The notes under the pieces are model-generated. The model was not told where the DNA came from. It was given only the letters and a program-made list of their open reading frames with translations, and made no database searches. Made by a program: the position numbers and the translations under genes. From Bdellovibrionales bacterium (GTDB taxonomy: Bacteria; Bdellovibrionota; Bdellovibrionia; Bdellovibrionales; UBA1609), in contig JAPPLG010000014.1 in assembly GCA_028819545.1 (NCBI GenBank), forward strand, positions 81,501-145,500: 64,000 bases of DNA. Direction: 5' to 3'. The first letter of the stretch is position 1; every line of letters begins with the position of its first letter. This document shows, piece by piece, positions 1 to 64,000 of the stretch.

Positions 1-149
1 CGCCTAGTGTCAAATTTAAAACAGGCTAAATAGTCAAAAAAATGACTGTACAGAAGTTAAAAAATCAAATTTTTTTCAATTTTACTCAATTTTTCAAAAT
101 TAAAGTCCAGTGTTCGCTTATTTGCATTCTGTTACAGCAGGAGGATTCA

Positions 150-626
150 ATGGAGCAGGCATTTCAATATAAATGGGAAGAACAAGAATCTCTAAAACCT
201 TCTTCCTCCAAAAATGAATCTTCTTTTCTGCTTTTATTTTGGATTTGCTTTTTTCTCGTCTGTTTCATGAGTTTATTTCTCTTTGGTTACAAAAAGTTTA
301 ACTCCACTCAACAAACAAACACACAATCTCTTCATGCAGTAGGTATGGAGCCGTTTCTTGTCCGTATTTTAAATCAAAACGGCCTGGCATTAACAAAAGT
401 AAATGTTCAATTTTTTGTAGAAGATATTCGGGTTCAACATGAACTCTTAAAAGATCAGGCCAAATACAAAGAGCTTTTAATTTTCTTTCTTTCAAATTCA
501 AAAACTTCTGATTTTTCAGATGAATTTAAGAAAAAAGATTTACAGGAAAAAATTAAAAATCATGTGAATTCGTTTTTATCCACAGGACGTGTTCAAAACA
601 TAGAAATCAACCATCAATTCATCTAA
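150..626 (+). CDS. fliL: Flagellar basal body-associated FliL family protein
   Basis: ATG at 150 after AGGAGG RBS (ORF track extends to 42); one N-terminal TM helix; FliL-like MEPFLV and C-terminal KIKNHVNSFLSTGRVQNIEINHQFI. Confidence 0.7.
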   Translation: MEQAFQYKWEEQESLKPSSSKNESSFLLLFWICFFLVCFMSLFLFGYKKFNSTQQTNTQSLHAVGMEPFLVRILNQNGLALTKVNVQFFVEDIRVQHELLKDQAKYKELLIFFLSNSKTSDFSDEFKKKDLQEKIKNHVNSFLSTGRVQNIEINHQFI

Positions 627-639
627 CTGGAGGACTATC

Positions 640-1398
640 ATGGGCGAAGCAAAAAAAATAAAGAAGATACTTTCAATTGAAGAAAAAAATAAAATTATTT
701 TGGAATATACCCCTTTGATTCGGTTTATTGCAAAAAAAATATCTATTCGCCTGCCTGCCAATATTGATATGGAGGACCTTGTTTCCAGCGGGGTTATTGG
801 ATTAATGGATGCTGTAGATAAATATGACTCTTCCAGAGATAATAAATTTAAAACTTATGCTGAGTTTCGTATCAGAGGAGCTATCTTGGATGAACTGCGG
901 TCACAAGACTGGGTGCCAAGATCTATCAGGGATAAAGCAAAAATGCTTGAGAAAGCCACTTTGGAGCTGGAGTCCGATTTAAAAAGAACTCCAAAAGAAG
1001 AAGAAATAGCAGAAAAGCTGGGTATGACTATGGAAGAATATTTTGTTTTGTTAGGTCAAGTTCGGTCTGTCAATTTAGTCTCCATTGATGAAATGCAAAA
1101 ATTTAGTATGACAGATAAAAAATCTCTTTTTGATTTATTGCAAAAAAGACAAACCCCATTTGGAAATATGTCTGTGAAAGACATTAAAAAAATAGTTCAT
1201 AAATCCATAGAAGAGCTACCGGAAAGACAAAGAATTGTTTTATCTCTTTACTACTATGAGGGTTTTAATTTGAAGAAAATCGGACAAATATTAAATGTTA
1301 CAGAAAGCCGGGTTTCTCAACTGCATGCTCAAGCTGTCAGAAAGTTAAGAATTAAGCTAGGACGTTATGTGAGAGAAAATGAACTTCTTTCTGCTTAA
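640..1398 (+). CDS. fliA: RNA polymerase sigma factor FliA/WhiG (sigma-28)
   Basis: DLVSSGVIGL, FKTYAEFRIRGAILDELRSQDWVPRS, VTESRVSQLH motifs. Confidence 0.96.
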   Translation: MGEAKKIKKILSIEEKNKIILEYTPLIRFIAKKISIRLPANIDMEDLVSSGVIGLMDAVDKYDSSRDNKFKTYAEFRIRGAILDELRSQDWVPRSIRDKAKMLEKATLELESDLKRTPKEEEIAEKLGMTMEEYFVLLGQVRSVNLVSIDEMQKFSMTDKKSLFDLLQKRQTPFGNMSVKDIKKIVHKSIEELPERQRIVLSLYYYEGFNLKKIGQILNVTESRVSQLHAQAVRKLRIKLGRYVRENELLSA

Positions 1399-1528
1399 TA
1401 AAATTCAAGCAAGAAAATAATAACTCATTTAACTTGTAAAGTGAGAATAATGGAACTTTCTCCTTGTTTGATAAATAACTGGTTTAGTGTGTAATAATTA
1501 CACAATTTTACAAAAAGCTTTAATACAT

Positions 1529-2170
1529 TTAAATTTCAAAATTTCTAGGTTTAAAGTTCTTAGCATTTGTAATACTCGCACTGCTTCCTGTCGCTCTAAT
1601 TACAAAAAGCTTCTTCTTTTCTGCATACTTGTCGGAGTCAGCATTTGCTTTCAAATAAGCCACAGCTCCATAAATCTTACTATTTTTATACCGAGGCCTT
1701 AACTTCGTAAATATCTTAAGCTTCTTTATAAAATGATCCACATCTTTCGTCTTTAACGTTGTTTTCACTTCCACCACAACAAGCTCTTTTCCATTTACAG
1801 CTACAATATCAAACTCCCACTGCCTTTCTTTCCAAGTTCCTTGTCTCTCCTCATCTCTTAAAATGTAGTGCACCTCAATGCCTCTTTTTTGCAGCAGCTT
1901 GATCAAATCCCCTTTGACCAGAGACTCCATAAGCTTGCCCCACTGACCATTAAAAAGCTGATCCAGTTTTTCCAATCTGCGATCGGTTTCTTTCATTTGA
2001 CGGTCAGTTTCTTGAGAGCTTTCACGCATTTTTTGAAAACCCTCTTTCATTTCTCGACTGGTTTCTTTCACTTCTCGACTGGTTTCTTGCATTTTCCGGT
2101 CGGTTTCACGAAAAAGCTTCCAAATTTCAGCAATCTCTTTTTCAGATGAATAAGTTTTTTGTACAGACAT
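1529..2170 (-). CDS. Heptad-repeat coiled-coil protein with C-terminal PD-(D/E)xK nuclease-like domain
   Basis: ETDR/ETSR heptads, then WGKLMESLV and EFDIVAVNG..VVVEVK; AGGAG RBS. Confidence 0.7.
   Translation of the reverse strand: MSVQKTYSSEKEIAEIWKLFRETDRKMQETSREVKETSREMKEGFQKMRESSQETDRQMKETDRRLEKLDQLFNGQWGKLMESLVKGDLIKLLQKRGIEVHYILRDEERQGTWKERQWEFDIVAVNGKELVVVEVKTTLKTKDVDHFIKKLKIFTKLRPRYKNSKIYGAVAYLKANADSDKYAEKKKLFVIRATGSSASITNAKNFKPRNFEI
1970..2107 (-). repeat. 21-bp coding tandem repeats (ETxRxMK heptads)
   Basis: e.g. gaaaccagtcgagaagtgaaa / gaaaccagtcgagaaatgaaa on the minus strand; about 5 degenerate units. Confidence 0.8.
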
Positions 2171-2393
2171 TGTTAAACTCCTTTCTGTATTTTATCTAAA
2201 GTTTTAGGTTGTTTCAAATCCTCTAAAAGCTATATGCAAATAGATGGACAGCTTTGGACTAAATATCAGCTATACATATATTAAGGATGTGTGATTGTTA
2301 TTTTATTCAGTATTTTCAATAATTTGGAAGAAGCTTTAATAATTTGAAAATAGAATGAGAAATCACTTTATTTTATAATCTAAGTTGGTTAGT

Positions 2394-2428
2394 GACCAAA
2401 AATGGACAGAGACGTTTCATTTTTGGTC
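2394..2428. repeat. 11-bp perfect inverted repeat (terminator or operator) downstream of rpoH
   Basis: gaccaaaaatg-N13-catttttggtc, followed by a T-run on the + strand. Confidence 0.55.
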
Positions 2429-2482
2429 TTTTTACATTGAAATAGATCGTCTTTGTAAAGGGTATAAACTTGTTTGAAAAAA

Positions 2483-3331
2483 CTATTTTTGTAAGGTCAC
2501 TCGTTCTTTGATTTTCTTTAAAAGTTTGCTTTCAGCCTGACGGACAGCCTCACGAGTGACATTAAAATGCTCTCCTATAGTTTGCAGTGTTTGCGGGTTA
2601 TCCGATAAAATTCGATGATCCAAAATATAAGTCTCCTTTTCATTTAATGAAGGACGGAGCTTTCGAACCTCTTTTTTGAGCATCTGAATTTCCTGTTCCT
2701 GAGCATACTGTTCATCCAAGCTGTTTGAAGCCACCATCTTCTCATAAGGTTCTGTAGAGTGATCAAGAGATACATCCCGCGCACTGAGCCTCTCCCTCAT
2801 AGAATTTATTTCTTTTGGAGATATGCCTGTTTTAGATTCAATCAGACGAGTACTGTCAGTGACCCCTACAGGGGGAAGATGTTCTTTTCTCAGTTGATAG
2901 AATAATTTTTTTTGGTTAGGGGTGGTGCCAATACGTACAATAGAATGCTGTTTCATCAAATACTCCTGAATAGCCCCTCGAATCCACCAAACAGCATAAG
3001 TAATAAGACGCACCCCTTTATAGGGATTAAATTCATTAATGGCCTTCAAAAGGCCCATATTCCCTTCTTGGATAAGGTCCACCAGGCGAGAGCCAAACTT
3101 AGAGTATTCAGAAGCAATTTTAACCACAAACCTCAGGTTGCTTTGGACCAAAACTCTTAAGGCTTCACGATTTTTTGTTTCATAATAAATCTTGGACCAT
3201 TTAAACTCTTCCTCTCTATTAAGAAGAGGATAACGGGAAATCTCTCGATTATATTGTCTCAGTAAATCTGTAGGTTTTATCTCAGGTTGAGAGACAATTT
3301 CTACAGGCAAACTTTTATTGGTTTTTTTCAA
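2483..3331 (-). CDS. rpoH: RNA polymerase sigma factor, RpoH (sigma-32) family
   Basis: DLIQEGNMGLLKA, YAVWWIRGAIQEY, RpoH box QKKLFYQLR, VTREAVRQ. Confidence 0.88.
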   Translation of the reverse strand: MKKTNKSLPVEIVSQPEIKPTDLLRQYNREISRYPLLNREEEFKWSKIYYETKNREALRVLVQSNLRFVVKIASEYSKFGSRLVDLIQEGNMGLLKAINEFNPYKGVRLITYAVWWIRGAIQEYLMKQHSIVRIGTTPNQKKLFYQLRKEHLPPVGVTDSTRLIESKTGISPKEINSMRERLSARDVSLDHSTEPYEKMVASNSLDEQYAQEQEIQMLKKEVRKLRPSLNEKETYILDHRILSDNPQTLQTIGEHFNVTREAVRQAESKLLKKIKERVTLQK

Positions 3332-3392
3332 CTTTTGTACCCCTAGACTAACAGCTAGTTTTTACCTCTATTTTTAACACACTTCGTTTTAT

Positions 3393-4184
3393 TTGACGAA
3401 TAGTTTAGAAATGACTGTAAAAAATATTTTTTTTAATTCTTTACTTGAAGGCCTGCGTTACTGGTTTTGTTTTATCAAAAATCATTTGGCTTTAACTGTC
3501 GGTCTGTATCTTACGATTACGGGCTTAGCCCTCTTTGCACATTACTCCTCTAACCAGTTTTTTGGTTTATCCGTCTTTTCTCTACTATTCCCTTTATTTA
3601 TCCAATGTCTGTGCTTATTTACTCTGGGGTTTAGTTGTTTGTTTGTTCTGCCTTATTTTTTCCAAAAAATGCTGAATAAAGAAGATGAGTTTATTTACAT
3701 ACCCTCTACTTTTCACAAATTTTTATTTGAAAACTTTAGACCCTGGATAAAAGAAATGAGTAAAGTATTGGCTGTATCCTACCTTTGGGGGTTATTGTTA
3801 ATTGTTCCCGGTTTAGTCAAATTAATAAAGTGCTCCTTTGTTAATTATATTGTTTTATTTAACAAGTCCTATCGCATTCAAGAAGTCTCAGCGTTAAAAC
3901 ACTCATCAAAATTAACCAAAGGATTTACTCTTTGGTTCCTGTTATTAGTTGCAACGTATATGGGGCTTTCCTATCCTGTCGGTTATTTAACTCAGGATAT
4001 ACAAACAGAAGTGTTTTCCTGGAAAACTGTTGGAGCAATAGCTTTAGAGTATCTTTGGACTGTACTGGCTTCTTTTTTCATCTCTATAACTTACCACTTG
4101 ATCTATTTAAAAAGAGATCAGGAGCTATACGAACCTTCTGAGTCTTATGAAGAACCCCCTGCTGTTGTATCCGCTGTGTTATAG
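3393..4184 (+). CDS. Multi-pass membrane protein of unknown function
   Basis: Several hydrophobic segments; LLIVPG and ALKHS motifs typical of small conserved membrane proteins; start uncertain. Confidence 0.6.
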   Translation: MTNSLEMTVKNIFFNSLLEGLRYWFCFIKNHLALTVGLYLTITGLALFAHYSSNQFFGLSVFSLLFPLFIQCLCLFTLGFSCLFVLPYFFQKMLNKEDEFIYIPSTFHKFLFENFRPWIKEMSKVLAVSYLWGLLLIVPGLVKLIKCSFVNYIVLFNKSYRIQEVSALKHSSKLTKGFTLWFLLLVATYMGLSYPVGYLTQDIQTEVFSWKTVGAIALEYLWTVLASFFISITYHLIYLKRDQELYEPSESYEEPPAVVSAVL

Positions 4185-5681
4185 CCTCACTCTTGGAAAA
4201 ATAGGGGATTCTTTTTTAACAACAATTCCAGACTTTAATTGATTGACCTTCTTTGTCTGCTCAAAACTTTGAGGAGGCAGTCCCAATCTTCTAAGCACTT
4301 CCTGGGAAGCATTGGGAATAATGGGCTGAAGCAGACTGACAGCCACACGGAGAACATCTAATGCCGTATACAAAATTGGAGCTGTTTTATCTTTTTCAGA
4401 GATAAAGTTCCATGGAGCTGTCTCTTCTAAAAATTTATTCGTTTGGTTTAATAATTCTGTAATTTCAAATACAGCCATATGAATCGAAAATTCATGAATA
4501 TATTTAGACACTTTTTCACAGGTCTCCATACTTTTTTCCTGCAAAGGATGAAGAGAGGATGGAGGTGGAGGAAGAGTTCCCGCTAAAGAGGATTCTATAA
4601 GAGTAAGAACCCTTTGAACAAGGTTGCCCAAATTATTTGCTAAACTTTGATTATGCTCCTGAATGATCATTTTTTGTGAAATAGGGGCATCATGGCCAAA
4701 ACGCACAGAGCTGAAAAAATATCTAAGGGAATCATGGCCAATTTGTTGAGCCAGTTCCAAAGGGTCCAAAATATCTCCCTGAGATTTACTCATTTTTTCC
4801 AAATCCTGATTTAACAGCCATCCATGACTCACAATTTTTTTTGGCAGAGGAAGGTCTAAAGCCATCAATAAGCAAGGCCAATAAACAGCATGAGTAATCA
4901 AAATATCTTTCCCTATAAAATGAACAGACTCCTTCCACCAGCTTTCAAAATCACTATCACTCTCTTTCCACAAACCTGCTCCAAAAATATAATTTAAAAG
5001 AGCATCCACCCACACATAGACCACATAATCAGAATCGAAGGGCAGGGGAATCCCCCATTTTAATCTGGACTTAGGGCGGCTGATGCACAGATCTTCCAAA
5101 TTTTTCACAAAACTTAAAACTTCATTTTGCCGGGTGGAAGGGTAAATAAAGTCAGGATGATCCTGTAAATGTTGTATCAATTGGTTCTTAAATTGAGACA
5201 TTTTAAAAAAATAATTTTTCTCTGTAATTTTTGTAACAAGCTTCCCTTGCGGCGACTTACCATCAACTAAATCTTTCTCTTTGTAAAAAATTTCTTCACT
5301 GACACTGTACCAGCCTTCATAGGTGGATTCATAAATAAAACCTCTATCAAAAATTTTTTGTAAAGCTTTTTGAACACACTGTTTATGTTCTGAAGAAGTG
5401 GTGCGATAAAAAACATCATACTTAATACTCAAATTTTCCCAGGTTTTTATAAAAACCTGAGCCATCTCATCACAATGGTCCTGTACATCCATATTTTTAC
5501 CTTCAGCGGCCTGTTGGCACTTTTGACCATGTTCATCAACTCCTGTTAAAAATAAAGTTTCTTTAGAAAAAAATTGATGAAACCGATTAAAAATATCAGC
5601 AATAACTGTAGAATAAGCTGTCCCCGCATGAGGCTTGTCATTGACATAGTAGAGAGGGGTTGTGATATAGAGCTTGTTCAT
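4179..5681 (-). CDS. metG: Methionyl-tRNA synthetase (short form)
   Basis: YITTPLYYVND-PHAG, TGVDEHGQK, YVWVDAL, IGKDI, KMSKS. Confidence 0.97.
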   Translation of the reverse strand: MNKLYITTPLYYVNDKPHAGTAYSTVIADIFNRFHQFFSKETLFLTGVDEHGQKCQQAAEGKNMDVQDHCDEMAQVFIKTWENLSIKYDVFYRTTSSEHKQCVQKALQKIFDRGFIYESTYEGWYSVSEEIFYKEKDLVDGKSPQGKLVTKITEKNYFFKMSQFKNQLIQHLQDHPDFIYPSTRQNEVLSFVKNLEDLCISRPKSRLKWGIPLPFDSDYVVYVWVDALLNYIFGAGLWKESDSDFESWWKESVHFIGKDILITHAVYWPCLLMALDLPLPKKIVSHGWLLNQDLEKMSKSQGDILDPLELAQQIGHDSLRYFFSSVRFGHDAPISQKMIIQEHNQSLANNLGNLVQRVLTLIESSLAGTLPPPPSSLHPLQEKSMETCEKVSKYIHEFSIHMAVFEITELLNQTNKFLEETAPWNFISEKDKTAPILYTALDVLRVAVSLLQPIIPNASQEVLRRLGLPPQSFEQTKKVNQLKSGIVVKKESPIFPRVRL

Positions 5682-5753
5682 CTTCTCAAGTTAGTTATAA
5701 TTGAGAGGTTTTGTCTATACAATATTTGCATTTTATAGAGGAGTAAAATTTAT

Positions 5754-6338
5754 ATGGCAGTCAAAAAGTCTAAAACAAAGAAATCTTCAAAGGCAAGTAC
5801 CACTAAAGGATCCTCTAAAGCTGTTAAAAAATCCTCTAAAACTGTAAAAAAAGCAGTTTCCAAGGCAAAAAGCAAATCCTCAAAAGCACCGGTAAAGCCT
5901 GTTAAAAAAACGTCTTCCAAAAAGAAAGTTGCTAAAAAACCAACAGCAAAGACAACAAAAACAAAGAAGGCCGCAAAGAAACCAGAAGTCAAGACAACAA
6001 AAGCAAAAAAGGCTGTGCCTAAACCAAAAACTGTTTCCAAAGTAAAAAAAGATAAACCTGCTGTTAAAAAGAAGACAGCAAAATCTCCTGCACTATCAAA
6101 AAAAGAACAGAAACTACAAAATGAAATAGAACGCCGATGGAACTCTTTGCAGAGTAAATATAAAACAACTTTTACTGTCACTTATAGCATATCAAAAACC
6201 TACTCATCTAAAACACCTATCACGCATAAACAATTTGGATGGGGCTATATTCTTTCTGTCAGAAATGACCGTCTGGAAGTCATTTTTCAAGATAATATAA
6301 GATTTCTCGCCTCCAATAATTTAGGGATGACTCGGTAA
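5754..6338 (+). CDS. Histone H1-like Lys/Ala-rich protein with small C-terminal beta domain
   Basis: About 120 aa K/A/S/T/P-rich tail, then HKQFGWGYILSV..DRLEVIF; GAGGAG RBS. Confidence 0.75.
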   Translation: MAVKKSKTKKSSKASTTKGSSKAVKKSSKTVKKAVSKAKSKSSKAPVKPVKKTSSKKKVAKKPTAKTTKTKKAAKKPEVKTTKAKKAVPKPKTVSKVKKDKPAVKKKTAKSPALSKKEQKLQNEIERRWNSLQSKYKTTFTVTYSISKTYSSKTPITHKQFGWGYILSVRNDRLEVIFQDNIRFLASNNLGMTR

Positions 6339-6559
6339 TGTCAAAAAGTGATTTAGTTCAGTTTGAAGGAGAAATTGCACAAGTATGCCCAAAAGGAATT
6401 TATAAAATTCTCCTCGAAAACAATAAAGTTGAAATTTCTGCAAAACTTTGCGGCAAAATGCGCCGTTATAATATTCAAGTTGTCGTGGGAGATAAGGTCA
6501 CAGTAGGTTTTTCTCCTCATGACTTAACAAATGGTTTAATTATTTACAGGCATAAGTAA
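6338..6559 (+). CDS. infA: Translation initiation factor IF-1
   Basis: EGEI...GKMRRYNIQVVVGDKVTV..SPHDLTNGLIIYR. Confidence 0.96.
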   Translation: MSKSDLVQFEGEIAQVCPKGIYKILLENNKVEISAKLCGKMRRYNIQVVVGDKVTVGFSPHDLTNGLIIYRHK

Positions 6560-6562
6560 GAG

Positions 6563-9151
6563 ATGAAAAAGAAAAAACTAGTGATTGTAGAGTCGCCCAC
6601 AAAAGCTCGAACAATTAAAAAATTTCTAAGCAAGGACTACGAAGTTGAATCTTGCATGGGGCATTTGAGAGATCTGCCTGAGTCTGCTAAAGATATCCCA
6701 AAAACTTATAAAAAATATAAGTGGTCCCGTTTGGGCGTCAACATAGAAGATAAATTTAAACCTATTTATTGTATTCCTGCCTCTAAAAAGAAAGTTGTAG
6801 ATCTTTTAAAGAAAAAAGCTAAAACTGCTGGAGAAATTATACTAGCAACAGATGAAGATCGAGAAGGGGAAAGCATCAGCTGGCATATTCAAGAAATTCT
6901 GAAATCATCAAAATCAAAATTTACAAGAATGGTCTTTCATGAAATTACAAAGGAAGCTATTTTAGAGTCTTTGAAACATTTTAGAAAAGTGAATAAACAC
7001 TTAGTTTATGCTCAAGAAACACGACGTATTTTAGATCGATTAGTAGGTTATACTATTTCTCCTGTATTATGGAAGCATGTGGCTCGCGGTCTTTCTGCCG
7101 GGCGCGTCCAATCTGTGGCTGTAAAATTTCTAAGTGAAAGAGAATTAAAACGTATTCATTTTAAAAAATCAAAGTATTGGAGCCTTCAAGCTCATTTTTT
7201 AAAAGGGAAGAACAACTTTATAGCTCAACTCTCGTCTTATAAAGGAACACAGCTGGCCGGCAGTTCAGATTTTGACCGCGACACTGGTGAATTAAAAAAG
7301 AAAAGGTTATTACTGGATGAGAAAAAAGCAAAATCTTTAACGAAAGAGCTTCAAAAACTTTCTTATACAGTGTCGAGTGTTCAAACAACTTCCATAACTC
7401 GAAAACCTCAAGCGCCCTTTACAACTTCCACCTTACAGCAAGAAGCCAATCGAAAACTGTCCTTAAGCGCTAAGGAAACAATGAACCTGGCCCAACAGCT
7501 TTATGAAAGAGGTTTTATTACCTATATGAGAACAGATGCTGTCTTCTTATCTAAACAGGCTGTTTCAGCTAGTAGAGCTGAAGTTAAACGAATCTATGGA
7601 AAAAATTACATACCAGAAAAAGCCCGTATATATAAAAACAAATCAAAGGGAGCACAAGAGGCTCATGAAGCCATTCGCCCAGCTGGAAATAAATTTACGC
7701 ACCCGCAAGACACAAAATTAACAGGTTATTTGCTAAAACTCTATCAAATGATATGGCAGAGAACTTTGGCCAGCCAAGCTGTCGACTGCAAACAAAAAAG
7801 GGTTTCTGCTGTTATTACTGCAGGTAAAAACGCACAATTTTCAGCGTCTGGCACAACTATGGTTTTTGATGGTTTTTACAAAATCTATCAAGAAACAAAA
7901 GAAACTAAAGAAAATCAACTGCCTCCTTTACAAAAATCAGACGCTTTAAAATGCCAAAAAATCACCAACCATGAACATGAAACACGCCCTCCAGCCCGAT
8001 TTAATGAGGCGTCTTTAATTCAAACACTGGAGCAAGAAGGAATCGGAAGACCCTCTACATATGCACCAATTATTGCTACAATACAAAAAAGGGGTTATGT
8101 TTTTAAAGATAAGAATATGTTAATTCCTACGATGACAGGTTTAATTGTTACTAAGTTTTTAACAGAACATTTTCCAAATTACGTGAGCAATCAATTTACT
8201 GCTGATATGGAACAAGTTTTGGATGATATTGCATTGGGGGAGACAGATCATATTCAATACCTAGAGAAAGTGTATTTTGGCAAGAAAGGGTTGAAAAACC
8301 AGGTTGATAATCAAAAGGAGGCAAAAGACAGCCGCTCAATAGCCATTGACGGCTTAAAAGGCTTTATATTTTATGCAGGGCCATACGGCGCCTATGTGAC
8401 TCAAAATAAAAATGGGGCTTCAGTATCACTTCCCGTAAACACCTATCCGGGAGATTTAAATAAGGAGATGTTAATGGATATGCTAGATAAAAAAGAAAAA
8501 GGACATGAAAGTCTTGGGAAAGACCCTGTAACAAAAGAAGCTATATATGTTTTAAATGGAAAATATGGCCCTTATGTTCAAAGAGGTGAAGTTCAAGCAG
8601 ACAAGAAAAATGCTAAAAACTCTATAAAAAGAGTTTCTATTCCCAGGGGGCTGTCTGAAGATGATATTGACTTAAATATGGCCTTACAACTCTTACAACT
8701 TCCTGAAACTCTAGGGTCTCATCCAGAAACTGAAAAAGAAATTAAAAAAGGCATCGGACGATTTGGGCCTTATATTGTGCACGACGGTGACTTCAGATCC
8801 ATTAAGTCCATTGATGATTTTTTCAAATTAAGCTTGAAAGACGCTCTGAAGATTCTAAGTGAGCCAAAAAGAGGCAGTAGAAAGAAGGTTCTAAAAGACC
8901 TTGGCGCTCATAAAGACACAGGGAAAAGCATTCAAGTACTGGATGGAAAATACGGCCCTTATATTCAACACGGATCACAAAAAATTTCTCTTCCTAAAGA
9001 AATATCTATTTCCGCATTAACCCTAACCCAAGCCTTAGGTTTACTGGGCACATCAGTAAAGAAAAAAAGTGAAAAAATCAATATTGTAAAAAATATGTCT
9101 GCGGCAGTAGTAAAAAATAGAAAATCAAAGAAGTCGAGTTATGTTCAGTAA
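6563..9151 (+). CDS. topA: DNA topoisomerase I with C-terminal GxxGPY repeats
   Basis: LVIVESPTKA, ATDEDREGE, SAGRVQS, ITYMRTD, QEAHEAIRP. Confidence 0.98.
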   Translation: MKKKKLVIVESPTKARTIKKFLSKDYEVESCMGHLRDLPESAKDIPKTYKKYKWSRLGVNIEDKFKPIYCIPASKKKVVDLLKKKAKTAGEIILATDEDREGESISWHIQEILKSSKSKFTRMVFHEITKEAILESLKHFRKVNKHLVYAQETRRILDRLVGYTISPVLWKHVARGLSAGRVQSVAVKFLSERELKRIHFKKSKYWSLQAHFLKGKNNFIAQLSSYKGTQLAGSSDFDRDTGELKKKRLLLDEKKAKSLTKELQKLSYTVSSVQTTSITRKPQAPFTTSTLQQEANRKLSLSAKETMNLAQQLYERGFITYMRTDAVFLSKQAVSASRAEVKRIYGKNYIPEKARIYKNKSKGAQEAHEAIRPAGNKFTHPQDTKLTGYLLKLYQMIWQRTLASQAVDCKQKRVSAVITAGKNAQFSASGTTMVFDGFYKIYQETKETKENQLPPLQKSDALKCQKITNHEHETRPPARFNEASLIQTLEQEGIGRPSTYAPIIATIQKRGYVFKDKNMLIPTMTGLIVTKFLTEHFPNYVSNQFTADMEQVLDDIALGETDHIQYLEKVYFGKKGLKNQVDNQKEAKDSRSIAIDGLKGFIFYAGPYGAYVTQNKNGASVSLPVNTYPGDLNKEMLMDMLDKKEKGHESLGKDPVTKEAIYVLNGKYGPYVQRGEVQADKKNAKNSIKRVSIPRGLSEDDIDLNMALQLLQLPETLGSHPETEKEIKKGIGRFGPYIVHDGDFRSIKSIDDFFKLSLKDALKILSEPKRGSRKKVLKDLGAHKDTGKSIQVLDGKYGPYIQHGSQKISLPKEISISALTLTQALGLLGTSVKKKSEKINIVKNMSAAVVKNRKSKKSSYVQ

Positions 9152-11249
9152 ACATATTAAAAAATACTTTTTTGTTTTTGTACTGTTTTACACTCCATTT
9201 GTCTTTGGAAAAAGAGAGCTTATATGTGAACAGATCTATCCCATTCAAATGCAATATTTGGAAAAACATGTCAGTCAGCCAAATCTATCTACAGCATTGC
9301 AGAAAAGAATTATTAATCAGCTTATTAAGAACTTGGATGATGGAAAACTTTATTTTGTTGAATCGGATATTCAAGCTATTAAAAAATGGTTTACACCTTT
9401 CTTTAAAAATTTAGAACAGGCTAACTGCAGTCCTCTTTATAAGCTGTACAATTTATTCTATGACAGAGTGAAAGAAAGAGTCACCTTTGCAGAAAGTGAA
9501 ATATCCAAGGATACTTTTAAGCTGGATACAAATACATCCTTTATTTTAAATTCCGACAAAAGATCTTATGCTAAAAATCAAACAGCTCTAAATGACTTTC
9601 ATCGAAAATATCTTCATTATGAATTGGCCAGTATCATGATTACAGAAGAAGATGAGTCCAAAGCTAAAGAGCATTTACTGGGTATGTATAAAAGGCTGAA
9701 GCAGAAAGTATACAGCTGGGACCCCAAGCCTTCTGAAGAGCGGCTGTCATTTTGCCTACAACAGGAAAAGAAAAATAAACGTATCAAAACATGCAAGTAT
9801 GAAAAATGGTACGCACTTTATTTAGACAGCTTTGCAAAGTCTTTAGATCCTCATTCCAGCTATTTTTCCCAATATGAACTGGAAGATTTTGAAATTAATA
9901 TGCGGCTTTCTTTAGAGGGTGTTGGTGCTTCGTTAAGCTCCAGGTATGGATATACGGTTATTGAAAAACTTCTGCCTGGGGGATCTGCTTTTCGATCCGG
10001 AAAATTAAAAAGAAAAGATAAAATTATTGCCATCGGCCAGACTACAAATAAAATGATCAATATTTTTGGGTGGGATCTTAGAGATGTTGTAGAAATGGTT
10101 CGGGGCAGAAAGGGGACAAAAGTTCATCTTAAAGTGCTTAGATCTGTAACTGATGGCAAACAAAAAAAGATTTTTGTCACATTAGTGCGTGATAAAATAC
10201 CACTTCAAGACGGCGCTTCATCCATCATTTATTCAAAGAGAAAAATTAAAGGCAAAGAACAGCTTATCGGGGTATTACGCATTCCCTCATTTTATGGAGG
10301 CAGTGTTACTCAATCCACAAATCACAGATCTGTTTCAAAAGACATTAAAAAACTTATTAAAGAAGCAAATAAGAAGGGAGTGGCAGGGCTGGTGTTGGAT
10401 CTTTCCGGCAATGGAGGAGGGGTTCTTACAGAAGCTATTGATGTGGTTGGACTATTCCTGGAAAGAGGAAATATTGTTCGTCAAATGACTACAGGTTTTG
10501 GAGGGTTTTCCTCTTATCAAACAATGGCTGATGAGGATAACCAAATTTCATACTCAGGCAATCTGGTTGTACTAGTGGATCGAAGTAGTGCCAGCGCTTC
10601 TGAAATTGTTGCAGGTGCTCTGCAAGATTATAAAAGAGCGGTTATCGTAGGGGGAGATCACACCTTTGGTAAAGGGAGTATTCAATCTGTTGAAAATCTT
10701 CCTAAAGGGTTGGGAGCTGTAAAAGTAACAGTAGGTTTATTTTTTATCCCGGGAGGACAATCTATTCAAAAAATGGGAGTCAACTCTGACATTTCACTTC
10801 CCAGTTTTATTTCTATAGATACCTATGGAGAAAAGAAATTGGATTATGTACTTCCCCGCCAACATACGACAGCTTTCTTAACACGAGATGTAAACTGGAA
10901 ATGGAATAAAATTAATGATCATTTAATCAAAAAACTAAAACTCAGATCTCTTTCCAGAGTGAAAAAAAGTGATAAATTTAAAAAAATTAATAATGATATT
11001 GCAGAGTATGAAGAAAAATTAAAAAACCAATCGACGATTAAAATTGAGACTGTCTTGGCAGACGCCAAAAAAAGAAACGAAGAAAATAAGGACCAGGAAG
11101 AGTTATACTTTTTGGATACTAATGATCCCAAGTTTCGTGAAAAATACCTTCAAAGAGCTGATATTGAAGAAGCTATTAACGTTGCAAGCGATCTTTCCTT
11201 ACTTGCTCAAAAAGATTCACCTATTGTTCAAAAAGAAAAAGATTTGTAG
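9141..11249 (+). CDS. prc: Carboxy-terminal processing protease (S41, Prc/Tsp type)
   Basis: LDPHSSY, PDZ LEGVGA, DLSGNGGG, SASASEIVAGALQD, TFGKG. Confidence 0.92.
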   Translation: MFSKHIKKYFFVFVLFYTPFVFGKRELICEQIYPIQMQYLEKHVSQPNLSTALQKRIINQLIKNLDDGKLYFVESDIQAIKKWFTPFFKNLEQANCSPLYKLYNLFYDRVKERVTFAESEISKDTFKLDTNTSFILNSDKRSYAKNQTALNDFHRKYLHYELASIMITEEDESKAKEHLLGMYKRLKQKVYSWDPKPSEERLSFCLQQEKKNKRIKTCKYEKWYALYLDSFAKSLDPHSSYFSQYELEDFEINMRLSLEGVGASLSSRYGYTVIEKLLPGGSAFRSGKLKRKDKIIAIGQTTNKMINIFGWDLRDVVEMVRGRKGTKVHLKVLRSVTDGKQKKIFVTLVRDKIPLQDGASSIIYSKRKIKGKEQLIGVLRIPSFYGGSVTQSTNHRSVSKDIKKLIKEANKKGVAGLVLDLSGNGGGVLTEAIDVVGLFLERGNIVRQMTTGFGGFSSYQTMADEDNQISYSGNLVVLVDRSSASASEIVAGALQDYKRAVIVGGDHTFGKGSIQSVENLPKGLGAVKVTVGLFFIPGGQSIQKMGVNSDISLPSFISIDTYGEKKLDYVLPRQHTTAFLTRDVNWKWNKINDHLIKKLKLRSLSRVKKSDKFKKINNDIAEYEEKLKNQSTIKIETVLADAKKRNEENKDQEELYFLDTNDPKFREKYLQRADIEEAINVASDLSLLAQKDSPIVQKEKDL

Positions 11250-11258
11250 TTTTTTAGA

Positions 11259-12245
11259 ATGGGTTTTCGTTTATCAAAAACCATACTGAAAGAAATTCAT
11301 TATCAAATGGCATCCTCTCGATTGCTTGACGAAAGGCTCATTCAGATTTTTAAAAAGAGAGGAGGGTATTTTTGGGTTGGAGCTCCCGGAGAAGAAGCCT
11401 TTGGAGTTCCCTTGGGAAAACTTGTTAAAAAGGGACAGGGCTTGGAATATGACTGGCTCCACCTGCATTACAGGTGTACAGGCACCTTGCTGGCTATGGG
11501 ATTGAAAACAAAAGATGCCTTAAGACAAATGATGAGTCGAAAAACAGACCCCTTTACTGGAGGAAGAAACTTCATCCATCATTATGTTATCCCGGAATGG
11601 AATATTTCTCCTATTTCATCTGTAATAGAAATTCAGCATAATATTGCTCTTGGAACAGCTCATGCCCAAAAAAATACAAAAGGAATCAGTATTGTTACAG
11701 GAGGGGATGCCGGTACAGCTTTAGCTGATTTTGCTACAAGCCTAATTTGGTCTTCCAAACCCTCTAAGCCTCTTCCATTGCTTATTATTGTACTAAACAA
11801 CAAATTTGGAATTTCCACTTCTTTTGATGGGCAACATTCAGAAAAACATATCACTGACAGAGGAAAAGCTTTTGGCATCAAAACCTATAATGTTAATGGG
11901 AACGACGTGGAAGAGAGTTACTACACACTCCAGGAAAGTATTGAATACGTCAGAAAAAATAGAAAACCAGCCTTACTGGAAGCAGAGGTATCCAGAATGT
12001 ATGGCCACTCTTCATCCTCTGGAGCTAACTATGACGAGTCTCAAGTTTGCCCCTTAAAAACTTTTGAACAACAACTCATTAAAGAAAAAATACTTACTCA
12101 AAAAGAAATTGAAAAAATCCATCAAGACATTTTTGAACAATTAAAAAAAGAAGAGCTGGAAGTATCCGGAGAATCCGAACCGGATGAATCCATATGGTCT
12201 CATATTTATGCAAATAATGAAGAATCCAACTGGAGAAATTTCTAA
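11259..12245 (+). CDS. 2-oxoacid (probably branched-chain) dehydrogenase E1 alpha subunit
   Basis: TPP motif GDAG...NNKFGIST, HYR, RMYGHSS. Confidence 0.9.
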   Translation: MGFRLSKTILKEIHYQMASSRLLDERLIQIFKKRGGYFWVGAPGEEAFGVPLGKLVKKGQGLEYDWLHLHYRCTGTLLAMGLKTKDALRQMMSRKTDPFTGGRNFIHHYVIPEWNISPISSVIEIQHNIALGTAHAQKNTKGISIVTGGDAGTALADFATSLIWSSKPSKPLPLLIIVLNNKFGISTSFDGQHSEKHITDRGKAFGIKTYNVNGNDVEESYYTLQESIEYVRKNRKPALLEAEVSRMYGHSSSSGANYDESQVCPLKTFEQQLIKEKILTQKEIEKIHQDIFEQLKKEELEVSGESEPDESIWSHIYANNEESNWRNF

Positions 12246-13301
12246 ATGGCAAACATGGCTCAAGCTATTAGAATGGCTCTTCATCATGGAGAAAAACACC
12301 AAAATCTTCAAAATATTTTTGGAGAAGATGTTGGACCCCCTTTAGGCGGTGTTTTCACTGTCACTCAAGGGTTAAAGACAGCCTGGAACACACCACTTGA
12401 TGAAAGGGGAATTATCGGCACAGCTATTGGCTTGTCTTTGACTGGAAGCAGGTGTGTTGCTGAGGTGCAATTTTCCGATTATATCTTCAACTCCATTGAT
12501 TTAATAAAACAAGCAGGCATGATGTGCTGGTTGAGTCAGGGTCGATATACTCTGCCCATGGTTCTAATGACTCCTGTAGGGGGAGGGGTGCACGGTTCTA
12601 TTTATCACAGTCATAGTTTTGATTCATGGGCGACAAGATTTCCAGGGTGGAAAGTTGTAATGCCTTCTACACCCTTAAAGGCTTACGGATTGATGATTTC
12701 AGCAATATCTGACCCCAATCCTGTTCTCTATCTTATACCTAAAGCTCTCCTTAGACAAAAAGGTGAAGAGAAAATTCCAGGGGAGCCTCAAGATGAAGGG
12801 GAGTTAAAATCCATGATTGATGCCCCTTTACAAAATAGAGAAAACTGGAAACCTAAATGGCCTGATTTACAAGAGTACAAAATTGAAATAGGAAAAGCCC
12901 AAGTTGTTGAAGCAGGTTCCGATCTCACCCTTGTGAGTTATGGACGTACTTTACATTTATGCAGAGAAGTAACAAAAAAATTAAAGAAAGAAAATATTTC
13001 TATTGAGCTTATTGATATGCTTTCGCTGTATCCTTATGATTGGGCTTTAATTAAAAAATCCATTCAAAAAACAAAAAAAATTGTATTTGTAAACGAAGAT
13101 ACAGAAGTCACTAATTTTGGAGAACACCTGGCTTATCGTACATCCAAAGAATGTTTTTATGATCTCTTTGCTCCTCCAAAAGTTATTGCTGGAAAAAATA
13201 TTCCCGGAGTTGGCTTACATCCTCATTTTGAAGAAAATACTCTGCCTTCTTTCAAGAGAATTGAAGAAGAAGTAAGACAACTCCTTCAAGCTCAACCTTA
13301 A
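12246..13301 (+). CDS. 2-oxoacid dehydrogenase E1 beta subunit
   Basis: FGEDVG..GGVF, NTPLDERGIIG, AEVQFSDY, HSHS. Confidence 0.9.
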   Translation: MANMAQAIRMALHHGEKHQNLQNIFGEDVGPPLGGVFTVTQGLKTAWNTPLDERGIIGTAIGLSLTGSRCVAEVQFSDYIFNSIDLIKQAGMMCWLSQGRYTLPMVLMTPVGGGVHGSIYHSHSFDSWATRFPGWKVVMPSTPLKAYGLMISAISDPNPVLYLIPKALLRQKGEEKIPGEPQDEGELKSMIDAPLQNRENWKPKWPDLQEYKIEIGKAQVVEAGSDLTLVSYGRTLHLCREVTKKLKKENISIELIDMLSLYPYDWALIKKSIQKTKKIVFVNEDTEVTNFGEHLAYRTSKECFYDLFAPPKVIAGKNIPGVGLHPHFEENTLPSFKRIEEEVRQLLQAQP

Positions 13302-13428
13302 AGATATATTATTTGAAAAGTAATAAGAGTATAAAATTTACATAAAATATAGATACTTTACATATCTGAATTTGAACAACCACAGTTTCAATTGACTTTT
13401 TATAGAAATTAAATATAACAAAAAACTT

Positions 13429-13797
13429 ATGAACATTACTTTTAGAAAATTCTTTTTTGTAATGTGTTTTTTTATTCCTGTAATTTCCTATGCAACAGAC
13501 ACAGAGGAATTCTTTATACTAGTCAATAATGCAAATGATGCTGAGCTTGTTACGTTTTCTTTTGACAGATCCACACTACAGAATATACTCATAACACCTG
13601 ACTATTGTATGAAGTTTGATGTAGGGACTTTACCTCGTTTAACTATAAGAGCCAAGTACTGGGGTGAGGGTGGATGTGTAAAGGTCTTGTGTGGTTCTGG
13701 TAATGAGAATTTACAATGTACTGTTGGCGCTTATGAAGTCATAAATACGGCGGCAATTTTTGATTTTATTACAATATGCAGGAGTTGGAACAATTAG
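13429..13797 (+). CDS. Secreted Cys-containing hypothetical protein (3' end may be frameshifted)
   Basis: Signal peptide MNITFRKFFF...SYA; TTGACT-N17-TATAAC just upstream; alternative frame near 13768 continues YYNMQELEQLDETLKCIGVNIN. Confidence 0.55.
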   Translation: MNITFRKFFFVMCFFIPVISYATDTEEFFILVNNANDAELVTFSFDRSTLQNILITPDYCMKFDVGTLPRLTIRAKYWGEGGCVKVLCGSGNENLQCTVGAYEVINTAAIFDFITICRSWNN

Positions 13798-13867
13798 ACG
13801 AAACCTTGAAATGCATTGGGGTAAATATTAATTAATTCTTTATGAAGAACATACACAGAAATACAAG

Positions 13868-14333
13868 ATGACAAACATTAATTTTTAAAAAGTTCTTTTT
13901 CATAATATTTTTTTAACTCCGGCAATTGTTTATGCAATGACCTGTTCAGATAGTGATACCTGCATGAATATTTGTGATGAACTTTACAAGAATGATCTAA
14001 GACAAATAGATCGTTGTTATAAATTCAGTACTTTTAAAGTTAAAAAAACCTCCTTACATTTTGAACACCAAGTAAAGTACGAACAACCGGTGTCACCCGA
14101 CACAAAAGAAACAAGTGATAGCCCCATAGTTCCTATTCCATATGAGTATATAGGATTTTATTAAGCATTATAATTAGTGTCGCGACCCCCGTTTCAACTA
14201 GTACGATAACTATTATGGAGATAATCTGGATTTGATAACAGATGGGGACAGAAGAACAGATGATCGCCTAAGTATAGATTTAGATTTAGTAGATTGAGAT
14301 ACAGACACAGATCATTCAAATTCCTGGAATTAA
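13868..14333 (+). pseudogene. Decayed secreted protein carrying the Cx5Cx3C...CY motif
   Basis: ATG 13868 hits TAA at 13886 next to a T-run; in-frame ORF 13937-14164 shares the Cys motif with 22960-24998; stop-riddled Asp-rich tail. Confidence 0.55.
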
Positions 14334-14438
14334 CCGATAAGTTATATTATGTTACATTCTATATTTGAGATATAATCTATATGAAAATATCTTAATTTAT
14401 TAAAATTTTAATTATTAGATAAGAATGAAATAAATAAT

Positions 14439-14933
14439 TTATTTTCTTTTTAAAGCTTTTCTTCGTTCAACTTCCCTGAAAACTTTTGCAAAAAGATTTT
14501 GATAAACTTCTGGTTTTAAAAGCTCCCCTCCGGCTTTTCCTCCACGAGAATAGTTAGTGGTTCTTTGAAAAATTAAACGAGCCTCCACAACATCTTTTTG
14601 AATTTCCTCCAGGTTAACCGTACAAGTATATGTTCTGCCTGTAGCATAATTGGTACCACCGTTTCCTCCTAGAGCACCTAAAATAACTAAAGTATTATAA
14701 CCTGCGCCCATGCTTTTTTGAGTTTCAGCAACCAGGAATCCTCCATCCATATCCATATTTTTAATGACATAACCTTCATCCTGCATCACTGTTTTAAAAG
14801 CTCTAAACACAGTGTTGTAAGACGCTGGCTTAAAGATACGAGTTTGCAAAGTTCGTCTTTGATCAGGAGATAAGGCAGGTGTTGTCTGACAAGCTGTCAA
14901 ACACAAAGCAAAAGAAAGAAAGAAATACCTCAT
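14439..14933 (-). CDS. Lipoprotein of unknown function
   Basis: Lipobox LTAC; RTLQTRIF, VMQDEGY motifs. Confidence 0.8.
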   Translation of the reverse strand: MRYFFLSFALCLTACQTTPALSPDQRRTLQTRIFKPASYNTVFRAFKTVMQDEGYVIKNMDMDGGFLVAETQKSMGAGYNTLVILGALGGNGGTNYATGRTYTCTVNLEEIQKDVVEARLIFQRTTNYSRGGKAGGELLKPEVYQNLFAKVFREVERRKALKRK

Positions 14934-14943
14934 ATGAAGTCCC

Positions 14944-15327
14944 TTAAAACTGAGTGGAAGTAACAGAAAAATCTTTTACAATATCATTTTCATCAAAGGT
15001 AATAATAACATCAAAAGAAGATGTTGCCCCCTTGCTGACCGCTGAACCTGCGGCAATGACAAATAAACCACCTGCAAATGAAGAGTTTTTAGTATCATAG
15101 GATTGTTTACTATACGTCCACACAGCCTCTCCAGTTGAAGATTGAGTCACTATATTTGGAGATCCCCAGGCTTTTAAAATATCTGCCTGAGTTGTCTGTC
15201 CCTTAACTAATAAAGTTTTGGCCGAACCTGCAGTTAAATTAGACTTTTGAGGAACTTCTTGTGTTGTCTGACACCCCCAAAAACTACTTACAAATACCAG
15301 TGAAATAAATAACCTCATGACAGCCAC
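14944..15327 (-). CDS. SmpA/OmlA (BamE)-like lipoprotein
   Basis: Lipobox FWGC; KGQTTQADILKAWGSP..WTY and ITFDENDIV. Confidence 0.7.
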   Translation of the reverse strand: MAVMRLFISLVFVSSFWGCQTTQEVPQKSNLTAGSAKTLLVKGQTTQADILKAWGSPNIVTQSSTGEAVWTYSKQSYDTKNSSFAGGLFVIAAGSAVSKGATSSFDVIITFDENDIVKDFSVTSTQF

Positions 15328-15398
15328 CCTTTCTATTGCACAAAGATAGAGTAATAATATAGTTAAAACTTAATCAAAACAAGAAAATAAAAACAAAA

Positions 15399-15956
15399 TC
15401 AATTGATAGAAATAACTTCAAGTATTTGAGGTAAATCCCTTTTAAGCCTGTCTTCAATACCTTGTTTTAAAGTCCACTCAGCACTTGGACAGCCGGAGCA
15501 GGCCCCTTGCATTTTTAAATATACTTTTCCGTCTTTATAGTGGTCAAATTGAATAAAACCTCCATCCATTTGAACAGCAGGCTGGATTTCCCGATCCAAA
15601 ATATCCTGAATTTGTCTCACAACTTCTGCATCTGTTTGGGAGTTGTTTGACTTGTTTATAGGGCTTGTCTTTTGAATGTTCAAAATATCTCTTTTGGAAG
15701 TTTGTTTCAATAAATGCAATAAAGGATCTTTAACAGGCTCCCACTCCACCCAATCTTCTTTTGTAATACTGATAAAATTTTCTCCAATAAACACTTTCTT
15801 AACCCAGGGAAACCCCAAAAGCTGAGCAGATAATGAAGAAATATTTCTGGCAGAGTCAACACTGTCAAATTCAGCAATACTTTCTGTAAGTTTATCACTA
15901 AATATAAATTTTAAGACTTGAGGGTTAGGTGTTTTTTGAACAGTGATATTAACCAT
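15399..15956 (-). CDS. NifU/Nfu family Fe-S scaffold protein
   Basis: TPNPQVLKF N-terminal domain; IQPAVQMDGG, GACSGCPS. Confidence 0.93.
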   Translation of the reverse strand: MVNITVQKTPNPQVLKFIFSDKLTESIAEFDSVDSARNISSLSAQLLGFPWVKKVFIGENFISITKEDWVEWEPVKDPLLHLLKQTSKRDILNIQKTSPINKSNNSQTDAEVVRQIQDILDREIQPAVQMDGGFIQFDHYKDGKVYLKMQGACSGCPSAEWTLKQGIEDRLKRDLPQILEVISIN

Positions 15957-16641
15957 GTACTTCAGTCGTGTTATCTTTCTTTTTTCTGAATTTAAAATGT
16001 AAATACTGGTTATCTCCTAAACATGTATTCCTAATATTTTGAGGAATAAAAATAAGAGATCGTTGATCTATTTCTGTATGTATGACACGAAATTTTACGA
16101 AAAGTGTTCCGGAAGAAACTTCTGCAGGTTGTTTACTGGGGCAACCTTCTTGTTTATAAAATTTTGTGCTTTTTGTATATGTAAATACCAGTAAAGGATA
16201 TTCTACAACAGGTGCTATATGAACTATAGGAGCACCCTCTTCCCAGTTAATGATGCGTCTATTTTGTGCTTCATCAACAGCACGGGCCGCTTCTTTATTT
16301 TGAATACGGTATGAGCCGCTCCATACTGTTCTAGCTCTGCAAAAATCACCCTGATCATCTTGAGTGTCAGTATCAAACTTAGATTCTATAACCATGTTTT
16401 CATCGTCAATATTGATCGTAGAAGATTCTAGATTATCTAAATGATCTCTAGTTTCAAATAACATATCTTCATCAAACATTTCTAAAAACTGTGTGCGATG
16501 GTGATTGTATGGAATAAATTCACTATTTTTGTCTATACACGTAAAACCCATTTCTTTCCATTCTCCTATCAAATCTTCTAATTCAAAAGAAAAGGCAGAA
16601 ACGCAGAAAATTAAAGAAAAAATAACTAATATTCTTTTCAT
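15949..16641 (-). CDS. Secreted hypothetical protein (lipocalin-like LIGEW motif)
   Basis: Signal peptide MKRILVIFSLIFCVSAFS from ATG 16641; overlaps the nfu start. Confidence 0.6.
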   Translation of the reverse strand: MKRILVIFSLIFCVSAFSFELEDLIGEWKEMGFTCIDKNSEFIPYNHHRTQFLEMFDEDMLFETRDHLDNLESSTINIDDENMVIESKFDTDTQDDQGDFCRARTVWSGSYRIQNKEAARAVDEAQNRRIINWEEGAPIVHIAPVVEYPLLVFTYTKSTKFYKQEGCPSKQPAEVSSGTLFVKFRVIHTEIDQRSLIFIPQNIRNTCLGDNQYLHFKFRKKKDNTTEVHG

Positions 16642-16752
16642 AATATAACTTTTATATACCAAATAGTTTGTTAAATAGCGTGAGTATATTAACAAAAATT
16701 GCTACAAAAAACAACTTTTTATAATTCATTGTAAAATTTTCAATCAGAGACA

Positions 16753-17838
16753 CTATTTTGAAAACTGACTCAATTGATTTAATAGTTCCAGTTCTTTTCT
16801 TTTTAATTTTTTTGGAATTTTTACTTTCACTTCATAAATAAGAGAACCTCTCCGGCCTCCAGACCCCAAAACAGGAAGTCCTTTATGTTTCAAAACAATA
16901 ACATCTCCAGGCTGAATGCCTTTTGGAATATCTACAGGCTGAATATCATCTTCCAGGGATGGCGCTTGAACTTCCGCACCCAATATAGCCTGCAAATAAG
17001 ACACTTCCAAAGTTGTTTTAATATCAGCACCCTGACGTTTAAATAAAAGGTCCTCTTGAACCTTTATTTCCACATAAAGATCTCCAGCAACTCCATTTTT
17101 ATAACCTATTTCCCCTTCACCTCTGATACGAAGCCTTGTTCCTGTTTCCACTCCTGGAGGAATTTTAATAGACAACTTCTTTTTCTGCCTGCTTTGCCCT
17201 CTCCCCTGGCAAGCACCACAGGGGTATTGAACAACCTCACCTTGACCTGAACATTGAGGACATTGTACTGCAAACGAAATAAAGGCCTGCCTTTGCATTT
17301 TCTGCCCCCTTCCATTGCAGGATTTACATGTCTCTAAAGCTGTCCCATCTTTGGCTCCTGTCGCTTTACACTGCTTACAATTTAATTCTGCAGAAAATTC
17401 AATGACATGTTCTCCCCCATACAGCACATCTTTTAAATTCACAGTATGATGGTATCTTAAATCAGACCCTTTATTATGATAGCGGGGGCCTTCAGAAAAA
17501 GAAGAATGAAATAAGTCCTCAAAACCTCCTCTTCCTCCAAAGCCCATTTGTCCAAAAATATCTGAAAAAGAAGAGAAAATATCCTGAACATCCCTAAAAC
17601 CCTGAAATCCATAAGAGGATTGAAATCCGGCATGTCCAAAACGATCATATTGAGCTTTTTTCTCAGGATTGCTTAAAACCTGATAAGCTTCAGACGCCTT
17701 TTTAAACCTGTCTTCAGCATTTTTATCTCCAGGATTTCGGTCTGGATGATACTGCAAAGCTAATTTTCTATAAGCTTTCTTAATCTCATCTGCAGAAGCC
17801 TGTTTGGAAATTCCTAAAACATCATAATAATCAGACAA
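16753..17838 (-). CDS. dnaJ: Chaperone DnaJ
   Basis: J domain HPD, G/F region, four CxxCxxxG repeats. Confidence 0.97.
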
Positions 17839-17933
17839 TGATATATCCTCTGGAAAATAAACCTATTAAAAAATGTGTGATGCTTAAATGAAACAGTCAA
17901 GTTTTGCAAAGGTTTTTCTGTTGAAAAGGGCTT

Positions 17934-18623
17934 TTAATTAGAAGCTTTTGCTTTAAGCTCTCGGATTTCACGCAGTCTTCTCTTAAACCCACGCACAAAA
18001 GAGCTGTCTGGGTCATCTTCAATAAGCTTCATAATCATTTTCTCAGCAACATCCAAACGACCGGATTCAGAATAAAGTTTTGCTGAAAGACTATAAAGCC
18101 ATAAAGGTCCTCCTTTTTTAGCGGCATTTAGCAATAAATCAGCCGCTTTACGAGGTTCGTTTAATTCCATTAAATAATGGTGGCCTGCATGAAATGAAAC
18201 ATCCCAATCCTCAGGAAACCTTTCAACCGCCTTATCCAAAATAATACGCGTACCTTCTTTATCCCCCATAATCACACCCATAATCACACCAGATAAGGTA
18301 TAAGGTCTTTTAAAACGCGGGGCTAACTCTGTAATGGCATTCGACATATGATAAGCCCAACCTTTGTGGCATTTATACTTTGTCTTTCCGTCATAAACAG
18401 GAATCCCCTGCTCATAACGACAAAAATCAGCATTTTGAATATATCGAACCCATAAGAGATCTGCATAAATATCATTGTAGCCAAAAGCAAAGTACTTAAT
18501 GACTTCAGGAGGAGCAAAGTAATAAGGTTTTCTGTAAACAGCTGCTTTTTCAAAGCCAAAAAAATATATACCGGCAACCGCGATAACCCCTAAAGCAATA
18601 GTATAAATATTTGATTTTTTCAA
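17934..18623 (-). CDS. TPR-like membrane-anchored protein resembling the myxobacterial/Bdellovibrio PilG pilus ABC accessory protein
   Basis: N-terminal TM; ADLLWVRYIQ, ITELAPRF...Y, ERFPEDW; helical repeats. Confidence 0.55.
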   Translation of the reverse strand: MKKSNIYTIALGVIAVAGIYFFGFEKAAVYRKPYYFAPPEVIKYFAFGYNDIYADLLWVRYIQNADFCRYEQGIPVYDGKTKYKCHKGWAYHMSNAITELAPRFKRPYTLSGVIMGVIMGDKEGTRIILDKAVERFPEDWDVSFHAGHHYLMELNEPRKAADLLLNAAKKGGPLWLYSLSAKLYSESGRLDVAEKMIMKLIEDDPDSSFVRGFKRRLREIRELKAKASN

Positions 18624-18762
18624 AATTCCCCCTCCTTCACAATCATAGCAAAAATATTATAACAATTTCAAAAACTTTTTTTATCAAAGAATAATTTAAG
18701 AAACAGTTTGACACTTAATCGAAACAACCTGTAGAAATTCTTCAGAAGCAAAGGTTTATCGA

Positions 18763-20052
18763 ATGAATTTAGAAGCTCCAGCCGTCACTAAAAGAATTCA
18801 AAAGCAAAATTCCCAAAAACCAAACAAAGGTTTCATTTCATGGTTTTCTCAAGCCACTTTTGAACAAAGAGAAATTAATGAATTTATCAGTGTCGGCCGC
18901 GACACAAGCCAGATGATTGTCCTGGATGACCCTTTTATTTCACGCCGGCATGCCCGTATTGAAAAAAAGAAAGATCACTACGTCTTAAAAGATATGTCCA
19001 GTCGAAACGGCATCTTCCTGAATGGGAATAAAATATTCTCAGCGATATTAAAAGATCAAGACCGCATTCAAATTGGCAAAACAGAATTTATTTTTTCAGC
19101 TAAGAGGTTTCAGAAAAATTGGAAAACTTTCAGTCACAGCCTTAATCCTTCCTGGAACAAGCAACTCTCACGTATTCCCTCTATGGCTCAAACAGATTTC
19201 CCTGTACTTATCTTAGGCCCTTCAGGCTCAGGTAAAGAACATTTAGCACATATGATACACTCCCAGTCTTTAAGAAACACCGGCCCTTATGTCAGTGTGA
19301 ATTGCAGTGCTTTAACAGAAACTTTGGCAGAAAGTGAATTTTTTGGTCACGTTCGAGGCTCCTATACAGGAGCAAGCCATGATCGATTAGGAGCTTTTCG
19401 CTCTGCACACGGTGGCACATTATTTTTAGATGAAATTGGCGACTTGCCTCTCAGTTTACAGCCAAAACTTTTAAGAGCTTTGGAGTCTAAAGAAATTAAA
19501 CCTGTAGGATCTGATCAAACAATTAAAGTGGATGTAAGAATTGTAACAGCCACTCACCAAAATCTACAAGAAAAGGTTTTGGACAAAACTTTTCGTGAAG
19601 ATCTATACTTTCGGCTTCATGTTTTAGAACTAAACCCTCCTGCTTTAAAAGATCGGATGGAAGATTTTAACAATATACTAAATACCCTTGCTGTTGAATT
19701 TGGAGTGTCTTTTTCCACTTCTGCTATAGACAGTTTAAAATCTTATCACTGGCCTGGAAATATTCGTGAACTCAGAAATTCAGTAGCACGGGCAAAAGCC
19801 CTTTTCTCAAACACCATATTGAAGGCTGACAATGTTATAGAAATTATTGATCCTATTTATAATAAAAACACTCCTTCACCTGAAGAAAAATTACCTATTC
19901 TAAAACAAATGGAAAAAGAAATACTTATTAAAGCTTTGAAAGATCATGCAGGCAACCAATCTATTGCCGCTCATCACCTGAATATACCAAGAACCACTTT
20001 CAACAGAAAACTCCGCTCCTATGGAATAGATTCCAATTCCTGTGAAAACTAA
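18763..20052 (+). CDS. FHA-domain sigma-54-dependent Fis-family transcriptional activator
   Basis: FHA (GR..SRRHA..SRNG), Walker A GPSGSGKE, GSYTGA, FLDEIG, WPGNIREL, C-terminal HTH. Confidence 0.93.
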   Translation: MNLEAPAVTKRIQKQNSQKPNKGFISWFSQATFEQREINEFISVGRDTSQMIVLDDPFISRRHARIEKKKDHYVLKDMSSRNGIFLNGNKIFSAILKDQDRIQIGKTEFIFSAKRFQKNWKTFSHSLNPSWNKQLSRIPSMAQTDFPVLILGPSGSGKEHLAHMIHSQSLRNTGPYVSVNCSALTETLAESEFFGHVRGSYTGASHDRLGAFRSAHGGTLFLDEIGDLPLSLQPKLLRALESKEIKPVGSDQTIKVDVRIVTATHQNLQEKVLDKTFREDLYFRLHVLELNPPALKDRMEDFNNILNTLAVEFGVSFSTSAIDSLKSYHWPGNIRELRNSVARAKALFSNTILKADNVIEIIDPIYNKNTPSPEEKLPILKQMEKEILIKALKDHAGNQSIAAHHLNIPRTTFNRKLRSYGIDSNSCEN

Positions 20053-21118
20053 ATACTTACTACTTTTTTCTTTGCTGTTTTCTTTTACGGTTCAAGCCAA
20101 AGTCACTTGGTTTTTGTCCAAAGAAGAAAGCTCCCACAAAGGAGCTTTTGTTCCTGCATACAGCAGATCTAATTTTTTAGGACATATATTAGGAGCCCGA
20201 CTGTTTATTTACCCCACTTCTAAAACAGGCAGTTACCTGTCCTTCAGCGGGCATTGGGGTCTGACAAAAACTATAAAAGGTATTCAAAGCAACTGGATTT
20301 ACTGGACAGATCAGGGAGAGTGGTCATCATCTCTAAGATGGGAGCAAACATCTGATCCTTTCTATAAAAGTGAATCCACTGATCGTATTGAAATACCTGT
20401 ACAAAAAAAAGAACTTTATATTCAATATTTACATATACTAAATGAAAAGTGGAAAGCTGGTGTGTTTGCAGAATTTCAAGAAAGAAGAGAAGAAAAAGAA
20501 CGGCCCTGCACTCTGTTCACAAAAACAGAAGAAAAAGTATTATCTAATCAATGCTATGGTTTTTCCCCTCATGAACTTGGAGGAACTTTAGGAACAAAAA
20601 TTCGAAGGGATACACGAGATAATATTTTCAATCCTTCTAAAGGGTATTTATTCCAAACAGATGTCAAAGCAGGTTATGAACATTACAATTTAAGTGATGT
20701 TTTTTTACAATTTAACACTCAAATATCTTTTATTTTTTCTATCTTAGATTACGAGAAGTGGGTCTTAAACTTTGCTGTTGGAGGCACCCTCTTTGACACT
20801 AAAGAAAATAAATTACCTTATAGCTTTCAATTTAAATTAGGGGGAATGGACTATCTTAGAGGCTATTTACAAGGGAGATTTCATTCTGATCAATATTATT
20901 TAGCTCAAGGAGAGTTTCGACTACCTCTTCTTTCCTGGCTGGAGTCTGTATTATTTTTAGACTTAGGGCATGTCAGTTGGGTTAAAAAACCTTTATTTTC
21001 AGCTGGAGCAGGGGTTCGCATTGGTCTGCCCCCCTCTTATGACAAGAAAATCAGGGTTGAAGTCGGTTGGGGCGAAGATCAGCATAATTTTGTTGTGACT
21101 TTTGCCTATCCATATTAA
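20042..21118 (+). CDS. Omp85/BamA-TamA family outer-membrane barrel protein
   Basis: Signal peptide; [33 protein letters not shown]. Confidence 0.8.
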
Positions 21119-21134
21119 GTTAACCTGCAGGAAA

Positions 21135-22781
21135 ATGAATACACCAAAGTATATCTTCATTACAGGAGGAGTGGTCTCCTCTGTCGGAAAAGGCCTGACT
21201 GCGGCCAGTTTAGGAGCTTTATTGGAAGCTAGGGGGCTTTCTATCAGCATTATTAAGTGCGATCCCTACTTGAATGTAGATCCCGGAACACTCTCCCCTT
21301 TTCAACATGGAGAAGTCTATGTCACTGATGACGGTGCTGAAACAGATTTGGATTTAGGTCACTATGAAAGATTTACATCCGCCCCTTTAAGAAAATCCAA
21401 CAGCATCACAACAGGGCAAATTTATGAAAGTGTAATCTCCAAAGAAAGAAGAGGAGATTTTTTAGGCCATACTGTACAGGTTATTCCACACATTACAGAT
21501 GAAATTAAGTCACATATGTTTGACAAAGGTAAAGACAGCGATATTGTTATTGTAGAAATTGGAGGCACCATAGGCGATATTGAAAGCCTTCCCTTTGTAG
21601 AAGCTATTCGACAAATGAGGGCGGATCTAGGTTTTGAAAATACAGCATTTATTCATGTCACTTTAGTTCCATTTGTAAAAGTTGCCGGTGAATTTAAAAG
21701 TAAACCGACACAACACTCAGTTAAATCTTTGAGAGAAGTAGGTGTTCAGCCTGATTTTTTAATTTGCAGAAGCCATCAAAAAATTGATGAATCTTTAAAA
21801 TCAAAAATTTCTCTTTTTTGCAGTGTCCCTCCAAGTAATGTTATTTTTACTCCTGATGTAGATGTCATTTATGAAGTTCCATTACTTCTCCATAAAGAAA
21901 AATTAGACAATAAAATAGTGGAGCAACTTCGACTTTCCACTCAAGAACCTCAGATACAAAGATGGAACCAAATTGTACAAAATTATAAATCTCCTGAAAA
22001 ATCCATCACAATAGGCTTAGTTGGAAAATATGTGGATCTTAAAGACAGCTACCAGTCTCTTCATGAAGCTTTGGCTCACGCAGGAGTGGCCAACTCCTCT
22101 CAAGTGGATATTGAATATATTGATTCCGAATGCCTTAATGAAGAAAACGTAGCTCCTGTGTTAAAAGATCTTGACGGCATTATTGTGCCTGGAGGTTTTG
22201 GGCAAAGAGGGGTACCCGGAAAGATTTTAGCCATTCAATATGCCAGAGAAAATAATATTCCTTTCCTTGGTATTTGTTTTGGCATGCAGATGGCGGCACT
22301 GGAATTTGCCAGAAATGTTTGTGGATTAAAAGAGGCTTCTTCCAAAGAGTTTTCAGATAAAAGCCCTGACATGGTCATTCACACTATGGAAAGTCAAATC
22401 GGTATTAAAAATAAAGGAGCCACAATGAGATTAGGCGCTTACCCCTGCACTATTCACAAAAATACAAGAGCTTTCGAAGTTTATCAAACTCAACATATTT
22501 CTGAAAGGCACAGGCATCGGTTTGAATTAAATAATGAATATCGGGAAATTTTAGAAAAACACGGAATGTCTTTATCAGGTATCAATGAAGAAAACAATTT
22601 AGTGGAAATATTGGAAATCCCGAATCACCCATGGTTTATAGGTGTACAATTTCATCCTGAATTTAAGTCCAAACCTTTTTTACCTCATCCGGTCTTTGAC
22701 CATTTGATTCGCGCCTCTGTTTTATGCAAACAACAAAATAGTTCTAAAGCAACTGAATCTGAAGATACAGCCTCTCCTTAA
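21135..22781 (+). CDS. pyrG: CTP synthase
   Basis: [38 protein letters not shown]; likely ATG at 21135. Confidence 0.98.
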
Positions 22782-22794
22782 TTATGAAATAATA

Positions 22795-22917
22795 AATTGG
22801 AAGAGTTGAAGTTAGTAATTCAAAACTCAAACATGCGTTTTGCCACAGAACAAACTTTCAGCTGTTCTGTGATCAAAGCCGAACTCGTTTGAACCACTAA
22901 CTTCAACACTTCCAATT
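22795..22917. mobile_element. MITE-like palindromic element (123 bp, 22-bp terminal inverted repeats)
   Basis: aattggaagagttgaagttagt ... actaacttcaacacttccaatt (21/22); inner cacagaac/gttctgtg stem; partial copy at 25955-25987. Confidence 0.6.
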
Positions 22918-22959
22918 CGATCTTACACGCCTTAATCTTAGTAATAGCAATATTATTTT

Positions 22960-24009
22960 TTAATCCCAGTAATCGGACCATTCAGGTTCATGGGTTAAGA
23001 AAGTACAATTACGAAGAGCAACTTCAGGAACACTTAGATAAGTGTCTTTCAATAAATATTGATCAATTTGATTGGCAGAATATCGAAAAGCTCCTGTACC
23101 TTCGTTATCGTATACAGAAGGACAAAAATAAATCCATGAAAGACAGGCTTTATAAGAGCGGTCGCTTCCATAACCATTTATAGAATCAACATTTTCACAA
23201 ACTCTGGAAAGCACATCATGAGTCAGCTCATAGATGGCAGACACTTCTTCATCATCGCTACTAAAAGTGACAATACCCCCCAAATAGCCTTGAATATTTT
23301 GTAAAACAATTTTTTCACCCTCTGTTAATGAGCTACTACTTTCTATTTCAGAACAGATCTCGGTGTCATTAGTAGTATCGCTAACGGTGTCAGAACAATA
23401 TGGAGTGGATTTTATAGGTTTGTCATCTACATCTCTTTGTCCAGCACTATGAACTAAGAGATCCGCAATAATATGAGTCCTTTTATCTGAAAAATCACGT
23501 ATGGATTCTGCAACAGATTTATTAAGAATAATCCAACTTAAAACATCTTCAGCTTGAGATGGGGTATACGCCGGCCCTCCTGGATCATCTCCATCCTCAT
23601 CATCATCGTCTTCTTCATCTCTTCGATACTCTCCTCGAATCACATTGGACCAGGAAGATAAAGCCACACTGGCAAAAAGATCAAAGTCCCCTTGCCTAAT
23701 ATCACTTAAATCATGCACTGTTTTTAATTCATCAAAAACCTCTTCCACCTTTCCTATTTCTTTTAAAGACAGCCTGTAACAACTTTTTCTTTCATCAGAA
23801 GCATCCAGCATTTGATCACAGATATTTTCACATCTCTCAGAATCTTCACATTGATTGGTGGAGCGTGTAGATCTCCTTCTGCCAATACGGCTGTCACTGG
23901 ATCTTCCACCTGAGTCTGAAATAGAAGCCAAATAGTCCAGACTGGTTGAATCTACACAAGAAGTTAGTCCAAATAATACAATAATCAATCCTACTGTTTT
24001 CATATTCAT
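22960..24009 (-). CDS. Acidic Cys-rich lipoprotein (paralog A)
   Basis: Lipobox LTSC; CEDSERCENICDQM..CY; Asp-rich. Confidence 0.8.
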   Translation of the reverse strand: MNMKTVGLIIVLFGLTSCVDSTSLDYLASISDSGGRSSDSRIGRRRSTRSTNQCEDSERCENICDQMLDASDERKSCYRLSLKEIGKVEEVFDELKTVHDLSDIRQGDFDLFASVALSSWSNVIRGEYRRDEEDDDDEDGDDPGGPAYTPSQAEDVLSWIILNKSVAESIRDFSDKRTHIIADLLVHSAGQRDVDDKPIKSTPYCSDTVSDTTNDTEICSEIESSSSLTEGEKIVLQNIQGYLGGIVTFSSDDEEVSAIYELTHDVLSRVCENVDSINGYGSDRSYKACLSWIYFCPSVYDNEGTGAFRYSANQIDQYLLKDTYLSVPEVALRNCTFLTHEPEWSDYWD

Positions 24010-24998
24010 TTCCTTAAAAAATCTAAAGCTTCCTTATATAAACTGCATTCCTGTAATGGTAATGAATCTAATTCATAACCTTTATATTCAACTAGAATAG
24101 GACATAGATAAAACTGAGCACATAATAGAGAACTGCCGCATATTTCAGCAATAAGATCTGTGGCCATCTCCACAGCATTGTCATTATCCTGTGCTTCTGC
24201 ATAAGTGGAAAATCCCACATCATCATACTCACCTTGAACTAAACCTATATAAATAGAAGCTGGATTATCATGACAAATACCTCTTGAAGGTGGATCCGAA
24301 TCTTCAAGAGTAATACTCCAATGATTATCTATATTAGGTGGAGTCCACATTCCATCACTGTTTAAGATGTCGCTACTGCAATCACTTTCACTTACACCCC
24401 ATAAGTCACAAATATATTCTCTTTGTTCTTCTTCAGAAACAGAGCGCCCGGCAATACAAAAAAGATGACGGATAATATCCAAATCATCGTCTTTTGATAC
24501 GATGGTGCGGGCAATTCTTTCCCTATTAGCTATCCATTCCAAAACCAACTGAGCTGAATCAGAGTCATAAGCATGAATATCTTCCCAATATTCATTTCTT
24601 CGATCTCCGTCTTCATCTCTATGAACAGGATCAATAAGATCTAAAAATCCTCTATAGCCAATATTTAAAAAGTGAGAAAAATCTTTATCTTCAATATCAT
24701 TTAATTCAGAAAGTCTGCTCGGATTAATTAAAACCTCAAAAACCTCAGAGACCACCTTAACCCGACTTTCTGGTGAATCATAACAGCGATCCAGGTCTGT
24801 CGCCTTTAAATACATATCTTCACAGGTTTCTTTGCATCGCTCACTTTCAGAACACCTTTCAGAAGAATCACTCAAAGATCTGGAGCGAACTCTATCTCTA
24901 AGTTGATCCCTGGCCTCTCCAGAAGTGGAAAAAAGCCCTGTGACCGGTTGATCAATACAAGACACTAAAAAAAGGGGTAAAAATATAAGCCATTTCAT
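24006..24998 (-). CDS. Acidic Cys-rich lipoprotein (paralog B)
   Basis: Lipobox LVSC; CSESERCKETCEDM..CY; ATGA overlap with paralog A. Confidence 0.8.
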   Translation of the reverse strand: MKWLIFLPLFLVSCIDQPVTGLFSTSGEARDQLRDRVRSRSLSDSSERCSESERCKETCEDMYLKATDLDRCYDSPESRVKVVSEVFEVLINPSRLSELNDIEDKDFSHFLNIGYRGFLDLIDPVHRDEDGDRRNEYWEDIHAYDSDSAQLVLEWIANRERIARTIVSKDDDLDIIRHLFCIAGRSVSEEEQREYICDLWGVSESDCSSDILNSDGMWTPPNIDNHWSITLEDSDPPSRGICHDNPASIYIGLVQGEYDDVGFSTYAEAQDNDNAVEMATDLIAEICGSSLLCAQFYLCPILVEYKGYELDSLPLQECSLYKEALDFLRK

Positions 24999-25150
24999 GA
25001 CTTATTTATCGACATGTTGAATATTCCCAATAAGTGCTTTATCCTATATAAAAAGACAACTAGTCTATAGTCTTAGTTGTATTTAAGACTTATATGAAAA
25101 TTTGTTATAAAGAGTGAATTTTAAACACAGATTACTTAGGAGAAAACAAG

Positions 25151-25867
25151 ATGTTTGTACGAAAGACTTTATTTTTTATGTGCATATTTTTAATCAGCTG
25201 TGCACATGTGCCCCTTCAAGCAGGAGGAGAAGAGTCTGTCATTGTGGTTCATGGCTTTGCCAGAAGAGCCCGCTCTATGAATCAAATTGCTACTGCTGTT
25301 CATCAAGCCGGTTATGAAGTCAGAAATGTAGACTACGATTCGATTAACAAAAATTTAAACGATATCAAAGAAGAAATTTATAGTAAGTTTGACCAATATA
25401 TCTTTGAAAATCCAGGCAAAAAAATTCATTTTATAGGTCACTCTTTAGGGGGTCTTTTGGTTCGAGCTTATTTAGCTGAAAATAAATTAGATAATTTAGG
25501 TGTTGTAATTTTAATGGGAACACCCAATAAAGGCACACAACTGGTTAACCAATATGAAGACAAGTGGTACTTTTCCTGGCTGGGGCCAGTGATTCCTGAG
25601 CTAGGAGTTGGAAATTCTCAGTTTTTGGATGCACTTCAAATGCCTGATTATACCGTGGGTGTCATTGCAGGATCCAAGCCTTATTCCAGACGGTCTGCAA
25701 AGTACTTGGAAGGAGATCATGACGGCCTGGTTACAGTAGAGTCTGCCAAGTTAGAGGGAATGCATGATTTTATAGAAATTGAAGTGAACCATTCCAGAAT
25801 GAAGAGAGATCCGATAGTTATTGAACAGGTGATTTATTTCTTAGAAAATTCCCAGTTTAAAAAGTAG
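25151..25867 (+). CDS. Alpha/beta hydrolase (lipase/esterase), probable lipoprotein
   Basis: VHGF, GHSLGG nucleophile, GTPNKG, DGLV, NHS; LISC lipobox. Confidence 0.9.
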   Translation: MFVRKTLFFMCIFLISCAHVPLQAGGEESVIVVHGFARRARSMNQIATAVHQAGYEVRNVDYDSINKNLNDIKEEIYSKFDQYIFENPGKKIHFIGHSLGGLLVRAYLAENKLDNLGVVILMGTPNKGTQLVNQYEDKWYFSWLGPVIPELGVGNSQFLDALQMPDYTVGVIAGSKPYSRRSAKYLEGDHDGLVTVESAKLEGMHDFIEIEVNHSRMKRDPIVIEQVIYFLENSQFKK

Positions 25868-25909
25868 CAAAGGCTTGCAAGTATTCGCTCAGTAGCTACA
25901 CTGCTTCGT

Positions 25910-25925
25910 AGTCCGGAATGACTTT
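25910..25925. repeat. REP-like half site agtccggaatgacttt (identical copy at 35428-35443)
   Basis: 16-bp exact match between two intergenic regions; GGAATGAC end shared with the coding REP copies. Confidence 0.55.
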
Positions 25926-25954
25926 TTACACACAGAAGTGAAATAGTTTGTATA

Positions 25955-25987
25955 AGTGACTCAAACGAGTTCAGCTTTGATCACAGA
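25955..25987 (-). repeat. Partial inverted copy of the 22795-22917 element
   Basis: Reverse complement matches 22866-22898 at 30/33. Confidence 0.75.
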
Positions 25988-26238
25988 TTCAAAGTAGTAA
26001 TGTTTTTACCGACGCCGGCAACTGGATGCATTATATTAGAATTATAGAAAGTATAAAAATTGATAAATTTATAAATTATAACCATAATCAAAAATTTGAG
26101 TTATTGAAAGATAATTTAAGGAAAGTCCATTCGTCAATATCTCAATTCTGTCATCGAATTAGTGAACATTCGCGGGGATGACTATTAAAAAATTGATTCT
26201 AATTAAAAAACACATTAAGGTAATTGTGAAAAAACTTT

Positions 26239-26312
26239 TGGGACATAGCTCAGTTGGTTAGAGTGCTACCTTGACATGGTAGAGGTCGGCGGTTCAAATC
26301 CGCCTGTCCCAA
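26239..26312 (+). tRNA. tRNA-Val (GAC)
   Basis: Acceptor TGGGACA/TGTCCCA, D-arm AGCTCAGTTGGTTAGAG, anticodon stem ctacc-ttGACat-ggtag, T-loop GTTCAAATC; CCA not encoded. Confidence 0.96.
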
Positions 26313-26345
26313 TAAAAATTCATTATTTTTCTGTCGTTTCTGTAA

Positions 26346-26645
26346 TCATGAGGCAATAGAAACTTTTAATTTTACATTATCTCGTCTTAATTGATCTTGC
26401 AGGACAATTTGTACCCATACTTTTTGAGGATGTTTGAGTTTTTTAGCCCATTTTGCTACCATTTTCACTGACGGTAGTCTCCTGCCTTTCTCAAAATCAC
26501 ATAGTTTCTGTTTGGATGTACTTAATTTATGAGCCATTTGAGTTTGAGTTAGTTCATTGTCCTCTCTATAAATAACCAATAAGTCTGCCAAAGTTAAAGA
26601 ACCATAATCTTTTTCCAAATTTTTTAAACTATATTTAATACTCAT
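26346..26645 (-). CDS. XRE-family HTH protein (HigA-like antitoxin/regulator)
   Basis: LTQTQMAHKLSTSKQKLCDFEKGRRLPS. Confidence 0.88.
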   Translation of the reverse strand: MSIKYSLKNLEKDYGSLTLADLLVIYREDNELTQTQMAHKLSTSKQKLCDFEKGRRLPSVKMVAKWAKKLKHPQKVWVQIVLQDQLRRDNVKLKVSIAS

Positions 26646-26653
26646 GTGGCACC

Positions 26654-26720
26654 ACCCTTTTAGGAAAAATCTACAACATCCACATTTTAATGTGTACCCC
26701 TAAAAAGGGTATTTTGTCAA
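26654..26720 (-). promoter_or_regulatory. Putative promoter/operator of the HTH gene
   Basis: TTGACA on the minus strand (26715-26720); inverted acccttttagg/cctaaaaagggt boxes and cacatt-tt-aatgtg palindrome; -10 is weak. Confidence 0.45.
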
Positions 26721-26739
26721 CATTAAAAATATCCAACAG

Positions 26740-26772
26740 TTTGAGGATGCTTGAGTTTTTTAGCCCATTTTG
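26740..26772. repeat. 33-bp direct copy of an internal segment of the HTH gene (26423-26455)
   Basis: tttgaggatgYttgagttttttagcccattttg, 32/33 identity. Confidence 0.85.
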
Positions 26773-27006
26773 TCTAAAATACAAGCTGTTAATCAAAAAT
26801 AGAGATTACTAATTGACCTTAACAGTACCCTCTAGTAAATAACTTTTTGCACAATAAATTATAGTTCAAAAAATAGTTAAAATCTTAAAATATTAAAAAT
26901 TACTGCCCAAAAGAATAGAAATTACAGTTTAGCTCTGGTATGCTCTCTGACTCACTTAGAAGTACTAACAGAATATATTATAGAATTGAAAAGATAAGGA
27001 ATTTCA

Positions 27007-28131
27007 ATGAGTTATGACTTAAATTTTAGAAAATACATTATAGTTTTTACCTTTTTTATTTCCAGCTTTTCCAAAGCTCAAATTGAAGAAAAAACACTGG
27101 AGATCCTCACACCTAACGATCAAACCAGTGAAATTTTAAAATTAGCTGAAAAAGAAGCCGCCTATCAATTGATCTCAGATATGCTGGGGAAAGATCAGTT
27201 TGAAAAAATCAAAAGCTCTATTGACAAAAAAGTTCTGCCTCAAAGCAAAAACTTTATCCTATTAACAAAAATCATTGAAACAGAACCCACTGAAGATAAA
27301 CAATTTTTGAATAAAGTATTGATACGATTTTCAAAGAAAACTTTAAAAAATATTCTTATCTCTTCTCATCTTTTTTATTTGGATTACAGCGCAGACAGAA
27401 TTCTAACTCTTATTGAGTTTAAAGATGAAAAAAATAGAAAAGTGTACCGCTGGTGGAACGAAAATGTGGAAACTCCAAATCCCATACAAAATCTTTATTC
27501 AAACCTTCAAAGCTTATTCCTTAAATATGGCTTTTATGCTGTTCACCCCACCTTTAGCCAATATCATTTTATGATTCCTAAGAAACTAAAGTTTAACAAA
27601 CTCAATGCTAAAACAGCTCAAAAACTTGCTGAATTTTTTCAATCCGGTCTTATCATTTTAGGCTCTATCACCTTAGAGCCTCTTTCAGATTCTATGTCTC
27701 AAGCGATCTGGGACTTAACTCTTTATAACTCTATTTACCTAAGAGAACTTTCCACATATAAATCGAGAACGAAAGTTCCTGAACATTCCTGGGATTTTTT
27801 AAAAACACACCACTGGGCTGAAAACTTTGCTATGGAAATGAAGTCTATCTATGAAAAAGGTGTTCTCTCCTCACAGCTCTTTACAATAACTCTGGAAGGA
27901 AGCTTAAACCATCTGGAACGAGAAACTTTAAAAAAATCTTTGGAAAAAACACCTAATATCAACAATCTGACAATTAATGTTATTTCAGCTAAACAAATCG
28001 TGTACAATGCTGACGTCAATGCTCAAGGCACTCAAATTCTACAACAAGTTAAAAAATTAAAAGTATTGGATTTCAAACTCTCTCCCTATTTACAAAGAGA
28101 AAACCATTTAGTGATAAAGGTTGATAAATGA
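27007..28131 (+). CDS. Secreted/periplasmic hypothetical protein
   Basis: 374-aa ORF with signal peptide and AAGGA RBS; ATGA overlap with lipB. Confidence 0.7.
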   Translation: MSYDLNFRKYIIVFTFFISSFSKAQIEEKTLEILTPNDQTSEILKLAEKEAAYQLISDMLGKDQFEKIKSSIDKKVLPQSKNFILLTKIIETEPTEDKQFLNKVLIRFSKKTLKNILISSHLFYLDYSADRILTLIEFKDEKNRKVYRWWNENVETPNPIQNLYSNLQSLFLKYGFYAVHPTFSQYHFMIPKKLKFNKLNAKTAQKLAEFFQSGLIILGSITLEPLSDSMSQAIWDLTLYNSIYLRELSTYKSRTKVPEHSWDFLKTHHWAENFAMEMKSIYEKGVLSSQLFTITLEGSLNHLERETLKKSLEKTPNINNLTINVISAKQIVYNADVNAQGTQILQQVKKLKVLDFKLSPYLQRENHLVIKVDK

Positions 28132-28742
28132 TTTTTCAAAAAGTATGGGCAGATCAAATTCCTTATATGGAAAGTCTCAAAGAACAAGAAAAATTGAAAA
28201 CAAAATGTTTGGAAACAAACAAAAACTTTGCTCTTTGTTTTCACTGCCCTGCTGTAATCACTATGGGATTAAGAGGGTCTGAAGAAGACTTAATGCTGAA
28301 AAAATCAGAATATGAGAAAAAAAATATTCCTATTATCCCAATTAAAAGAGGAGGGCAAGCTACCCTACACTCTCAAGGACAGCTGGTTCTTTATCCCATT
28401 GCTAACATCAAACAAAATAAATTCAGAGTAAAAGACTTTGTGCACTTTATTGAACAAGCTACAAAAGAAACACTCGCCCAAATGGGAATTGCCACTCATA
28501 AGGAAGAAGGACAGGCAGGCCTTTTTACTTCAAAAGGAAAAATTGCCTTCTTTGGAATTCATGTCACTGAAGGAGTCAGCCAGCATGGTTTAGCTATTAA
28601 TATTGATAATGATTTAAAACTATTTGATCTGATCCGAAGCTGTGGAGTCAGCCATCGAGTACATGATAAACTCTCTAACTACTGTAAAGCTGACATTCAA
28701 GAAGTCTTTGATTTATGGATCAAAACAGCTAAGAGAACCTGA
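28128..28742 (+). CDS. lipB: Lipoyl(octanoyl) transferase
   Basis: VITMG, RGGQATLH..GQLVLYP, KIAFFG, HGLAIN, SCG. Confidence 0.92.
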   Translation: MIFQKVWADQIPYMESLKEQEKLKTKCLETNKNFALCFHCPAVITMGLRGSEEDLMLKKSEYEKKNIPIIPIKRGGQATLHSQGQLVLYPIANIKQNKFRVKDFVHFIEQATKETLAQMGIATHKEEGQAGLFTSKGKIAFFGIHVTEGVSQHGLAINIDNDLKLFDLIRSCGVSHRVHDKLSNYCKADIQEVFDLWIKTAKRT

Positions 28743-31700
28743 TATTCTCAGGGGGTATAAACTCCCTTATTTTTTCCAATACAGAAAAATTAACACTAAG
28801 AGGAGTTTGAGACTTCATTCTCAAAGAAGAAACACCAGTATTGATATTAAAAACAACCACTGAAGAGCCTTCATTGCTTTCTATAATTTGTTTGAGCCCT
28901 TTCATTTGCTCATCCTTAATTTGATCGGAAATTGAGATTTCAACTCTATTAGCCCGTGATAACAACATACTTAAAGGAGTTACTTTTTCTACAATACATT
29001 TATTATCTCTAGATTGAAAACGCCCTTCGATATACACAGGTTCATCTGATTGCAACAGCTTTTCATTATCCAGATACACATTGGAGAAAAATACCAAATC
29101 CAACAAGCCTGTACGATCCCCTAATTGAGCAAAACCCATTGCTGTTCCCTTGCGGGTTCTGACTTCTCTTAAATTTTCAATAATTCCCCAAACTTTTATT
29201 TGATCTTTAGGTTTTTCAACAATCTCATGGATTGTTTCTGAAGGGTAAGACTTTAAATAAGGTTTAAAGTAATCCAAAGGATGCTCACTTAAATAAAACC
29301 CAATGACTTGTTTTTCATGATTCAGTTTTTCTAAATTACTCCATTTTTGAGAATGTGCCAGACAAACTGTTTCTCCTTCATCCAATAGTGAGAATAAATC
29401 AGACTGCCCTGTTAAAATGTCCTGTTTCTTCTTTTCCGCCTTTTCAACCAGTAAATCAAAATTTGATGCTATTTCAAACCTTTCATATCCTAAACCATCA
29501 AAAGCTCCTGCCTTTACTAAAGAGTCTATTGTTTTTTTATTGACCCTTTTAGAATCTACAGATTCCAAAAAGTGATCAAAAGATTTAAATGAACCTATTT
29601 TTTCACGTACAGATACAATATGATGAACGGCCACACTCCCCACCCCTTTGATGGCCCCCAAAGCAAAATAAATCTCTTCACCATGAACAGAAAATTCATA
29701 TTCAGAATAATTGACATGAGGGGGTTTGAGTTTAATACCCCGCACTCTGGCATTTTGAATATATTTTGTGACTTTTGTGGTATCTCCCATTTCTGTTGTT
29801 AAAAGAGCGGCAAAAAATTCTACAGGATAGTAATGCTTCAGCCAGGCTGTCTGCGCCGCTAATACACAGTAGGCGGCCGCATGAGCCTTATTAAATCCAT
29901 ATTTTGCAAATTCAGCAACTGTATCAAATAATTTTTCAGACTTTTTCAAGTCATAATTTTTCTTTTGGGCTCCAGATAAAAATCGAGTCTTTTGTTTTCT
30001 CATTTCTGACGGAATTTTTTCTCCCATAGCTCTTCTTAAAACATCCGCTTCCGCATAACTGTAACCCGCAATCATGGCAGAAATAAGAAGCACCTGCTCC
30101 TGATAAACCACAATTCCATGGGTCTCTTTCAGAATGGACTCTAGCTCAGGAAATATATATTTAGCTGTTTTAGATTTTCTTCTTTCCAAATAAGTGGGAA
30201 TCATATCCATAGGCCCCGGTCGAAAGAGAGCATTGATTGCAATAATATCTTCAAAGCAGGTGGGTTTTGCTTTTCGGATCAGATCAGTGATCCCCTTTCC
30301 CTCAAACTGAAAAATACCTAATGTGTCCCCTTGACTCATAATATGATAAATCCCTTCATCAGACAGAGAAATATCTGTTGTTCTAATTTTTTTATCTCGA
30401 TTTTTTTCAATAAGCTCAAAAGCTCTTTGAATATGGGTAAGTGTTTTTAAGCCCAGAAAATCAAATTTGACCAAACCAATTTTTTTAGCGTATTTCAAAT
30501 CAAATTGAATAACATTTTCGTCTTCAGCCCCCCTATAAAGAGGTGCATAGTGCAAAATAGGTTTTTCCGCTATAATGACTCCTGCCGCATGAATACTCAC
30601 ATGGCGAACCAACCCTTCAATTCTTTGAGCAAGATCCATTAAAGTAAAAATTTGTGAATCTGTCTCTGTTAATTCTTTCAAGGCTGGATTTTGATTAAGA
30701 GCTTCCTGAAGAGAGATGCCCAACTGCTCTGGTATTAATTTTACAATAGCATCTACTTCTGAATAAGACATAGAAAGCACCCGCCCTACATCACGGATAG
30801 CCGCCCGCGCCTGTAGACGTCCAAAAGTAATCACCTGTGCAACAAAATCTTTTCCATATGTTTCCTGCACATGTTGAATCACACGGTTTCTATGCTCTTG
30901 ACAAAAATCAATATCAAAGTCAGGCATACTAATTCTTTCAGGATTTAAAAATCTTTCAAAAAGAAGATTTTGAGGCATAGGATCCAAATCAGTAATACCC
31001 AAAGTATAAGCCACCAATGAAGAAGCTCCAGAGCCTCTGCCCGGCCCCACAGGAATCCCCTCCTCTTTTGCCCAGTGAACAAACTCATGAACAATAAGGA
31101 AGTACCCCGTAAAACCCATAGAATCAATGATGTCTAACTCCTCTTTTAAGCGAGTTTGATATTGTTCCAAGTTAGAGACATTTTTCAATTTTTTCTTAAG
31201 ACCATTTTCAGCTAAGTATTTTAACTCTAATTTTAGATTTTTCTTTTTTTCCAAAATCGGAGTGGGCAAATGATAAATAGGACGATTTTGCTTGTCTTTC
31301 AGTTGAAACTCCAGCTGACAGCGATCTGCAACATCCAAAGTATTTTGTATTAAAGAAATATCTTCATCTTTAAATAAAACCCGCATTTGTTCTGCAGACT
31401 TAAATTCCTGTTCTCTATCTTCTCTTTTTCTATTTTCTAAAGTATCGTTTTCTCCAATGCATCTTAAAACATCCTGAATAATATAATCTTTTCTTTCTGT
31501 GTAATGAACATCATTTGCCGCCACTAATGGGAGAGACAAAATAGAAGAAGTTTCTTTTAAAAACTGATTGTAATCCTGAGGATTGGTTTTTGTATATTCC
31601 AAGTACAACCGGTCTTTAAAAATAGATTGTAAATCTTTAATTCTATTTAAAGCTTTTTCACTTCCGTAATTTCTGTAAATTTTAAAAACCTGGCCGGTTT

Positions 31701-32106
31701 CCCCTCCGGTCAGAGCAATAATATTTTGAGAGTATTTTGTTAAAACAGAGTCATCCACTCTTGGAATATAATAAAAACCTTCCTGATACCCTATGGTGCT
31801 GATATGACAAAGATTCCTATACCCTTCTTCATTTTGAGCTAAAAGAACCAAACTTTGCTCATAATCAATTTTTTTCTTTTTTTCCAATCGATCTTCAGTA
31901 AGATAAATTTCAGAACCTATAATAGGTTTAATTCCATTTTCTTTACATGTAAAATAAAGCTCCAAAGCTCCAAAAAGATTTCCATAATCTGTTAAAGCCA
32001 AAGCTGGCATATTATATTCAACACATTTTTTAACAAGATCTTCAATTTTTGAAGTTGCACGAAGAAGTGAATACTGTGAATGAACATGAAGGTGAACAAA
32101 TGACAA
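28729..32106 (-). CDS. dnaE: DNA polymerase III alpha subunit
   Basis: FVHLHVHSQYS PHP, GPGRGS, MPDFDIDF, KFDFLGL, YGFNKAH. Confidence 0.98.
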   Translation of the reverse strand: MSFVHLHVHSQYSLLRATSKIEDLVKKCVEYNMPALALTDYGNLFGALELYFTCKENGIKPIIGSEIYLTEDRLEKKKKIDYEQSLVLLAQNEEGYRNLCHISTIGYQEGFYYIPRVDDSVLTKYSQNIIALTGGETGQVFKIYRNYGSEKALNRIKDLQSIFKDRLYLEYTKTNPQDYNQFLKETSSILSLPLVAANDVHYTERKDYIIQDVLRCIGENDTLENRKREDREQEFKSAEQMRVLFKDEDISLIQNTLDVADRCQLEFQLKDKQNRPIYHLPTPILEKKKNLKLELKYLAENGLKKKLKNVSNLEQYQTRLKEELDIIDSMGFTGYFLIVHEFVHWAKEEGIPVGPGRGSGASSLVAYTLGITDLDPMPQNLLFERFLNPERISMPDFDIDFCQEHRNRVIQHVQETYGKDFVAQVITFGRLQARAAIRDVGRVLSMSYSEVDAIVKLIPEQLGISLQEALNQNPALKELTETDSQIFTLMDLAQRIEGLVRHVSIHAAGVIIAEKPILHYAPLYRGAEDENVIQFDLKYAKKIGLVKFDFLGLKTLTHIQRAFELIEKNRDKKIRTTDISLSDEGIYHIMSQGDTLGIFQFEGKGITDLIRKAKPTCFEDIIAINALFRPGPMDMIPTYLERRKSKTAKYIFPELESILKETHGIVVYQEQVLLISAMIAGYSYAEADVLRRAMGEKIPSEMRKQKTRFLSGAQKKNYDLKKSEKLFDTVAEFAKYGFNKAHAAAYCVLAAQTAWLKHYYPVEFFAALLTTEMGDTTKVTKYIQNARVRGIKLKPPHVNYSEYEFSVHGEEIYFALGAIKGVGSVAVHHIVSVREKIGSFKSFDHFLESVDSKRVNKKTIDSLVKAGAFDGLGYERFEIASNFDLLVEKAEKKKQDILTGQSDLFSLLDEGETVCLAHSQKWSNLEKLNHEKQVIGFYLSEHPLDYFKPYLKSYPSETIHEIVEKPKDQIKVWGIIENLREVRTRKGTAMGFAQLGDRTGLLDLVFFSNVYLDNEKLLQSDEPVYIEGRFQSRDNKCIVEKVTPLSMLLSRANRVEISISDQIKDEQMKGLKQIIESNEGSSVVVFNINTGVSSLRMKSQTPLSVNFSVLEKIREFIPPENIRFS

Positions 32107-32109
32107 GTT

Positions 32110-33615
32110 TTACTCCCATTCAATAGTCGCCGGCGGTTTAGATGTTATATCATAAACCACACGATTAATACCACGCACCTTGTTGGTGATTTTATTAGAA
32201 ACCTGCTCCAAAAAAGAAGAATCAAAGGGATACCAGTGGGCTGTCATCCCATCTGTAGAAGTCACTGCTCTTAATACCAGAGTTTTTTCAAAAGTTCTAA
32301 AGTCCCCCTGCACCCCTACAGAACGGCAAGGCAGTAACACGGCTAAAGACTGCCATATTTGATCGTATAAACCCTGATTTTTTAACTCAGAAATAAAAAT
32401 ATGATCTGCTTTTTTCAGCAGATCCAAGCTTTCTTTATCAACCTCCCCCAAGATACGAATAGCAAGACCAGGCCCTGGAAAAGGGTGTCTATTCAATATT
32501 TTATGGGGGATATCTAATTTTTTACCTAAAGATCTTACTTCATCTTTAAAGAGGTTTCTTATAGGTTCAACAAGCTTGAGGCCCAGTTCTTTTGGAAGCC
32601 CGCCCACATTGTGATGAGACTTAATGGTCGCACTGGGATTATGAGGGGAATAGCTTTCAATAACATCCGGATATAAAGTCCCTTGTGCAAGAAACTCAAT
32701 GTCAGAATCTTTATTCTGCTTAAAAACATCAATAAAGGTATGCCCAATGATTTTTCTTTTTTCTTCCGGATCTATAACTCCTTTTAACCTTTTTAGAAAA
32801 ATTTCTTCAGCTGAAATTCCTTCCACATTCAAACCCATCTGACGATAGTTTTCAAGCACCTCACTAAATTCATTTTCTCTAAGCAAACCTGTATCCACAA
32901 AAAGGCATTGAACATTTTGAGATCCTAGTATTTGTGTTAAAAGCTTGGCTACAACTGTGGAGTCCACACCACCGCTCAAAGCACAAAGCACCCTGCCTTT
33001 ACATGTTTTACGAACATAAGCTTCTATCTCCTGAAACATAGAATCTTCATTCCATAAGCCTTCTTCAGCCTGACACATATTTTTTGCAAAATATTTTAAT
33101 AAATCAAAACCTTTCTCTGTATGATGAACTTCAGGGTGAAACTGAAAGGTTAAAATTTTTCTGGATTCATCCAAATAAGAAACAGGCATCCCTTCATTTT
33201 CAGCCATTAACTTCATACCCAAAGGAGCTTTTTCCACAATATCTCCATGGCTCATCCACACCGTCTGTTCCTGTACATTTAAAAGAAGATTTTCTTTCCA
33301 CTTTATTTTTGTTTTACCATAAGCTCCTTGGGAAGACGGCTGTACCTTTCCTCCCAACTGATGACAAATCAACTGCATTCCATAACAAACACCCAAACAG
33401 GGAGCTATTTTAATTAACTTCTCAATAGAACACTCAGGAGCATTTTTTTCAAAAACAGAGTGCGGCCCACCACTTAAAATAATCCCATAGGGCTTATCTT
33501 TAATTGGAGTTTCATAGTGTTGAACTTCAGAGTAATAACCCATTTCACGCAGACGCCGGGCTAATAACCAAGTGTATTGAGAGCCAAAGTCAAGAATAAC
33601 AAATTTTTGTTTCAT
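32110..33615 (-). CDS. guaA: GMP synthase (glutamine-hydrolysing)
   Basis: LDFGSQY, GVCYGMQ, SGGVDS, IKSHHNVGG, KPPATIEWE. Confidence 0.98.
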   Translation of the reverse strand: MKQKFVILDFGSQYTWLLARRLREMGYYSEVQHYETPIKDKPYGIILSGGPHSVFEKNAPECSIEKLIKIAPCLGVCYGMQLICHQLGGKVQPSSQGAYGKTKIKWKENLLLNVQEQTVWMSHGDIVEKAPLGMKLMAENEGMPVSYLDESRKILTFQFHPEVHHTEKGFDLLKYFAKNMCQAEEGLWNEDSMFQEIEAYVRKTCKGRVLCALSGGVDSTVVAKLLTQILGSQNVQCLFVDTGLLRENEFSEVLENYRQMGLNVEGISAEEIFLKRLKGVIDPEEKRKIIGHTFIDVFKQNKDSDIEFLAQGTLYPDVIESYSPHNPSATIKSHHNVGGLPKELGLKLVEPIRNLFKDEVRSLGKKLDIPHKILNRHPFPGPGLAIRILGEVDKESLDLLKKADHIFISELKNQGLYDQIWQSLAVLLPCRSVGVQGDFRTFEKTLVLRAVTSTDGMTAHWYPFDSSFLEQVSNKITNKVRGINRVVYDITSKPPATIEWE

Positions 33616-33627
33616 TGGATGTGTATA

Positions 33628-33945
33628 TTACACACCAAAAGAAAATCCGCAACCACATGATTTTTTTGCATTGGGATTTGAGAAGGTAAAGCCCTTTCCA
33701 TTAAGCCCTCCGTCAAAATCCAAAATCATACCCATTAAATAAAGCAGGCTCTTGGAATCAACGACTATTTTAATCCCCTTAGACTCAAGAACACGATCCT
33801 GATCCCCTTTATGGGTATCAAAATCCAATTTATAGGAAAAGCCGGAACAGCCTCCCTCTTTAATAGCAATACGCAGGAAAGAAGACTCTTCCTTTTCTTG
33901 CAGGTGTTGAATCTGCTGAGCCGCTTGATCAGAAATTGAAATCAA
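33628..33945 (-). CDS. HesB/IscA family Fe-S cluster assembly accessory protein
   Basis: GGCSGFSY and NPNAKKSCGCG; likely TTG start at 33945 after GAGGG (ORF track extends to 34053). Confidence 0.9.
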   Translation of the reverse strand: MISISDQAAQQIQHLQEKEESSFLRIAIKEGGCSGFSYKLDFDTHKGDQDRVLESKGIKIVVDSKSLLYLMGMILDFDGGLNGKGFTFSNPNAKKSCGCGFSFGV

Positions 33946-34099
33946 TTTACCCTCACTAAGACTTAAGTTTATAGTCTTTATTTTACCAAAAATGAACTTC
34001 ATTGAAAAGAGCTTTGTTTTCTTATAAAAAATATGAGAGTTTTGAAGCCACATTTTTTATGCATCTTAAGTATTTAAAGATAAACCCAAGCAGGTAAAA

Positions 34100-35266
34100 A
34101 TGACAAATTGGAAAAATTTTGATGTATTTAACCCCACCCCTGAGCACCAATTATTAAGAAAAAGCATCAGGCAATTTGTCATCCAGGAAGTAGAACCTCA
34201 GGCTTTAGGTTTTGATCAAAAAGAATCATTTAATTTACCTCTATTTAAAAAATTAGGGCCTTTAGGGCTATTGGCCTTAACCTCCGGAGAAGGTATGGGA
34301 ATGGATGCTATAGCTTCTGTTATTGCTCATGAAGAGCTGAGCTATTCTGATCCAGGGTTTTGCTTGGCTTATTTAGCCCATGCTGTTTTATGTGTTCATA
34401 ATATCAGTCAAAATGCGACTAAAGAACAACAACAAAAATGGCTCCCAAAACTATCTTCAGGTGAATGGGTCGGCGCTATGGCCATGTCAGAGCCAGACGT
34501 CGGCACAGATGTTTTGGCAATGAGCACCACTTCTTACAAAGAGGGAGATTATTATATTTTAAACGGTAGAAAAATGTGGATCACCAATGGAACAATTTCT
34601 GATGATGGAGAATTGGTAGACGCCTGCCTTGTCTATGCTCGAAAGAAAGACAGCAAAGACATTACCTTGTTTTTTGTAGAAAAAGGATTTTCTGGATTCT
34701 CTGCAGGTCAAAAAATTAAAGGTAAAACAGGAATGAGGGCTTCCAATACCTCAGAACTTATTTTTGATAATTGCAAAGTTCCAGCTTCACACCTTATTGG
34801 AGAAGAGGGAAAAGCCCTTTATCCTATGATGAAAAATTTGGAGATAGAAAGACTGACTTTAGCGGCTATGAGTTTAGGCATTGGAAGAAGAGCTTTTGAC
34901 GAGATGAATAAATATGCCTCTCAACGTCAAGCTTTTGGGCAAAAAATTCGGCAGTTTGGGCAAATACAAAAATACTTGGCTCAAAGTTATGCAGAATTAA
35001 ATTCCTGTAGATCTTATGTTTATCTTACAGCTTTACAAACTCAATTTGGCAAAACCCAACAGAGATTAAATTCAGATTCTTCAAAGCTTTTAGCCTCACA
35101 GATTGGAAAAAATATTGCAGACCGGGCAATACAGGTATTGGGAGGCTATGGTTATGTTGGAGAGTATGTTGTGGAAAGACTTTGGAGAGATGCTAAACTT
35201 TTGGAAATTGGCGGCGGTACTATAGAAGCTTTGGAAAAAAATATTGCCAAAGAACTGTCTTTATAA
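34100..35266 (+). CDS. Isovaleryl-CoA-type acyl-CoA dehydrogenase
   Basis: AMSEPDVGTD, NGRKMWITNG, GMRASNT, LEIERL, LEIGGGT. Confidence 0.9.
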   Translation: MTNWKNFDVFNPTPEHQLLRKSIRQFVIQEVEPQALGFDQKESFNLPLFKKLGPLGLLALTSGEGMGMDAIASVIAHEELSYSDPGFCLAYLAHAVLCVHNISQNATKEQQQKWLPKLSSGEWVGAMAMSEPDVGTDVLAMSTTSYKEGDYYILNGRKMWITNGTISDDGELVDACLVYARKKDSKDITLFFVEKGFSGFSAGQKIKGKTGMRASNTSELIFDNCKVPASHLIGEEGKALYPMMKNLEIERLTLAAMSLGIGRRAFDEMNKYASQRQAFGQKIRQFGQIQKYLAQSYAELNSCRSYVYLTALQTQFGKTQQRLNSDSSKLLASQIGKNIADRAIQVLGGYGYVGEYVVERLWRDAKLLEIGGGTIEALEKNIAKELSL

Positions 35267-35296
35267 AAATGGACCCCCTACGAAGATGAAGGTCCA
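35265..35296 (-). terminator. Intrinsic terminator on the minus strand
   Basis: tggaccttc-N9-gggggtcca stem (2 G-U pairs) followed by U5. Confidence 0.65.
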
Positions 35297-35388
35297 GTCA
35301 TGTATGTTTCATGTTGTATTTTATTCATAAGAGTTTTCTATAAAGTCGGGTAATACTTAGTATAAACAACTCAAAGCTCAAACAACAA

Positions 35389-35405
35389 AGCAGTGCAGGT
35401 GCCAA
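35389..35405 (-). promoter_or_regulatory. Putative sigma-54 (-24/-12) promoter
   Basis: TTGGCACCTGCACTGCT; GG-N10-GC spacing. Confidence 0.45.
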
Positions 35406-35448
35406 CCGATGCCACTGAACAGAAGAAAGTCCGGAATGACTTTCATGC

Positions 35449-36903
35449 TTAGCACATTTGACTAAGAAGTTGATTGGATCGTTGAATAAGTGTTTCTCTT
35501 GGAATCAACTCTATAATAGCTTTAAGTTCCAAACCCTCTACCTGTCCTATCATAACAGCTCGAAGAGGTTTAAATAACAAAGCTCCTTTAATGTTCAACT
35601 TTGTTTTAATACTATTTTGAATATTTTTAAAATCTTCCAAAGAAATATATTCTGTTTTGACTTTTTCCAATTCCTCTTTCCACAGTTGAATTAAATTTTT
35701 TGTATGAGACCATTCGAAAATCTCTTTTACAGAATCATCTATCTTAAAATAATCATAGCTTAAAAAACGAAAAACCTCTACAGCCTCCTTTAAAGTGGAA
35801 AAAGAAGACTTTAAAGAGTGAAAAGATTTCTCTTTTAAAGATTCGTTATTTAAAAACGGAAGATTGATTTTATCCCGATCTAAAAGAGGTTGAAGCATCT
35901 TCCAAAATTCTTTATAATCCATAGAACGAATATGCTGAGCATTAATCCACTTTAACTTATTTTCATCAAAAACAGCCCCTGCCGGATTTAAGTTTTTTTC
36001 TGAAAACTTTGAAATTAATTCTGAAAAACTAAAAACCTCCTGATTGTCTTTAGGGTTCCAGCCTAAAAGAGCTAAAAAGTTATTCAATGCTGAAGGCAAA
36101 TGACCCTGCTCTTTATACTCTAAACAAGAAAGAGCCCCTTCCCTTTTACTCAACTTTTTCTTATCAGTAGATAAAATAAGAGAAAGGTGTCCATAAACAG
36201 GAGAAGCCCAACCCAAAGCTTCAAAAATAATCAACTGTCTCAAAGTATTCGGTAGATGCTCTTCTGCTCGAAAAATATGACTGATCTTCATTAAAGCATC
36301 ATCCACAGCACAACAAAAATTATAAACAGGAAGCCCGTTGGATCTTATTAAAACAAAATCTCCTATCATATCGGATGGAAACTCCACTCTTCCCCGAACA
36401 ACATCATCAACAACATAATTTTTGGCAGTCTCAGGCATTTTAAAGCGAATAACCGGTTTTACATTTTGTTTTTTCTTAGCCTCTTCTTGACTCCAATTTC
36501 GATAAGGGCTTTTGACACGGAAAGGTTTTCCTTCTTTTTGAGAAGTTTCTTTCATATGTGCCAGTTCATCATCCGTGAGAAAACAATAATAAGCTTTTCC
36601 GGAATCCAAGAGTTTTTGAGCATATTGGTTGTAAACATCCAATCTTTGACTTTGTCTATAAGGACCGTACTCCCCTGCCTTATCCATCCCTTCATCCCAA
36701 TCAAGACCCAACCATTTCAAAGCTGTTAACTGCTCTGTTAAAAAATGTTCTTGATTTCGGTCCAGATCTGTATCTTCTACACGCAAGATAAATCGGCCGC
36801 CATATTTTTTAGCAAAAAGAAAATTAAAAAGAGCTGTTCTGGCTCCACCAACATGAAGAGCCCCGGTAGGGCTTGGAGCAAACCTAACACGTATATTTTT
36901 CAA
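35449..36903 (-). CDS. gltX: Glutamyl-tRNA synthetase
   Basis: RFAPSPTG.LHVGGAR, RVEDTD, GPYRQS, KKLSKR. Confidence 0.97.
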   Translation of the reverse strand: MKNIRVRFAPSPTGALHVGGARTALFNFLFAKKYGGRFILRVEDTDLDRNQEHFLTEQLTALKWLGLDWDEGMDKAGEYGPYRQSQRLDVYNQYAQKLLDSGKAYYCFLTDDELAHMKETSQKEGKPFRVKSPYRNWSQEEAKKKQNVKPVIRFKMPETAKNYVVDDVVRGRVEFPSDMIGDFVLIRSNGLPVYNFCCAVDDALMKISHIFRAEEHLPNTLRQLIIFEALGWASPVYGHLSLILSTDKKKLSKREGALSCLEYKEQGHLPSALNNFLALLGWNPKDNQEVFSFSELISKFSEKNLNPAGAVFDENKLKWINAQHIRSMDYKEFWKMLQPLLDRDKINLPFLNNESLKEKSFHSLKSSFSTLKEAVEVFRFLSYDYFKIDDSVKEIFEWSHTKNLIQLWKEELEKVKTEYISLEDFKNIQNSIKTKLNIKGALLFKPLRAVMIGQVEGLELKAIIELIPRETLIQRSNQLLSQMC

Positions 36904-37409
36904 TGTTTTTGTACGAAAATAATTTGAGAGGCTTCATTTAAAATTTGTTTTCCTTCAATATTACCTAAAACAAGAAGCACTTCTTTAGAAAACAAATCCC
37001 AAGCTTGATCCAGCAATTGTTTTTCCCCGAAACTTAAATTTTTTCTCATTTTCATAAGTGACAATTCTTTTAGAACATAAGCAACATCAAGCAAAGAACC
37101 TGTTTTTAATTTTTTCATATATTCTTGTATTTTCTTATTCCAATTTTTCATATTTTTAAGCTGAAAATCAGACTCTTTCAAAACCCCCATAACTTCTTCA
37201 ATTTGGCCTCGATTGACCAGCCGACGAAGCCCTCCCTTTTGGTGAGTGCGATTCTTTGGAACTAATATATCTGTAGCAGAATCCTTAATTCGAACAGAAT
37301 AAAAAGTTTCTTTATTACCTAAAATCTCCCTAGTTTCAATAGCAGTAATTTCTCCAACACCATAGCCAGCATAAACTGCTGAATCCCCCACTTTAAAAGC
37401 TAACGACAT
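36900..37409 (-). CDS. carD: CarD/CdnL family transcriptional regulator
   Basis: FKVGD..VY..YGVGEI, NWNKK, LKTGSL, LSFGEK. Confidence 0.88.
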   Translation of the reverse strand: MSLAFKVGDSAVYAGYGVGEITAIETREILGNKETFYSVRIKDSATDILVPKNRTHQKGGLRRLVNRGQIEEVMGVLKESDFQLKNMKNWNKKIQEYMKKLKTGSLLDVAYVLKELSLMKMRKNLSFGEKQLLDQAWDLFSKEVLLVLGNIEGKQILNEASQIIFVQKH

Positions 37410-37498
37410 AAATCCTCCTTATTCGAGGACTACTTATAACAGAATTGTTCTTATTATTCAAAAAAAATCCGACAGCCTAATGAATAGTTTACAGAATA

Positions 37499-39700
37499 TT
37501 AGTATTTTATACTTGCACTGCTTGATCTGGATACACTGACTACATTTTTAATTTGTTCTAAACAGCGAATAATAGATCTAAGCTCCTCTATATCACGCAC
37601 CTCAAAACTCACGAATACATCCGCTTTTAAATCATCTTCCCTGGCTGCAGAAGCTAGCTCTAAAATATTAATACTTCTTTCAGTAAAAATATTGGAGATA
37701 TTATTGAGTGTACCTGTTTCATCGTAAACCATAATTTTAACATGAACAACTTGCTTAAATTCATCTTTAATTCTCCAGGAAACATCTACATACCTTTCAG
37801 GAGTCAAGTTTTGGAGTTTCTTACATTCACGCTGATGTACGACAATCCCTCTTTCCACACTGATATAACCTAAAATATCTTCACCCGGTAAAGGAGCACA
37901 GCACTTGGCCAATTGAACCATCACACTGCCCATACCCTCCACTTCAATCGGAGAGTCATGTTTTTTCTTGGATTTCTTTGGAGCCTCAGGCACCTTTGGA
38001 GCAACTAAGTCTTTCCCTAATACTTTTTGAATAAAATTTTGTGTAATGACTTTTCCGTAACCTATTTGAGCATAAATATCTTCATGGGTATTGAGCCCCA
38101 TACTTACCATTGTTTTCTTGCATTCTGATTGCTTTAAAAATCTGTCCAAAGAAAAATCCACCTTTTTTAATTCCTTATCCAACAGTTTTTGACCCACCTG
38201 AACAGCCATTTTTCTTTCTTCATCTTTGATATAACTGCGAATTCTCGAACGAGCCTTTGAAGTCATACAAATATTCAACCATTCCCTAACCGGATGGCTT
38301 TTTTCAGATGTGTTCACCTCTATAACATCTCCATTTTGAAGTTTGTATTTTAGAGGAACAATACGTCCATTAACCTTAGCTTCTTTTAATTTATTGCCGA
38401 TATCTGTATGAACAGCATAAGCAAAATCAATAGGAGTAGCTCCAGATGAAAACTCTTTAACATCACCTTTTGGAGTAAAGACATATATATCTGATTCAAA
38501 TAAATCTTTCTTAACACTTTCTAAAAATACATTGGAGTGCTGGGCCTGGCGATGAAGAGCCACTAAATCCTGAAGCCATGAAAACTTTTTTAAAGTTTGA
38601 GTTTGCACTTTTACATTTTTTAAAAATGCCTCATCTTTATATTGCCAGTGAGCGGCCACTCCTCTTTCTGCAATATAGTGCATATCATAAGTGCGAATTT
38701 GAATTTCAAGTTTTTTACCTTGAGGTCCAATCACCGTTGTATGAAGACTTTGATAGTTATTTGCTTTAGGAATCGCGATAAAATCTTTAAACCTTCCGGG
38801 GATGGGTTTCCATAGAGAATGCACCCAGCCTAAAAGTTCATAACATTCATGCATTTTCTGCGTGCAAATACGAAAAGCAATAATATCATAAACCTCAGCG
38901 TATGATATTTTTTGATTTTGCATTTTTTTATATATGGAGTACATATTTTTCGTACGACCTTTAATTTCAAATTTAACTTTTGTTTTTTTAGCAAGCTCCT
39001 CAGTTAAAAATGCGATGACATCTTTAATGTATTTATTTCTTTCTTTTGTTTCCTCTTCAAATTGTTGAAATATAGACGAATAAACTTCCGGATATATATA
39101 CTTAAAAGCCAAATCTTCCAGCTCCATTTTGATAGAATGAAGCCCCAACCGCCCGGCCAAAGGGGCATAAATATTTAAAGTTTCCTGGGATATTCTTAGC
39201 TGTCTTTCTTCAGATAAGGGGGCCAGTGTTCTCATATTGTGAAGACGATCTGCCAGCTTCACCAAAATAACTCGTACATCCTTCCCCATAGATACGAACA
39301 TTTTTCTAATATTTTCACTTTCTCTTTCATAATTGCTTTTAAACTTAATTTGAGAAAGTTTTGTGACTCCATCCACAAGAAAAGCTACAGATTTTCCAAA
39401 ATCTTTTTTAATTTCATGCAAAGTAATTGAAGTGTCTTCAACCACATCATGCAAAAGAGCTGTCACAATAGAAGAAACATCCAGATGAAGTTCGGCTAAA
39501 ATCATAGCCACTTCTAGGGGATGCTCAATAAAAGGTTCTCCGGTTTTTCTAAATTGTCCGTGATGAGCTTTATCCGACAACCAAAAAGCTTTTTTAATTA
39601 AATTATGATCTTCTGAGGATAGGTACTCATGTGTCCTTTTGATCAAAGGATTGATTTTGGATGAATCAATAGTTTGGCTGTTGGAAACTCCCATTAACAT
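37499..39700 (-). CDS. spoT: Bifunctional (p)ppGpp synthetase/hydrolase RelA/SpoT
   Basis: LLHDVVED, KLADRLHNMRTL, YQSLHT, EIQIRT, TGS and ACT domains. Confidence 0.96.
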   Translation of the reverse strand: MLMGVSNSQTIDSSKINPLIKRTHEYLSSEDHNLIKKAFWLSDKAHHGQFRKTGEPFIEHPLEVAMILAELHLDVSSIVTALLHDVVEDTSITLHEIKKDFGKSVAFLVDGVTKLSQIKFKSNYERESENIRKMFVSMGKDVRVILVKLADRLHNMRTLAPLSEERQLRISQETLNIYAPLAGRLGLHSIKMELEDLAFKYIYPEVYSSIFQQFEEETKERNKYIKDVIAFLTEELAKKTKVKFEIKGRTKNMYSIYKKMQNQKISYAEVYDIIAFRICTQKMHECYELLGWVHSLWKPIPGRFKDFIAIPKANNYQSLHTTVIGPQGKKLEIQIRTYDMHYIAERGVAAHWQYKDEAFLKNVKVQTQTLKKFSWLQDLVALHRQAQHSNVFLESVKKDLFESDIYVFTPKGDVKEFSSGATPIDFAYAVHTDIGNKLKEAKVNGRIVPLKYKLQNGDVIEVNTSEKSHPVREWLNICMTSKARSRIRSYIKDEERKMAVQVGQKLLDKELKKVDFSLDRFLKQSECKKTMVSMGLNTHEDIYAQIGYGKVITQNFIQKVLGKDLVAPKVPEAPKKSKKKHDSPIEVEGMGSVMVQLAKCCAPLPGEDILGYISVERGIVVHQRECKKLQNLTPERYVDVSWRIKDEFKQVVHVKIMVYDETGTLNNISNIFTERSINILELASAAREDDLKADVFVSFEVRDIEELRSIIRCLEQIKNVVSVSRSSSASIKY

Positions 39701-39724
39701 TCATTATAGCAAATGAAACGGCAA

Positions 39725-40003
39725 CTATCCATCTTCTTTTGCAACAGTCTTTGAAGAAGTTGCAGATGTATTGTCTCTTTTTAAAATGGACTCTAATTTT
39801 AAAGCCATATCCTCTTTGGAAAGGTTAGTGTCCACCGCTCCCGCCGCCACTTCTCGAAGGGCATTCACAACATACTTATTATTGGCAGACACAAGAGGCT
39901 GATCTCCATTTAAAAACTGACGCACCCTTTTAGCCACTAAAATCACTAAAGTAAATCGATTGGATACTTTATCCAAGCAGTCTTCTACCGTTACCCGAGC
40001 CAT
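39725..40003 (-). CDS. rpoZ: RNA polymerase omega subunit
   Basis: [21 protein letters not shown]. Confidence 0.96.
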
Positions 40004-40085
40004 AGAGTTCCCCTTTTGTAGTTAGTGAAAATAAAAACTGTATTACATATACAAAACAAGATTTGAACAGAAATAATAAAAAAAT

Positions 40086-40664
40086 TCAATCTATTTCTTG
40101 AAAAAGATACTTTTTAATCTCTTTTTGTAATTCCAATGTTGCCTGTTTTAAATCATCATTGATAATCTTAACATCCACACATTGTTCAAGCCGTTCTACC
40201 TCGCTTGTATAAGCCTCTAAACGCAATATTTGGTTTTCATTTGGACTTGCCTTTCTTTTGGCCATTCTATTTTTAGCCTCCTCTTTTGAAGATGGAAACA
40301 CTCCCACGGTTAAACTTTGAGGATAACTTTCTTTAACAGACTGAAGACCCTGTAGATCCAAATCTTTAATGACGGCTTTTCCGTCATTCCATATTTTTTC
40401 GACCTGCTTTTTGGAGGTGCCGTAATAATATCCATAAACTTGAGCCCATTCCAGCATCTCTCCATTGCTGATCTTTCGAAAAAATTCTTCTTTAGACACA
40501 AAAAAATAATCCTTTTGATCTTTTTCAAAAGGGCGTTTTTCACGTGTTGTAAATGAAATTGTAGGAGTTAAAACCTGAATATCCTGAATCATATTTTTCA
40601 ACAAGGTGGATTTCCCGGCCCCACTGGGGCCGCACAGGATAATAAATGGATTTTTAATCATCAT
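40086..40664 (-). CDS. gmk: Guanylate kinase
   Basis: GPSGAGKST, TTR..R, DYFFVS, YYGT. Confidence 0.95.
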   Translation of the reverse strand: MMIKNPFIILCGPSGAGKSTLLKNMIQDIQVLTPTISFTTREKRPFEKDQKDYFFVSKEEFFRKISNGEMLEWAQVYGYYYGTSKKQVEKIWNDGKAVIKDLDLQGLQSVKESYPQSLTVGVFPSSKEEAKNRMAKRKASPNENQILRLEAYTSEVERLEQCVDVKIINDDLKQATLELQKEIKKYLFQEID

Positions 40665-40700
40665 CTCTTAATTTACTTCTTTTTCAGAAAAAAAAGAAGC

Positions 40701-41510
40701 TTAAAAACTGGATCTTTGTGTGCGAAAACGGCCTCTTTTCTGCAAACTTCCCACTTGCTCACCACTTACTGTATAAAAAATACCTTTTATTTCCCAGTTC
40801 ACAGAATAATTGGGAATACGAAGAGTCGTAAAATTACTGTCATTGGTATTGACCTCAGGAGGAGCAGGCAGGCCATCCAAATAAAATGCCAAGTTGCCCA
40901 TAACATAGCTTCTGGCAAAATCACTATAAGTTGTATAACTTCCCTCATTACAGTCAGGTATGCCTCTATCTCTATCGTGTTGAGTTCTAGCACACACACC
41001 TTTCTCTCCTTCAGAAGAAGTTCCAGGATTCAATATATAGAGGAAAGGGGTTGTCTCACAATATCCACTGGCAAAAGGCTTGTCTGTCACTTGAGCGTCT
41101 GCACCACCACCTTTTACTTTAAAATTAATTTCTTCAATGACCAAATGATATGCACTTCGGTTTCTAATAACCGGAAAAACTTTAAACCAATAATCACTGA
41201 CAGAAAGAAAAATTGAATTTTTACGTTCTCCATCCTGTGATTCACCTCCTGTAGTTTCTTCTCCCTGTTGTGCACGAAACTCATCCCATGGAGTGGTAAA
41301 AGGCTCCGGAAGCCCTCTTCTACAAATAATATCCTCCTGACCTTTGAAACGAACTATTGGAGTAGGCACACAAACAATCTGATCTCCGGCTCTCCGTGTA
41401 GCACCACACATTTGAACATCCACCTGAGAGCTAAAATATCTGCCCTCTACACAAGATAAGAAAGGCAAAAAAATGAATATTAAAAATATAATATAAAGTT
41501 TTTTAAACAT
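40701..41510 (-). CDS. Lipoprotein of unknown function directly downstream of pilQ
   Basis: Lipobox FLSC; several Cys; 9 bp after the pilQ stop. Confidence 0.75.
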   Translation of the reverse strand: MFKKLYIIFLIFIFLPFLSCVEGRYFSSQVDVQMCGATRRAGDQIVCVPTPIVRFKGQEDIICRRGLPEPFTTPWDEFRAQQGEETTGGESQDGERKNSIFLSVSDYWFKVFPVIRNRSAYHLVIEEINFKVKGGGADAQVTDKPFASGYCETTPFLYILNPGTSSEGEKGVCARTQHDRDRGIPDCNEGSYTTYSDFARSYVMGNLAFYLDGLPAPPEVNTNDSNFTTLRIPNYSVNWEIKGIFYTVSGEQVGSLQKRGRFRTQRSSF

Positions 41511-41519
41511 ATTGCTCTC

Positions 41520-43919
41520 TTAATTGTTGGAGGCCACATCTGCAGACTCTTTGCCAATATCAATAATGCGAGGAGTGAGAAACAACAACAGCTCTGTTCT
41601 AACTCTCCTGTCGACCAATTGAGAAAAGAGCCATGAAACCACGGGGATATGCTGAAGAAAAGGCACCCCCTGCAGACTTTCCACTTCTCTTGTTTCGTAA
41701 ATACCTCCAATCACTGCTGTCTGACCGCTTTTGACCAAAATTCGAGTGGTGGCGCTTCTATTGCTGACAGGTTTGGCTTCACTGCCTCCTTGTCCGCGTT
41801 GAGGCGCTCCTTCCGAAGAACGATTCACACTCACCTGCATATAAATACTATCTACATTAGTAATTTCAGGAGTGACCTGGAGGCTTAACTGCAAAGGGGA
41901 TCTTTGAATTTGAATTTGAGAGCCTCCCCCTCCTTCAGGAATAACAGCTGAAAATGCAATACTCTCAGAACTCTGATTCACAGATGCGGCCTGCCCATTG
42001 AGAGCCATAATGCGAGGAGAGCTTAAAACACGAGCACTCCCATTTGTTTCAGCAAAACCCAACTGAACATCCAAGTCCCCCAAACCTCTGAAAGTTCCAA
42101 TCAATAAGTTACTTCCCAGGGTTCCGGCATTCGGAGAACTGGGCAAAGCACTTAGTAAAGGGCTGGGAGTAATTTCAACACCGCCAAGAGCGCCAATAGA
42201 AGGAGTTGTTATAGACTCCCCGGGAATCAACCATGAAATACCAAAGTCTCTTGAAAAGTCCTCGCTGGCTTCAACAATTTTAGCCGCAATCATCACTTGT
42301 TTAGGTGTGCGGTCCAAATCTCCAATAAGCTTTTTCATTCTGGAAATAGCTTTTTCCGTATCACGAATAATAAGTGCATTGTTTTGAGAGTCCGCCTGCA
42401 CATTTCCCCGAGTTGTTTTAAACACATTAATCTGGCTTAAAATGTTGCCCGCCTGAGCATAAGCAATAGGAACAATTTCCAACTTCAAAGGAGCTGAAGC
42501 CTCCTGTTGAAGTTTGATAGCGTTCAATTTGGACTGCATAGCTTCAAAATCTTGAATACCGGCAATAGTCACTACATTGCCTTCTCTCACATAAGCTAAG
42601 TCATTTTGTTTCATAATTAAAAAGAGAGCCTGATCCCATGGAACTTCTTTAAGCTGTATATTCACTTTGGCATCTTTAATTTTATTTGAAATAATCATAT
42701 TGATTCCAGAGTCTTCGACCAAAAAATACAAAATATCTTTAAGCCCCGCATCTCGTACGTCCAAGGTAATAGGCTTTCCATAAAATTTTTGGTCTTTAAG
42801 CAAAAAATCATAAATTGTAGCGGCTTGAAGAAACGGAGTCTCTCCCCCTAAAGGAACTCCCTCCTCTTCAGAAAAAGTTTCATCAGTTAACAGCTCCGGC
42901 TCTTCGTCAAAAGCGTCCATACCTTCTTGTTCGCTGTCTGCAATAGATGTATCTACAGCACTTTCTCCTACAGAAGAGATCATAAAACCGCCGGTATCTG
43001 TTTCTGCAATAAGAGGAGCCGGGCTCTCAGGCCTCATTTGAATAATAATACGAACAACATTTTCAGATTTTTGATCAGCCTGCAATAGAGCAAACCCGGA
43101 TTGAAATTCCTTCATAATATAAGGCCATCTTAAATTATCCATAAGAACTGCATTGGGAATTTCAACGATAAACTGTCTGGTTGCTTCATTGAATCGTGAA
43201 CGATAAGAAGGAACCCCTCCTGTGACATCAATATGAATTTGCTCATTTTCATATCGAATATTATTAATACGAATATTAGATGATGTATCTTCCTGAGCAA
43301 CTGTAGTTTCTTCTTCAATAACAGGCTCTTGAGCAATAACATCTTCCTCCACTGCATCGACACTCACAGGAGCATCCTCCACTATGGTTTCTTCTTGAGC
43401 TACTTCACCTTCAAGGGCTCCTACATCTTCAACAACCTCTACCGGCTCTTCTGCACCTAATACTTGAGCTGTCTCCAACTCTTCTGCAGAAACAGGATCC
43501 AGACCCTCTTCTGTAATTTCAGATAAAGGTTCTTCCGCCTGTTCTGCTACAACCTCTTCCTCTAATGGATCTTCGCCAATAGATTCAGCATACTCAGCTT
43601 CTTCATCAGCAAATTCCGCAAACTCATCTTCAATCTCTTTTAATTCATCTTCAGCCTCTTGCTCTTCTAATTCAGCAGACTGCGTGGCAGACGGACCTTC
43701 TTCAGAAGAAAGATCTTCCATTTCCTGATCATACTCATCTTCATCCTGAGAGGCCAAAAACTCTTCTTCCTCTTCATCCTCATAGTTATAAGCACTAGTA
43801 TCTTCTTGAGTTTCTACAGAAGTACATGCGTAAAGCAAAAAAGTAAAAATAAAAAATAATATTTTAATCATGACAAACCTCTTACCTTTCGTAAAATAAT
43901 TCCATTCCTTTTGCAGCAC
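41520..43919 (-). CDS. pilQ: Type IV pilus secretin PilQ with long acidic N-terminal extension
   Basis: Lipobox LYAC, AMIN-like region, ITLDVRDA..VPWDQAL, QVMIAAKIVEA, GVPFL..IP, ELLLFLTPRI; true start probably about 43871. Confidence 0.92.
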   Translation of the reverse strand: MLQKEWNYFTKGKRFVMIKILFFIFTFLLYACTSVETQEDTSAYNYEDEEEEEFLASQDEDEYDQEMEDLSSEEGPSATQSAELEEQEAEDELKEIEDEFAEFADEEAEYAESIGEDPLEEEVVAEQAEEPLSEITEEGLDPVSAEELETAQVLGAEEPVEVVEDVGALEGEVAQEETIVEDAPVSVDAVEEDVIAQEPVIEEETTVAQEDTSSNIRINNIRYENEQIHIDVTGGVPSYRSRFNEATRQFIVEIPNAVLMDNLRWPYIMKEFQSGFALLQADQKSENVVRIIIQMRPESPAPLIAETDTGGFMISSVGESAVDTSIADSEQEGMDAFDEEPELLTDETFSEEEGVPLGGETPFLQAATIYDFLLKDQKFYGKPITLDVRDAGLKDILYFLVEDSGINMIISNKIKDAKVNIQLKEVPWDQALFLIMKQNDLAYVREGNVVTIAGIQDFEAMQSKLNAIKLQQEASAPLKLEIVPIAYAQAGNILSQINVFKTTRGNVQADSQNNALIIRDTEKAISRMKKLIGDLDRTPKQVMIAAKIVEASEDFSRDFGISWLIPGESITTPSIGALGGVEITPSPLLSALPSSPNAGTLGSNLLIGTFRGLGDLDVQLGFAETNGSARVLSSPRIMALNGQAASVNQSSESIAFSAVIPEGGGGSQIQIQRSPLQLSLQVTPEITNVDSIYMQVSVNRSSEGAPQRGQGGSEAKPVSNRSATTRILVKSGQTAVIGGIYETREVESLQGVPFLQHIPVVSWLFSQLVDRRVRTELLLFLTPRIIDIGKESADVASNN

Positions 43920-44643
43920 TACCTGCCGCCGCTGTACTTAAAGTTTTTTCATAGGGTTCAAATCTCACTAAGCCTGTTGCCGGATCTGTAACCGGCTTCA
44001 TCGCCCAAATACGATCTGTTTCAATTCTGGCAATCAAAGCACCCTCCTGCCCGAGCCGATCATTTTCAGTTAAAGTATAAGTTTTATTTTGAACCTCGAA
44101 CAAAGCTCTTGGAACCACTCCATCACGACCCCATATGATGGCCCTCAATTGAATATTATCAATACTGGCTTGTTCTACAGGATGCAGACGGTCTTCAGGA
44201 AGTGTCGTAATATCCTTTAAAGCTCCCGGCTTGGAAAAAGGATCTTTCTTATCTTCAATAGTATATTTATAGTCCGGGGTATATGCTCTAATTTTTAATC
44301 GCAAAGCTCTGACCTCCTCAGACTCCTCTCCCGCAGGCACAGCCTCTGCCTGCTCAACTTCTTCTTGAGTATCTTTTGGTTGTTCTGCCTCTTCAGCTGT
44401 CTGCACTACTCCTTCTGTAACTTCCAGCCCTTCCACTGTGTCGAGTTTTGTTGGAGGAGCATTATCCAATAAAACTTCTGCTTCTGCTGTCCCGGGAGGA
44501 AGTTGCCCTGTTGGAGAAGGAACTTGAATATCTACAGCAGTATCTGTCGAAGACTCCGGTACATCCAACACAGGTTGATTGTCTTCCGACAAAGAAAAAC
44601 ACGTAGAGAATAATAAGATTAAAAACAAATAAAAGCGACTCAT
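43882..44643 (-). CDS. pilP: Type IV pilus assembly protein PilP-like
   Basis: KKDPF, LRAIIW..RAL, RLG..G.IARI; position between pilO and pilQ. Confidence 0.75.
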   Translation of the reverse strand: MSRFYLFLILLFSTCFSLSEDNQPVLDVPESSTDTAVDIQVPSPTGQLPPGTAEAEVLLDNAPPTKLDTVEGLEVTEGVVQTAEEAEQPKDTQEEVEQAEAVPAGEESEEVRALRLKIRAYTPDYKYTIEDKKDPFSKPGALKDITTLPEDRLHPVEQASIDNIQLRAIIWGRDGVVPRALFEVQNKTYTLTENDRLGQEGALIARIETDRIWAMKPVTDPATGLVRFEPYEKTLSTAAAGSAAKGMELFYER

Positions 44644-44676
44644 ACTTTCTTAGGCTATTCAAACACGTATGTTTCT

Positions 44677-45297
44677 TCAAGTCTGCTCATTTTGCTTTGC
44701 ATTTTCATCTTGCACGGTGGCAGGTTGAATGTAACGAAAACCAAGTACGTTGATCTGTGCTTGTATCTTTTGAATTTTAACATCTCCTGATTCATTTCTA
44801 TTCCCGACTGCCACAGGCTTAATGTCTACATTTTGAACAGTAATAACTTTATCCAAGTCCGTCAGCTTTGACAAAAAACTTAAAAACTGTGCAAACTCCC
44901 CTTCTATCACCAATTGTACATTTAAAGTTTCGTAAAGTTCCGTTTGTTTTTGCCTTGAAGAACCCTTCATAGACATAATTTCCAAACCGCTGTCTTTTGA
45001 AAGACGCGTTAAGTCTTGAAACAGTTGTCGATTGGTTAACTGATACGGAAAATACTCATAAAACAACTCTAACTCTTGCCCCAATAATCTCACACTATTG
45101 TCAAATGCAACGGCCTTTTCTATTTCTTCTTTTTTCTTTTTAATATTTTTATCCGTTTGAATAATTTGATTTTTGACATTTTCTGTTTCTTGAATAATAT
45201 CAAGGCCTGGATCATACAAAAAAAACCAATAACCTGACGCAAGCACCCCTGATATAAAAATCATACCAATGATAGTAAGATTAGAAATAAAATTCAT
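44677..45297 (-). CDS. pilO: Type IV pilus assembly protein PilO
   Basis: TM plus coiled coil, SGL, GEFAQFLSFL..L..VITV. Confidence 0.85.
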   Translation of the reverse strand: MNFISNLTIIGMIFISGVLASGYWFFLYDPGLDIIQETENVKNQIIQTDKNIKKKKEEIEKAVAFDNSVRLLGQELELFYEYFPYQLTNRQLFQDLTRLSKDSGLEIMSMKGSSRQKQTELYETLNVQLVIEGEFAQFLSFLSKLTDLDKVITVQNVDIKPVAVGNRNESGDVKIQKIQAQINVLGFRYIQPATVQDENAKQNEQT

Positions 45298-45312
45298 GAC
45301 AAAAACCTAAAA

Positions 45313-45984
45313 TTAAGTGCCTGAATCATCAATGATTTTACCTGTAATTCTAAAATTTTTAATTTTAGTCTGTTGATTCGACACAACATCTTCCCAATTG
45401 ATTGAATGATAGACAGTGTCTTGCCTTTGCAGTCTCCCAACAAATTGATCAATTACATCTTCTTTGCTGGCTGAACCTGCAATAGTGAGCTTATCTCCCT
45501 TTACACTCACTGTGCTGAAAAACATAAAATCATTCATATTTTCTTGCTCTGAAGCTCGGCCCATTGCATCCTGCACACTATCTAAAACACGAATCACCAT
45601 AATTCTCTCTTGAGCTATTTTTTTCAGAATTCCTAATTTATTTTGAAAATCTTCATGTTTTTTATGAGCCCCATCATACGCAGCCAGCTGTGATGTCAGT
45701 TTTTGCAATTCTTGATTTTTAGCGTTTAACTCTCCTTCTACCTGAGCTTTTTGTTGTAACAACATATTTTTATTGTATTTCTCATAAAAGACCAAACCCG
45801 CAGGAATGATCCCAATAACAGCAAGTTTTATACCTAAAGATATAAGAGTATGAATACCAAACTCACCTGATTCCAGATGTTGTTTCAGCTGGCTGGATAA
45901 ATCCAATTTAATTGTACTGCTATGTTGACCTGATTTTTTAAAATTAATCATCAGAAAAACTCCACCTGAATAAGTGTAGCACAC
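45313..45984 (-). CDS. pilN: Type IV pilus assembly protein PilN
   Basis: MINF motif, TM, coiled coil, LTIAGSA..FV..L; between pilM and pilO. Confidence 0.75.
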   Translation of the reverse strand: MCYTYSGGVFLMINFKKSGQHSSTIKLDLSSQLKQHLESGEFGIHTLISLGIKLAVIGIIPAGLVFYEKYNKNMLLQQKAQVEGELNAKNQELQKLTSQLAAYDGAHKKHEDFQNKLGILKKIAQERIMVIRVLDSVQDAMGRASEQENMNDFMFFSTVSVKGDKLTIAGSASKEDVIDQFVGRLQRQDTVYHSINWEDVVSNQQTKIKNFRITGKIIDDSGT

Positions 45985-46007
45985 CTTTTAATCATTAAAC
46001 TAGAACT

Positions 46008-47090
46008 TTATCGTCTTGAAACAATTTGACTAAGAGCCAAACCCACACAAGTTCCTGCAAAAGAATGCAAATCAGTCAATTTTTTCTTGGAAAAACCTTT
46101 TGTTTGAATGTTGCGAAACACTTGTAAGTTCTCTATGTCTGACTGCATTCTTTGAGAAATTTCTGACTGCAAACCAGGAACATTACGCCCACCTCCTGTA
46201 ACACAAACCTTTGAAATAACAGCTTTAGAAAAGTAATTAAAGAAATATTCCATACCAGTGGAAATCTCTTGCGCAACTACTGAATTATGGTTTTGAATAA
46301 TTTCCATTGCTTCATCCGGAACGCTTTCTCCTTTACACACTGTATCCAGTAAATTTTGTGCTTCATCGTAGTTAACACCTAACCTGCGTTGAATCTCCTG
46401 CAAATAAGATTGAGTTCCTGTAAACAAATCTCTTGAAAAAACAACATGAAAATTTCGAATGACATAAAATCCGGTGGTTTGAAAACCAATATCTAAAACA
46501 AGAACATAATCAGATCTCTCAAGCTGATTATAGTTTTTTGATAAAATATACTGCAAAGACAATAAAGATGGAAAAACAACATCTGTTTGAACAGCAATAT
46601 CATGAGTGCATATATTGTATGTATTGAGATCTTTATTCTGCATTGCTATTAGAAAAACAGAATCCATATTTGGATCATCATCTTCCATACGCGGCAAATC
46701 AATAGTCACATACTCTGTTTGTTCGATATCAAAAGGCAAATGTTGAGAGGCCTCAAAGCGAATATTTTCTTTTTTCACACTGATATGATCTGACTTGATG
46801 ACACTCAGTTTCCTGGTCACAATAGCAGACCCACCTATTCCCAATATAACTTTACATTTACTGGTATATTGAACTTGCTTATAGAGCAGATGCTTTAACT
46901 GTGCCTGAACCAACTGGCTGTCTATCAACGTACTTTTATCCATAGCCTGAGCGGGAACGGGAGTCATTTCAAAATGTGTCAACACAGGTTTTCGGTCTAC
47001 CATTTTAAATTGTGCGGCCTTAAGATACCTGGACCCCATATCAATTGTAATCAACGTTTTCTTTGGAAAAAATAAATTGGATAAAGCCAC
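46008..47090 (-). CDS. pilM: Type IV pilus assembly protein PilM
   Basis: IDMGSRYLK, EASQHLPF, LDIG, VTGGG actin-like motifs; GTG start. Confidence 0.9.
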   Translation of the reverse strand: MALSNLFFPKKTLITIDMGSRYLKAAQFKMVDRKPVLTHFEMTPVPAQAMDKSTLIDSQLVQAQLKHLLYKQVQYTSKCKVILGIGGSAIVTRKLSVIKSDHISVKKENIRFEASQHLPFDIEQTEYVTIDLPRMEDDDPNMDSVFLIAMQNKDLNTYNICTHDIAVQTDVVFPSLLSLQYILSKNYNQLERSDYVLVLDIGFQTTGFYVIRNFHVVFSRDLFTGTQSYLQEIQRRLGVNYDEAQNLLDTVCKGESVPDEAMEIIQNHNSVVAQEISTGMEYFFNYFSKAVISKVCVTGGGRNVPGLQSEISQRMQSDIENLQVFRNIQTKGFSKKKLTDLHSFAGTCVGLALSQIVSRR

Positions 47091-47123
47091 TAGACCGCCT
47101 TTTTAAGAAATAGAAATTATAAA

Positions 47124-47924
47124 TTAACTTTCAAAAATAGAAAATATAAAAAATGAACTATCCGGATAAGAAAACAAAATAAATAAATAAGTTGCTAATG
47201 CCAGGTAAGGCCCAAAGGCTAATTCCATTCCTAAAAGTGATTTTCGCTCTTTATTATAACGTATCACTGCGTATATTACATACAGCGTTCCTAAAATACT
47301 CACCCACAGCAATACCGGTAAAAGATTGCGAAAACCCACTAAAGCGCCAATCCAAGCCAACATCTTTATATCTCCGCCTCCCATACCTTCTTTCTTAAAA
47401 ATAAAATGGTAAACAGCCCCCAGCACTAAAAGAAACCCTCCTCCATACACTACGCCCAATATTGCAGAAATGAATTCCCTTTCAGGATTAATCCAGGCGC
47501 CAAGCAAAGCCAGCCCTATCCCTCCTAAGGTGCATGTATCAGGCAAAATAGTTCGTTTGAGATCCACTGCAGAAGCTATAACAGCAATGATGCAGAAAAG
47601 AGCTATTTCAACAACATACCAACTTTCATATAAAGCCAAACAGACAACAGCCAGGGAAAACCCCATAACAAATTCAATCACAGGTCTTCTGACATCTATT
47701 CTTCTAAGACATTTTGAACATTTACCGCAGGCAAATAACCAAGATAAGACAGGGATAAACCCTAAAAAATAATGACAGCTTGGACATCTGTACAGCTTGA
47801 ATTTTCTATGTCCTTCATAAATCAAAACCAGCCCATAAGCCCACTGACCTATAAACAGACCTAAAATAAAGATAATAAAAATAATACTATACAAAATCTT
47901 TTCGATTAAAAATTTGAATCGCAA
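47124..47924 (-). CDS. pilD: Prepilin peptidase (A24)
   Basis: CPSC/CSKC, DLKRTILPD, GMGGGDIK, AFGPYL; start uncertain. Confidence 0.92.
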   Translation of the reverse strand: MRFKFLIEKILYSIIFIIFILGLFIGQWAYGLVLIYEGHRKFKLYRCPSCHYFLGFIPVLSWLFACGKCSKCLRRIDVRRPVIEFVMGFSLAVVCLALYESWYVVEIALFCIIAVIASAVDLKRTILPDTCTLGGIGLALLGAWINPEREFISAILGVVYGGGFLLVLGAVYHFIFKKEGMGGGDIKMLAWIGALVGFRNLLPVLLWVSILGTLYVIYAVIRYNKERKSLLGMELAFGPYLALATYLFILFSYPDSSFFIFSIFES

Positions 47925-48672
47925 TAACCAAAAACAATATCACCCAAGATACAGCATAAAAAGAATAAAACATGACCTCTGTGAAAGGCACCAAGTCTTG
48001 ATACACAACATGAGGTCTCCAGTTAAAGCGCTCCAGGTTTGGAAATACCAACACTCCATACTCGGAAATAAACCTTAAAAAAGGCTCTTCTGTTTTTTGC
48101 AATAACGTTTTCATAGTATCAATCCAATGCCCAATAATAAAAAAACATACTGTGTAACAAATAATTAAAAAATTAGATGTAAAAGAACTAAATAAAATAG
48201 AAATGGAAAGTAAAACTAAAGCTTCCAGGTAAATACCCCACAAGGACTTAAAGAAGACAGATTGGATGGGAATCTGAAAATAATAAAAAATACCAGATAA
48301 AATAAAGCCTAACAGAATAACAGCAACAATCATGATAAAGGCCATTCCAAAAAACTTACCTAAAATATATTGGGCGCGGGAGATAGGCCGTGTAATCAAT
48401 GTGGTGATAATTTTCTTCTCCATATCCCTTGTAATAGATAAACTTCCAAAGAAAATAGAGGCGGCAATTAAAACAATTTGTGCGGCAAAAAGACTAAAAT
48501 TTACTGTGATACGTTTCTCTTCAGACATAGAAAGAGGACCCAAAATAGCCCCTACTGAAAGAATTAAAACAGCAACCAAAACCAAACCATAAAAGAATCG
48601 ATGACGTATGACTTCCTGAAATCCATTCGCGGCCAATATAAAAATATTTCTCCACATTTTCATTATGCTCAC
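47887..48672 (-). CDS. ABC transporter permease (PilI-like)
   Basis: RDMEKK..TLITRPISRAQYILGKF; about 6 TM segments; PNL. Confidence 0.85.
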   Translation of the reverse strand: MSIMKMWRNIFILAANGFQEVIRHRFFYGLVLVAVLILSVGAILGPLSMSEEKRITVNFSLFAAQIVLIAASIFFGSLSITRDMEKKIITTLITRPISRAQYILGKFFGMAFIMIVAVILLGFILSGIFYYFQIPIQSVFFKSLWGIYLEALVLLSISILFSSFTSNFLIICYTVCFFIIGHWIDTMKTLLQKTEEPFLRFISEYGVLVFPNLERFNWRPHVVYQDLVPFTEVMFYSFYAVSWVILFLVIAIQIFNRKDFV

Positions 48673-49550
48673 CTTTGCTTTAAAGCCAATTTTCTAAAAG
48701 TTTCTTCCAGATTCGTACTGACTCTTTCTACAGAAACAACGTCCAGTTTCTGTTGCCTGAGTTCATCCAATATTTTTTGACATTCTTCCAAATTGGAAGC
48801 CAGCCGGGTTTGGTCTGCCTTATTTTGATCAATATAGATAATTTCCATCTTATCTGATTCAGCCCCCATAAACTCTCCCATATCTCCTTCAAAAATAACC
48901 TCACCCTCTTTTAAAACCACTAAATCTGAACAAAGCCTTTCCACATCATGTAAAAGGTGACTGCTCAAAAACACAGAGGTGCCGCGCTCCGCAACTTGAT
49001 GAATAATTTCCATAACATAAGAGCGCCCATTGAAATCCAAACCAGACATGGGTTCATCTAAAATCAAAAGATCCGGTTCATGGATGACCGCTTGAAGCAA
49101 CCCAATTTTCTGAAGCATACCTTTTGAATATTGTCTCAACTTTTTATCTCTATCTTTGCTTAAATCCATTTTTTTTAACAGCATATTAATCCGAGATTTT
49201 AAATCAGACTTAGAATACTTAGCATGAGAAAGCCTCCCATAAAAAAATAAAAACTCCTCTCCTGTTAAAAAATCATAAAAGTAAGGGTGCTCCGGAAGAA
49301 ACCCAATTCGAGACCATAACTTTGAGTGAAGCTTTTGGCTTCCAAAAAAACGACACTCCCCTTGATCCGGCCATATCAACTCCAACATACATTTCATAGT
49401 TGTTGTCTTGCCCGATCCATTTGCTCCTAAAAACCCTGTGATCTTGCCTTCAGCCACTGAAAAAGTAATATTTTTTAAAACAGAAACTTTCTTAGAACCT
49501 AAACCTTTTTGAAAAGACTTATTCAAACCTTTCACAGAAATAACAGACAT
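48669..49550 (-). CDS. ABC transporter ATP-binding protein (PilH-like)
   Basis: GANGSGKTT, YSKGMLQK, ILDEPMSGLD, SSHLL. Confidence 0.92.
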   Translation of the reverse strand: MSVISVKGLNKSFQKGLGSKKVSVLKNITFSVAEGKITGFLGANGSGKTTTMKCMLELIWPDQGECRFFGSQKLHSKLWSRIGFLPEHPYFYDFLTGEEFLFFYGRLSHAKYSKSDLKSRINMLLKKMDLSKDRDKKLRQYSKGMLQKIGLLQAVIHEPDLLILDEPMSGLDFNGRSYVMEIIHQVAERGTSVFLSSHLLHDVERLCSDLVVLKEGEVIFEGDMGEFMGAESDKMEIIYIDQNKADQTRLASNLEECQKILDELRQQKLDVVSVERVSTNLEETFRKLALKQR

Positions 49551-49600
49551 GATCTGAACTCCAGAATATTATTAAGCTATTCACATTATAATACAACAAA

Positions 49601-49628
49601 TGAGTTGTTTGAGTGACAATACAACTCA
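49601..49628. repeat. Inverted repeat between carB and the pilus ABC operon (operator or terminator)
   Basis: tgagttgt-N12-acaactca; TATAAT on the minus strand at 49585-49590. Confidence 0.45.
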
Positions 49629-49681
49629 CCTCTAAAAATTTAATCCATTTTTTTTGCTTTGTAAAGAAAAGCTGATAAAAA

Positions 49682-52600
49682 TTAACTCAGAGGGGAAACT
49701 TGAAAAGATTTCTTACGCATCTTCTTCAACACGATTAAGAAAGATTTAATGGCATCCTTTTCTGTAATACAGGGAACTGCATAGTCCACACAGCTTCTTC
49801 GAATACCAAAGCTGGCCTCAATAGACCGTTGTCCTGATGTTGTATTAAATACAAAAGCCACTCTGCCGGATCGAATTCGGTCCACACAATGAGGGCGCCC
49901 TTCATGCACCTTCTTCACAGAAAGGCAGGACAGTCCATGAGATGTTAAAAAATCAGCTGTGCCTCGAGTGGCACTAATTGTATAACCTAAGTCCAACAAT
50001 TCTTTAATATCTTCCAAAAGTAAGGGCTTGTCCTTTTCTCTAAGAGATAAAAAAACCTCCCCCTCCAAAGGAAAAGTTAATTGACTGGAGACTAAAGCTT
50101 TTAACAGGGCTTCAGAATAATCAACACCCCGTCCCATAACCTCCCCTATGGATTTCATCTCCGGCCCTAAAATAGAATCCACATCGTCAAATTTTTTAAA
50201 TGGAAACACAACACCCTTAACAGAAATTTTTTGTACATCAGTCCAATCCACCACCGCAGGTTTGTCATAATCCAACATGGCCTCTACAGCTAAATCCACA
50301 ATAGGAACCCCTGTGGCTTTAGACAAAAAAGGCACACTTCGAGAACTTCTCGGATTAGCCTCCAAAATAAAAATCTCATCATTTTTAACAGCAATTTGTA
50401 AATTTAAAACACCCTTTACATTTAGTTTTTCCGCCAATACGACAGAACACTTTTCAATCTCCTGATACATTTCTTTTTTTAATCTTCTTGGAGGCAACAC
50501 TCCCATACTGTCTCCACTATGCACCCCCGCCGCTTCAATGTGCTCCAATATACCTCCTATAACATTCCAGTCTTTTCCCCGCACCATATCTACATCTACT
50601 TCTAAAAATCCTTCTAAAAACTGATCGATCAGACAAGGGTTTGATTGAGAGATAAAATACTGATAACGGTCAAAATAATTTTTCAATTCTTCTTCAGTAT
50701 GAATAATCTCCATACGCCGCCCTCCTAAAACATAGCTGGGACGACATACCAGAGGATACCCTACTCTCTCCACAATTTTTAAAGCTTCTTTTAGTGAACC
50801 GGCCCCCCCTGATTTCGGAGCTTGAAAGCCTGCATTTTTACAAAGGCGGGCAAACTGCATACGATCTTCAGCCAAGTCTATTGTTTTCATTGAAGATCCT
50901 ATGATTTTAAATCCTTCTGATAAAGCAGGTCGGGCTAACTCCAAAGCTGTCTGCCCGCCAAATTGAGAGCAAAAAAATTGCGGCTGTATGTACTTCAATA
51001 CTTCCAGTACATATTCTTCCGCCAAAGGTTCAAAATACAACTCATTTGCGGTATCATAATCAGTGGAAACCGTCTCCGGGTTGGAGTTAATCATAACTGT
51101 GTAATAGCCGCATTTTTTAAACTTTTTCACAGCACGCACACAACTATAATCAAATTCAATTCCCTGACCAATGCGGTTAGGGCCGCTTCCAAAAATCGCA
51201 ACAGTTTTATCATGAGCAATATTACGTGTTTGCCTTTGCCCCAGATAAGTTGAATAATAATAAGGTGTACTGGAGCGAAACTCTCCTGCACAAGTATCTA
51301 CAGAATAAAAAGCAGGCAAAATATTTTTCTTCCATCTTTTCTTCCTTACTTCCTGCTCTGAACAATCTAAAACATGAGCAATCCATGCATCCGGAAAACC
51401 TGCTTGTTTTGCCGTTAACAAATTGTCAAAGGTTAATTGTTTCTCCATTTCTATAAAATCAAAAATAGCTTCTAAAAACCACGGATCTATTTGAGTCAGG
51501 TTATGCACCTGCTGAACGCTCCATCCCTCTCTAAAAGACTGAAAAATATGAAAAATACGTTTGCTGTTCGGATAAGATAAATACTGTTCTGAAAAATCAA
51601 CCCGATACATAAGCTCCCGATCTTTTTCAATAGAAAACACAGATTTAATAAAAGATTCTATAAAAGTCCGACCGATGCCCATAACTTCCCCAACACTTTT
51701 CATTTGAGTTGTTAAGGAATCTTTAGCTCCTTCATATTTATTAAAATCAAAACGAGGACATTTAGTGACAATATAATCCAAAGCAGGTTCATAACAGGAA
51801 GGGGTTGTCCCTGTAATGTCATTGGGAATTTCTTCAAGGGTGTATCCCATGGCCAACAATGCCGCTATCTTTGCAATAGGAAACCCAGTGGCCTTGGAAG
51901 CTAAAGCCGAAGAGCGGCTTACACGAGGATTCATTTCAATAACCAGTCTCTCTCTGGTGACAGGATGTACGGCAAACTGAATATTTGCCCCTCCTGTTTC
52001 CACTCCAATAGATGAAATAATTTTCTTAGCTTCAGAGCGCATTTCTTGATATTCACGGTCAGATAAAGTTTGCTGAGGGGCAACAGCAATACTGTCTCCG
52101 GTATGTACGCCGCAGGGATCTACATTTTCTATAGAACACACAACAACAAATGTTCCTTTTTTATCCCGCATCACTTCCAACTCAAATTCTTTCCAGCCTA
52201 GTAAGCTTTTTTCAATCAACACTTCTGAGGTTGGACTTTCTCTTAAAGCAATTGTTAAACGTTTTTCAAATTCATCCAGCGAATGCACAACACCGCCGCC
52301 GCTTCCCCCCAATGTATAGTTCGGCCGTAAGATTAAAGGAAACTCAACATTCTGAACCCTCTCCAACCCTTCTTTATAAGAGTGCACCAGCCAGCTTTCA
52401 GGATATTTAGCTCCTATACTCTTTAAAATTTCTCTAAATTCTTCTCGGTTTTCCGCCTTGCGGATTGTTTCAGCTGAGGCCCCCAAAAGTTGAATATTAT
52501 GTTTCTTAAAAACTCCCTTGGATTCTAATTCCAAAGCCAGATTCAAAGCTGTCTGTCCTCCTAAAGTGGGAATAACAAATTGAGGTTTTTCAACAGCACA

Positions 52601-52822
52601 TATTTTTTCTACAAACTCAGCGGATAAAGGTTCGACATAAACCTTTGATGCAATTTCAACATCTGTCATGATAGTGGCTGGGTTGGAGTTTACCAAAATA
52701 ACTTCATAGCCTTTTGCCATTAAAGCTTTGCAGGCTTGAGTGCCCGAGTAATCAAACTCACACGCTTGACCTATAACAATAGGGCCGCTTCCAAAAATAA
52801 GTACTTTTTCTAAATTATTCAT
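49682..52822 (-). CDS. carB: Carbamoyl-phosphate synthase large subunit
   Basis: GSGPIVIGQACEFDYSG, NSNPATIMTD, EMNPRVSRSS, duplicated ATP-grasp, MGS domain. Confidence 0.98.
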   Translation of the reverse strand: MNNLEKVLIFGSGPIVIGQACEFDYSGTQACKALMAKGYEVILVNSNPATIMTDVEIASKVYVEPLSAEFVEKICAVEKPQFVIPTLGGQTALNLALELESKGVFKKHNIQLLGASAETIRKAENREEFREILKSIGAKYPESWLVHSYKEGLERVQNVEFPLILRPNYTLGGSGGGVVHSLDEFEKRLTIALRESPTSEVLIEKSLLGWKEFELEVMRDKKGTFVVVCSIENVDPCGVHTGDSIAVAPQQTLSDREYQEMRSEAKKIISSIGVETGGANIQFAVHPVTRERLVIEMNPRVSRSSALASKATGFPIAKIAALLAMGYTLEEIPNDITGTTPSCYEPALDYIVTKCPRFDFNKYEGAKDSLTTQMKSVGEVMGIGRTFIESFIKSVFSIEKDRELMYRVDFSEQYLSYPNSKRIFHIFQSFREGWSVQQVHNLTQIDPWFLEAIFDFIEMEKQLTFDNLLTAKQAGFPDAWIAHVLDCSEQEVRKKRWKKNILPAFYSVDTCAGEFRSSTPYYYSTYLGQRQTRNIAHDKTVAIFGSGPNRIGQGIEFDYSCVRAVKKFKKCGYYTVMINSNPETVSTDYDTANELYFEPLAEEYVLEVLKYIQPQFFCSQFGGQTALELARPALSEGFKIIGSSMKTIDLAEDRMQFARLCKNAGFQAPKSGGAGSLKEALKIVERVGYPLVCRPSYVLGGRRMEIIHTEEELKNYFDRYQYFISQSNPCLIDQFLEGFLEVDVDMVRGKDWNVIGGILEHIEAAGVHSGDSMGVLPPRRLKKEMYQEIEKCSVVLAEKLNVKGVLNLQIAVKNDEIFILEANPRSSRSVPFLSKATGVPIVDLAVEAMLDYDKPAVVDWTDVQKISVKGVVFPFKKFDDVDSILGPEMKSIGEVMGRGVDYSEALLKALVSSQLTFPLEGEVFLSLREKDKPLLLEDIKELLDLGYTISATRGTADFLTSHGLSCLSVKKVHEGRPHCVDRIRSGRVAFVFNTTSGQRSIEASFGIRRSCVDYAVPCITEKDAIKSFLIVLKKMRKKSFQVSPLS

Positions 52823-53016
52823 TAATGAGGTACATCTGCGCCAATTTCTTTAATCAATGTTCTCCAATAATCAACAAAAGCAGATGCCCCTGAACCGTCC
52901 GGAGAACTCCCTAAATCTATAACTTCTTTAAACACACTGGCTAAAGCAATAACTATAATTAATAATAAAACGTATTCAACAGCCACCTGACCTCTATTTT
53001 TTATATATTTATTCAT
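52822..53016 (-). CDS. Small pilin-like protein with class III signal peptide (Flp/TadE-like)
   Basis: NRG|QVAVEYVLLL followed by a hydrophobic helix; E5/Y6. Confidence 0.78.
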   Translation of the reverse strand: MNKYIKNRGQVAVEYVLLLIIVIALASVFKEVIDLGSSPDGSGASAFVDYWRTLIKEIGADVPH

Positions 53017-53686
53017 TCACTACACCTTTTAAACGTGAAATAGCTGAACGGTAATTATTGCTCTTAAATATATAATGCCCTGAAACTAAAATGTCAGCCT
53101 CATTCAACCACTGTAATGTTTGATTGTTGACTCCCCCGTCTATTTCAATTTTAACGGATGTTTTCCGTCTATCCAACTCCTGTCTTAAAGACTTTATTTT
53201 CAAAGCAGAAGATTCAATAAATTTTTGACCGCTAAACCCTGGCTCTACGGTCATAATAATGATAAAATCAATATGTTCCAAATAGGGAAAAACAGACTCA
53301 ACTGAAGTTTTAGGTTTTATAGCTAACCCACTAGAAATACCTAAATTTTTAATATTACTTAAAATAGAAAAGTCCTTCAGCGCCTCATAATGCACACTAA
53401 TAGAATGAGCCCCCGCCTGAGCAAAAGACTCCCATTGAACTTCCGGATTGGCCACCATCAGATGAACATCCAAAGGTAAATGAGTGATCTGAGAAAGATC
53501 TTTTACAATCCAAGGCCCAAACGTCAAATTAGGCACAAAATGACCATCCATAACATCAATATGAAGTCCATCAGCCCCAGCCTCCTCTACTTTCTTAACT
53601 TCCGTCTTTAAATTACTTAAATCACAGGATAATAAAGAAGGGTTAATAATAAAACTTTTAGTTCTTTTCTGCATTTTCTTAATCAA
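53009..53686 (-). CDS. rpe: Ribulose-phosphate 3-epimerase
   Basis: HIDVMDGHFVPNLTFG, DVHLM, MTVEPGFSGQ, IDGG. Confidence 0.97.
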   Translation of the reverse strand: MIKKMQKRTKSFIINPSLLSCDLSNLKTEVKKVEEAGADGLHIDVMDGHFVPNLTFGPWIVKDLSQITHLPLDVHLMVANPEVQWESFAQAGAHSISVHYEALKDFSILSNIKNLGISSGLAIKPKTSVESVFPYLEHIDFIIIMTVEPGFSGQKFIESSALKIKSLRQELDRRKTSVKIEIDGGVNNQTLQWLNEADILVSGHYIFKSNNYRSAISRLKGVVNE

Positions 53687-54602
53687 ATATATACCCTGTT
53701 TTTAAAGGAAAACCACGAAGAAAAGGAGCTATTTTTTGAATTTTTCTACCCTCTAACTGCACTTCTTTTAAATAAAGATGACCCTGGCCGCAAGCCACCT
53801 TTAAACCTTTTCCATTATAAAGCATAATTTTTCCACACTCCTCTTGATGAGACTCATTGTCATAGTCAGCAGACCAAATTTTTAACCTGGATCCCTGATA
53901 TAAGGTATAAACTCCATTTTTAATCACCATAGCCCTCACCTTATTAAATAAATCTCCAGAAGAATCAGACCAATTGATCTTCAATTGTGACTTTTCAATT
54001 TTTGAAGCATATGTTGCTGAAGATTCATCCTGAGAAACTGGAGAAATTGCTCCATTTAAAAATAAAGGTAAATATTTCGACATCAGTTGAAAGCTTAAAG
54101 ATTCCATTTTTTTTAATACATCCAAGGAGTTCATTTGATCAGAAATATCAAAACCCAACTGATAAATAATATCCCCGGCATCCAAACGGGGAACCATTTT
54201 CTGAAGAGTCACTCCTGTTTTTTTATCTCCTGCAAGCAAACAATGTACAATAGGAGCCGCCCCTCTCCAGCGAGGAAGTAAACTTGTATGAATATTAAAC
54301 ACGCGATTTGAAAACCAGTTTAACAAATAAGAAGGAAGGATCAGACCATAATCCACCACTACAACAGCTGATATATCCAAAGATTTAAGAGACTCTAAAG
54401 GCTTTGAATCCTTTAACGAAAGTGGAGTCCAAACAGGAATATTCATCTGCTTAGCCAATGTATAGACAGGAGAAGAGTGCAGTTTCATACCGCGCCCGGA
54501 AGTTTTTTCAGGTTTGGTCACAACTGCTTGAACTGCAAATTGAGAGTCTTCCATAAGATGATTCAAACACTTATGAGAAAATTCTGTAGTTCCAAAAAAC
54601 AA
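53679..54602 (-). CDS. fmt: Methionyl-tRNA formyltransferase (true start may be about 54623)
   Basis: FFGT, GRG, VVDYG, NIHTSLLPRWRGAAPI, LDAGDI, ATYASKI. Confidence 0.96.
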   Translation of the reverse strand: MFFGTTEFSHKCLNHLMEDSQFAVQAVVTKPEKTSGRGMKLHSSPVYTLAKQMNIPVWTPLSLKDSKPLESLKSLDISAVVVVDYGLILPSYLLNWFSNRVFNIHTSLLPRWRGAAPIVHCLLAGDKKTGVTLQKMVPRLDAGDIIYQLGFDISDQMNSLDVLKKMESLSFQLMSKYLPLFLNGAISPVSQDESSATYASKIEKSQLKINWSDSSGDLFNKVRAMVIKNGVYTLYQGSRLKIWSADYDNESHQEECGKIMLYNGKGLKVACGQGHLYLKEVQLEGRKIQKIAPFLRGFPLKTGYIFD

Positions 54603-54661
54603 AATGTTTTTTATTGATTTTACAGGAATTCCTCCGGCATCTATTTGATAAATAAATCTAA

Positions 54662-55249
54662 TTATAAAGCAGACCTTTTATCTGCTGTACTTTGATCTGG
54701 AGAAGGATACCCGTGCTTCTTAATTTTATTCCTCAAACTTTCAGCTTTAACCGGGCTCAAATGGTCAATAAATAATTTCCCATCCAAATGATCAATTTCA
54801 TGCTGAACACAAATAGCTAACAAACCATCTGTTTTAACAGTAAAAGGTTTGCCATTAATATCCAAAGCTTTAACTTCAATAATTTTTGATCTTTGAACAT
54901 CTGCATAATAGGAAGGAAAACTCAAACATCCTTCAGGAAAAATCACCTGACCCTCACGATATGTAATCTCAGGATTAAAAAAAATTAGAGGCTGTTCAAC
55001 AGCTCTTTCTAATTTATTTTCTAAGTCTTCATCATCATAACGGCTTGAAGGGCGCCCGGTATCTGCAACAAATAACCGAATAGGCTTATTCACCTGAACA
55101 GCGGCTAAACCTACTCCACTTTCCGCATACATGGTTTCCAACAAATCTTTTGCAAATTGTTGCAGTTCAGGTGTGACTTCCTGCACGATTTGACCTTTTT
55201 GCCTTAAACGAGAATCCGGAAACTTTAATATTTCAAGAGGTGTACTCAT
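54662..55249 (-). CDS. def: Peptide deformylase
   Basis: GVGLAA, EGCLS, QHEIDHL. Confidence 0.98.
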   Translation of the reverse strand: MSTPLEILKFPDSRLRQKGQIVQEVTPELQQFAKDLLETMYAESGVGLAAVQVNKPIRLFVADTGRPSSRYDDEDLENKLERAVEQPLIFFNPEITYREGQVIFPEGCLSFPSYYADVQRSKIIEVKALDINGKPFTVKTDGLLAICVQHEIDHLDGKLFIDHLSPVKAESLRNKIKKHGYPSPDQSTADKRSAL

Positions 55250-55326
55250 CTTATTTTTAAAAATACATAAAAACTTGAAAAAAGTCCACTTCTTTAGAGT
55301 AGATTTTTTTTAAAACTATCACTATA

Positions 55327-56850
55327 ATGCAAGCTATGAATGTCTTGCTTATAGATAACAATCCTCATCTTCAAAAAACGCTTCAATACTTTTTGCACCC
55401 GTACGCTCCATCCATTTATTGTATGGGTTCTCATGAGGAGCTTCCTGAAAAAATAGATATTATCTTTCTTGACTCCGAACATACAGGTAATGAGTATATT
55501 TCGCATTTAAAAAATAAAGAGGAAAAACCTCCTATTGTCCTTATTTCAAGGGATGAAAAAACTTTAACAGAATTGGCGCCCGAATACCCTGCTTCTTTAA
55601 AAAAACCAATCCAATATAGCCAACTGCAAAACATTATCCATCATCTTATTCCTGAAACTAAAAGCTTCAAAGCCAGTCCATACCTAAAATTTTATGAACC
55701 CCCTGCTGATGAACAAGAACAGCCTATAAACTTAATTGCAGAACCTAATAAAGAGCCAACTCAAAAAACAGAACAAAAACAAACTTCTGACGAACAGGAA
55801 CAACCTATTACATTAAGTGAAGAACCAATATCTACAACAGAGCCGCAAACACCCTCTGCAAATATTCCTTTAACTTCTAATAGAGATACCTCTACAGATA
55901 AAAACAATGAACCCCAATCAAAAAATATGCAGGAAACAGAAAAAGAACAACCTGCTTTCGATAAAAAACAAGCCATTGTAATTCCTGACGATATTAAGCT
56001 GGTTGATGAAACAGACTCCACATCTCTCCATAATACGAATACTTTTTTAAAAAAAGTATCTGAAAGTATAAAAAGCAAAACACAGGCATTTGAAAAACCA
56101 CATATAAACAAAAATGAAATAATAAATATAAATGCCGCAAATCAAAAAGATACTTCCCAAGAAACATCTGTAAATGTATTAGAAAAAAAAGAATCCACCA
56201 CAGGGTCTCAAGTTCTAACTTCCCCTCAAGAAGATTCGAAAACAGAAGAGGATATAAAAGAACCTACAGGATCTCAAGTTTTAAAATCTCCAGAAGAAAA
56301 CTCTGAAGCACCAACCAGCACAGAGACAGCAGTCAAAGAACCCACCGGTTCTAAAGTGTTGCAAGAAAGTGATCTGGAACAAGAAGGTTATTTGGAAGAC
56401 TTCTCGATGGATTCTGATATATCTGATATAGAAAAATCTCAATCTATCTCTCCTGTAAATAACGTCACCTCTGAAAATAACGTCATTCCTGAAAGTAACG
56501 TCATTCCTGCGAAGGCAGGAATCCAGCCAACTCCTGCATTTATAGAAAAATCTCAAACAGAAAAATGGGACACTTTAAGTGATAAAATCGTAGATATTAT
56601 AGATAAACACTTTCAAGATAAATGGGAAACATTTATCAACACCCAGCTCAAACAGAATATCAAAGAAATGATTCATAAAGAAGTGACTCAAGTCTTTAAA
56701 GAACAAATGAAAGATATTCTAACTACAGAAGGCATCCAGTCCATCAAAAAAGCTTCTGAAGAAATTTCATGGAAAGTGATACCAGAACTTTCCAGACAAA
56801 TTATACAAAAAGAAATAAAAAAACTATTAGATAAAAAATCTGTAAAATAA
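55327..56850 (+). CDS. romR: RomR-like polarity response regulator
   Basis: N-terminal receiver-like domain (LLID, IIFLD, KKP), long acidic disordered linker, C-terminal EISWKVIPELSRQIIQKEI resembling RomR-C. Confidence 0.7.
   Translation: MQAMNVLLIDNNPHLQKTLQYFLHPYAPSIYCMGSHEELPEKIDIIFLDSEHTGNEYISHLKNKEEKPPIVLISRDEKTLTELAPEYPASLKKPIQYSQLQNIIHHLIPETKSFKASPYLKFYEPPADEQEQPINLIAEPNKEPTQKTEQKQTSDEQEQPITLSEEPISTTEPQTPSANIPLTSNRDTSTDKNNEPQSKNMQETEKEQPAFDKKQAIVIPDDIKLVDETDSTSLHNTNTFLKKVSESIKSKTQAFEKPHINKNEIININAANQKDTSQETSVNVLEKKESTTGSQVLTSPQEDSKTEEDIKEPTGSQVLKSPEENSEAPTSTETAVKEPTGSKVLQESDLEQEGYLEDFSMDSDISDIEKSQSISPVNNVTSENNVIPESNVIPAKAGIQPTPAFIEKSQTEKWDTLSDKIVDIIDKHFQDKWETFINTQLKQNIKEMIHKEVTQVFKEQMKDILTTEGIQSIKKASEEISWKVIPELSRQIIQKEIKKLLDKKSVK
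56461..56526 (+). repeat. In-frame REP-like palindrome preceded by 18-bp tandem units
   Basis: aacgtcacctctgaaaat / aacgtcattcctgaaagt / aacgtcattcctgcgaaggcaggaatccag (VIPAKAGIQ). Confidence 0.85.
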
Positions 56851-56877
56851 AAAATCATTTCTCATAAAAGGCACACC

Positions 56878-57639
56878 TTGACTGCTATTCTATGGACAAA
56901 AAAATGGGCTGAAGAAACGAAAAAAGAATTCAAATTTTTTAAAACACTTAAAAGCTCTAACACGACAGCAAAAGAATTAAAAAGTACGTCTGAAATTCCT
57001 TTACTTTTAATAGCTCAAGAACAAACACACCCCTATGGTAGAAAAAAAAGAAAATGGATCCCTAGTGATTTTATGGCCACCTGGATATGGCAAAGCTCCT
57101 ATACTCCCACTGCTGTTTTTTCACCACTTCTAGGACTTGCTCTATACAATTCTTTTCAACAAATTTGGCCTTCTGATTTATGGTCTTTAAAAGCACCTAA
57201 TGATATTTATTTAGCAGACAAAAAAATAGCTGGACTGCTCTTAGAAACTCAAATACCTCTGAATCCCCGCGAAGGCGTGAATCCAGTCACCTCTGCATAT
57301 AACGTCATTCCGAACTGGACTCCTTCCTCCGCAGGAATGACGGATAATGTGCGAATTATTTTTGGATTAGGAATAAATGTATTCAAATCCCCTCCTTATG
57401 CAGAATGCATCAACAATCACTATATTGTAAACGAACTATTATGGAGAAAATTTTTGGATTTCTTTTGGCAGTCTTTAGCAAGTGTAAAAAATAAAAATAT
57501 TTCTAAAATGTCATCCGACGAATTAAAACATTTAAAACAAGCTTTGCAAAATCACTCACAATATAAAGATTTAATTCAAGTATTGGAAGATGGGTCTCTT
57601 GTTTTTAAAAATAAAACTATTCACTGGCTGGATTTATAA
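56878..57639 (+). CDS. birA: Biotin--protein ligase (BirA catalytic domain, no HTH)
   Basis: SSN, AQEQT..YGRKKRKW, KAPNDI, KIAGLLLE, GLGINV. Confidence 0.85.
   Translation: MTAILWTKKWAEETKKEFKFFKTLKSSNTTAKELKSTSEIPLLLIAQEQTHPYGRKKRKWIPSDFMATWIWQSSYTPTAVFSPLLGLALYNSFQQIWPSDLWSLKAPNDIYLADKKIAGLLLETQIPLNPREGVNPVTSAYNVIPNWTPSSAGMTDNVRIIFGLGINVFKSPPYAECINNHYIVNELLWRKFLDFFWQSLASVKNKNISKMSSDELKHLKQALQNHSQYKDLIQVLEDGSLVFKNKTIHWLDL
57256..57342 (+). repeat. In-frame degenerate REP doublet inside birA
   Basis: atccccgcgaaggcgtgaatccag ... ctggactccttcctccgcaggaatgac in inverted orientation. Confidence 0.8.
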
Positions 57640-57654
57640 AAATATGCCAAATAA

Positions 57655-58248
57655 TTAGAACACCTTGATAAGCTCTACTGTAAATATCAGAGTTGAACCT
57701 GGCGGTATACTTGAAATACCCTCACGGTTACCATAGGCTAAATGGCTTGGAATGTAAAATTCATAAGTGGCTCCCTCTTTCATCAACTGAACTCCCTCTG
57801 TCCAGCCTGGAATCACTTGATCCAAAGGAAACTTGGCCGTTTCATTTCTCTTATAAGAACTGTCAAACTCTGTTCCGTCAATAAGAGTGCCTTTATAATG
57901 CACTTCCACCATAGATTGAGGCCCTGGTGATTTACCGGCGCCTTCTTTTATAACTTTATACTGAAGGCCTGAAGCAGTTGTTTTCACCCCTTCTTTATCC
58001 TTATTTTGATTCAAAAACTCCACTTGAGCAGACACTGGATTCTCCCTTACAGACTGTACCGCCTGTTCACTTTCATTATTATTTGATTCTGATGAAGAGT
58101 CACTTAATGCAGGTTCTGTTTCTGAAGAAAAACCAAACCACTTCTTAAGAGCATCACAAGAAACCAAGGTCAGACACAACATAAGACCTATGACAATTTT
58201 AGTGACCTTCACAATAAATACCTCATACACATGGATAAAATATCTCAA
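57655..58248 (-). CDS. FKBP-type peptidyl-prolyl isomerase (lipoprotein, Mip/FkpA-like)
   Basis: SGLQY, VHYKGTLIDGTEFDSS, VIPGWTEG, LAYG, TLIFTVEL; LVSC lipobox. Confidence 0.95.
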   Translation of the reverse strand: MRYFIHVYEVFIVKVTKIVIGLMLCLTLVSCDALKKWFGFSSETEPALSDSSSESNNNESEQAVQSVRENPVSAQVEFLNQNKDKEGVKTTASGLQYKVIKEGAGKSPGPQSMVEVHYKGTLIDGTEFDSSYKRNETAKFPLDQVIPGWTEGVQLMKEGATYEFYIPSHLAYGNREGISSIPPGSTLIFTVELIKVF

Positions 58249-58257
58249 TTGATTTTG

Positions 58258-59334
58258 TCAAACCTTTCTAAGATTAGAACACTGCTGAATAAAACGATCA
58301 AATAGAAATACAGAGTCTTCAGGGCCCGGATGATTTTCAGGATGAAACTGTACGGCCAGGATTTTTTTATTTTCAGAGAAAAACCCCTGAATTGTCTGAT
58401 CATTTAAATTCACATGAGTGACTTGCACATCTGAGGGTAAAGACCCTTCTACAATGACATACCCATGATTTTGACTGGTAATATAGATTTGATCATGCAG
58501 TAAATCTTTAACAGGATGATTCACTCCCCGGTGACCAAACTTTAACTTTCTGGTTTTACCCCCCAAAGCTAAAGCCAATATTTGACAGCCCATACAAATT
58601 CCAAACATAAAGTATCGTCCTATTAAACTTTTCACTGTATCCACCGCCACTTGAACATAAGCAGGATCCCCCGGCCCATTACTCAGTAAAATGCCATCAG
58701 GCTTCCAGGCCTCTATATCTTCAATTGTTGCTCTGGAAGGAAAAACTTTAACTTCAGAACATCTCTGAAATAATTCTCGTAAGATATTATTTTTACACCC
58801 AAAATCCAACACAGCCATACGAGGTCCACCAGGTATTTTCCCTTTATGCACAGTAGGTTTGGAGGTCGAAATTAAATAGGGCCAGTCTTTTTCTTTTGAT
58901 TTAGATTTTTGAATTAAAGCTTGAGCCTTCTTTTGAGCTGTATCTTCAGAATCCGCTGAAACAATAGCGCCGTAAATAGAACCATGATTTCTTAAGGTTA
59001 AAGTTAAAAGACGAGTATCCACTCCATCCAACACAGGAACCGAGTGTCGAATCAATTTATCTTTCCAGGAAACATCTCTAGGGGAATTTTGCATCTTTAA
59101 ACATATCAATCCTTCAATCCAAATATTGTCTGACTCCCAATAAGCATCACTTTCAGAATAATTACCCTGATGAGGAGCTGTCATGACAACAATTTGAGAA
59201 AAATAAGAAGGATCCGTAGCCACTTCCTCATAACCGCTATGAGCTGTGTTAAAAACCACCTCACCTGCTTTTTCCCCGCCGCCTAAGTGATGACCTGGAA
59301 AAAGCTGTCCTGTCTCTAAAACAAGAAAAGCCAC
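58258..59334 (-). CDS. carA: Carbamoyl-phosphate synthase small subunit
   Basis: GEVVFNT, TDPSY, SNGPGDP, GICMG.Q, SQNHG, QFHPE. Confidence 0.97.
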   Translation of the reverse strand: MAFLVLETGQLFPGHHLGGGEKAGEVVFNTAHSGYEEVATDPSYFSQIVVMTAPHQGNYSESDAYWESDNIWIEGLICLKMQNSPRDVSWKDKLIRHSVPVLDGVDTRLLTLTLRNHGSIYGAIVSADSEDTAQKKAQALIQKSKSKEKDWPYLISTSKPTVHKGKIPGGPRMAVLDFGCKNNILRELFQRCSEVKVFPSRATIEDIEAWKPDGILLSNGPGDPAYVQVAVDTVKSLIGRYFMFGICMGCQILALALGGKTRKLKFGHRGVNHPVKDLLHDQIYITSQNHGYVIVEGSLPSDVQVTHVNLNDQTIQGFFSENKKILAVQFHPENHPGPEDSVFLFDRFIQQCSNLRKV

Positions 59335-60273
59335 TTAAACCTTTAAATCCAAAATTAAACTAAGCAAAGCCAACCGAACATAAAGTCCATTTTCAACCTG
59401 ATTCAAAATACGGCAACGAGAATCCCTAAGGGCAAAATTAGAGATCTCCACTCCTCGAATTGCAGGCCCGGGGTGTAAAATAATCCCCTCCGGAGAGAAA
59501 ATATTGACCTGATCATAACCAATACGAAACTTATCCCTATACTCTGCAACAGAAAAACCAATAGAGCCCAGAAGATCTCCGTGTCTTTCCTCCTGAACAC
59601 GAAGAGACACCAACACTGTTGCCCACTTAACCCCTTCATTAAGTTCATCAAAGTTTTTAAAATTCTTCCATACCTCATTTCTTGGAGCTAAACCTTTTGG
59701 AGAGCAATAGGCCACCTCAGCTCCCAAGCGAGACAATAGTTTTACATTGGAGTGCGCCACTCGAGAGTGAAGCACATCCCCTACAATGAGAACGCGCTCC
59801 CCTTTAATCTGCCCCCTATCTTCCAAAATAGTTAAAGCATCTGACAAAGACTGGGAAGGATGTGACTGAGTACCCAAGCCTGCATTGATTAATGGGATAG
59901 GACTGGATAATAAGTCTTCCATTGGAATTTTAAGTTTTTTAGATCGAAAAATTAAAGCATCCGGTTTTAAAGCTTTTAATATATTAATAGTGTCTTCTAC
60001 CGTCTCCCCTTTAGCAACACTGGATCTGCCGGCACTTAAATAGATTGCTTTAACACCTAAACGGTCACAGGCCGTCTCAAAGCTGACCCTTGTACGTGTA
60101 CTTGGTTCTGTAAAGAATAAATAAACCAGTTTTCTACTGGCTTTAGTGGAATCCACCAGCCTGTGAAGTGCCCCGTCTTTAAAGTATTTCTTAAAAACTT
60201 TGGCTAAATCTATGATATCACTAATATGATGATCTTCTAAATTATCAATATCAATCAGAGAACGTCCTAACAT
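59335..60273 (-). CDS. pyrB: Aspartate carbamoyltransferase catalytic subunit
   Basis: EPSTRTRVSFE, KGE, HPSQ, GD..HSRVA.S, RVQEER, HPGP..RG.EI. Confidence 0.96.
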   Translation of the reverse strand: MLGRSLIDIDNLEDHHISDIIDLAKVFKKYFKDGALHRLVDSTKASRKLVYLFFTEPSTRTRVSFETACDRLGVKAIYLSAGRSSVAKGETVEDTINILKALKPDALIFRSKKLKIPMEDLLSSPIPLINAGLGTQSHPSQSLSDALTILEDRGQIKGERVLIVGDVLHSRVAHSNVKLLSRLGAEVAYCSPKGLAPRNEVWKNFKNFDELNEGVKWATVLVSLRVQEERHGDLLGSIGFSVAEYRDKFRIGYDQVNIFSPEGIILHPGPAIRGVEISNFALRDSRCRILNQVENGLYVRLALLSLILDLKV

Positions 60274-60328
60274 AGCTGGAGTATTTTAGAGAAAAGGCGA
60301 AAATTCGTCAACTATTCAATAAGGTCTT

Positions 60329-61081
60329 TTAAGAGTTATCCGGTTTGTCATAAACAGAAGAAAACATTCTCGACCATCTGAAGGTCCAAGGGTAACAAAG
60401 AAGGGGGAGGTTAAAAAGAGTTTTATCACAACTTAGCCAAATACCAACAGCCTGCCCCATTAAATTCTCTGCAGGTAAAAACCCCCAATAACGACTGTCT
60501 TGAGAGTTATTTCTATTGTCTCCCAGTACAAATAAAGAATCTTCCGGCACTGTCAGTTCATAGTTTTGATATGAGTCAATTTTTCTCCATAAAACCTGAT
60601 ATTGGCGAGAATCTAAAAATTCCATATTCATGTCATAATCAGAGACAGCGGCGCCTAAAGCATAGGAGAGGGTTTCATTATTATCCTCATTGTCCATTTC
60701 CAAAGTTTGACTTTGAATTTTGTTGCCATTGATCCATATATTATGATCCTGAATTTTAAGATGATCTCCTGGCAGAGCAATAACTCTCTTGACCATAAAA
60801 TAGGAGCCTTTGGTCGAACGGAAGATAACAATATCCCCTCTCCCGGGCAGAGCTTTTCTCCAAAGCCACTTTTTTGTAAATGGAACACGAAGACCGTAAG
60901 GGTATTTTTTAACAACAATATGATCATAAACCAGAAAGGTTGGAATCATACTGCCTGACGGAATAACGTAGTGGTCTAAAGCAATCCAGCGAAAAAAAAG
61001 AATAAAAAAAACAGCCCCCCAAAAAAAAGACTTGCTATCGTACCACGTACGTAATTTTTTAATAATTTTTTCCGGAATCAA
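60329..61081 (-). CDS. lepB: Signal peptidase I (catalytic Ser/Lys intact)
   Basis: IPSGSM, VKRVIALPGD, GDNRNNSQDSRYWG. Confidence 0.95.
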   Translation of the reverse strand: MIPEKIIKKLRTWYDSKSFFWGAVFFILFFRWIALDHYVIPSGSMIPTFLVYDHIVVKKYPYGLRVPFTKKWLWRKALPGRGDIVIFRSTKGSYFMVKRVIALPGDHLKIQDHNIWINGNKIQSQTLEMDNEDNNETLSYALGAAVSDYDMNMEFLDSRQYQVLWRKIDSYQNYELTVPEDSLFVLGDNRNNSQDSRYWGFLPAENLMGQAVGIWLSCDKTLFNLPLLCYPWTFRWSRMFSSVYDKPDNS

Positions 61082-62091
61082 TCAATTCTCCTTTTTTTAT
61101 GAACAGGCCAATACCATCTCTGCTTTCTAAAAGAATCAAACTGGCATAAAAATTTCAAAATAGGAAGTGTTGTCTCACAGCCCCATAAAACAACCATTGC
61201 CCGTCCCTTGATAGAATGAAGGGGAATAAGACTTTTATCTTGCCCTCCAGAAAATTCTTTTTCATTACTGACCTTTACTTGAGAGTGTAAAAGCCCCTCA
61301 ATCTTCCACTTGGAATTTTTTTCTACATGAGCTGTTAACCCCGGCTCAAGAGCTTTGACTTTGACACTCACTGAAGAGTTTTCCAGAACAACAGCTGTCA
61401 GTGTTTCAAAACGAATAGGAAAATAAGGATCTTCATCCACATATACGATTGTACCCTTTGGAATGATGACTTTCTCAAATTTTGATTGTTTTTTAAAGGT
61501 GACAATGCCCCCCGCAATCCTGGCATGAATAGGCCAAGTACGGGAATCCCTGGATTGAGAGCGATGATCCCCCATTACAAAATAATGTCCCTTAGGAATT
61601 TTATAAGGCCCAAATGAAATATCTTCTTCCTTTTTTCTTAAAACACTATAAGGTCCGGCAGACAACTCCTCCTGCCAATGCACATAATTATTTAAACCGC
61701 CCGTCTCATTTTCACCTGGAAAATCAAATGGCCTTAAAAATCCCCACTCTTGTTTCACCTCTAAAGGGGGTTGAGGTTTATACATTTTCTCATTGATAAA
61801 TAAAACACCTTTGGAATAAAACACACGATCTCCTGGAAGTCCTATTATTCTTTTAAACATGAGATGATGGGGATGTTGCGGCTCTTCCAACAGCACAACT
61901 TCACCTCTTTGAGGCTGTTTCCATACCTGCCAATAACGTTTAAAAACATTCAACCCATAGACTTGCTTCTGCACCCAAAGATAATCACCTGTAAGTAAAG
62001 TCGGAGCCATGTCTGATGTGGAAACCTGATAAGGCTCCAGAATAAATCGAATGCACAAAGCCAATAAAACAAAAGTAACAGACTTTTTCAT
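61078..62091 (-). CDS. Signal peptidase I-like protein lacking the catalytic Ser, with a baseplate-J-like insertion
   Basis: VSTSDMAPTL in place of IPSGSM; KRIIGLPGD; GDHRSQSRDSR; ~97-aa insert before IKGRA. Confidence 0.85.
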   Translation of the reverse strand: MKKSVTFVLLALCIRFILEPYQVSTSDMAPTLLTGDYLWVQKQVYGLNVFKRYWQVWKQPQRGEVVLLEEPQHPHHLMFKRIIGLPGDRVFYSKGVLFINEKMYKPQPPLEVKQEWGFLRPFDFPGENETGGLNNYVHWQEELSAGPYSVLRKKEEDISFGPYKIPKGHYFVMGDHRSQSRDSRTWPIHARIAGGIVTFKKQSKFEKVIIPKGTIVYVDEDPYFPIRFETLTAVVLENSSVSVKVKALEPGLTAHVEKNSKWKIEGLLHSQVKVSNEKEFSGGQDKSLIPLHSIKGRAMVVLWGCETTLPILKFLCQFDSFRKQRWYWPVHKKRRID

Positions 62092-63902
62092 TCACCCGAT
62101 TTCAAAACAGCCATAAATGCTTCCTGAGGAATAGAAACTTTTCCAAATTCTTTCATTCTCTTTTTTCCCCTTTTTTGTTTTTCAAGAAGTTTTCTTTTTC
62201 GAGTCACATCTCCTCCATAGAGTTTGGCAGTCACATCTTTTCTATAAGCACTGATCGTCTCACGAGCAATAATTCTTCCTCCAATAGCCGCCTGCACAGC
62301 AATAGGGTATTGTTGTCGAGGAATGATCTTTTTTAGCCGCTTAACAATATCTCTTCCGCGAAATAAAGACTTTTCCTTATGAGCAATAAGAGACAAAGCA
62401 TCCAAAACTTCTCCGTTCAATAAAATATCCAACTTCACCAAATGAGATTCCTGATATCCCTCCCACTCATACTCCATAGAAGCATATCCCCTGGAAACAG
62501 ATTTTAATTGATCATGAAAGTCAGTCACCACTTCAGCTAAAGGAATGCGATACTCTATGATCACACGGTCTTTGGCCAAATATTCCATTCGGACCTGCTC
62601 TCCTCTATTATGTTCACAAAGTTTTAAAACAGCTCCAATAGACTCGGATGGAGTATGAATGGAAAGACGAACAAAGGGCTCTTTCATTTTTTCTATTTTT
62701 GAAAAATCAGGAAGATGAGAAGGGTTTTCAATTTCCTCCACTTGGCCGTTGGTTAAAAACACCTGATAAATTACACTGGGGGCAGTGACCACAAGATTGA
62801 GGTTAAATTCTCTTTCCAAACGTTCCTGAACAATTTCAAGGTGCAGAAGGCCTAAAAACCCACATCGAAACCCAAACCCCAAAGCAGGAGAAGTTTCCAT
62901 ATCAAAAACAAGAGCTGAATCATTTAAAGAAAGTTTTTCCAAAGCTTTTTTTAAATGAGCAAAATCATCCGAACTGATTGGGTAAACTCCTGAGTACACC
63001 ATAGGTTTTAATTGTTTAAACCCCGCCAGCGGCTCTTCTGCAGGATGATTTTTATGAGTTAAAGTGTCTCCAACCCGAATTTGTTTAATATCCTTAATTC
63101 CGCATATAATAAAACCCACCTCTCCTTGAGACAGCTCTTTCTTGGAAACCACATAAGGAGAAAAAATTCCCATCTTTAAAACTTCACATTCCAATTGAGA
63201 GCCCATAAACCGAACAGCGTCCCCTTGTTTAATTTTACCGTCTTTAATACGACAAAGAGCCACCACTCCCTGGTAAGAGTCAAACCAGGAATCAAAGACT
63301 AAGGCCCTCAAATAATCTTCAGAAGAAGAGCTGGGGGGAGGAATCTTTTCAACAACAGCAGATAAGATCTGCTCCAGTCCCTGTCCGGTTTTAGCACTGA
63401 TTTCCAAAATCTCATCTTCTTGAAACCCCATTAAGTCCATCAATTGTTTTTTACATTGCGGAACATCCGCTGAAGGCAGATCCACTTTATTCAAAACAGG
63501 AATAATTTTTAAATTCCCCTCCAAAGCCAAGTAGGCATGAGCCAGAGTCTGAGCCTCCACTCCCTGACTGGCGTCCACCACCAACAAAACTCCCTCGCAG
63601 GCACTTAAAGACCTGGAAACTTCATAAGAAAAATCCACATGTCCCGGTGTATCTATAAGATTTAGTTGATAAATTTGTTGATCCTGATGTGTGTAACTCA
63701 AGCAGACAGTCTGAGCTTTAATGGTAATGCCCCTTTCTCTTTCAATATCCATACTGTCCAAGTACTGGGATTTTTTATCCCTTTCTTCAACAGCTCCCGT
63801 CAAACTCATCAACCCATCTGCCAAGGTAGACTTGCCATGATCAATATGAGCAATAATAGAAAAATTTCGAATATTTTGAACACTCATTCCTTTTGACTCC
63901 AT
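62088..63902 (-). CDS. lepA: Elongation factor 4 (LepA)
   Basis: IRNFSIIAHIDHGKSTL, ERERGITIK, IDTPGHVDF, NKVD, RKDVTAK.YGGD. Confidence 0.98.
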   Translation of the reverse strand: MESKGMSVQNIRNFSIIAHIDHGKSTLADGLMSLTGAVEERDKKSQYLDSMDIERERGITIKAQTVCLSYTHQDQQIYQLNLIDTPGHVDFSYEVSRSLSACEGVLLVVDASQGVEAQTLAHAYLALEGNLKIIPVLNKVDLPSADVPQCKKQLMDLMGFQEDEILEISAKTGQGLEQILSAVVEKIPPPSSSSEDYLRALVFDSWFDSYQGVVALCRIKDGKIKQGDAVRFMGSQLECEVLKMGIFSPYVVSKKELSQGEVGFIICGIKDIKQIRVGDTLTHKNHPAEEPLAGFKQLKPMVYSGVYPISSDDFAHLKKALEKLSLNDSALVFDMETSPALGFGFRCGFLGLLHLEIVQERLEREFNLNLVVTAPSVIYQVFLTNGQVEEIENPSHLPDFSKIEKMKEPFVRLSIHTPSESIGAVLKLCEHNRGEQVRMEYLAKDRVIIEYRIPLAEVVTDFHDQLKSVSRGYASMEYEWEGYQESHLVKLDILLNGEVLDALSLIAHKEKSLFRGRDIVKRLKKIIPRQQYPIAVQAAIGGRIIARETISAYRKDVTAKLYGGDVTRKRKLLEKQKRGKKRMKEFGKVSIPQEAFMAVLKSGE

Positions 63903-64000
63903 TGCTTTGGATATATTTACATCTTCTATTTTTTATGATTCAATGTCCATTCATGCGTTATTTTTTATTTCTACTTTTTTGCACATCCTGCATCTCCGTC

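Follow-up and report, generated by a model that had tools for sequence, protein, structure and literature searches.

The enzyme signal peptidase I (SPase I, LepB) is essential and serves as a target for antibiotics. To our knowledge, non-catalytic relatives of it are so far known mainly from pilus systems of Gram-positive bacteria, exemplified by SipA. SipA has exchanged the catalytic Ser for Asp and the general-base Lys for Gly while keeping the cleft; it is inactive as a peptidase, yet pili cannot polymerise without it (PMC4049620). SipA function survives a mutation that occludes the cleft, so that a peptide-binding mechanism is unproven even for this precedent (PMC4049620).

Here we describe a LepB paralogue from a Bdellovibrionales bacterium that has lost the S26 nucleophile and carries, within its catalytic domain, a β-barrel of phage baseplates. 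A literature search on signal peptidase together with Baseplate_J, on Bdellovibrio LepB and on SPase pseudoenzymes found no publication with this architecture.

A nucleophile-less LepB between lepA and a canonical lepB

The window, by which we mean the whole 64,000-nucleotide stretch of DNA that was analysed, holds on its reverse strand lepA, the barrel-bearing LepB and a canonical, active-looking lepB, here called LepB2 (Table 1). The 337-residue reading frame that the initial annotation had placed between lepA and lepB was found as described. Its statement that ATGA overlaps join the genes on both sides is right for the lepA stop and the start of the barrel-bearing LepB, but not for LepB2, which starts with TTG, overlaps the upstream stop as TTGA and has a GGAG 6 nt upstream. 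The neighbouring genes, lepA, lepB, pyrB and carA, give no functional hint for the barrel-bearing LepB. A Logan contig with a depth of 39 matches positions 60300-62200 exactly; it comes from a single DNA run (X1, a sponge metagenome and probably the source sample), the only run listed as containing this stretch, and no RNA run is listed among them.

Table 1. Genes and protein features of the lepA-lepB locus (positions within the window)
Feature	Position	Strand	Basis
lepA (EF4 GTPase), 604 aa	62088..63902	(-)	ORF and translation
Barrel-bearing, nucleophile-less LepB paralogue, 337 aa	61078..62091	(-)	Pfam, TIGR02227, AF2, structure match
Canonical active-looking lepB (LepB2), 250 aa	60329..61081	(-)	IPSGSM, VKRVIALPGD, GDNRNNSQDSR
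N-terminal membrane anchor, aa 2-17, KKSVTFVLLALCIRFI	62041..62088	(-)	Predicted helix 2-17; basic N-terminus, then hydrophobic run
Asp27, codon GAC, at catalytic Ser position (E. coli Ser90)	62011..62013	(-)	Profile alignment, Logan contig
Lys80, codon AAA, general-base position, box D FKRIIGLPGD (E. coli Lys145)	61852..61854	(-)	Sequence, alignment
Box E GDHRSQSRDSRTW, aa 174-186	61534..61572	(-)	Sequence, alignment
Baseplate_J-type β-barrel insert, 97 aa, aa 189-285	61237..61527	(-)	Pfam, PDB profile, structure searches
C-terminal S26 strands and basic tail, aa 289-337	61081..61227	(-)	Aligns to E. coli LepB C-terminus

The barrel-bearing LepB matches Pfam Peptidase_S26 (PF10502) with an E-value of 2.3e-33 and 115.9 bits (cut-off 22.9), and it passes the NCBIfam equivalog model 'signal peptidase I' (TIGR02227) with 109.5 bits against a cut-off of 47, so that automatic annotation would call it 'signal peptidase I'. 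Its AF2 model (pLDDT 84.9, pTM 0.82) aligns to E. coli LepB (1b12_D) over 182 residues with a Z-score of 17.4 and 29% identity, and to SipA (4n31_A) with a Z-score of 12.6; local confidence is low at residues 178-188, comprising box E and the linker, with pLDDT below 50. The C-terminal S26 part contains a cysteine pair, C305 and C316, at invariant columns of the alignment of long forms. By analogy with bacterial LepB, the N-terminal anchor would orient the protein towards the periplasm.

Box B of the protein reads VSTSDM, and in a profile alignment Asp27 pairs without gaps with Ser90 in the E. coli motif PSGSMMPTL, as expected from the initial annotation, which had read a GAC codon in place of that for the box B Ser. 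The Logan contig also has GAC and no Ser codon at this position, and D or E recurs at the nucleophile site in relatives from other assemblies, which together exclude that codon 27 was misread or misassembled. Box E preserves the pattern GDNR...S.DSR as GDHRSQSRDSR, with His for Asn, and this change from GDNR to GDHR goes along with the loss of Ser in genera g1 and g22.

The nucleophile site is without Ser, and occupied by D, E, Q, G or A, in 36 of the 43 distinct long forms. The general-base Lys and the GDxR...DSR motif, both noted as retained by the initial annotation, are indeed kept in the window protein, but Lys is not kept across the Ser-less clade, in which the 36 distinct forms have K (14), R (21) or S (1). 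In a tree built from the S26 part only, Lys is confined to a crown clade of 16 rows and Arg is found in the basal members, while P0006, within the crown clade, carries Arg again. This switching argues against catalysis, as the tolerated exchange of Lys and Arg is unlike what a general base should allow. We also considered a covariation of acidic nucleophile-site and basic base-site residues as the signature of a salt bridge, but the pattern is not clear-cut, since the pairs G/R, G/K and E/S also occur. Judged by these substitutions, the barrel-bearing LepB probably no longer cleaves; for the pseudo-peptidase suggested at the outset, the loss of the nucleophile is supported by the alignment to Ser90.

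A Baseplate_J barrel within the S26 scaffold

Sequence profiles and fold both identify the inserted segment as a Baseplate_J barrel that was captured. Pfam Baseplate_J (PF04865, cut-off 21.1) scores 24.7 bits with the whole protein and 28.4 bits with the insert alone; the match spans residues 190-285 and positions 20-111 of the 255 in the model, and the remaining protein is S26. In a search of the family profile against the PDB, phage baseplate chains were found (9euf_C, E 3.1e-6; 9g8s_C, E 1.4e-5). The modelled residues 189-285 align to residues 86-181 of phiCD508 gp65 with a Z-score of 14.0 and an rmsd of 1.9 Å over 93 residues at 32% identity, and the barrel aligns structurally to the baseplate chains of Mu (gp47), P1, T4 (gp6), AFP and diffocin as well. 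A structure search of BFVD gave 23 matches at E<=1e-3, nearly all of them named Baseplate J, and one of the Atlas gave TM-scores of 0.75-0.84. In another Bdellovibrionota-level genome (L099), the insert profile matches the true baseplate J of a gpW-J-I module with an E-value of 5e-15. The identification of the insert as a Baseplate_J domain, first made from a residue pattern, is thus borne out by Pfam, PDB profile and fold searches alike.

Distribution and order of events

We searched with the insert profile through 109 genomes from 35 genera of one Bdellovibrionales-like family and found the barrel-bearing LepB in 25 of these genomes and 6 of the genera, always as one copy per genome. None was found outside the family in a sample of 401 genomes of the phylum, in which matches of the profile in other families consisted of one true baseplate J and short partial matches in very long ORFs. 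The insert, which the initial annotation had thought possibly lineage-wide, is therefore not unique to this genome, but neither is it a feature of Bdellovibrionota as a whole. Among the matches listed, no named genome has the long form; the two long matches in named genomes, L004 and L005, are ordinary LepBs in tandem. The placement in Bdellovibrionales follows only the nearest of these named matches, a Bdellovibrionales MAG and a Pseudobdellovibrio MAG. The gene directly upstream could be identified in 24 of the 25 loci, and in each of them it is lepA.

Ser is absent from 18 of the 25 insert-bearing genomes (D, E, G or A instead), which are small, at 1.3-2.6 Mb; those of 1.3-1.5 Mb have only two S26 genes, one of them being the barrel-bearing LepB. 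The other 7 genomes keep Ser, Lys and GDNR beside the insert. A strict linkage between insert and Ser loss, whose co-occurrence the initial annotation had proposed to check by aligning all paralogues, is refuted by these 7 genomes, which instead show that the insert preceded the loss of Ser. At that stage, the insert was compatible with an active-looking enzyme. The Ser-less forms constitute a single clade of 39 rows in the S26-only tree (SH-aLRT 97), and the AU test does not reject a single origin for the long forms as a whole (p 0.5).

The barrel-bearing LepB is under purifying selection. Its dN/dS values are 0.16, 0.12 and 0.25, and those of LepB2 0.08 and 0.23, all of them approximate because dS is near saturation (1.0-2.1; one pair not computable). 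Compared with the orthologue in G190, the N-terminal S26 part is 81% identical, as is LepB2, and the barrel 61%. The 35 long forms aligned share 35 invariant columns. Reading frames are intact in the 36 Ser-less distinct sequences and full-length in all 18 Ser-less genomes except G242, whose copy is cut off by the end of its contig.

Discussion

On balance we lean, with somewhat more confidence than doubt, towards a non-catalytic peptide binder of the SipA kind that docks through its barrel and that arose by insertion of the barrel into a tandem lepB copy before the nucleophile was lost. In this reading, the gene descends from the leading copy of a tandem lepB pair behind lepA, and a baseplate J barrel of the gp47/gp6/Tri1 type, from a phage or a contractile injection system (CIS), was inserted just after box E of a still intact enzyme. 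The genera with small genomes subsequently replaced the Ser nucleophile (by Asp in our case) and freed the general-base position, while the S26 scaffold stayed strongly constrained, leaving an inner-membrane-anchored paralogue that would face the periplasm without cleaving. Its retained cleft may bind extended segments of exported proteins, resembling signal peptides or cleavage regions, and the barrel may serve to dock a protein partner in the periplasm. Conservation of the protein in small-genome Bdellovibrio-like bacteria suggests that it probably binds exported proteins instead of cutting them. The cleft-lining positions stay hydrophobic in the profile alignment (F84>Y, I86>V, M91=M, L95=L, I101>L, V132>L, I144>F, numbered by what we take to be the pocket residues of E. 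coli SPase).

Could the protein instead act through its neighbour? As a regulator or an obligate subunit of the adjoining active LepB, itself without catalysis, it would form a heterodimer in which the dead copy selects or presents substrates. The translationally coupled order lepA-lepB'-lepB speaks for this, as do the adjacency of an active LepB in 13 of the 18 Ser-less loci and the presence of exactly one other S26 gene in each g1 genome and in nearly every g22 genome. However, 4 of the 18 genomes have their active LepB at a separate locus, and the pairing of lepB in tandem is ancestral in the family, so that adjacency is inherited and no evidence of partnership. Bacterial SPase I enzymes are moreover described as monomeric, which also weighs against a heterodimer, and we regard this reading as unlikely. 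A complex prediction for LepB2 and the dead LepB, each given as an alignment, returned a score of 0.01 against a mark of 0.32, and we counted it neither way.

It is likewise doubtful that the protein is a new kind of export-sorting factor, whose disabled cleft would capture a subset of Sec or Tat substrates at their cleavage region and whose barrel would pass them on to an assembly in the periplasm or outer membrane, or retain them there, as needed for a host-associated or predatory lifestyle of these genome-reduced Bdellovibrionales. If this were true, a non-enzymatic secretion adaptor would have been made by fusing a protease of the housekeeping set with a structural module of phages.

A peptidase or transpeptidase of non-canonical chemistry, in which for example Ser26 of the S-D-M motif or Asp27 acts with Lys80, seems very unlikely to us. 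Lys80 is kept here and in all crown-clade members examined except P0006, by which residual or altered chemistry might be possible; most g1-type sequences have a Ser before the D or E (STSD/EM, SNSEM, SSSDM), and the remaining parts of boxes B-E are intact. Against this, the base position is occupied by Arg in sister lineages with S-[DE]-M (P0006, P0015-P0024), the g22-type forms combine Gly with Arg or Ser, and P0018 has G-Q-M. An acidic residue beside Lys would furthermore be expected to hold the latter protonated, and SipA, with the same change from Ser to Asp, is inactive (PMC4049620).

More improbable still is that the barrel docks the protein to a surface machine, as the initial annotation had entertained, be it a contractile injection system, a phage-tail-like particle or one of another kind. 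In baseplates, the homologous domain does belong to the triplex or wedge protein, and the 'wing domain' of phiCD508 gp65, equated with the barrel only putatively, is reported to contact sheath domain III. The genome, though, is 95% complete and gave no match to GPW_gp25, Phage_sheath_1, VipB or a second Baseplate_J, which makes such docking unlikely here. A decaying duplicate without function, as the lost catalytic residues and an evolution about twice as fast as that of LepB2 in the closest comparison (0.16 against 0.08) might suggest, is scarcely credible for a gene that has intact reading frames in its Ser-less forms, 35 invariant columns and dN/dS well below 1, and that is kept in strongly reduced genomes.

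In Gram-negative, Bdellovibrio-like bacteria, the Ser-less barrel-bearing LepBs represent a lineage of pseudo-peptidases that is conserved and under selection, and the steps of its origin can still be seen in living relatives: lepB was duplicated in tandem, the barrel was inserted into an intact enzyme, the nucleophile was lost and the general base drifted. In these proteins, a structural domain of phages has also clearly been domesticated within a housekeeping, putatively periplasmic protein. For genome annotation, the label 'signal peptidase I' would inflate the count of active LepBs in reduced genomes. The partner of the barrel, once found, could reveal a new step in envelope biogenesis.

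Compared with E. coli LepB (MEROPS S26A; PDB 1b12, 1t7d), the barrel-bearing protein has the same catalytic-domain fold with recognisable boxes B-E, and it shares with bacterial LepB the N-terminal membrane anchor and the lepA-lepB operon. It differs in the replacement of Ser90 by Asp and of GDNR by GDHR, in a general-base site that is variable within the clade, and in the foreign barrel of 97 residues that follows box E, a canonical LepB adjoining it. With the baseplate J/gp47/T4 gp6/Tri1 proteins (PDB 9g8s, 9euf, 9ki1, 5iv5, 6rao) it has the barrel in common, at Z-scores of 9.4-14.0 over about 90 residues, and with the baseplate J of L099 also the motif pattern of the insert. Unlike full Baseplate_J proteins, it contains the barrel only, lacking the N-terminal bundle as well as the middle and C-terminal domains, and the barrel resides outside any tail gene cluster, inside a putative periplasmic enzyme scaffold.

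The closest functional parallel is SipA/LepA of S. pyogenes (PDB 4n31, 4k8w), which has the same S26 fold, exchange of Ser for Asp and a retained cleft. The barrel-bearing LepB likewise appears, by its sequence, to combine an S26 fold devoid of the catalytic dyad with cleft-forming motifs, boxes B-E being otherwise conserved. SipA is a Gram-positive protein of a pilus and sortase island, has Gly at the base site and no barrel insert, whereas the Bdellovibrionales-type Ser-less forms have K, R or S at this site and our protein belongs to a lepA-lepB operon. Neither common descent with SipA nor a pilus or sortase context was found; the Ser-less forms nest within the Bdellovibrionales-type LepBs in the S26-only tree and thus lost the nucleophile independently of SipA. 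By this comparison, the barrel-bearing LepB would be a functional analogue of SipA and not a member of its group.

Results

The window protein, a signal peptidase I homologue carrying a Baseplate_J insert, lies between lepA and a canonical, active-looking lepB (LepB2, 250 aa). Its ATG shares ATGA with the lepA stop codon; the initial annotation had described both overlaps as ATGA, but the downstream one, where the TGA of the window protein meets the start of LepB2, is TTGA. Since no in-frame ATG precedes box B of LepB2, this gene must start with TTG; in two congeners, the orthologue has an ATG start and shares 11 nt with the gene before it. In X1, the only public sequencing run holding the stretch, the Logan contig is identical over positions 60300-62200 at a depth of 39, the nucleophile codon included, although this run, a sponge metagenome, is probably the source of the assembly and hence not independent. 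Three further ORFs, named from translations read by eye, lie downstream of both lepB copies and are likewise encoded on the minus strand (window 57655-60273).

Features of the lepB region and of the window protein
Feature	Position	Strand	Remarks
Window protein	61078-62091	-	ORF, 337 aa
LepB2 (canonical lepB)	60329-61081	-	TTG start 61081-61079, GGAG 6 nt upstream
pyrB-like ORF	59335-60273	-	
carA-like ORF	58258-59334	-	GTG start
FKBP-type isomerase-like ORF	57655-58248	-	
Baseplate_J barrel	aa 189-285 of the window protein		structural alignment

Pfam places Peptidase_S26 at aa 5-187 (E 2.3e-33), and the protein passes the NCBIfam signal peptidase I equivalog (109.5 bits, cut-off 47), so that pipelines will call it an ordinary LepB. 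Box B, however, reads VSTSDM, and its acidic residue (GAC, 62011-62013) aligns without gaps to Ser90 of E. coli LepB (PSGSMMPTL) in a profile alignment, bearing out the proposed exchange of the nucleophile for Asp; relatives from other assemblies again have D or E here. Box D (FKRIIGLPGD) and box E (GDHRSQSRDSRTW) were also located. An AF2 model, for which 35 relatives were used, reaches pLDDT 84.9 and pTM 0.82, with low confidence confined to aa 178-188, and matches E. coli LepB over 182 residues (VIA-align, Z 17.4). By homology the protein is an S26 family member which, judged from its sequence, fails the defining catalytic feature of that family.

The insert had been proposed to be a baseplate J barrel, and the comparisons bear this out. 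Pfam detects Baseplate_J at aa 190-285 (24.7 bits, HMM positions 20-111 of 255) and in the insert alone (28.4 bits), both above the cut-off of 21.1 bits. Structurally, the barrel is closest to residues 86-181 of phiCD508 gp65 (Z 14.0, rmsd 1.9 Å over 93 residues, 32% identity), followed by phage Mu gp47 (Z 13.2), diffocin (12.9), phi812 (12.7), AFP (10.1) and T4 gp6 (9.4), while EF-Tu-type barrels reach only about 6. Foldseek against BFVD gave 23 matches at E<=1e-3, nearly all named baseplate J; the family profile matched 9euf_C (E 3e-6) and 9g8s_C (E 1.4e-5) in the PDB; and an Atlas structure search concurred (TM 0.75-0.84). Among true baseplate proteins, the insert profile matches best (E 5e-15) the barrel of a 390-aa baseplate J protein, encoded by a genome of a different family within the phylum. 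Together, these matches identify the insert as a genuine Baseplate_J barrel, the only part of Baseplate_J proteins present. The 390-aa protein belongs to a gpW-J-I module (G513:C4:19731-23012), in which it stands between a gpW/gp25-like gene (133 aa) and, downstream, a 176-aa gene; the genome holds three copies, with identical matches on contigs C9 and C11.

In the window genome (1.45 Mb, 95% complete), the two lepB copies are the only S26 genes and the insert is the sole Baseplate_J match; GPW_gp25, Phage_sheath_1 and VipB are absent from it, leaving the suggested docking to a surface machine without a tail-like partner there. S26 genes occur in 107 of 109 genomes of the family, in 1-5 copies, commonly in tandem. 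Several larger genomes (genus g6 and others) show double S26 matches in one 488-554 aa frame (e.g. G044:C21:148413-149825, G239:C214:829-2217, G237:C8:81929-83359), suggesting either fused LepB-LepB proteins or same-frame tandem genes with no intervening stop. A search with an insert profile (A3, built from 12 sequences) found a barrel-bearing LepB in 25/109 family genomes, one each: 4/4 in genus g1, window genome included, 13/15 in g22, 3/4 in g16, 3/3 in g17 and 1/1 in both g23 and g83. The insert, considered possibly Bdellovibrionota-wide, is therefore shared by relatives, but in a 401-genome phylum sample no barrel-bearing LepB occurred outside the family, the matches there being the true baseplate J described above and short partial hits (~2070-aa ORFs, one other genus). 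lepA lies directly upstream in 24 of the 25 loci; at the remaining one (L125), the lepA-recognition motif found nothing.

Ser, Lys and GDNR are all kept in seven of these loci (three in g17, one each in g23 and g83, two in g16). Ser is absent from the other 18 (D/E in g1; G, E, D or A in g22; G in one g16 genome), in genomes of 1.3-2.6 Mb; insert and Ser loss are thus not strictly linked. Over 43 distinct long forms, i.e. LepBs with the insert, the nucleophile/base pairs are E/K (11), G/R (9), S/K (7), E/R (6), D/R (4), D/K and Q/R (2 each), G/K and E/S (1 each); the general-base Lys noted initially is accordingly kept in the window protein but not throughout its sister lineages.

In a quick IQ-TREE phylogeny of S26 columns only (76 rows, after removal of the insert columns and of three fragments truncated at the N-terminus), the Ser-less forms make up one clade of 39 rows (SH-aLRT 97; 90 with the long-branched L090), including a g1-type subclade (27 rows, support 100). 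Among them, Lys at the base position is confined to a 16-row crown clade holding the window protein; Arg takes its place in basal members, in the g22-type clade and, within the crown clade, again in P0006. The placement of active-looking long forms among short LepBs is not resolved; a constraint uniting the 47 long forms and P0039 was not rejected (AU p 0.5), for a group that was defined by the trait with the tree already seen. P0039 itself (262 aa, Gly and Arg at the nucleophile and base sites, only 12-13 residues in place of the barrel) nests within the g22-type Ser-less clade and looks like a secondary insert loss or a truncated gene call.

The window protein is also under constraint. Against congeners G190, G186 and G172, NG86 estimates of dN/dS, approximate because dS is about 1-2, are 0.16, 0.12 and 0.25; they are 0.08, not computable and 0.23 for LepB2, and 0.04, 0.05 and 0.07 for the LepA C-terminus. 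Identity to the G190 orthologue is 81% for both the S26 N-part and LepB2, and 61% for the barrel. Across 35 long forms, 35 columns are invariant, covering a Cys pair and the greater part of boxes B-E, and the gene is retained in genomes with just one other S26 gene. At the sequence level, a constrained scaffold and cleft motifs with free catalytic positions fit the pattern of a pseudoenzyme.

Discussion

The history is most economically explained in four steps: a tandem lepB pair would have arisen downstream of lepA, the barrel would have entered the first copy while the enzyme was still intact, Ser would then have been lost, and finally the base position would have come to exchange freely.

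By analogy, the window protein is most likely a non-catalytic, membrane-anchored periplasmic binder of peptides or proteins. Positions corresponding, in the profile alignment, to those that line the S1 and S3 pockets of E. coli LepB are still hydrophobic. The barrel, the faster-evolving part and already present in active-looking forms, would in the simplest view serve as a docking surface. LepB2 may be its partner; an active lepB adjoins the gene in 13 of the 18 Ser-less loci and lies elsewhere in the genome in four, while the remaining locus is cut off by the end of its contig. Residual or altered chemistry through Ser26, Asp27 and Lys80, all present in the window protein, is disfavoured by the K/R/S variation at the base position in sister lineages. 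In phiCD508 gp65, a 'wing domain', which may or may not be the barrel, is reported to contact the sheath (PMC11948020).

A second non-phage, apparently extracytoplasmic context of such barrels is provided by a large family of ~490-530 aa proteins (P0128 and ~80 further clusters, e.g. P0137, P0140, P0186), with the barrel at ~aa 210-310, preceded by a predicted membrane segment, and no other Pfam or NCBIfam match; sources annotate them as 'hypothetical protein', one being from an Anaerolineae MAG. In P0255, a RuvX domain forms the C-terminal end.

Precomputed Pfam columns list PF04865 with PF10502 on several relatives, so the architecture was already machine-visible; a full-text literature search (main texts) found no published account of it. 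The protein would represent a pseudo-signal-peptidase that has domesticated a phage domain and whose evolution can be traced unusually clearly. It shares one domain with the Baseplate_J proteins but does not belong to them. Its closest functional precedent is SipA of S. pyogenes, in which Ser is replaced by Asp and Lys by Gly while the cleft is kept, and which lacks peptidase activity yet is essential for pilus polymerisation, a function that does not need the Asp itself (PMC4049620); to SipA, the window protein is an analogue, not a relative.
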